43,415 bases of DNA from Macrostomum lignano (taxonomy: Eukaryota): the NCBI GenBank assembly GCA_002269645.1, contig NIVC01000908.1:1-43415 (forward strand), written 5' to 3'. Below the pieces are notes generated by a model that worked only from the letters and a program-made list of their open reading frames with translations, searched no databases and was not told the DNA's origin. Of this stretch, positions 1 through 43,415 are shown one piece after another. How positions within the stretch are numbered: position 1 is the first letter of the stretch; each line of letters starts with the position of its first letter. The translations under genes were made by a program, and so were the position numbers.

Positions 1-2345
1 ATAAAAGAATTACATTTCCAAGTTAGACATGTTGTAAAAGGCCTGAGTCCTGAAAGTTGATGAGCAGAGCCCTGATTAAGTTTCTAAGTATTGCTGGGGG
101 TGCCTGCCCAATGAATCAAATAGGCACACTAATATGGGGATGCCAGGAGTCAATTGGCAGAGCTTACGGAAATGCATAGTTGCAAGGGAGAGTACAAAAA
201 AGGGCAAATGCAACAAAATAGCACAAGAAGGGCGCTAAGTTTGCACTCTGAAAGAGCGGGCCTATCCTCGCAAGAGTTTCAAAGAGATGAAGCAGGACAA
301 AATTTGAATTTCAGATTGGAAAAAAGTAGAATTAAAGAAAGGACCAAAGCAACATTGTGGTGATTGAAAACTAAATTAAAAAAATGCTTGTTCTACAATA
401 TTTGGGACAATGAAGACTCAATTGGAATATAATAGCATGGCTTTAAAGGAAAACCATCAGCTGATAAGTCTAATAAAATTAGATTAGCAATATGATACTT
501 GGAGCTTAAAATTGCCTTAGTACTTTTGCTAAGTACAACAGATGGAAAAGATAGTTGAAAAAATTGTCACATGAAAAAAACTGCATCAAATTCCATTATA
601 ACATATTCTGAATTTTGAGGAAAAGAAATTGTATAATTGACAAAAATTCACTTCTTGATAGATTGTTTGCATTGACAATAGTAGGTAAATCAATATTATT
701 TGTCAGACACTGATTAATAATAGGCCTAACAGAATCATTAATATTTATAGAACTATTACTTTGACTTAAAATACTACATTCCACTTTTATTTGATGCTCA
801 TTACTAGCAGATGGCAGATGCAGAGGCATTACAATTGGATGACATAGACTTATCCTTTGTACATCCTAAAATGTAAAATAGATAATTCATATTGTAGATT
901 CTACAAATAATAAATATAAAATAGGTAACCCCATTATATTAATGTTATTACCTGAGTCTCCTTTTAGTCCTTCAAATGTTTTTCAATGTTTTCTATATGC
1001 ATGTGTTTTCAAACTGATGAGTGTTGGGAAAACAGACACAATGTTGGACTGGACAGATGAACCTAAATTATAAGAATGATAAATTACAATTAGGGGCCTA
1101 GTCAATTATAAGCTTAAAACCAACTTATTCAAAATACAATACAATTTTAACTTGCCTTGATCTATATGCATGACGTGCAGTATGGCTAATTAATTGGGTA
1201 AATAGTTTACATGAATATGAGCAGAACTTGCAGCAGTTCCAGCCCTCCATTGCATGTTTTAAGCAGTCAACAATTGCCACCTTTTTATTTACTAAAAAGA
1301 GGAAATTCTACTTTGTAGAATACAGCTTTGTTAATAAACTTTCTTTAAGTATAAGTATTGGGCATACTAAAAAATAATAATTGTTAAATTTACCAAATAT
1401 AAAATTAAATTTATTATATATAAATAAAATCAAAGTTTCTAGGATATTAGATAGGCTAAAGTATAAGTATCAATAAGTAAATTAGTAAAGCATGTTTCAA
1501 CTACTTCACAATAAACCTATAAACCTATTTGGCATATAACAGCTAGTAAGTTTGTGGCATTTTCACTATATCCAATCCATGCCAAAAGGACAAACCACTG
1601 AATCTTCCACATAAAGCAAATTAAGCAGCACTGGATCCACAAGACTTATTGTTTATCAGGTGGCAGGGCCAATTGATAATTGAGCCAAAATTTACTTTTA
1701 AATATGAAGCTTCAACAGTATTTGACCATTGTGAACTCAATTTAAAAATATTGTGCAAACAGAAAAAAGAACAGCGAATTTTGTTGGAACTTTTTTAAAT
1801 ACTCTTTAAAGTTACTAAAGTTAAAAAAAGTTTTTTTGAAAAAAACCTTGTTCTATATTATTTACAGCACATTTTGTTTAAATTAATGATATAGTATGGC
1901 ACTACCTGGCACTAGGGCTTCCTTCATGTGCACTGGCACTATATTTGGCACTAGTTGGCGCTTAAAAATTTAGAGTGCAGGCTCAAAATCATTTTAAGAT
2001 GCAAAAACTGAAGCAGTAAGCTCTTTGTATATGATATTGTCTATGGTAAAGCCTACACTTTGACATTTGTCATTGTCAGCTTGCTTTCAAACTGAGCCAC
2101 AGAATATAACCAAGCTGCCTCAACACAGAACACAGAAGCCACAGAATTAAAAAATCATTAAACAATAACTGATGATATTTCAAATGGTCACTCAATGGTA
2201 TCAACATTTTTCTACTTTATCACATGAAATAAAACCATTGTCACTTGCTCTCACTTTATTTTAATAGTTTCAGTTGAACCCTGAGATTTTCGGTTGGGCC
2301 AGAGCAGGCAGCAGCACAGGACAGAGAACACAGCTACAGTGCGGC

Positions 2346-5011
2346 ATGCAGTGCAAACTAGCGGTGCAGCTGCACAGCAGCGATTCTCTGCTCATGTTGA
2401 AACGCCAGCTGCATCAGCGGGCTCCAGCCTCCGCCCAGGCCTCGCTGATGTCGCTGCCCTGTCTGCTGTACGGCCAGATCCCCCTGTCTGACGAGGTCCG
2501 CCTGGCCAGCCTGATGATCCGCCAGAGCCACGCCGCTGTGGTCACCGCCGAGATCGGCGATCGCTGCATCAGCATCACCGCATCAGCGGAGTCCGCTACC
2601 TGCACAACCCGCCCTGGCAGCCGGACGCCCAGTTCCACGCCCTCATGCGCCTGCACGGCATGTCCGCCGACCCTGCAGCTGGACCCGGCCGCAGCTCCGC
2701 CTGTGGCTCCACTGGGCGGCCAGAAAATTCCGCCGGCCGGAGCTTCGCCAGCCGGCCTGGGAGTCGCTGACTGGCCAAGAATTGGCCGCGCTAACGCCGG
2801 TCGAGTTCAGCCAGTTGTGTCCGAGCGACGCTGTCGGTGGCGAACTGTGGACACATTTGAAGCTGCTTCGCCGATTGCACATGGTGGCCGTGCCGCAGCA
2901 GCCGGGCCGGCAGCGGCAGCAACAGAATGAGGCCAAGCTGCACCGCCATCCCCTGCCTGTAGCAGCCACCGCCACCGCTGTTGTGGTCAGCGCCTCCGGC
3001 AGTCAGCCGATTTCGCCCACGACGCCGGTGCAGCTGCAGCAGATGCCTCTGGCGGTCCCGGCTGAGAAGCCGCTGGCCAACCCGCCACAGCCGATTTCGC
3101 TGCTGGGCAAAATGCGAATCAGTCGCAGCATTAAGGGCCAGCCTCAGGTAATCTATTTGACTGCAAATTCCGATTTGCGACATTTTATGGACTGTTCTGG
3201 TTTCTTAGGGTTGAGATTCCGGGTTCTGATGTCTTACGGGGTGAAATTTCTGGTTCTGGTGTCTAACGCGGTGAGATTTCTGGTGTCAATTACGGGGTGA
3301 GATTTCTGGTTCTGATGTCTTTTGGGGTGAGATTTCTGGTTCTGATGTCTTTTGGGGTGAGATTTCTGGTTCTGATGTCTTGGGGTGAGATTTCTGGTTC
3401 TAGTGTCTTACGGGGTGAGATTTCTGGTTCTGATGTCTTGGGGTGAGATTTCTGGTTCTAGTGTCTTACGGGGTGAGATTTCTGGTTCTGATGTCTTACG
3501 GGGTGAGATTTCTGGTTCTGATGTCTTACGGGGTGAGATTTCTGGTTCTGATGTCTTACGGGGTGAGATTTCTGGTTCTGGTGTCTTACGGGGTGAGATT
3601 TCTGGTTCTGGTTTCTTACGGGGTGAGATTTCTGGTTCTGGTGTCTTACAGGGTGAGATTTCTGGTTCTGGTTTCTTACGGGGTGAGATTTCTGGTTCTG
3701 GTTTCTTACGGGGTGAGATTTCTGGTTCTGATGTCTTACGGGGTGAGATTTCTGGTTCTGGTGTCTTACGGGGTGAGATTTCTCGTTCTGGTTTCTTACG
3801 GGGTGAGATTTCTGGTTCTGGTGTCTTACGGGGTGAGATTTCTGGTTCTGGTGTCTTACGGGGTGAGATTTCTGGTTTTGATGCGGCACTGGGTGAGATT
3901 CCGGGTTCTGGTGCGTCACTGGGTGAGATTCTGGGTTCTGGTGCGTCACTGGGTGAGATTCTGGGTTCTGGTGCGTCACTGGGTGAGATTCCGGGTTCTG
4001 GTGCGTCACTGGGTGAGATTCCGGGTTCTGGTGCGTCACTGGGTGAGATTCCGGGTTCTTGTGCGTCACTGGGTGAGATTCCGGGTTCTGGTGCGTCACT
4101 GGGTGAGATTCCGGGTTCTGGTGCGTCACTGCGTGAGATTCCGGGTTCTGGTGCGTCACTGGGTGAGATTCCGGGTTCTTGTGCATCACTGGGTGAGATT
4201 CCGGGTTCTGGTGCGTCACTGGGTGAGATTCCGGGTTCTGGTGCGTCACTGGGTGAGATTCCGGGTTCTTGTGCGTCACTGGGTGAGATTCCGGGTTCTG
4301 GTGCGTCACTGGGTGAGATTCCGGGTTCTTGTGCGTCACTGGGTGAGATTCCGGGTTCTGGTGCGTCACTGGGTGAGATTCCGGGTTCTGGTGCGTCACT
4401 GCGTGAGATTCCGGGTTCTGGTGCGTCACTGGGTGAGATTCCGGGTTCTGGTGCGTCACTGGGTGAGATCGCTGTAGTGAAATTTTAGTTTGTTTCACTG
4501 AGCTTTGCTGTCTATGGGTTGAGAATCTCTGTGAGACTCAGCCTCAATCCGCTCTGTCAATCCGCAGTCTGTGTCAGCAACGCTGTCAGCCGCTGTGACC
4601 GGCAGCGGCGGAGCCTGCGAGCTGTGGAAATTCCTGCTGGACCTGCTCACCGACTGCCGCTACCGTCGCGTAGTTCGCTGGAGCTCCGCGGACGACGGCA
4701 CCTTCTCGGTGCTGAACCCGTCGGCCCTGGCCTCCGTGTGGGGCCGCAGGCGCGGCAATCCGCGCATGACTTTCGCCAAGATTTCGCGGGCCCTTCGGCA
4801 CTACCAGCGGGGCGGCATGCTGCATAAAGAGCCGGCTAGCGAGAACGGGCAGCGCTATGTCTACCGGTTCCTGTGCGACATGCCGCGCCTCCTGGGCTAC
4901 TCGGTTGCGGAGCTGCGTCGCCTGGTTGATGCCCAGGCGGCCGAAACTGCGCCTGCAGAATTTGATGGAGCTGACGGTATTGGCGATCTGCAGGAGCAGC
5001 AGGTCTTGTAG
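2346..5011 (+). CDS. GABPA: GABPA-like ETS transcription factor (N-terminal OST-like region, PNT/SAM domain, ETS domain). Exons ~2346-3147 and 4568-5011, with two apparent 1-nt deletions in exon 1 (~2580, ~2675)
   Basis: The ETS domain LWKFLLDLLTD...WGRRRGNPRMTFAKISRALRHYQ...RYVYRFLCDMPRLLGYSVAELRRLV has the GABPA-type CD..LLGYS.AEL.RLV tail. The PNT domain reads SWTRPQLRLWLHWAARKF...LTGQELAALTPVEF...GELWTHLKLLRR. Donor CAG|GTAATC at 3147/3148 and acceptor CCGCAG|TCT at 4567/4568 are both phase 0. The coding signal moves from frame 0 to 2 to 1 in exon 1. The start Met at 2346 is inferred. Confidence 0.8.
3205..4470 (+). repeat. 30-bp intronic minisatellite in two blocks: GGGGTGAGATTTCTGGTTCTGATGTCTTAC to ~3880, then TGGGTGAGATTCCGGGTTCTGGTGCGTCAC
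   Basis: 30-nt periodicity is directly visible. The array produces spurious long ORFs on both strands. Confidence 0.95.
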
Positions 5012-5199
5012 CGATGGACGCTTTCACTGTCCGTTCTCCCACTGTTGTATTGCTGCTATCCGGTCTTTTGTTGGAGGCCAGTTCTCTCCAGCACGGGTCA
5101 TATAGTCCGCAGCGGTCCTGTTTCTATTGGTTGGCACTGCAGTATGTGCGATTGCTGTGGCTTGTGTGCATACATGGTTACTGAATGAAGTTTGTTCGT

Positions 5200-5410
5200 G
5201 TGGAGTGAGGCACTGATAGAGTGGAGTGAGGCATTGACAGTTAGTGAGGCACTGATAAAGTGGAGTGAGGAACTGATAGAGTAGAGTGAGGCACTGGTAG
5301 AGTGGAGTGAGGAACTGGCAAAGTGGAGTGAGGCACTGGTAGAGTGGAGTGAGGCACTGGTAGAGTGGAGTGAGGCACTGGTAGAGTGGATGGAGTGAGG
5401 CACTGACAGT
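5200..5410 (+). repeat. 21-bp tandem repeat (AGAGTGGAGTGAGGCACTGGT-like) downstream of the ETS stop codon
   Basis: About 9 directly visible copies. Confidence 0.85.
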
Positions 5411-8267
5411 GAGGCAGTATAGACAGTCAGATTGATATTGAGTGAAGAGCACTAAGTTAGCTACAGCTAGAATATTGGCATTAATGATTGCTGTGGACTA
5501 TATGAAATTTCTAGCCTGTTTAGCGTGTCCGAACTCTGCCAGAGCCGGCCGGTTCAATCCTCGTTTGTCTTTCAAAACTCGAATTTGAATTACTGAAACA
5601 TTTTGCCACCTGTTAGTGAATCGATGTAGTTCTTTATCGCAATTTCTTTTATCTGTTAGCAAAATTTCTAATTTTATTTTTTTAATATCAAATGCTAGGC
5701 TTTTTTTCAAGTTTGTCAACCTATGCACAATGGTCAGAGTCCATGCCTATAGTTAGAAACTTGATTCCTGTTCTGATTAGTGTTTCTAGCTTAACGTAAT
5801 TAAATTTGTGTTTTTTCATACTGACTCTGACCGTAACTAAAAGGCACTCTTAAATCAAAACGAAAGTAAGCATTGCGCATCCTGTGTTTAGTAAGTGCCG
5901 CTTGTTCAATTGTAATACAAGGCTTACACAAATTCCGCGGTTTTTCCTGATATTTATTAGGCACACGCACTTCTGCAGTGCCTTGTTGTACTTTTATATT
6001 CTAATAAAGCGATTACTCAACCATTGCTCGCGATTAAGAAAGACCACATAGATAATAGTTTGAATAGAAATACAATATAAAAATTATTTTCAGTCATGAA
6101 TGCTAATGCTTCGCGTGGAATTTCTGGCTAGCATACGAATGACAGGTTATGATTCAAATTTAGAGAGTTCTGTATCCTTTCGTATCGTTAAAAGTTTAAT
6201 TAAAAAAAGTATACTTATAGTTACAATGTTCATTTATCTCTTTGTGATAATTACAAGACTCAATGGCTTCTGCAAGGACATGAAATGCGTACTATATTAA
6301 ACAGATTTTAATTATACTTTCGAGTATTGTTCATGTTACAGATCTCTTCCTCGTGGAAAGTGTTTAACTGACATAATACTATGAGGTCTGCTATGCTGCA
6401 CAGAAACTACTAAAGGTGGCTTGAACTTCCAGAAGCATATTACAAGAAGACAGCAGGAACAAAATGCGCCGTCGGCTGTGTCTTATAAACAATAGAAGCA
6501 TTACAGGGCAGGTTAGGGGCGCGAACACCGCCGACAGAATCTAGGAAGATGAACAATGTCTGAAAATTCCTGAAAATTCTGGTCGTGATTAGGGAAGCAC
6601 AAAGTCCCCGAGTTTTTGGAATTGCCAATCCGGGATTCTCAGGATCGGAATATCCCGGACTTTGCCAATCCTGGGAATCTTTGTTGGTGCAATTTTTGTT
6701 TACGAAGCCATCTAATCTGATTCTTAAGGGCTTTCAATAATAAAAGTAGAACAATAAAATATTTTGCAAACAAGAAGCTGACAGTGAGCTCTGAATTTGA
6801 GTGTGATGGGCTGACGGAATAGATGTGCTTTCTTACATGCCGCAGTATCAGCTCAGTAAAATCACACTTGATTGTAATGTAACCTGGGGAATGATAGCTT
6901 TACGCTCGTACAGAGCTATGGCCCGAGTACTGATACCAAGTTTAGAAAGGGGATTAGACTTCACCCTCCTAGGGGCACGCGCCCTTAGATAGAGCAGTGG
7001 TAGCTTTGGTTGTGGTCCGATAGCAATGTCCCACTGTTCTGATCCCAACTACGACCAAAAGAGTTTTGAAGGTAGGGAATGCTTAATAAAAGTAGTTGTA
7101 CATTATTACACCTGAGATCTCATTACGATGTGCTGACAGCTTCTGTTTTGTATCCGTCTACTCACTAGCCTGCATGCTTAGACGATTAGTAAATCGAAGC
7201 GTGATAACTGGGTTATGATTTTCACCTGACAATTGTATCTCAGCTGCAGGTTTACTACTCGAGAATGAATTGATTGAATCCCACAAGCAGGATCTAACAA
7301 GAAGGAAAAGCGATCGATTTTTATCACAAATTCTCGTTTTTCATTGAGTAGCTCCGCAAATAAACGACGCTCGCTACATGATATACATGTAAATATTCAT
7401 TCGTACATGTAACGTGTACTAGATCGTTTGCTCTCAGCAGATGTGGCCCCTCAGGCCGTGACAAGTCATTTGTTGTCATTAATGCTAACATTAATCTTCC
7501 CCAGCTACCGACCATATACGTACGTGGCCTGTGGGCGTAGATGTACACCAGAATTACAACATCGCTAACATTCATCTTTCCTAGCATCTGTTAAATTGTG
7601 GGCATGCACGTATACATAAGCCAATTGAGTATATATTAGATTTTGATCACAAACTCTTCCTTATCCTTCCTAGTTATTTATCGATTCGAAAAAAAAGAAA
7701 GAATTTTTTTATATTTAAAAAAGTCCTACGCAGCGCTTAAGTCTACAAACATTTGTTTTATTTTACAAATCATTTCCGCTCTGGGCTCTCTTAAAAAGAC
7801 AGTTCTCAGTTGATTTTTAAACTATACACGTACTTCAAATTCAAATTAAAAAAGCCAACCAGTTCTAGTATTGCTCATGTCAGATTGTTATAAGCGTGGA
7901 CAGTTTTTCTTTTCTTAACTTTCATCATAGTTCTTCAGTAACTAACACAAACAGGAACAGCCTTTAATTGGCAAAGTTTTTAATTCTCATTCTCAAATCT
8001 TAAAAAAAGTTAAAACTCATACTCATAGTCATACACAAACATTATCAATAATAAAAAAGCTGAATAGCTTGACCTGTAACTAATGTATCTTGACTTGGAC
8101 TAATTGCCTTAACACATCGTACATACTACATAGTATAGGCCTACCTCTAGATATTGTGAGATTTGTGACTGTTAGTTGTAGCTGCTAGGCTATTACAAAG
8201 ATTGATTTTTTCTGCATTTTTTCTTAACTCTATCTTTGTTTCAAGGTCTAGGAATCTGCTTAACAAC

Positions 8268-11200
8268 ATGTCTAGCGGTTTGAAAGCTTTAAAAGAAGAA
8301 ATTGACCAACTGAAGAATGCTTTTCCTAAGACCCATAGTGTATTTAGAGTTTCATCAGCCAACCTCGATGAAATGACTTGCAAGTTTATTTTGAAATCAC
8401 AATCATTTGAATTGATTGCAACTATAATGGTAAGTTAATTGTGCTGCATATAAGATTATATTATTATACGAAGGGTGTTGCAAAATTTTCCGGACTGATG
8501 CTCTTCATGGTGATAATTTTAGTTTGATTCAGCAAAAAACTTAAACAGACAAACAGGCAACTTGTATTTTATAATATTATAAAGTTTCAGAAAGTTTGGA
8601 GTTGATGGTTAATAGTATAAGCGATTGTACACTAGATTATTTATAGTCATGAAATACGATTTCCGAGTTACAGCTACCAATCACTGTCACTGTCGCTTCT
8701 ATCGCCGGATGCGTCCACAGATTGATTGCTGGCTCGCTCCACGTATTCGCCATTTATGGAGATGCATTTTTGGTAGCGCTCAATCAGCTTGTCGAAGCCA
8801 GACTCCCAGAAGCTGGCATCGAACCAGTGCAGAGACTTGTTGGCTGCTTCGATGACCTCCTCGCGCGTTGTGAAGATCTCGCCACGCATTGGCATCTTCA
8901 TTAGGCCAAAGAGGTGAAAATCGGCGATGGCGAGATCGGGACTGTAGGCTGGGTGGTTCAGCAGTCAGAAGCCTAGCTCTTCCGCCTTGGCTTGCGTGCA
9001 AGCGGCAGCATGAGGACGCGCATTGTCCCAGAGAATGAAGGGCTTCTGGCGCATATTGCGACGCTTACTCAGAACGGCATCACGCAGGCGGTGGAGCTGA
9101 TCGATGACATAGTCAGCATTGATGGTCTGACCTTGGGGCAGGTGGTCAACCATCAGCACACCACGAGCATCAAACCACATAGTGCACATGACACTCTGCA
9201 TCCATGCCAACTTCATGGCCTTCTGGTGCGGGTGGCTTCCTTTTGGGCCCCAATGCATAGTCTGCTGTTTTGTCTGCGGTTGAAACATGGGCAGCGGTGT
9301 TTCATCCATTGTGATGAGCAGCTCTTTGAACTTGCTGTCACCCAGTTCATTCCACAACGCCCAGTTCTCTAGCGAGTAACGCACACGTGCTTTCTTGTGC
9401 TCTTCCGTCAGTTCACGTGGCACCCACTTTGCACAAATCTTGGAGTAGCCTTGGCGTTGCAGAATGCGGCACACAGATGAGTAGTGGATACCAACAGCAC
9501 TCTCCATTTCACGCATGCATGCAGACGGATTTTCTTTCAAATAGTCAAGAATAGCAGTTGTTTTGTCATGACCTGTGCTCGAGCGAGGACGCCCAGATCG
9601 AGAGGCATCAGCGACGTTGGTGACACCGTCAGCAGCGAGTCAGTGATGCTCAAACACTTGAGTGCGACCCAGGGCGTGAACACCGAAAGCAAGACGCACC
9701 TCATCAAAGGTCTGTGTCGCTGTTTTGCCCTGTTGTTGGCATGCCATGATAAAGTGGCGCTGGCTTTCCTTAGACCCGAACTCCAATGGATTCTTTGGTC
9801 GACTCATTTTTGCTCCCTTTTGGTTTGTGAAAAATCGTGTCAACAGCTTCAAAGGGTTGCAACTTATTTTGGCCCTGATGTATGCTGTGATTGACTAAGC
9901 TGCAAAAACTTTTAGGAAAAGTTTTTTTCTATGGCTGAATACCATAGGCATCAATTTTCAGCCAAATCAAACACGAATTATCACTATGAAGAGCATTAGT
10001 CCGGAAACTTTTGCAACACCCCTCGTATATATTAGGCCCTAGCAGTAGCATTTTTATAATTTGAATAGGCCTAGCCCTATGCTTAGTTTTTTTATATAGG
10101 CCTAATGGCCGAATCTATCTAGGACCAAGGCTTATGGTTATGTATAAAGTATAAATGATACTTAAATTTAGATCATGCTTGGGTATAACTGGGTCATTTT
10201 TTTATTGTTGGTTCATTGGCTAGAGCCTAGAGGCCTATGCTAGGATAAGTATCTAGATAGTTTATCTGTTGTTATGTCTAATAAAAGCAATATATAGCAA
10301 ATGAAGAAATGAAAAATATATTGATGCAAAGAGTATTTTTTTACAAATAAGCCATCTTTTTTATCCTTTAGTGCTACTTTTGTTAAGATAAATATAGATT
10401 TATCCCAAGTTTTGAATGTATATTTTGGTAGAAATTTCATATAAAATAAAGAGGTTCATATAGTTTCTTTGTGCATTTTTTATAATTATAGCACTATATA
10501 ATGCAATGAATTGAAATCAAAGCATTGCCAAAGGTTATGTTGCAAAATATTTTTTAAACTAAGTGAATATAAAAAAGACAACAATAAAATTAGTTAATGT
10601 GTAAACAAACTATGACAGTTTTTACTTTTTTTGCTTTGAATATTGGTGACTAAATTATGCAAAAATCAATTAATTAATCATGTAATATATAGTTTATTAT
10701 ATAATAATATTAAAATAAACAATTAACGCACCTACTATCGAATACTCATTTTGTCTGCTAGTAGACAAACTAATAGTAGATAAAATGACCACATCCCAAT
10801 GTAACCTAGGGATTTACCTAGCTGTTTCTATTGGCAATACATATATGTAAGTAACTAATAGATGGAATAGTAATCACATGACTACTCTTAGTTAATAGGA
10901 ACTTATATATATATATGCATTGCCAATAGAAATGGCTAGGTGATTCTCAAAGTTGTGCATATAAAGATTACTATTAGATATAATTAAACTAAAGATAAAA
11001 AAGATTGAATACATATAAGTATTAACCATTTATAATAACTATTAATAAGCAATATGTATTAATATTATAATTAATTATAGTGTAGTAGCATATAAAAATC
11101 ATAATTTCTTATTAAAGTTTTGCCATAACAAAATTAGGATTCTAATATAAATTTAATATCATCATTCTAGATTTTTAGGCACAAGACATGTACAATTGTA

Positions 11201-14054
11201 TGTAGGATATAATCTGAATATCAATAGAGCTATAGGAAAGGCTAGAGATATCAAAAGATAAACATTGGATCTTTGGATTGTAGTCTATCCAAAGTAGACT
11301 TTGGGTAGAACATGATCCTTATCCCACCCAATATCGAATAATTCCATCCTATCTGACATCGAATTCGAACACAATTAATCCCAAAAAAGCAGAAATCTAT
11401 GTTTTATCGAACTCAGTTTGCATACTTTTGCTGACCCGAATCTGTCCCATTTGATCAGGAAAACTATCCCCGAGTGGCGCCGCTCTGGTTCTCAGACTCG
11501 GACAATCAGCAGGTCACCTCGGCTCTGTCCGACCTGCAGGACTGCCCGGCCACTCCCGCCGGCTCCCGCGGCCTCCTCCTGCTGCAGGCCTGCCAGCTGC
11601 TTGAGACTCTCTGCCGCACCTTCGGTCTCCCCATCCCCGCTGAAGTCCCCGTCCTGCGGGCCGCCGCCTCCGCCGCCGCGGCTGCCGCTGCTGGAGCCGC
11701 CGCCGCTGCCGCCGCAGTGGCCATGTCCGATGAGGAGGACACCGGGTTCGAGGACTTCGATGATGACCAGCAGGTGCGGCTTGGCTGAATGTGTTGCTGG
11801 CCTCAGCTGGGGCTCCAGCCTCCCAGATTTTCAGTTGCTGGGCCAGCCTCCCAGATCCTCAGTTGCTGGGCCAGCCTCCCAGATTCTCAGTTTCATTTCC
11901 ACTTTCCCACCCGCGCCCCCGCAGGTTGCCCCGTCCGGCTCCGACTCTGGCCACGGCTCGTCGGCAGCCTCGGCCGCCACCGCAGGCGGCGCCGCTGCAG
12001 CCGGCGACGCCAACGCGGCCGACGAGGACCTGTCCGTGCCCGCCGAGTTCGCTGGCATCGAGTCGCGCGCCCACATCGATCAGCTCAGGCGGCTCCGCTC
12101 TGCCCAGCGGGATATGTACCTGCGCCGCTCCGTGTCCTCGCCCGGCACCCAGAGCCCCGCCGCCTCCCCGGCTGCCGGCAACGCCGCCGCTTCGGCGAAT
12201 CCGTCGCCAACTCCGGGCGCCTCGGTGCAGGCTACGGACCGGTTGATGAAGGAGCTGAAGGAGCTGTACAAGTGAGCACCGCTTGAAGCACCCGGCTTGA
12301 TACATTCTTGCAGCTGTTTGGAGTAAGGCTCTGGACCCCGTGTTTCCTTTCCGCTGTTTGTGGCTGGGGGCACTTGATTCCCCTCTCATTTCCTTGCCTG
12401 AGCTTGGCGGTATGAGGCACTTGACCGCCTTAAGCTGTTTTTGAGGGGGGCACGTGACCTCCTTTAGTTGTTTTTGGGGGCACGTGACCTCCTTCAGTGG
12501 TTTTTGGGGACACTTAACCTCCTTCAGTTGTTTTTAAGGGCATTTAACCTCCTTCAGTTGTTTTTAAGGGCATTTAACCTCCTTCAGTTGTTTTTAAGGG
12601 CATTTAACCTCCTTCAGTTGTTTTTAAGGGCATTTAACCTCCTTCAGTTGTTTTTAAGGGCATTTAACCTCCTTCAGTTGTTTTTAAGGGCATTTAACCT
12701 CCTTCAGTTGTTTTTGGGGGCACTTGACCTTCTTGAGCTGTTTTTAGAGGGCAATTGACCTCCTTCAGCTATTTTTGGGGGCACTTGACCTTCTTGAGCT
12801 GTTTTTAGGGGCTCTTGACCTTCTTGAGATGTTTTGGGGGCACTTGACCTTCTTGAGCTGTTTTTAGAGGGCACTTGACCTCCTTCAGCTATTTTTGGGG
12901 GCACTTGACCTTCTTGAGCTGTTTTTAGAGGGCAATTGACCTCCTTCAGCTATTTTTGGGGGCACTTGACCTTCTTGAGCTGTTTTTAGAGGGCAATTGA
13001 CCTCCTTCAGCTATTTTTGGGGGCACTTGACCTTCTTGAGCTGTTTTTAGAGGGCAATTGACCTCCTTCAGCTATTTTTGGGGGCACTTGACCTTCTTGA
13101 GCTGTTTTTAGAGGGAAATTGACCTCCTTCAGCTATTTTTGGGGGCACTTGACCTCCTTCAGTTGTTTTTGGGGGGCTCTTGACCTTCTTGAGTTGTTTT
13201 GGGGGCACTTGACCTTCTTGAGCTGTTTTTAGTCTTTAGAGGGCACTTGACCTCCTTCAGCTATTTTTGGGGGCACTTGACCTACTTCAGTTGTTTTGGG
13301 GGGGGGGGGCTCTTGACCTTCTTGAGTTGTTTTTGGGGGCACTTGACCTTCTTGAGCTGTTTTTAGAGGGCACTTGACCTCCAGCTATTTTTGGGGGCAC
13401 TTGACCTCCTTCAGTTGTTTTTGGGGCTCTGGGCCTTCTTGAGCTGTTTTTAGGGGGCACTTGACCTCCTTGAGCTGTTTTCGGGGGCACTTACGAGCTA
13501 ACCCCCATTCTACGCGATTGACTGTGGTGTTCAACCCACCGAACGCCCAATCCCAATGCAGATCCCAGCACCTGAAGTCCGGCGTATTCTCAGTGGAGCT
13601 GGTGAACGACAGTCTATACGAGTGGCAGGTCCGGCTGCACCGGGTTGACCCCGACAGCCCGCTGCAGCGGGACATCGAGCAGCTGGCACAGCAGCAGCAG
13701 CAGGCAGGCCAGCAGGCTGTAGGCATCACCCTGGGCTTCTACTTCAAGGACACTTTCCCGTTCGAGCCGCCGTTTGTCCGCGTGATCAGCCCCGTGCTCA
13801 ATAACGGCTACGTGCTGCAGGGCGGCGCCATCTGCATGGAGGTGCTCACCAGGCAGGGCTGGTCGTCTGCCTACAGCATTGAGTCGCTGATCATGCAGAT
13901 CTCGGCCACCCTGGTCAAGGGCAAGGCCAGAATTGAGTTCTCGGCCAGCAGCCGGTCCACCTACACCATGGCGAGGGCGCAGCACAGCTACCGGGCGCTG
14001 GTCAATATTCACGAGAAGAAGGGCTGGTACACACCGCCCAAGGCTGATGGCTGA
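8268..14054 (+). CDS. UBE2Q: Ubiquitin-conjugating enzyme E2 Q family (RWD-like N-terminus plus UBC domain), 438 aa. Exons 8268-8429, 11459-11773, 11925-12271, 13562-14054
   Basis: All four exons join in frame through GT-AG introns (phases 0, 0, 2; 1317 nt in total). Motifs include [55 protein letters not shown] (catalytic Cys) and the C-terminal [15 protein letters not shown], as in UBE2Q1/2. Confidence 0.95.
8469..10025 (-). mobile_element. Full-length mariner (DD34D) DNA transposon, 1557 bp, in UBE2Q intron 1
   Basis: TA target-site duplication at 8467-8468 and 10026-10027. Imperfect terminal inverted repeats of about 55 bp (CGAAGGGTGTTGCAAAATTTTCCGGACTGATGCTCTTCATGG versus the reverse complement of the right end). 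Transposase on the minus strand. Confidence 0.95.
8674..9807 (-). pseudogene. Mariner transposase with two in-frame TGA stops (9640-9642 and 8965-8967) and no frameshift
   Basis: Motifs [36 protein letters not shown] (34 residues between D2 and D3) and GEYVE. The three listed ORFs are in one frame. Confidence 0.93.
10770..10977. repeat. Degenerate ~200-bp palindrome (MITE or foldback-like remnant) in UBE2Q intron 1
   Basis: ACCTAGCTGTTTCTATTGGCAATACATATA (10816-10845) pairs with TATATGCATTGCCAATAGAAATGGCTAGGT (~10912-10941). The outer CTAATAGTA/TACTATTAG and the inner arms also pair. Confidence 0.7.
12400..13490 (+). repeat. 30-32-bp minisatellite (GGGGCACTTGACCTCCTTCAGTTGTTTTT family) filling UBE2Q intron 3
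   Basis: Tandem copies are directly visible, including a homogeneous 30-bp block at ~12510-12715. Confidence 0.92.
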
Positions 14055-14239
14055 CGGGTTGAATGTGCGATTAATTTCACCTGTGACCTTTGAGTTCCTG
14101 GCGAAGGGTGTCTCAGAATCCGCCTTGTCTTTAGTCATAGTAATAACTGTGGCAGCAGTAGGTTCGGTCTTGACCATAGACATAGACGAACAAAGGCAAC
14201 GAAGTACTGATCGAAATTCTGATCTATGGAAGTCGATGT

Positions 14240-14400
14240 TTGAGAGGGAGAGAGAGAGGGGGGTGAGGGAGAGAGAGGTTGTTGAGAGGGGGTGAGGGAG
14301 AGAGAGGTTGTTGAGGGGGGGCGTGAGGGAGAGAGGTTGTTAAGGGGGGGAGGGGGTGAGGGAGAGAGATAGTGAGGGAGAGAGATGGGGTGAGGAAGAT
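14240..14400 (+). repeat. G/A-rich degenerate tandem repeat (GGGGTGAGGGAGAGAGAGGTTGTTGA)
   Basis: Visible repeats 3' of UBE2Q. Confidence 0.75.
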
Positions 14401-15284
14401 AGAGATGCTGATGTCTATGGTCCAATTATCAACTTGGTTACCATTTCTCCTGATTGTCTACTGTCTATGTATAGTGTGATCAAAATTGAACTAAAAATAG
14501 CCACTCGCAAGTGTCTATGGCAAAAGCCCTGAACCCGTCAGACCCCATATGGCCATCAATCCAATCCATCAATCATCGCATAGGCCTGCTTCTGAGATGC
14601 CGTCTTTATCGTCTTGTAGGTCATGCGCGCTGCATGTATCCTTATCTACCCGAGCATATGAATTGGAATCAAAATTTTGTTAATAATAAATTTATCCGTG
14701 CAATTTTTATTTGAAATATTACTCTTATTATTATCAATATTATAATCCTATTGTAATTCTGCGTTATTAATGTCGCATTTTTGTCTCTGTGCATCAATTT
14801 TCCGTTACAATTCCAGCATCGAAATTGCGCCTCATCATCTGGGCTCGGGCATCTGAACTGAACTCTGATTGTTTGCCAGAGTTTTGTTAAATTGCTTATA
14901 CTACTGTTTCACTTTGTTTAGTAAGTAGTATGCGCTGCTTAGAGTTCGCTGTATAATTAAACAAAAATGATCTCTTTTTTCGAATGGCATCAATAATAAC
15001 TGCTGTCTTTCTGACCATCGGGAATGATTTATTATTATTATTTTTATTATTATTATTATTCGTGACTTTTAGTGACTTTTCAGCAAGTATAATCTTGTAG
15101 TTATAGTGTGACTCCCCAGTTGTTTTTTTACTTCCACCGGCCCTGGTTTTTTATTGAAGTTTTTTCTCCTTTGTCCATCCTTGCTGACTGTTCACAGCCC
15201 AGAGTTATTGCGCTCGTCATTTCTTCTCTTTGTTGTCTGTATAAAATAGTACTAGAATTTTACCTGTCTGTCAGCATGTCTCAT

Positions 15285-15343
15285 GTCTGTCTACATGTCT
15301 GTCCGCATGTCTGTCTTAGTGTCTCTGCATGTCTGTCTGTCTT

Positions 15344-15389
<46 letters not shown>

Positions 15390-15445
15390 CGCATGTCTGT
15401 CTGTCTTAGTGTCTACATGTCTGTCTGTCTGTCAGCCTGTCTGTC
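15285..15445 (+). repeat. (TCTG)n microsatellite
   Basis: Directly visible. Confidence 0.9.
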
Positions 15446-16349
15446 CATCTGGCTGCCTTAGAGTTTCAGAGCAGGGTCTCCTGTTCCATATGCTGCTAAT
15501 GCTGGTTCGCTCTCTCAAATAAACTGTACCTGCTTGTACTGGCGCGACTCGTGTCTGTTTATGTAAATATATTTATGTTTATTATTGGCCAACAAGTAGT
15601 CAGCTGATCAGTGTTAAACCGAAAACTCAAGACTCAAGACTCAAGCCCTCTCATATTCGAGCATATAAGTTTGAGCTCATCATTGCAGAATGTCTATCCA
15701 GCCTGCTCAATGCGGTTCTTTTATGTTCCCATAATCCTGCACTTGCTGATTTGTACGCCCTGCACTGTTTGTGTAAAATGTCAAGAATTACCTGCAGCAC
15801 ATAATCAGTGTGTTCTCCGAAGCACAAGCCAGCACAGCATTGCCTAGCTGCAGTGTGTGGGCCTTGTGTGTTATAGTGCGCTGACGCTCGCTGGTTACTT
15901 AATTTACTTCTTATTAGTAAGAATATTATCTCCTGCTTTCTATGATCTCCTGTAAATATAATCCAATCAAGTTCTTTTGCGGAGAGGTAAGTAGGTCAAA
16001 TATATTAACAAATAAATGAATCAAATAATAAAAACATGCCGGATCGCTCTTTTATTTCGTCAACTCTGTGTCGGTCGGACTGGCGCTTATATTCGCAAAT
16101 TGATTTGCTTCAGTGCTTTTGTGTTGCTTTCACTTTTATTTTGCATCATCTGCAGTTCCATATGGTTGCTGAGTAGCACTCGCGGCATTAATACTTGGCT
16201 GGAACGGTTAGATATACTCGTATGTGAATCAAAAAGCAAATTAACTTGGTAACAACATTTCTAGGAATTAAAACTGCAATTGAAGAAGTTTTCCACTCGA
16301 ATATAGCTTATTTCGTACAGTACGAGTGTAACAGCTTACACTGTAGGGT

Positions 16350-16615
16350 TTGAGAGGGGCGCCATTTCATCTGGTGAGGGGCGCCATTTCATTTGAGAGG
16401 GGCGCATTTCATCTGGTGAGGGGCGCATTTCATCTGGTGAGGGGCGCATTTCATCTGGTGAGGGGCGCATTTCATCTGGTAAGGGGCGCATTAATTTCAT
16501 CTGGTGAGGGGCGCCATTTCATCTGAGAGGGAACCCAATTTCATTTGAGAGGGAACCCCATTTCAGTTAAGAGGGCATTTCATTTCATTTGAGAGGGGGC
16601 GCCATTGCATTTGAC
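16350..16615 (+). repeat. ~22-bp tandem repeat (ATTTCATCTGGTGAGGGGCGC)
   Basis: About 11 degenerate copies. Confidence 0.85.
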
Positions 16616-16974
16616 GCCATAAACTCCTACTTCTACATGTATTAGGGGCACCCGTGCAAGCGAACTGAAGTGCTTATATAAACACATTTTAAGTTGACAG
16701 AATAAAAATTGTTTGAGAAAACAAATTTACAAATGAAAACAAAACCTCTAAGCTTTTTCATGAGCTCTTGGACGGAAATCTTACAACTGAAAATTCGAGC
16801 TGAATTTTGCGAGCTGTGCAGGACCTCGGAACTCATTCAAACAAATCGTTATCGTGTCGCTCAGGAGTGCCGAATTTCCGCCAGTGAGGAGGGTCGCGGC
16901 AGCTCAGAAGGCCGCGTCCTGGGCTGCGCTGAGGGCGCTGCTGAGGAACACCGGTTTGCGTTGTGACGTTCCAT

Positions 16975-17590
16975 ATGACCACATCTAGAACCCGATGACC
17001 ACATCTAGAACCCGATGACCACATCTAGAACCCGATGACCACATCTAGAACCCGATGACTACATCTAGAACCCGATGACCACATATAGAACCTGATGATC
17101 ACATCTAGAACCTGATGACCACATCTAGAACCCGATGACCACATCTAGAACCTGATGACCACATCTAGAACCCGATGATCACATCTAGAACCTGATGACC
17201 ACATCTAGAACCCGATGACCACATCTAGAACCCGATGATCACATCTAGAACCCGATGACCACATCTAGAACCCGATGACCACATCTAGAACCCGATGACC
17301 ACATCTAGAACCCGATGACCACATCTAGAACCCGATGACCACATCTAGAACCCGATGACCACATCTAGAACCCGATGACCACATCTAGAACCCGATGACC
17401 ACATCTAGAACCCGATGATCACATCTAGAACCTGATGATCACATCTAAAATCCCATGGGGCCATGACCATATTTAAAGCCCAATGACCACATCTACCCTA
17501 TGACGACCACATCTAAAACCCTATGACCACACCTAAAGCCCTATGACCAGATATCTAAAACCCGATGACCAAATCCAAAGCCCGATGAGA
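16975..17590 (+). repeat. 20-bp minisatellite (ACATCTAGAACCCGATGACC), degenerate after ~17450
   Basis: About 24 near-identical copies with no spacers. Confidence 0.95.
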
Positions 17591-17829
17591 GTACATTTAC
17601 CTTGCGCAGACTTATGTACCCATTCGCTAAGCCTAAGAGTACACGCGCACTTACCCGGGGCGGCTTCGTCCACTCGTTCAAATTTTGCAGATTCGACAAC
17701 AACCGGACTGCCAGGATGCGAACCAACGGACGCGTGGCCGGAATCGCAGGACAGCTGCGACGGACGCTGCTGCACTGTAAGGTGCAGATTTTTATGTGCG
17801 AGAATGATTGAGCACTATTTAGTCCACGG

Positions 17830-18360
17830 GAAAGGCAGGGAGAGAGGCAGGGAGAGAGGAAGGGAGAGAGGCAGGGAGAGAGGAACGGAGAAAGGCAGGG
17901 AGAGAGGCAGGGAGAGAGGCAGGGAGAGAGGAACGGAGAGAGGCAGGGAGAGAGGCAGGGAGATAGGCAGGGAGAGAGGAACGGAGAGAGGCAGGGAGAG
18001 AGGCAGGGAGATAGGAACGGAGAAAGGCAGGGAGAGAGGAAGGGAGGGAGGCAGGGAGAGAGGAACGGAGAGAGGAACGGAGAGAGGCAGGGAGAGAGGC
18101 AGGGAGAGAGGCAGGGAGAGAGGCAGGGAGAGAGGCAGGGAGGGAGGCAGGGAGAGAGGAACGGAGAAAGGCAGGGAGAGAGGCAGGGAGAGAGGAACGG
18201 AGAAAGGCAGGGAGAGAGGCAGGGAGAGAGGCAGGGAGGGAGGCAGGGAGAGAGGAACGGAGAAAGGCAGGGAGAGAGGCAGGGAGAGAGGAACGGAGAA
18301 AGGCAGGGAGAGAGGCAGGGAGAGAGGAACGGAGAAAGGCAGGGAGAGAGGAAGGGAGGA
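17830..18360 (+). repeat. 12-bp purine-rich minisatellite (AGGCAGGGAGAG / AGGAACGGAGAG)
   Basis: About 44 visible copies. Confidence 0.95.
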
Positions 18361-19104
18361 AAAACAGAGCAGTCAGAAAGCTGAGACACGGAGATTGCCG
18401 GGGGCTCCAGGAGAGAAAGCAGTAACATCCGTTATTCAAAAAGTACAACTGGAAATTCGATACTGTTGTAGGCACGATAGGCCCCTAGCAACAAAACCAG
18501 GGTATTCCAACAAAAGGAACTGGAAAAAACATGGCCGATCGGAGTTCCCTTCGCAAACCGACGCAGCCATGTGCATTATTAAGCTTTGATCACGCTGTGG
18601 CCGCGTGCGCAATAACTCCTAATTCAGTCTCCAGCCTGGCGATCAATAGATGCCTAACGAGGAGAGGAGATTACAATCTTACAGCCCTCAATAATTAATC
18701 AGATTGGGTCGGATTTCCAGTTTTGCCTTTGCATAAGTCAAAGCAGTTTGGGTGAGAACAGCAGTTCGGGACAGAATAGCGAACCTCGAAAGCAGAAGAT
18801 TGAAAGGTGGCCTTGAAGCAGAAGACAAAAGGTTTCAGTCACAGATGCCTGCAGCCTGACCTGCGCTCTGAAATTTTCTCATTTACCCTTTCATCTGCAG
18901 ATCGGATGGCGCGCAGCTTTGACGCAATTCTTTGAATCTTTCTGTCAATCTTTGCTCATGCAGGTGCAAAAGCTCAACTGTAATTACGTGATTGGCTGGA
19001 CAATTTCACTGACTCTGTGAGGCGGCTTAAAAACAAACCATGAAGTTTACTTGAGGCTACGGCTCGCAAGAAAAAGAATAGATTAGATGCAGAGATGTAG
19101 TGAG

Positions 19105-19325
19105 TAGTAGAGTGACCAGTAGAGTGACCAGTAGAGTGACCAGTCGAGCGACCAGTAGAGTGACCAGTAGAGTGACCAATAAAGTGACCAGTAGAGTGAC
19201 CAGTAGAGTGACCAGTAGAGTGACCAATAGAGTGACCAATAAAGTGACCAGTAGAGTGACCAGTAGAGTGACCAGTAGAGTGACCAATAGAGTGATCAGT
19301 AGTGTGACAGCTACAGTGTCCAGTT
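19105..19325 (+). repeat. 12-bp tandem repeat (AGAGTGACCAGT)
   Basis: Directly visible. It lies just beyond the last identified Hv1-like exon. Confidence 0.92.
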
Positions 19326-19357
19326 AGAGTGACAAGTACTTTCCCCTAGTCACTCAC

Positions 19358-22721
<3,364 letters not shown>

Positions 22722-22800
22722 CTTAGCGGTATTAAATAAAGAGTGAATGCCTCAGCCAGCCAATCAGGTTTGAGAAAAGAAATAACGGACTTTGAATGGA

Positions 22801-22997
<197 letters not shown>

Positions 22998-23419
22998 AAG
23001 CACTGAGTCTGGTGTTGAATTTCTGACTTCACTTTGCCACATGGAAGTTGGAAGTGCCCGCGTCCCACGCAGAGCAGGGAGAATGCAATCCCCAGCCTCG
23101 ATCCTAATGGACCAGATCTGCTGGCCATTGTACTGCATTGCCTTTAGCTAAGATTGGAATTTCCTTAAAGTAGAAAGTATCCGCTTACCGTATCCCTGGA
23201 GACGATGAATTGGGATTAGGACTCAGATTGTGTGGGTGGCAACTGGAAATGTTTGTCTCGCGAACAGAAATTCTTTATTGATTGGCTAAATTGCCTTCGT
23301 TATAAATCTCGTAAGCTGGGATGCAAAGGCGTTGCCAGGGAAGATGGTTTGAGTAAATGCAGAGTCACAATCGCTCAACTTCGTTAATCCGCGTTTTAGT
23401 TGCGCGTACCACAATATGT

Positions 23420-23885
23420 ATGTATCAGCAGTGTCACAATCTGTATCATCAGTGCCACAATGTGTATCAGCAGTGCCAAAATGTGTATCAGCAGTGCCAC
23501 AATCTGTATGAGCAGTGCCACAATCTGTATCATCAGTGCCACAATCTGTATCATCAGTGCCACAATGTGTATCAGCAGTGCCACAATGTGTATCAGCAGT
23601 GCCACAATCTGTATCAGCAGTGCCACAATGTGTATCAGCAGTGCCACAATCTGTATCAGCAGTGCCACAATGTGTATCAGCAGTGTCACAATCTGTATGA
23701 GCAGTGTCACAATCTGTATTAGCAGTGTCACAATCTGTATGAGCAGTGTCACAATCTGTATCAGCAGTGCCACAATCTGTATCAGCAGTGCCACAATCTG
23801 TATCATCAGTGCCACAATCTGTATCAGCAGTGCCACAATGTGTATCAGCAGTGCCACAATCTGTATCAGCAGTGCCACAATCTGT
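23420..23885 (+). repeat. 21-bp minisatellite (CAGTGCCACAATCTGTATCAG)
   Basis: About 22 copies. Confidence 0.95.
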
Positions 23886-24654
23886 AAAGAAAGGTGAAGC
23901 AAGGCAAAGAGCATGAGCTACTGAACTCAGTAGTATCGCAAGAAACGGGTCCAGCAAACGATTCAGATTGCGACAGAGCTCGACTTACTAACCTGCGAGA
24001 ACCGGATTCACCCAGCCCCGCTGGCTGACTCAGGCCGGCCCCTTCTCTCTCTTCCCCATTCTCCTCCTTTTTTCCCAATCCCTCCTATGACTGCCGGGGC
24101 CTCACCTGTGCACCGGCGGCACATTGTATTGAGCCCCCGTGCTCACACGGACTTTCCAGTTCAGCGCTAAAGCCACTGCAACAAGATTTTACAAAGCCAT
24201 TTTTTCAAGTTTCACGATAAGCTTGTCAATTGCATTCTGTGACAGCTGCGATTTTATAATGCAAAATATGCATTTTACACCTGTGTAATTGGCTTTAATT
24301 CCGACTAAAACAGCTTGCAGGCAGCGAGTACGCTTATGCCCTCTGCTCAACTCTCCCCTACTCCTCTCACTCCCCCTCTCCCACAGCAAAAATCCCGGAC
24401 AGCGCCTCCCTATAACCCTGACAGAAATTCCTAGAAAGCACTAAGATGGCGCTGAACCTCACCGTTAGCGCCGAGCCGTCGACACGGCTTTCTGGCGGCG
24501 TCCGGGATGCGACAGCTGGTGCCGGCTTCAACCGCAGCAGCATCTTCAGTGCCGTTGCCAACAGGACAATCATCGAGATGGCGAGCGGAACTACTGCCGC
24601 CGCTGGAAATATGACGGGCTGGACTGCTGCAGAGGTGACAGTGCGATTTTGAGC

Positions 24655-25535
24655 CTATGAGATTCTGAGGTGTGACAGTTTGGGGTGTGAGATTCTGGGG
24701 TATGAGATCTGGGGTATGAGATTCTGAGGTTGAGATTCTGGGGTGTGAGGTTCTCAGGCTTTGAGATTCTGGGGTATGAGATTCTGGGGTATGAGATTCT
24801 TGGGTATGAGATTCTGGGGTATGAGATTCTTGGGTATGAGATTCTGAGGTGTGAGATTCTGGGGTATGAGATTCTGAGGTGTGAGATTCTGAGATTCTGT
24901 TGCTGAGGCTATGCTGATTTTCACTTTTATATTCCTTTGCCTTCTAAAGTGTGCTACCTTTCCTCAATTTTAGGAGATTATTGTGTATGAGATTCTTGGG
25001 TATGAGATTCTGGGGTATGGGATTCTGGGGTATGGGATTATGGGGTGTGAGATTCTCGGGTATGAGATTCTGGGGTATGGGATTATGGGGTATGAGATTC
25101 TCGGGTATGGGATTATGGGGTATGAGATTCTCGGGTATGAGATTCTTGGGTATGAGATTCTTTGGTATGAAATTCTTGGGTATGAGATTCTCGGGTATGA
25201 GATTCTTGGGTATGAGATTCTTGGGTATGAGATTCTTTGGTATGAAATTCTGGGATATTAGATTCTCGGGTATGAGATTGTGGGGTTTGAGATTCTTGGG
25301 TATGAGATTCTTGGGTATGAGATTCTTGGGTATGAGATTCTTGGGTATGAGATTCTTTGGTATGAAATTCTGGGATATTAGATTCTCGGGTATGAGATTG
25401 TGGGGTTTGAGATTCTTGGGTATGAGATTCTTGGGTATGAGATTCTTGGGTATGAGATTCTTGGGTATGAGATTCTTGGGTATGAGATTCTTGGGTATGA
25501 GATTCTTGGGTATGAGATTCTTGGGTATGAGATTC
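24655..25535 (+). repeat. 15-bp minisatellite (GAGATTCTTGGGTAT) in two blocks, ~24655-24895 and ~24985-25535
   Basis: Directly visible, with an internal 120-bp higher-order duplication (~25230-25470). Confidence 0.93.
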
Positions 25536-25645
25536 ACAGGCTGTGAGATGCTGAAGTGCTCTGTGTACCAGTTTGGCATTGCTGCTCTAGCGATGCTAAC
25601 TCTCTGGGTCGATAATCCATCAACCATAATCAACTGAAAGCCTGT

Positions 25646-28600
25646 ATGAACCCCCGCTGCGCGCAGTCGTCAAAGCCGCCGACCTCGCCGGCCGCTCCTC
25701 GAGCCCCTGCCTGGCCGGAGTCCATGGAGGCTGAGAAGTCGGCCGCCCTGGTCATGGTTGGCTGCCTGCTTGCCGCTATGGTGCTGCTCACCCTGGCTTA
25801 CGCGGTCTATCAAAGGTACACCTGCAAGGTGTCCAGGCGGCAGAAAAAGGTAAAGACCTTCCGGCTTTGGAGCACCAATTTACAAGGTACAGCGTGCTGC
25901 GGTGTACTGTCTGACGCTGTTGTTGTTGCTGTTGTTGCTGTTGTTGCTGTTGTTGCTGTTGTTGCTGTTGTTGTTGTTGTTTCTGTTGTTGCTGTTGTTG
26001 CTGTTGTTGCTGTTGTTGTTGTTGTTGCTGTTGTTGCTGTTGTTGCTGTTGTTGTTGTTGTTGACTGCGGACCGAGCTCGAAATAACCGGACCAGGTACC
26101 AAACCCCTACCGCTGACAGAGCCAGCGACAAAGGCTGAGCACAGAGGGCCGGACCGAGCCACATCCACCGCCCCTGAGCCAGGAGCGGTGACCGATTCCC
26201 GGCGCTCTTCGCCGCCCGAAGAACGGGCGTTGCCTCCCCCCCGCGACAAAGACGCGGCGCCGGATAGGGCCTGCTGATTACCCAGCAGGCTGGGAGTAAA
26301 TCCCAGGGGGTGTTGTTGTTGTTGCTGTTGTTGCTGTTGTTGCTGTTGTTGTTGTTGTTTTTGTTGTTTTTGCTTTTGTTGTTGTTGTTGTTGTTGTTGT
26401 TGCGGAAGGTGGTCTAGGGCTGCCTATGCAGGCAGTCCAAGAACCTAGCCACCAGATCGCCATCGGCCAAGTCCTCCAGTTGGTGTAGGTCCGTCGCGTG
26501 CCGAGCTCCTGCCAGGGCCGGACATTCGAGGAAGTGGTCCTTGTCTTCAAAGAGGTCGCACCGGAGGCATCTGCTATCCTCCCTAGAGCCTATTCGGTGC
26601 TGATAGTACGCCGTGGAAGGATCGTGACCGGCACGCATTTGAGCTATGGAAACCTGAAGCGCGCGGGGGCGAACGGGCATCGAGGGGGTCTTGCTGTAGA
26701 CCCGCTTCAGCCGGTCATTCAGGAGAGGCCTGTAGTTGATGAGACGGCGTATACGGCTGCGGGCGGCCTCGATGTCGATCCCTAGAATGTCCTGGGGGAG
26801 CAGACAGGCGTTCTTGGCCTCGACGTCGGCTCTCTCGTTACCGGGAGTCCCAGAGTGACCTGGGATCCACTGCAGGACCACGTCGGCGTGGCTCTCCACC
26901 TGTGTCAGCTTGCGCTTGAGCGACTCGAGCAGAGGGTTCAGGGAGTGTTGCCGACCCTTGAGCGCCGCAATGGCCGATCGGCTGTCGGTGAGGATCAGGG
27001 CAGAGTCCTGTTTAGTCTCAAGGATGTGATCCAGGGCGAGGTGCAGAGCTGAGAGTTCAGCTTGGAACGAGCTACACCAGCGCCCGGTAGCAGCTCCCTC
27101 AATCCAAACCACCTGGCCCGAGGTAGGGGCGACCGCCACACAGGCTGCCCCTCCATTCTCAGTTCCTTCTGATGCAGACCCGTCGGTGAAGTAGTGGATC
27201 TTGCGGTCGCCCCATGATTGAATGGTGTCTTCCGTCGCCGACCGCCTGGTCTCTGGCGGATCGTTCCTGGAGATCGGCTGAGTCAGGTGTTCGCAAAGGG
27301 TGACCCGATCCTCAATTCTCGGAAGCCAGGGCTCGTTCCTGATCCAGTTCGATTCCCGGCGTGGGCAATGCAGAATCTGCTCGGATTCCAGCTTGGCTTG
27401 ATCCCGGAGGCCTTTGTTAGCTTTGAGCCTGCGCCGGCCTTGGTCTTCGCAGAGGCTGCGCCAAGGGTCGTAGGCAGGCCGCCTGAGGGCCTTCTTGACA
27501 GCCAGCAGGGCTCTTCTGTGTCCTTCAACGGAAATGGGAACGGTTCCGAGTTCGAGGTAAACGGCCTCCTCCGGAGTGGATTTAGGGAGGCCGGCCACGG
27601 TTCTGAGCGCTGCCCTTTGAGCCCGTTCGAGTTCGTTCAACCGGCTTTTGGATAGCCAAGGTAGCCAGGCCGCTGCCGCGTGCCATATGACAGATTCGAC
27701 CATGGCGGTGTACGTACGCATCAGCAGCTTACGGTCCCAGCCCCAGCTCCTTTGTGCTAGCGCTCTCACGATGTTGGTGCGTTTGGCCATCTTTTATTTG
27801 ACCGTTTTAACTTGTTGAGCAAAGATGAGTCCGCGGTCGATCCAAATACCGAGGTATTTGAGAGACTCAGTGAAGCGAAGTTGAGTGCCGGCAAGATGGA
27901 GATCAGGTGGCCGATCAAAGTCGGCCCGGTTCCTAGAGAAGAGGCACGCCTGGGTTTTAGCCGGGTTAACCGAGATACGGAGGTCTCTGGTCCAGGTTTC
28001 GATGAAGTCCAGGGCGCTCTGTAGCTTTCTGGTGAGGTTCTGAAGGCTACTGTCAGTAGCCCATAGGCAGAGGTCGTCAGCGAATCCTCCAAGTTGAACT
28101 TCAGTTTCAGGGAAGCCAGTCAAATCATTGACGTAAAGGAGGAAAAGGACCGGGGAGCACACCGCTCCCTGGGGAACTCCACTGGTGATGCGGCGCCACT
28201 TCCCGGTGGTGTTGCCGATTTTGGCACAGATGGTTCTACCTTCCAGAAAATTGGCTAGCCAATGCGTCATACGATCTGGCATGTCTTCGTCCATCATCCG
28301 ATTAATGAGCTTGTCATGCCAAACTGTGTCGAAGGCTTTGGAGCAATCGAGGACGGTAGCCGCTGTCTTGAGGGGAGGTTTGCATTCCCACCCGTCTTGG
28401 ATCGATTGGACCAGACGGGCGACCTGCTCCTCACAGCTGCGGCCTCTTTGGAAGCCCGCTTGCCAGTGTTTGAGGATGTTGAAGGTCTCAATCCAATGAA
28501 AGAGGCGGTCTAGGACCATGCGTTCCATAATCTTGGCGCAGATCGATGTGAGACTGACCGGTCTATAGCTATCGCAGCTCTGCGGGTCTTTACCGTCCTT

Positions 28601-30951
28601 CAGGAGGGGCACCACTATTGCTTGTTTCCAGATGCCAGGGCAGTGGCCAATCTTCCAGCTACGGTTGAAGAGTTTGAGCCAGGCTTCCGTCCAGCTTTCT
28701 GGCAGGTGCTTGAAGAATGCCGCCTCTATCTTGTCCGGCCCTCCTTTCTTGTTGATGTCCAGGTAGTCGATAGCTCTCTCGAGTTCACTCTTGGTGAAGG
28801 GGGCGTCATAGTCGCTGGCATGCGGGTGATAAGCACTCAAGCGATTGGAGGTGAGTTTTTTGTAGCGGCGATCACCCGGTTGTTGGTCGGGTCTGCAGAC
28901 CTTGGCAAAGTGTCTGCCAAACGCTTCTGCCTTTTGTTTGTCAGTCTTACATTCTTTGCCTTGGACCACGAGGGTCTCGTTGGGGGACGCCCCGTTATTA
29001 CCCGTGTTCAAACATTTAATGGTCCTCCAGACGGCCTTAGGGTCGGAGGAGGAGGAGATCTTGCCGAGGTACTCTCTCCAGAACTGGGCTTTCTTCTCAG
29101 CGCACCGACTGTTCAGCTCTTGGGTCTTCATGTTCCAGTCCTCGACCGGGCTTCCCCTTCTACGGAGGTTGTTCCTCTCATCTCTCAGCTGGGAAAGCTC
29201 CTCGTCCCAGAAGGGGCGGTTACGAGGGGAGACTTTCTTCAGCGGGATGGATTCTTTTGCCGCCTGCTTCATAGTCGTGCAGAGCCGGGCAATCTGCTGT
29301 TTAATAGTGCCGGTGTTCAGGTCAGCAGAGTGCTCTTCTAGGTAGGAGTGATAGCGATTCCAGTCGGCCTTTTTCCAGGCCCAGGAAAACCTGGGTTCTT
29401 TGGCCAGGGCCGGGCGGATACCATGAATCGTGATAAGAATCGGCTTATGATCAGAACCCAGCTCCGGCAGGACAGTCCAAGAGTACCGCCCAGCTAGGGA
29501 TCTGCTGGCGAAAGAGATGTCCAGGGCGCTTTCCTGTCCTGACCGGCGGTCGACACAGGTGAGAGTGCCGTGGTTGAGGAAGCGGTAGTCGTTGTTCTCA
29601 ACCCAGTCAACGAGGCAGCCGGCTTCAGTAACGTCTTCTGGACCTTGACCGGGTTTGCTGCCCCATTTCTGGTGGTGCAGGTTAAAGTCTCCCACAATGA
29701 GCTCCGCATTGTGCGGGGTAAGCCTGGAGACCACACTAGGGTTGATTCTTCTGTCCACCGTGTTGGAGCGCCGCGTTGGTGGTCGGTAGACACTGGTCAG
29801 CACGATGGTCTCACGGGCGGTGATGTGCAAGGCGATACGATGCCCTTCCGTGATGCCACCGCCCCAGTACCGAAGCTTTCGGAAGGAGATGGATTGGCGC
29901 ACGAAAACCAGCAGCCCTCCTCCTTTGGACTCTGCTCCATTGCGGGCAATTTGCCGGTCTTTTCTGATGGTGGTAAAGCCCGGAATCCTGGGGTTTGGAT
30001 GCTGTTTTTCCAGCTTCGATTCTTGGACTGCAATAAGGTCGATAGAGAGCCGATTGGCTATTTCTTCAAGTTCACCTAACTTATTGCGGATGCCATCCGC
30101 ATTCCATTGGAGGAGTCTAATACCAGGCTCCGACAAGTCTTCGCTGGCGGTGGTTTTGAAGTCCTGGCTGGGATCGGGCGAGCGCTGGTTAGGTTGCCCT
30201 TCCTCAGCCGGTCTGTTATGGTGATGCAAGCAGGTTTCACAGGTCCAGCGGCCCGTGGCAACATCACGTCGGATAGCCTCTCTGGTCTGCTTGGTGCACG
30301 CGTTATGGAACAGCCTCTCGCACACTTTGCACTCCGCAATAATGGTGGAGATGCGGACGGGCTTGTTGCAATCACCACACTTTGGTTTTTCTCTTTGAAT
30401 GAGCTGCATGCGTCTGGTACGGCGTTGAGTGGTCATGGGTTGGCCAACCACCTCCGGCGCGGCCGGGGGGGTGTGGTTCAGATTCTGCTGGGTGGAGCAA
30501 GCCGTATGGTTCCGGTTGTCCTGGGAGCAAACAATGCATTGCCAGGTCGTCCAGTCAGTGCGGTCAGCCCTCCAACGCGTGAGACCCGAGCAGGAGCTCT
30601 GCCGGTGAAAGTGGCGCTGGCAATTAGAACAGACCGCGGGATTATTGCGAATCGAAGTGCCGCAGTTCGGGTGCCCACAATCCGGTCCCGGGTTGGGTTC
30701 GACATCTCCGGCCATAAGGAGCAGCGCCGGGAGCTGGGGGGCCGGGCGCCCAACTCCGTAGGCCTTAGGCCTCAGTTCGCGCGCTCTCGTTCTACGTAAC
30801 CAAACTAGACCAGGTGGCGATCTGGTGTCCGAGTTTAGGCGCTCTTCGGGCTCCGCCAAAAAGGCGGGGCGACCCCTCCACGACGGTGACGTGGCGCCTA
30901 GCAGGAGCCACCGGTGTTTGTCCGGTGGGCCAGAAGTAGACTCCGGCGGGT

Positions 30952-30982
<31 letters not shown>

Positions 30983-31448
30983 TTTTTATTGTTGTTGTTG
31001 TTGCTGTTGTTGTTGTTGTTGCTGTTTTTGTTGTTGTTGCTGTTGTCCTTGTTGCTGCTGCTGTTGTTGCTGTTGTTGCTGTTGCTGCTGTTGTCCTTGT
31101 TGCTGCTGTTGTTTCTGTTGTTGTAGGTGCTGTTGCAATTGCATTGAATTACTACTGAACCGAATTTCACTAAAAAGCTCTCCCATTCCGATTCTGCAAA
31201 TTTCGAATTTTATTGTCACATTCGATGGGGACTCTGAAAGCTAGGAATCGGTGTCAACTCGTACTCGCATGTATTTGTAGCAGTCATTCCTACAATCAAA
31301 TTTACTTACTTTTGTTGTAATTAGGTGACTCGCAGCCTCCCGATGAAGCAATCGGTGAACGAATCGTTTCTGGTGCAGCAGCAGCAGCGGCAGCGGCAGC
31401 TGCAAGCAGACAACAAGAGTTCAATGAGTACAGGTCCGGGTCAGCAGC
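25646..31448 (+). CDS. Putative single-pass membrane protein. Exons ~25646-25849 and 31325-31448, possibly also 24446-24634 and 31923 onward; its intron holds the SINE and LINE
   Basis: A hydrophobic segment ALVMVGCLLAAMVLLTLAYAVY is followed by basic QRYTCKVSRRQKK. Donor AAG|GTAAAG (25849) and acceptor TTAG|GTG (31324) join in phase 0 to VTRSLPMKQSVNESFLVQQQQ. The upstream exon could not be joined in frame. Confidence 0.4.
25915..26063 (-). repeat. (CAA/CAG)n microsatellite; sister tracts at 26311-26401 and 30951-31130
   Basis: Directly visible. The three tracts bracket the SINE-like element and the LINE. Confidence 0.95.
26064..26310 (-). mobile_element. 247-bp non-coding SINE/RIME-like element headed by an HDV-like ribozyme
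   Basis: A GC-rich unique block between two (CAA)n tracts. Its 5' 112 nt match the 5' end of the neighbouring LINE in structure and motifs. Confidence 0.7.
26199..26310 (-). ncRNA. HDV-like self-cleaving ribozyme (predicted)
   Basis: P1 CCCCCU/G-run, two J1/2 hairpins, P2 CCGGCGC/GCGCCGG, P3 GCG/CGC, L3 UCUUUGU, P1.1 partner AG, GCAAC, P4 GCCCG-UUCUU-CGGGC and J4/2 GGCGAA (catalytic C at 26211). Confidence 0.8.
26414..30859 (-). pseudogene. Retrotransposon polyprotein (~1480 codons) interrupted by one in-frame TAA at 27794-27796
   Basis: 2A LLLMAGDVEPNPGP and two PHD-like fingers. APE motifs WNADG, VQESKL, VYRPP, GDFNLHH, GSDHKPI. RT motifs YRPVSLTS, QAGFQ, GVPQGAVCSP, FADD, KYLGIWID. RNase H motifs FTDGS, QAEL, TDSRS, WIPGHSGTPGNERAD. 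C-terminal CLRC...H...C. The two listed ORFs are in one frame (AAA TAA AAG ATG). Confidence 0.93.
30836..30950 (-). ncRNA. HDV-like ribozyme at the LINE 5' end (predicted, P1 and P1.1 imperfect)
   Basis: P2 UAGGCGC/GCGCCUA, P3 ACG/CGU, L3 UCACCGU, P1 CCCGCC/GGAGGG (one G-A mismatch), P4 CCGCC-UUUUU-GGCGG and J4/2 CGAA (C at 30848). Confidence 0.7.
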
Positions 31449-31497
31449 GTGAGTGCTGACCCTCGGCTGCCGTGTTTGCAATATGAATTTATGGTTT

Positions 31498-31900
31498 AAG
31501 CATCAGTCTGACAAGTGATTTAGCATCAGTCTGACAGGTGATTTAGCATCAGTCTGACAGGTGATTTAGCATCAGTCTGACAGGTGATTTAGCATCAATC
31601 TGACAGGTGATTTAGCATCAGTCTGACAGGTGATTTAGCATCAGTCTGACAGGTGATTTAGCATCAGTCTGACAGGTGATTTAGCATTAGTGTGACAGGT
31701 GATTTAGCATCAATCTGACAGGTGATTTAGCATTAGTGTGACAGGTGATTTAGCATCAATCTGACAGGTGATTTAGCATTAGTGTGACAGGTGATTTAGC
31801 ATCAGTCTGACAGGTGATTTAGCATCAATCTGACAGGTGATTTAGCATTAGTGTGACAGGTGATTTAGCATCAGTCTGACAGGTGATTTAGCATCAATCT
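31498..31900 (+). repeat. 23-bp minisatellite (GCATCAGTCTGACAGGTGATTTA)
   Basis: About 17 copies. Confidence 0.95.
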
Positions 31901-32234
31901 ACCAACCCGTTCTCCCTCGCAGACCAGTCGGCAGCTAAAAAGTGGTACTACTGTGCCATACTGCAGTGCGCGGATCATAATGACTTTGGCGTTAATTTTG
32001 TCATTATAAGCGGCACTTTTTTTCTGTGTCAAATCAATAACCTTAACTATTGCTTTGATAATTTAGTAGTAGAAGTACTGCGAGCAGTAGTGTGTAATGC
32101 GTATTGAAACAATGGCAGAGAAGAAGGCATGGCTGTTTATCGGAGCTGATGGCACCGAATTAGGTGTCGCCACAGACAGATTCTGTCAATAAAAATGCGT
32201 AAAATATTATACACTAAAGAGATCTCACCTACCT

Positions 32235-32430
32235 GGTATTACCGAATCTGTCTCACCTAATACCGAATCTGTCTCACCTAATACCGAATCTGTCTCACCT
32301 AATACCGAATCTGTCTCACCTAATACCGAATCTGTCTTAACTTTTACCGAATCTGTCTCACCTATTACCGAATCTGTCTCACCTATTACCGAATCTGTCT
32401 CACCTATTACCGAATCTGTTTCACCTACCG
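32235..32430 (+). repeat. 21-bp tandem repeat (TACCGAATCTGTCTCACCTAA)
   Basis: About 9 copies. Confidence 0.92.
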
Positions 32431-32611
32431 AATCGGAGCGAGTGGGGATATATATTTCCAATTATAGGGACTAGTAAGAGCGTATTTATAAGTATTCGAA
32501 TAGAAAAGCGAAACGATACCGGATCTTGTTCTTTGCTGACAAAAACTGCCGACTGATCCCGCGAGATTCCCTGAGAGATTCAGAGAGATTCCCGCGTTGG
32601 GCTCTTGGGCC

Positions 32612-32855
32612 TGGTAAATGTCGGCTGGCAAATATCGGCAGGTAAATGTCGACTGGTAAATGTCGGCTGGTAAATGTCGGCTGGTAAATGTCGGCTGGAA
32701 AATATCGGCTGGCAAATATCGGCTGGTAAATGTCTGCGGGTAAATGTCGGCTGGCAAATATCGGCAGGTAAATGTCAGCTGGTAAATGTCGGCTGGCAAA
32801 TATCGGTAGGTAAATGTCGGCTGGTAAATGTCTGCTGGAAAATATCGGCTGGCAA
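32612..32855 (+). repeat. 15-bp tandem repeat (GGTAAATGTCGGCTG-like)
   Basis: About 16 degenerate copies. Confidence 0.88.
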
Positions 32856-33634
32856 ATTGAAAGGAAATGAATTTAAAAGGCCCTTTAATTCGGGTTTTTC
32901 AAAGATTCACGACCATGACTGCCAGCTATGGTGCACACAGCCTCCCAAAGGCTAGGGTGCCCGCAGCCTCCATGCAACTATCACTGACATGAGCCAGCAG
33001 CCACATACCGATAAACCGCGATTCCCATTACCTAAGAAATGAGTTTGTTTACTTCGCAGCAACAGATATCTGCTGTCCGTCAGCTCTGGCGCCGTCTTTC
33101 ATGCTCGCACGCAGAAACTCGGACTCGGCCAGCCCCCCCCCACCGCTTCGGGCTGACAGCAGCAGCAGAGCGTGGGCGAGCGACTGCCGGGGATCTGGGC
33201 AGCCACCCCAGTCCCGCCAGCCAACCCCGAACCCGGTGTACGCTCCCTGACCATCGCCAGGGCATTCTGAAGTACACCGAGACTGTACTCACTGTGTACA
33301 CGAAGAGAAGCTCTGTCTCCAGGCAATGGCTCGGCTCTGCACTCCTGTCCCAGCAGGCCTGTTTCCTTTCCTCTTCGGTTCAATAATCCCATCCCCACAG
33401 CAGGAGGGACGGCCGGCCGGGCGGGCAGAAACCCCGGGGGCCGGGCGGAGGCACCGCGGAAAGACAGTCGCCCGCGCTGCGGCAAGCAACTGCCAGCCAC
33501 CTCCCCCCTCTCTGGCCAGCAATTTTCCTCCCCCATCGCTATAAAGAGTGCGTCCGCACCGCGGGCAGAAATCCCAGTCCAGGATAGCCGGGTACAGCAC
33601 AGTTGCCAGACAGACAGACCTGCAGCGGCTCGGG

Positions 33635-36295
33635 ATGCTCAACAGCGGCGGCGCCGGCGGCGCCAGCGGGGGCGCCGAGCAGGCGGCCATCCACTTCTAC
33701 GACGCCATCATCCAGAACGACATGGACGCATTGCGACGCGCCGTCGAGGTGTTCAAAGTCGATCTGAACGCCAAATTCACCCTGGTGAGGAAGCAGCACC
33801 ACTTCGACCTGTTCCCCGTGCACCTGGTGGCCTACAAGGGCTACCTGTCCATGCTGCACTACCTGATCCAGACTGGTGTGGCCGTCAACCAGACCACGGC
33901 GACGCTGCACCGTCACGCGGTGCACTACGCGGCACTGCGGTCCCAGCTGTCCTGCCTGCAGATGCTGGTGAACGCTGGCGGCAAGATCGACGCCAGAGAC
34001 ACGTTCGGGAACACGCCGCTACACTACGCTGCCGAGGATGGCAACGTCATTCTCATGTCGCTGCTGCTGCACAACGGGGCCAGCTTGGATGCTCAGGTGA
34101 GAGATCGTGTGAATAGAATGCTGTTCGTGTGACTGTACCGTACACTATCGTGTGAATAGAATGCTGTCCATGTGACTGTACCCTACACTATCGTGTGAAT
34201 AGAATGCTGTTTGTATGACTGTACCGTACACTATCGTGTGAATAGAATGCTGTCCGTGTGACTGTACCGTACACTATCGTGTGAATAGAATGCTGTCCAT
34301 GTGACTGTACCCTACACTAGTAGCCCTTTGCACCTGCCGGCCCGTCATTCGCCCCGCAGGACATCACGAACAAGACGCCGCTGATGAAGGCCACCCGCAA
34401 CGGCAAGTTGGCGGCCGTGAAGCGCCTCACAGCCGCCGGTGCCAGCGTCAACCTCAAGGACAAGAACGAAGACACGGCGCTGCACTTTGCCGCCAGGCAC
34501 GGCTCCGGAGAGATGACCTGCATGCTCATCAGGGTGAGGGCCGGTGGCTGTGTGAGTGCGTGCTTGGTGCTGTAGGTGGCTGTGTGAATGCATGCTTGGT
34601 GCTGTAGGAAGGTGGCTGTGTGAATGGGTGCTTGGTGCTGTAGGTGGCTGTGTGAATGGGTGCTTGGTGCTGTAGGTGGCTGTGTGAATGCGTGCTTGGT
34701 GCTGTAGGTAGGTGGCTGTGTGAATGGGTGCTTGGTGCTGTAGGTGGCTGTGTGAATGTGTGCTTGGTGCTGTAGGTAGGTGGCTGTGTGAATGGGTGCT
34801 TGGTGCTGTAGGTGGCTGTGTGAGTTGGTTGTTGGTATTGTTAGTGGCTGTCTGAGTGGGCGGATAGCGAGGTCACGTGCTGCTGGATTTCCACCGATCC
34901 TTAATAATTCCGTTGTGTCATAAAAGTTCATTAAAACCAACATCGACAATTTTAATCATATCTGCTTACACTGAGCTCCATTCCTCTGGCCGAGGTGCGC
35001 GTCAGCTTTTTCAGTCGGTCATAAAATTTCCAATGCATGCACAGCTTTAAGTCCGAGATTGGGGGCTCGAACTCTTGGTGAACTAAATGCGGGACAAATA
35101 GTCTTTGATTATTGTGAACATTTTCCGGATTCCGTGCGTTTCAATGTTTGGTAAAACAGAAAAATAAAAGCTAGATAAGGACAGGAAAGGACAGGACAGG
35201 ACAGGACAGGACAGGACAGGACAGGATAGGATAGGACAGGACAGGACAGGACAGGACAGGACAGGACAGGACAGGACAGGATAGGATAGGATAGGACAGG
35301 ACAGGACAGGACAGGACAGGATAGGATAGGATAGGATAGGACAGGACAGGACAGGACAGGAAAGGACAGGACAGGACAGGACAGGACAGGATAGGACAAG
35401 ATAAGACAGGACAGGACAGGACAGGATAAAGATAGGACAAGACAGGATAGAACACGACAGGACAGGATAAGGATTAGGACAGGACAGGATAGGACAGGAT
35501 AAGACAGGACAGGACAGGACATGATAAGGATAGGACAGGACAGGACAGGATAAAAATACGACAGGACAGGATAGGACAGGATAAGACAGGACAGAACAGG
35601 AAATAACAGGACAGGATAGGATGTACAGAACAGGACAGAAAAAGCAGCATTCCAATCCCTCAGGCTGAAGCTCGGGTGGACGCGCAGAACCAGTGGGGCC
35701 TGACGCCCCTGATGGAGGCGGTGTCCTACAACCAGAAGGAGGTGGTGGCAGCGCTCATCAAGCACAGGTGCGACCTGTACAAGCGCGACTTTCGCACCGG
35801 AGACACGAGTCTGCACATCGCGGTGAAGAAGAACTACACAGACTTGGTGAGCATGCTGCTCAGCGCGGGCAACTGGTACATCCAGTACAACTTCAACAAC
35901 TTCGGCGAGTCATTCGTGCACGACGTCGTGGTGTACAATCGGATGGACCTGCTGCGCCTGTTCGTCACCTACAACTACAACTTCGACTACCCGGCCAAGA
36001 AGACGCCCACCGGAGTGGAGAAGCTGCCGTTCCAGCTGGTGCTGGAGCGCGGCCACCTGGAGATGGCGAAGATTCTGGCCCAGGTGGGCTGCTATTCCTC
36101 ATCGCGATTCTGCCAGAGCAGTGTGCGCCGCTGTCCGGAGCTCGAATCCGTGAAATCGCTGCGATCCTGGGCGCGGAAGACCATCAGGGATCAGCTGGGC
36201 TTCAGCCCGGGCGGCAAGATCAACAAGCTGCCGGTGCCCACCATGGTGAAGGACTTCCTGCTGCTCAAGGATGTGAAATGGGACACGAGGCTTCC

Positions 36296-36334
<39 letters not shown>

Positions 36335-36359
36335 CTTGTCAGAAAATATGAGCAGCTAA
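33635..36359 (+). CDS. Ankyrin repeat and SOCS box (ASB-like) protein, ~443 aa. Exons 33635-34096, 34360-34533, 35664-36359
   Basis: Ankyrin motifs GNTPLHYAA, KTPLMKA, DTALHFAA, GLTPLMEAV and GDTSLHIAV. C-terminal SOCS box VKSLRSWARKTIRDQL...INKLPVPTMVKDFL. Both GT-AG junctions are phase 0. The start Met is inferred. Confidence 0.88.
34106..34318 (+). repeat. 43-bp x5 tandem repeat in ASB intron 1
   Basis: Unit CGTGTGAATAGAATGCTGTCCATGTGACTGTACCCTACACTAT. Confidence 0.92.
34545..34825 (+). repeat. 31-35-bp tandem repeat in ASB intron 2
   Basis: Unit GGTGGCTGTGTGAATGGGTGCTTGGTGCTGTA. Confidence 0.9.
35175..35640 (+). repeat. (GACAG/GATAG)n pentanucleotide microsatellite in ASB intron 2
   Basis: Directly visible. 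Confidence 0.95.
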
Positions 36360-36956
36360 CGAAGATTGTTTCTGAAACTGAAAACATTAGTTAAGGTTTG
36401 CGGATTGTAAATGGGCTTATTATTTTTAACGAATTCATGCAACAATATTTTTCAACATTTATTTGTCCATCACTCTATGCGGGCTCGGAAAATGTTTTTC
36501 TTCAAAAGTAGAACTTTGATTAATTTTTTGCATAAACTGTTCCCTTTAATGTTCTCTGCTTCATTAGGAAGCAGTCGGACACAGCAACTTCTTGTACGAG
36601 GTTTCCATTCTTTGCCCTCCTGTGCTTTCTGATTCACCGACACATATGCAATATTTATTCCCGTGTGTTCTGTTACACCTTCCGAAGTGTAGCCTTACTT
36701 GATCCCCCCCGCAGAGGTGAGCCCTTCTTTCGACTAAGCCAAACTACTGCTCTTAACTTCTAGAGATTCTTGTAACAAAAATATTTAACAATGCAAAAAC
36801 TGTGAGCCCACATTATTCAGTCATTTGTTACTAATTAAAATCCATTAATACTTGTTACGTCAAACTTCTACGAATTGTTTTTTTATCTAGTCTGCCGCAC
36901 AACGAGTGTGTCAATAATAACAAAAAAGAGACTCTGACTCAAATACACTTTGATCT

Positions 36957-36996
<40 letters not shown>

Positions 36997-37976
36997 TGTT
37001 TATTACCTGTCAAATCGTTTCGTTATTACGATTTCAGCTTAACTTCCAAAATTCCAAGAGCAGTCGCATTAATTTGGTCCTAAGCTGGAATCTCGGCTTG
37101 GCTCTGCTCATGCAATTAACGCCGTTGGGGGCCAACCCCCCAAGGCAAAGTGAAGTGTACATGCCTAACGATAATATAAAGTTAGGGCCGCTGTCGCTCG
37201 CCGGTTGCGTGACAATGTGCCCTTAACAGGCCCTAACACTGACTTTTAAAAGAAGTTCCTGTTCTGAAATCGAATGCAGACATTTGGCGTTCTCAGTGTG
37301 CTTGAAGAGGAAATTTAGCTATGAAGAGCTTTGACTTTGAGCAATTAAGCTGAGCAAAAGAAAATAATGATCTTGAAGAAGTGCCGAGCAGCAGCAATGC
37401 TGTGGGGCTGCAGCATGTTTATTTTTAGCTCAGCCACCTGCCTGCACACAACAGCCATATTGTCGTTGTCAGAGACAACTGCGAGAACTGCGAGGAATTG
37501 CTCAAAAATGCCTGGCTAACTCTTCTCAGTGAAACCCCTCGCGGCTGGAGAGGGGGGGGGGTAGAGGGGTGTACGGGATTGAGGTACAGCCCCCCCACCC
37601 TGTGCAGTGCTCAGCGGGCTGGGAGAGGCGCTCTCTGTCCCTGCAGCTCCGCCCGCCCTGAGTTAATGAGTAAGCAAGGACGGGGCAAGGCGCGGCAGAG
37701 AGACACGGAGACAAGAGAATAAGAGCCGAGGAAAGAAAATTGAACGGGAGCAATTTTGCGAAAGCAAGTCGAGACTTCGAGGTCTGCGATTAGCCCAAGT
37801 AATAGCCCTCATCAAAAAGCAGGTAAGAAGCTGGCTTAATTTGTACATTTTTTAGCTGCGTTGCTGCATCGTACTGTCATATGGTCCACGTGTAACGCTC
37901 GCAAGACCGCAGTACCGTAGCAATATCGGTAGGAGCCGTTGGCGTGCGCAAGAACTTTTAATTGGAGGGGCCGTAA

Positions 37977-38397
37977 CCCTGTCTCTTGGTGGGCGCTCCT
38001 GTCTCTTGTTAGGCGCCCCTGTCTCTTGGTGGGCGCTCCTGTCTCTTGGTGGGCGCCCCTGTCTCTTGGTGGGCGCTCCTGTCTCTTGGTGGGCGCCCCT
38101 GTCTCTTGGTAGGCGCCCCTGTCTCTTGGTGAGGGTCCCTGTCTCTTGGTGGGCGCCCCTGTCTCTTGGTGGGCGCCCCTGTCTCTTGGTAGGCGCCCCT
38201 GTCTTATTCTTGGTTAGTTTCTGGATTTGCGCATTTTTATAGGGGAGGAGCGCTTCAGGGCCTGGGTTAGGAGCCATACGCCAGTGGTAGGGGCCAAACG
38301 CCAGTGGTAGGGGCCATACGCCAGTGGTAGGGGCCAAACGCCAGTGGTAGGGGCCATACGCCAGTGGTAGGGGCCATACGCCAGTGGTAGGGGCCAG
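37977..38397 (+). repeat. Two adjacent minisatellites: ~20-21 bp (GGCGCCCCTGTCTCTTGGTG, 37977-38205) and 20 bp (ACGCCAGTGGTAGGGGCCAT, 38275-38397)
   Basis: Directly visible. Confidence 0.9.
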
Positions 38398-38555
38398 ATT
38401 GTGTAAACTGTCTATGGCCGTCTAAAAAATCACTTCAAGCCTTTTCTTCCCCAGTGGTTTCAGCATTTTGTTGGCAACTATATATTTTGTAACTGGGCCA
38501 GATTTCTTGCTTGCATTTTCTCTACAATTGCTGTCGCTCTAGTAAATCCGAAATC

Positions 38556-39542
38556 ATGAATTCCAACAAACCGTTACAGCAGAAAGACACGAAACAGTCA
38601 GAAGACCAGCAGAAAAAGAAGCGCAGAGGATCAAGCAAGGAAAGGCGAGAATCGCAGCTGCAGCGAAGTACCATGTCCAAGTACTGGGTTATTGAGCGCG
38701 GCGCTCCGTACTCCACTGAGTACAAGCTGTACTTCTACGGGCCCAACGGGCCAATCTCGCCCTTTCACGACATCCCGCTGTTCGCCTGCTCAGAGAAGCG
38801 CGAGCTCAACATGGTGGTTGAGATTCCTCGCTGGACGAACGCAAAGATGGAGATCAGCAAGGATCAGAGGCTGAACCCCATCGTGCAGGACGTGAAGAAG
38901 GGCAAACTGCGCTATGTTGACAACGTGTTCCCCCACCACGGCTACATCTGGAACTACGGCGCCCTGCCGCAGACTTGGGAGGACCCGAACCACACGGACG
39001 AGCGGACACAGGCCAAGGGAGACAATGACCCGCTAGACGTGTGCGAGATCGGGCACCGGGTCCACCCGCGCGGCTCCGTCATTCAGGTGAAGCCGCTGGG
39101 AATTTTAGCCATGATCGACGAGGGCGAAACCGACTGGAAGCTGCTGGCCATCGACACCTCCGATCCGCTGGCCGAGCAGCTCAACGATGTGTCGGACATC
39201 GAGACGCACATGCCCGGCTTCCTGGACGCGACGCGCGGCTGGTTTCGCAACTACAAGGTGCCGCAGGGCAAGCCGCGCAACGAGTTCGCCTTCGACGGCC
39301 AGTTCCAGAGCCGCGACTTTGCGCTGAGCATCATTGACGAGATGCACCGCAGCTGGCAGTCGCTGGTTGGTCACGTGGTCGATCGGAACTCGATCTCGTG
39401 CGACAACGTCTCCGTGATCGGCAGCGCGTACAAGATCGATCACTCGGAGGCGCGCGAGCTGGTGGAGAAGCAGCCGGCCGTGCAGCCGCCCTGCCCCATT
39501 CCGCCGGAGGTGAACCAGTGGCACTTCATCCCAGCTGAATGA
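38556..39542 (+). CDS. PPA1: Soluble inorganic pyrophosphatase (family I, PPA1/Nurf-38 type), coding region uninterrupted; ATG at 38556 or 38673
   Basis: Motifs SPFHDIPL, VEIPRWTNAKMEI, YIWNYGALPQTWEDP, GDNDPLDVCEIG, DEGETDWK and WFRNYKVPQGK. Confidence 0.95.
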   Translation: MNSNKPLQQKDTKQSEDQQKKKRRGSSKERRESQLQRSTMSKYWVIERGAPYSTEYKLYFYGPNGPISPFHDIPLFACSEKRELNMVVEIPRWTNAKMEISKDQRLNPIVQDVKKGKLRYVDNVFPHHGYIWNYGALPQTWEDPNHTDERTQAKGDNDPLDVCEIGHRVHPRGSVIQVKPLGILAMIDEGETDWKLLAIDTSDPLAEQLNDVSDIETHMPGFLDATRGWFRNYKVPQGKPRNEFAFDGQFQSRDFALSIIDEMHRSWQSLVGHVVDRNSISCDNVSVIGSAYKIDHSEARELVEKQPAVQPPCPIPPEVNQWHFIPAE

Positions 39543-40796
39543 GGTCCAGCATTTTATGACTCAATGGCGGAAATGTGGAGTGTAATCAAATATCTCGATA
39601 GTCTCAATAGTGTTTTCTTGAAACATTCCATTGATGAATTGGAAAAATTGAAGTTATTTCTTTGTTTTTTGCTGTGCTTCGTAAAGTTCGTAAACTTTGT
39701 TTATCCTCTTTGCCCCGCTATTCGTGTCCACTCGCTGCAATCCGATCAGACTCTCCGCTACCTGCCCAGTTTAGCAATGTAGGAAAATTAGATGAAGCTT
39801 TAAACTTATCAGTGTGTTAGTTTTTGGCCTAAATTAAACAGCTTCTTATTAGTTACCACCCTGCTTCTATTTTTTCCTCTGCTGGATTGTTCGGTGTCGC
39901 GTTTTTGCTTGACTTTCCTTGACACACTAATCGGTTCTGATTTCCAAGGGTGAAATTTAGACAAATAAATTTATTGATTTGTTTAAAGTTGTTTGAACTA
40001 GGAATAGCATTTCTTGTCTCATTTCTTAATTGCCGTCAGCGCCGGTTGTCAGGCCATGTCACCGAAGGATGTCGATCGCTATGAAAAGCTTTTTATTTTT
40101 AGTTGAAAATAAATCGATGGGACTTACTGAAAGTAGTATACTGATGCGCTCTTGCGATGGATAGGCAGACAGAATTAGTAATTTTGCTCCCGCGGTGACA
40201 CGCCTACTTGAACCCAATTGTGCAGGCATTGTGCATCAGCAGCGCCCAAGAAGAGCTGGCGCCCCTGCGCAAGACGCCATTCAACTTTTTTTTCAATCTT
40301 CATCCAACAAGGCGCCCGATTTCCTGCTCGGCAGGCGGTCGCTCCATCTCTAATTGTGTCAGTCTTGAGCAGGCATTAAGCCACGGTCGCTTTGTTCGGC
40401 CATCCACTTTCACCCTTGGAAAAGTAATTTTCCTTACTTTCACTAACCGCTTGTAGACAAGCCGTCCCGCTGCGCGCTGAGACCAATAATGACAGCCGCA
40501 ACGCTTCAGTTGAGTCTCTCGCGGCCACACACGGCTCAATGAGCAGCATCTCGCTGGTTTAACAATCTCAGCAGCAGCGAGATGGAAAGGAGACATAACT
40601 CAGGTCACAGATGGCCGGCTCTATAGAATATTCTGCCGCGTAGTGTCATTAATAAGAAATTATCTCCCAGTACCCTCAGCAATAACTTGGCCTATTCAGC
40701 TGGAAGTAACGCAGCTAACCAAGACTTGGCCGCCTGGCTGGGATACTCAGCATTCAGATTTCCTAAGCCATCGACTGCACTAAAACCGTCAAAGAA

Positions 40797-43216
40797 ATGA
40801 AGTCCCGCTCAGTCAGCCTGATATTTAACAGCGGAACTGGCGACAACAGCAGCGAGACCGGCGACGACGAGAGTCTCTCAGGACGTCCGCCAACCATGGC
40901 AGCCGTGGTGACAGCGCCCCCGAATAGACAGCAGCAGCGTTCCGTGCCAAGAGGCGGCAACCTGCCAGCGAACAGCAGTCTCAGAGGCTGTCAGCAGCGC
41001 ACTCAGTCAGAGGCTTCGCTTGTCTCGTTGCCGCGCCTCATCTCGGACGAGGCCGCTGCGGCTGCGGCAGTCGTGACCGGACAGCCAACCGCTTCGTCCA
41101 ATAACGGAGCCTCCGTCCGTCGTCTGCTTCACCTACCAGCCGTGGCCAGGGTCTACCAGTCCTTCAAATCGACGTTTGAGTACAAGCAGCTGTTCGGCCA
41201 GGCTCCAAGAGTCTACGTGCCGTTCGTGGAGGCGGCGGTGTTCGAGCCGCGCTACCTGACCCCCGTGGAGAAGCGCGGCCAGCAGTACATCTTTCCCGGA
41301 TGGTGCTACGGCTGCCGGCTCTGCCTGGGCTGCCTGCACCTCACGAGGCCACAGTATGCCGTTCTGATCATACAAGCTATAATACCAGCTCGATTGTAAA
41401 TTTTGTCCCAACGCCTTCCCTAGGAAATTACTTAACGATCGCTCATTTTTCTTAGCGTCTCAGAGTTTGGTAGCTACATCCTTATAAGCATTGTCTCACT
41501 CTGCCATGACCCATCTCATATGCACCTTTACTTTTCAATACGCAATTGGTAATGATTTGACCTGACACCACAGCCTACACCAGGACAAGGCGGCATCTTC
41601 TCGACTGCAGGCTGACAAACAGCTGGCCAGCAAAGAGCTGACGGCTTCGGTAGAGCTTCTTCTGAAAGGTGGTCGCCAGCCAACTCTGTCTAGCGAGACG
41701 GATGAAAACAGTTGAGTAGCTGCTTGCGCTGTGACCAAGCTCTGATTCATGCATTCTCAGGGACAAGGTCGGTTTGGACTATAACTCTCCTCTTCATCCG
41801 TTCCCGCGCAGTAATCTCGTTGCCCGATTGGGTGGTCAAGGAGATCGAGGACTACTACACGGAGACGGGAATCACTCGTAAGACAACGCCAACCGATGTC
41901 ACCCCTGCAAAGAGCGGCCATCAGTCGAAGGGCTTCTACATCGGCATGCATCAGCAGAGACTGGACGGTGCCGACAGTCCGCACACGCTTGGCGGCAGCA
42001 CCCGAGGCGGCCGTTCGCCATCAGGAGAGACACCCGGTGCCGGCAGCGGTGGGATCAGCAGTGAGGATGAAGTGCTGAACAACGAAGCGGACGGAGGCGT
42101 CATCAAAGTCACCGTCAGTAGCAGGCATCGGGTTGAGGGCGAGAATGAGGCTGACAGAAGCGATGCGAGCGAAGGCGCGGACGATGGGGATGGTAAGGTG
42201 CTGGTAGATGACTGCCGAATATTCCATGGTGAGGATGACTACAGAATTATCCATCCCATGGTGAGGTGCTGGTGGATGACTGCCGAATATTCCATGGTGA
42301 GGTGCTGGTGGATGACTGCAGAATATCACATGGTGAGGTGCTGGTGGATGACTGCAGAATATCCCATGGTGAGGTGCTGGTGGATGACTGCAGAATATCA
42401 CATGGTGAGGTGCTGGTGGATGACTGCAGAATATCCCATGGTGAGGTGCTGGTGGATGACTGCAGAATATCCCATGGTGAGGTGTTGGTGGATGACTGCA
42501 GAATATCCCATGGTGAGGTGCTGGTGGATGACTGCCGAATATTCCATGGTGAGGATGACTACAGAATTATCCATCCCATGGTGAGGTGTTAGTGGATGAC
42601 TGCAGAATATCCCATGGTGAGGTGCTGGTGGATGACTGCCGAATATTCCATGGTGAGGATGACTACAGAATTATCCATCCCATGGTGAGGTGCTGGTGGA
42701 TGACTGCAGAATATCACATGGTGAGGTGCTGGTGGATGACTGCGGAATATCCGATGGTGAGGTGCTGGTGGATGACTGCATGATATCCCATTCCCAGCTA
42801 GATGGAGAAGCGTTATCTATGCATGAGAGCTTCCTTTCTGATTTTATTCCATGCAGAAACTTTCACAGAAAGCACATGCTCACAACTAGCAGTTCGTCAC
42901 ATTTTGAATAATTCCATCGGATTCATGTTTCTCAATTTGAACCCAAGCATCGAGCGAGCAGGAGGACCTCGCCGTCAGCAGCTACGACAGCCACCGCAGA
43001 CGGCGCAGCCATCGTCGGCAGCGCAGACTCCGAATCCGAGCTCGAACCCGACTGTCCACCGTCCCGTCGTCGGCCGACGCTGACGAAGCTGACGATACGG
43101 ACAGCCAAGGCAGCAGCGACGAGGAGGGCGCCGCAGCGAAAACGGACGGAGACAAGGCTAAAAAGCGAAAAAGAAGATTGGTCTTGTATAAAGGTTTCAA
43201 ATCTTTCAAACAGCAA
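40797..43216 (+). CDS. Uncharacterised protein, 5' part. Exons ~40797-41353, 41574-41668, 41812-42192, 42948-43216; probably continues beyond the window
   Basis: Four GC-rich exons join in frame via GT-AG (phases 2, 1, 1). There is weak remembered resemblance to the RGS22/RGSL1 family (LFGQAP..Y, CYGCRLC, GFKSFKQ), unverified. Confidence 0.6.
42195..42790 (+). repeat. 36-bp intronic minisatellite (GGTGAGGTGCTGGTGGATGACTGCAGAATATCCCAT) with a recurring shorter variant
   Basis: About 16 copies, starting right at the donor G|GTAAGG (42192/42193). Confidence 0.93.
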
Positions 43217-43415
43217 GTTGGTACATTAGAGCTAATTATGGTTGAAAAGCTAGCTGTGTTTGAGCGGAAACATGAAGTTTCCACACTAAAAAATGGTTGT
43301 GTGTTCTATGCAGTTTTTATGGGAGCTAAATATTTCCTGAAAACTACAGTAGCAACAACAATGCACCGAATATCTGATAGGCGACTCCACAAGAAGCCGG
43401 ATGCCGCATCAACTG

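Follow-up and report, generated by a model that had tools for sequence, protein, structure and literature searches.

What kind of element is the 247-nt unit that lies on the minus strand at positions 26064 to 26310, with a (CAA)n array on either side (26402-26311 and 26063-25921), and does it begin with a self-cleaving RNA? Within the stretch of DNA analysed here (43,415 nt in all, termed the window), this unit, hereafter the short element, consists of a ribozyme head and a structured 3′ domain. The array upstream (26311..26402, minus strand) serves both as (CAA)n tail of a neighbouring LINE and as 5′ flank of the short element; downstream, the other array (25921..26063, minus strand) is the element's own (CAA/CAG)n 3′ tail. 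As the insertion sits inside a microsatellite, a target-site duplication is unreadable. The element has a G+C content of ~65-70%, and the MFE z-score over its whole 247 nt is -3.8. The original prediction of a metazoan host agrees with the gene content of the window, where a pyrophosphatase gene shares 66% identity with its Macrostomum lignano counterpart and has its best solved-structure match in Schistosoma japonicum.

The first 112 nt of the short element (26199..26310; all coordinates of its parts refer to the minus strand) adopt the fold of an HDV-like ribozyme, an assignment based on a fold descriptor, a match to Rfam RF02682 (E=0.002), a helix check and covariation with the LINE copy. 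The double pseudoknot is complete, with P1, P2, P3, P1.1 and P4 in canonical order. P1 is a 6-bp helix of five C-G pairs and a U•G pair, in which CCCCCU (26305..26310) pairs with GGGGGG at 26241-26236 or, in the other register, at 26242-26237; its 3′ strand is a run of seven Gs, which leaves one G spare and the register ambiguous by 1 nt. CCCCCU is the only perfect partner for this G run within 70 nt upstream, and it sits exactly at the (CAA)n junction. The G run is followed by AG (together 26234..26242), which pairs with CU of L3 as the 2-bp P1.1. P2 is a 7-bp helix of CCGGCGC (26257..26263) and GCGCCGG (26199..26205), and the 3-bp P3 (GCG/CGC, 26243..26255) encloses L3, UCUUUGU, which contains a 5′ U, the C for P1.1 and the conserved G. 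Two L3 nucleotides, the U in position 1 and the G in position 6, whose importance has been described for HDV-like ribozymes (PMC3774820), are common to the short element, the LINE and a related metagenomic LINE, L001. P4 is a hairpin with a 5-bp stem, GCCCG-UUCUU-CGGGC (26214..26228). The subsequent J4/2, GGCGAAGA (26206..26213), harbors the candidate catalytic C at 26211 and aligns with GGCUAAGA of the RF02682 consensus; C-GAA is kept in the same three ribozymes.

Between P1 and P2, J1/2 forms a peripheral domain of two hairpins, GGGA-UUUAC-UCCC and GCCUGCUGG-GUAA-UCAGCAGGC (26269..26304), which also come out of MFE folding; J1/2 helices have been found to activate large HDV-like ribozymes (PMC4908430). 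Cleavage is predicted at the (CAA)n|CCCCCU junction, on the 5′ side of C26310. P1 opens there with C26310-G and not with a G•U wobble, which is not disqualifying because the active L1Tc ribozyme, which begins at C1 and has a G-C-rich P1, cleaves 5′ of C1 (PMC3185411). Altogether, every helix and the catalytic C26211 of the predicted “textbook” HDV-like ribozyme are in place, but the adjective is too strong for a P1 of 6 bp that opens with C-G instead of G•U, and for an Rfam match below threshold.

HDV-like ribozymes conserve little sequence and are found through their structure. Our fold descriptor, written post hoc, i.e. after the sequence had been seen, matched one locus on both strands of the window, compared to a chance expectation of 0.01 loci per window in dinucleotide shuffles. 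When one P1 mismatch was allowed, the only two matches fell exactly on the 5′ ends of the two elements. In Rfam, RF02682 (HDV-F-prausnitzii) matches best, at 26268..26198(-), with 29.5 bits and an E-value of 0.002, below the gathering score of 44; the two have AGGCAAC-P4-GGC[G/U]AAGA in common. No Rfam family reaches its gathering score in the whole window, but the RF02682 match, though below threshold, supports the fold independently of the descriptor. Rfam places P1 differently (CCUAUCC, with cleavage at 26268), a solution that we rejected, as it contains three wobbles besides one mismatch and would remove the conserved 5′ hairpins from the RNA. We place the RNA 5′ end at the junction because the J1/2 hairpins are conserved, and internal cleavage would lose them over generations. 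A weak covariance-model match at 19557-19464(-), inside an apparent spliced coding exon, was regarded as a chance match.

The LINE upstream of the short element (26403..30950, minus strand), recognized by Pfam, translation and relatives, is the putative autonomous partner. Its single ORF encodes a 2A peptide, zinc fingers, APE, RT, RNase H and a CCHC motif, and is interrupted by one in-frame stop at 27796-27794. Compared by layout alone, with criteria taken from the Ingi/L1Tc clade (PMC3708506), it resembles this clade in that ORF1 is absent and a single ORF has 2A at its N terminus, with APE, RT and RNase H after it. A degenerate (CAA/CAG)n tract upstream of the LINE (30951..31135, minus strand) represents either the target microsatellite or an older tail. 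The nearest protein relatives are metagenome ORFs and a Macrostomum lignano protein (41-43% identity), the closest one found being L001 on a metagenome contig (41%); no relatives were found in viral contigs, or in bacterial and archaeal genome contigs.

The LINE also possesses a 5′ HDV-like ribozyme (30836..30950, minus strand), which is homologous to the head of the short element. Over its first ~125 nt, the short element is ~70% identical to it, and the two are built alike, down to the unusual J1/2 insert of two hairpins. The earlier statement that the primary sequence of the short element is distinct from the LINE is therefore wrong for this half, and only the 3′ 123 nt are unrelated. Both elements start at the same junction, ...ACA|CCC, both end in (CAA)n with UCCGCA as the last unique bases, and they are arranged head to tail in the same orientation. 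Alignment of the two ribozymes, a comparison of two sequences only in which P1 and P4 were compared per sequence instead, gave 21 base pairs in the same columns of both copies, all of which (21/21) are paired in both and none broken, whereas slid controls were ~37% paired. Seven of these pairs have changed on both sides in a compensatory manner (two in P2, one in P3 and four in the J1/2 hairpins) and four on one side, three of them in the J1/2 hairpins. P1 of the LINE ribozyme has one G•A mismatch; with this and the in-frame stop, this LINE copy may be dead.

A compact version of the ribozyme is borne by L001, with a perfect 7-bp P1, P3, P1.1, P4 and C-GAA, and its core is significantly similar to that of the short element. 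Rfam gave no match for the LINE 5′ end and no HDV model match for that of L001, even at E≤10. Among the more distant relatives L002-L007 (29-35% identity), no HDV-like fold was detected by Rfam, the descriptor or a covariance model built here. Judging from these alignments, the ribozymes of the short element and of the LINEs appear to share a common ancestry.

Could the fold nevertheless be a chance product of G+C-rich sequence and no ribozyme at all? The lack of an Rfam match at the gathering score, the LINE and L001 versions matching no Rfam model and the cleavage site without a G•U wobble would fit such an origin. Such RNAs are, however, detected by structure rather than sequence, and a chance origin would leave unexplained one observed locus against 0.01 expected per window (albeit with a post hoc descriptor), the restriction of one-mismatch matches to the two element 5′ ends, seven compensatory pairs with none broken, and a third example of the fold heading the related LINE L001. 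We therefore consider a chance fold very unlikely.

The short element is non-coding, as had been predicted. It contains no tRNA gene (0 by ARAGORN), no tRNA, 7SL or 5S match in Rfam and no ATG-initiated ORF. It is thus not a classical SINE, which has a Pol III head derived from tRNA, 7SL or 5S, as no head of this small-RNA-gene type was found. Two of the three minus-strand frames run without stops through the element and both (CAA)n tracts, which would be compatible with a protein-coding segment such as a poly-Q-flanked exon. Open frames are unsurprising at this G+C content, though, and the stop-free frame has a low-complexity translation, lacks an ATG and has no homologue among 5.8 billion proteins; in addition, compensatory changes at the RNA level account better for the conservation. 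A coding origin is hence extremely improbable.

The 3′ domain (26067..26168, minus strand) folds into one long irregular hairpin that ends 3 nt before the tail. It has a folding energy of -54.5 kcal/mol (z = -5.0), and 0/200 shuffles are as stable. The 3′ 123 nt showed no significant alignment to any part of the LINE, although a terminal stem-loop just before the tail is present at the LINE 3′ end as in the short element. UCCGCA, the (CAA)n tail and this stem-loop are the only 3′ features in common. Since significant similarity to the LINE is lacking here, the link to the RT of the LINE rests on the 6-mer, the tail and structural analogy.

The short element was found as a single copy, with no further copy within the 43-kb window, which leaves the predicted family a candidate. 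Neither metagenome or viral pattern scans nor a search for spurious ORFs in the protein collection revealed extra copies. A 20-base core pattern common to the short element and L001 gave 14 matches in the metagenome scan, no true copy among them, and no match in viral contigs; the 14 matches lie in G+C-rich bacterial coding sequence and were dismissed as chance.

A single copy with a 3′ half unrelated to the LINE, in a region rich in rearrangement-prone tandem repeats, might also be the relic of a one-off rearrangement, in which a diverged LINE 5′ end became fused to unrelated DNA through a deletion or an unequal exchange between (CAA)n tracts, and which was never mobile as a short unit. Such a relic would not be expected to have precise (CAA)n boundaries at both ends, or a perfect P1 and P2 next to a near-intact LINE with a P1 mismatch. 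Moreover, the half unrelated to the LINE folds with exceptional stability (z = -5.0) into a hairpin at a LINE-like position before the tail, which one would not expect of DNA captured at random, and we regard this origin as unlikely. About equally unlikely is that the 247-nt unit is a 3′ module of a LINE unit or array, whose ribozyme cuts after the (CAA)n tail of the LINE to make the LINE RNA 3′ end. The unit directly follows the LINE tail and reads in the same direction, a cut at 26311/26310 would leave the LINE RNA with a (CAA)n end, and the sole known copy is attached to a LINE. By contrast, a separately reverse-transcribed unit would be expected to end as this one does, with a LINE-like terminal UCCGCA and a (CAA)n tail of its own; its head differs by ~30% from that of the LINE, so that the two were not copied together recently; and in the LINE-(CAA)n-LINE tandem of the metagenomic relative L002, what comes directly after the LINE tail is a second LINE.

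We propose instead that the 247-nt unit is probably to be grouped, like RIME, NARTc and R2 SIDEs, with the non-autonomous retroposons described as “bipartite / short internally deleted”. Most likely, the short element arose from the family of the adjoining LINE as a shortened parasite, and the best reading of this group is that of (CAA)n-tailed, APE-type LINEs of a flatworm-like animal. What was observed directly is the fold, its homology to the LINE head and covariation with it, the junctions and tails common to both elements, and a lack of coding capacity; the route of mobilisation, cleavage included, is a model built around them. Elements of this group would take (CAA)n tracts as insertion sites, also those that form each other's tails, and such microsatellite targeting would give rise to head-to-tail arrays. 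The short element might be co-transcribed by read-through from upstream, from the LINE or in a host transcript, and its ribozyme would cut exactly at the (CAA)n|CCC junction to give an RNA starting at C26310. The 3′ hairpin, together with the terminal UCCGCA and the (CAA)n tail, could then serve the LINE RT in trans as template end, and target-primed reverse transcription would proceed into (TTG)n/(CAA)n DNA.

A further, rather speculative reading that we hold to be unlikely treats the short element and the LINE as a mutual processing system. Both would target (CAA)n and hence pile up head to tail, and the ribozyme of the downstream unit would provide the upstream LINE RNA with a precise 3′ terminus that ends in (CAA)n and might prime on (TTG)n DNA. 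The same cut would free the 5′ end of the downstream unit itself, so that the short element would pay for its own mobilisation through 3′-end formation. In the same reading, the package common to this LINE and trypanosome L1Tc/ingi would reflect ancient inheritance and not convergence; it comprises the ribozyme, 2A, APE, RT and RNase H.

Returning to the non-autonomous retroposon, its closest metazoan counterparts are the Drosophila R2 SIDEs, which are likewise short and non-coding with a LINE-derived 5′ HDV-like ribozyme; the LINE enzyme uses the SIDE 3′ end for target-primed reverse transcription, and the SIDEs are placed at the specific target of the LINE and depend on co-transcription (PMC3414825). 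R2/R1 hybrid SIDEs, which are also headed by HDV-like ribozymes, resemble the short element in that ribozyme and 3′ end have different origins (PMC3414825). However, R2 is an RLE-type LINE in 28S rDNA, whereas the putative partner here is APE-type, bears RNase H and 2A, and lies in (CAA)n; the 3′ ends of R2 SIDEs are clearly LINE-derived, compared to a 3′ 123 nt without significant LINE alignment in the short element. Trypanosomatid NARTc, RIME and SIDER provide a precedent for short ribozyme-headed partners (PMC4035085). In the RIME/ingi, NARTc/L1Tc and SIDER systems, the autonomous partner likewise carries a 5′ HDV-like ribozyme and a single ORF for an N-terminal 2A peptide, APE, RT and RNase H (PMC4035085, PMC3185411, PMC3383444), and the short elements share the ribozyme head, with a cleaved RNA that starts at C and a G-C-rich P1. 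They differ in the protist host and in the Pr77 head, which is also a promoter and is nearly identical between LINE and short partner, compared to heads only ~70% identical at this locus. Comparison of L1Tc Pr77 (oligo R77, PMC1874656) with the three ribozymes gave only a marginal match, to the LINE core (19/25 over P3-L3-P1′, with 26/500 shuffles as good).

Dong of the R4-clade LINEs similarly inserts in a trinucleotide microsatellite, (TAA)n, with a cut at the repeat/element junction (PMC3774820), but is RLE-type, and the accessible portion of PMC3774820 describes no short ribozyme-headed partner. Helices between P1 and P2 are found in the large HDV-like ribozyme drz-Agam-2, with a structured J1/2 termed P1.2 (PMC4908430), and in R2 ribozymes with a long J1/2 (PMC3774820); compared to both, the J1/2 insert of the short element consists of two tandem hairpins. 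Taken together, the prediction of a RIME-like retroposon fits in its RIME/NARTc-like logic and LINE-homologous head, but the novelty claimed for metazoan ribozyme-headed non-autonomous elements is overstated, as such elements are already known in flies (PMC3414825), as in trypanosomes. The short element opens no new category of element.

“Bipartite non-autonomous LINEs” have been described in the RTE, Ingi, Vingi and R2 clades (PMC5786205). If confirmed, the short element would support the idea put forward there that LINE clades with 5′ ribozymes are those that spawn bipartite non-autonomous partners. It would also provide a compact natural HDV-like ribozyme with a two-hairpin J1/2 domain and a C at +1. 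Moreover, it would extend ribozyme-headed non-autonomous retroposons beyond the R2 SIDEs of Drosophila and the RIME, NARTc and SIDER elements of trypanosomes to a new setting, namely a flatworm-like metazoan with an APE-type, microsatellite-associated LINE of L1Tc/ingi-like layout.

On the minus strand of the window, a degenerate (CAA/CAG)n tract (31135-30951) separates unique DNA from a LINE (30950-26403), which is followed by a (CAA)n tract (26402-26311), the 247-nt short element (26310-26064), and a (CAA/CAG)n tract (26063-25921) leading into unique DNA. The LINE has a single long ORF of ~1480 codons (30859-26414), otherwise intact, which is broken by one in-frame TAG in the RT/thumb region (27796-27794); this may reflect either a nonsense mutation or a stop codon that is read through. 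The reading frame is already open within P4 of a 5' ribozyme (30859-30683), and the first ATG (30715) immediately precedes the 2A motif MAGDVEPNPGP. A matching arrangement (MAGDVERNPGP) is found in the metagenome contig L001, in addition to an in-frame ATG inside its ribozyme. Altogether, these features suggest that translation of the LINE begins either at the ribozyme or inside it, and that the leader is removed by 2A skipping. N-terminal 2A peptides are known from single-ORF APE LINEs, among them a mollusc Ingi element (PMC3708506).

A helix-by-helix check of the short element found every helix of the candidate HDV-like ribozyme that had been listed in the original prediction: P1 (CCCCCU/GGGGGG), two hairpins in J1/2, P2 (CCGGCGC/GCGCCGG), P3 (GCG/CGC), L3 (UCUUUGU), P1.1 (CU/AG), P4 (GCCCG-UUCUU-CGGGC) and J4/2 (GGCGAAGA, with the C at 26211). 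Scanning both strands with a descriptor that demands all these helices yielded one locus in the window, compared to 0.01 expected from 100 dinucleotide-preserving shuffles, a significance that is overstated because the descriptor was written post hoc with the sequence already seen. Within 70 nt upstream, the sole perfect 5' strand of P1 sits at the (CAA)n junction. Rfam lends independent, sub-threshold backing: the F. prausnitzii HDV-like ribozyme (RF02682) matches 26268-26198 with 29.5 bits (E=0.002; gathering score 44), sharing AGGCAAC-P4-GGC[G/U]AAGA, and no family reached its gathering score across the whole window. An internal P1, as placed in the Rfam match, was rejected, as the conserved 5' hairpins would drop from the RNA.

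The fold had been called textbook, which is apt for its full set of helices, but not for its 6-bp P1, for a seven-G run whose one surplus G permits two P1 registers, or for the predicted cleavage-site pair, which is C-G compared to G•U in the textbook HDV ribozyme. The C-G pair is not disqualifying, since the experimentally active L1Tc ribozyme, with its G-C-rich P1, cleaves 5' of C1 (PMC3185411). R2 ribozymes typically have a P1 of 6-7 bp and J1/2 loops of 23 to >700 nt (PMC3774820), and a J1/2 helix can speed up large HDV-like ribozymes by nearly three orders of magnitude (PMC4908430).

The primary sequence of the short element had been thought unlike that of the LINE, which holds for positions 125-247, where no significant similarity was found, but not for the first ~125 nt, which are homologous at about 70% identity (BLAST, MAFFT). 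Both elements start with ...ACA|CCC and share the two J1/2 hairpins and a P4 hairpin; the LINE ribozyme has a P2 of UAGGCGC/GCGCCUA, a P3 of ACG/CGU, an L3 of UCACCGU and a J4/2 ending in CCCGAAGA. Across the two sequences compared, all 21 pairs in matching alignment columns are paired in both, with double-sided changes in seven of them and single-sided changes in four. Sliding the partners by 1-3 columns as a control left 37-55% paired, with 0-1 compensations. Once one P1 mismatch was permitted, the descriptor retrieved two loci in the window (0.17 expected), which are the 5' ends of both elements. A merely fortuitous HDV-like fold in the short element is thus very unlikely. The P1 of the LINE ribozyme contains one G•A mismatch, and this copy may be impaired, because P1 mismatches have been tied to loss of in-vitro activity (PMC3774820). 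The LINE core (30871-30895, minus strand) is identical to nt 14-39 of L1Tc Pr77 at 19 of 25 positions over P3-L3-P3'-P1'; as 26 of 500 shuffles were as good, the similarity is marginal and points weakly to a common ancestor.

Positions 125-247 of the short element fold as a single extended hairpin (-54.5 kcal/mol, z = -5.0; none of 200 shuffles as stable) that ends 3 nt from the tail. The LINE 3' end also has a stem-loop a few nucleotides ahead of its tail, and the last unique bases of both elements are UCCGCA. No tRNA-like head was found in the 247-nt unit. Two of three frames lack stops across the LINE tail, the entire unit and its own tail (25900-26420, minus strand). Their flanks translate as poly-Q or poly-N, and one of the two frames is in register with the LINE leader ORF (GEER vs PEER). 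Since these frames have no ATG and their translation has no homologue in a protein search, they are probably an effect of G+C content; the unit is non-coding, as proposed, and a coding exon here is extremely improbable.

The protein collection contains no close relative of the LINE protein, the best matches being metagenome ORFs and one Macrostomum lignano protein at 41-43% identity. The top match lies on L001, from beach sand, which bears a compact HDV-like fold without a J1/2 insert just upstream of the ORF start and overlapping it, consisting of P1 (CCCCCUU/GAGGGGG), a short P2, P3 (GCG/CGC), L3 (UCUAUCGU), P1.1 (CU/AG), P4 (GGUGC-GAAA-GCGCC) and J4/2 (ACGAAUA). The L001 core is significantly similar to that of the short element (0 of 500 shuffles as good), whereas its similarity to the LINE core is not significant in the same comparison; hence, the short element head looks like the older form of this lineage's ribozyme. 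The 5' flank of L001 is (TTG/CTG)-rich, the complement orientation. 2A motifs and trinucleotide tails of (CAA/CAG)n or (GAA)n also occur in the more distant relatives L002-L007 (29-35% identity), among other places in regions 700-1100 and 5690-5730 of L002 and at the 3' ends of L004, L005 and L007. L002 carries a tandem LINE-(CAA)n-LINE, and none of L002-L007 has a detectable HDV-like fold.

Elsewhere in the window, an intronless, full-length inorganic pyrophosphatase ORF (38511-39542, plus strand), either a retrogene or an intron-poor gene, is 66% identical to the Macrostomum lignano enzyme and 90% to Logan transcripts (SRR28338163-66), with the Schistosoma japonicum enzyme as best solved-structure match, which supports the metazoan setting and makes a flatworm host likely. 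A second, 5'-truncated LINE-like ORF of 629 aa (19785-21847, minus strand) encodes an RT and C2H2 zinc fingers and has a (GAA)n/(GAT)n tail; no ribozyme was found in its vicinity. LINEs with trinucleotide tails seem to be frequent in this genome. There are also a mariner/Tc1 transposase fragment (8965-9540, minus strand), an ankyrin-repeat ORF (33548-34132, plus strand) and, between genes and transposons, a very high density of minisatellites, with 57 TRF rows, periods of 12-45 nt and arrays reaching 1.3 kb. A coding-looking minus-strand exon with splice-like borders (~19395-19545) is a hint that the orientation of the elements may also be that of host transcription.

We propose that the short element is probably non-autonomous and SIDE/RIME-like, with this LINE family as its partner. 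Insertion into (CAA)n, existing tails included, would build head-to-tail arrays, and the ribozyme of each co-transcribed unit would cut read-through transcripts where (CAA)n meets CCC. That the 5' hairpins are conserved in both elements speaks for an RNA 5' end at this junction. The freed RNA, ending in the hairpin, UCCGCA and (CAA)n, would be mobilized in trans as a template for target-primed reverse transcription by the LINE enzyme. As one copy of the 247-nt unit is known, it might instead be part of the LINE array and serve as a module for 3' processing, which we consider unlikely, or a relic of a one-off rearrangement, which seems improbable too.

A SIDE/RIME-like partner has precedents. 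R2 SIDEs and R2/R1 hybrids are metazoan ribozyme-headed non-autonomous elements, and the hybrids have heads and tails of separate origin (PMC3414825). Trypanosomatid RIME, NARTc and SIDER are headed by the L1Tc/ingi ribozyme (PMC4035085). A 5' HDV-like ribozyme is also present in Dong, a LINE specific to a microsatellite (PMC3774820), and bipartite non-autonomous LINEs have been described in the RTE, Ingi, Vingi and R2 clades (PMC5786205). The observed fold is confirmed, and the original interpretation as a SINE/RIME-like element is partly supported, with its relationship to the LINE corrected and its claim to novelty reduced. The short element extends a known type and is of interest for its host lineage, for a partner LINE laid out like L1Tc and for clean covariation evidence.
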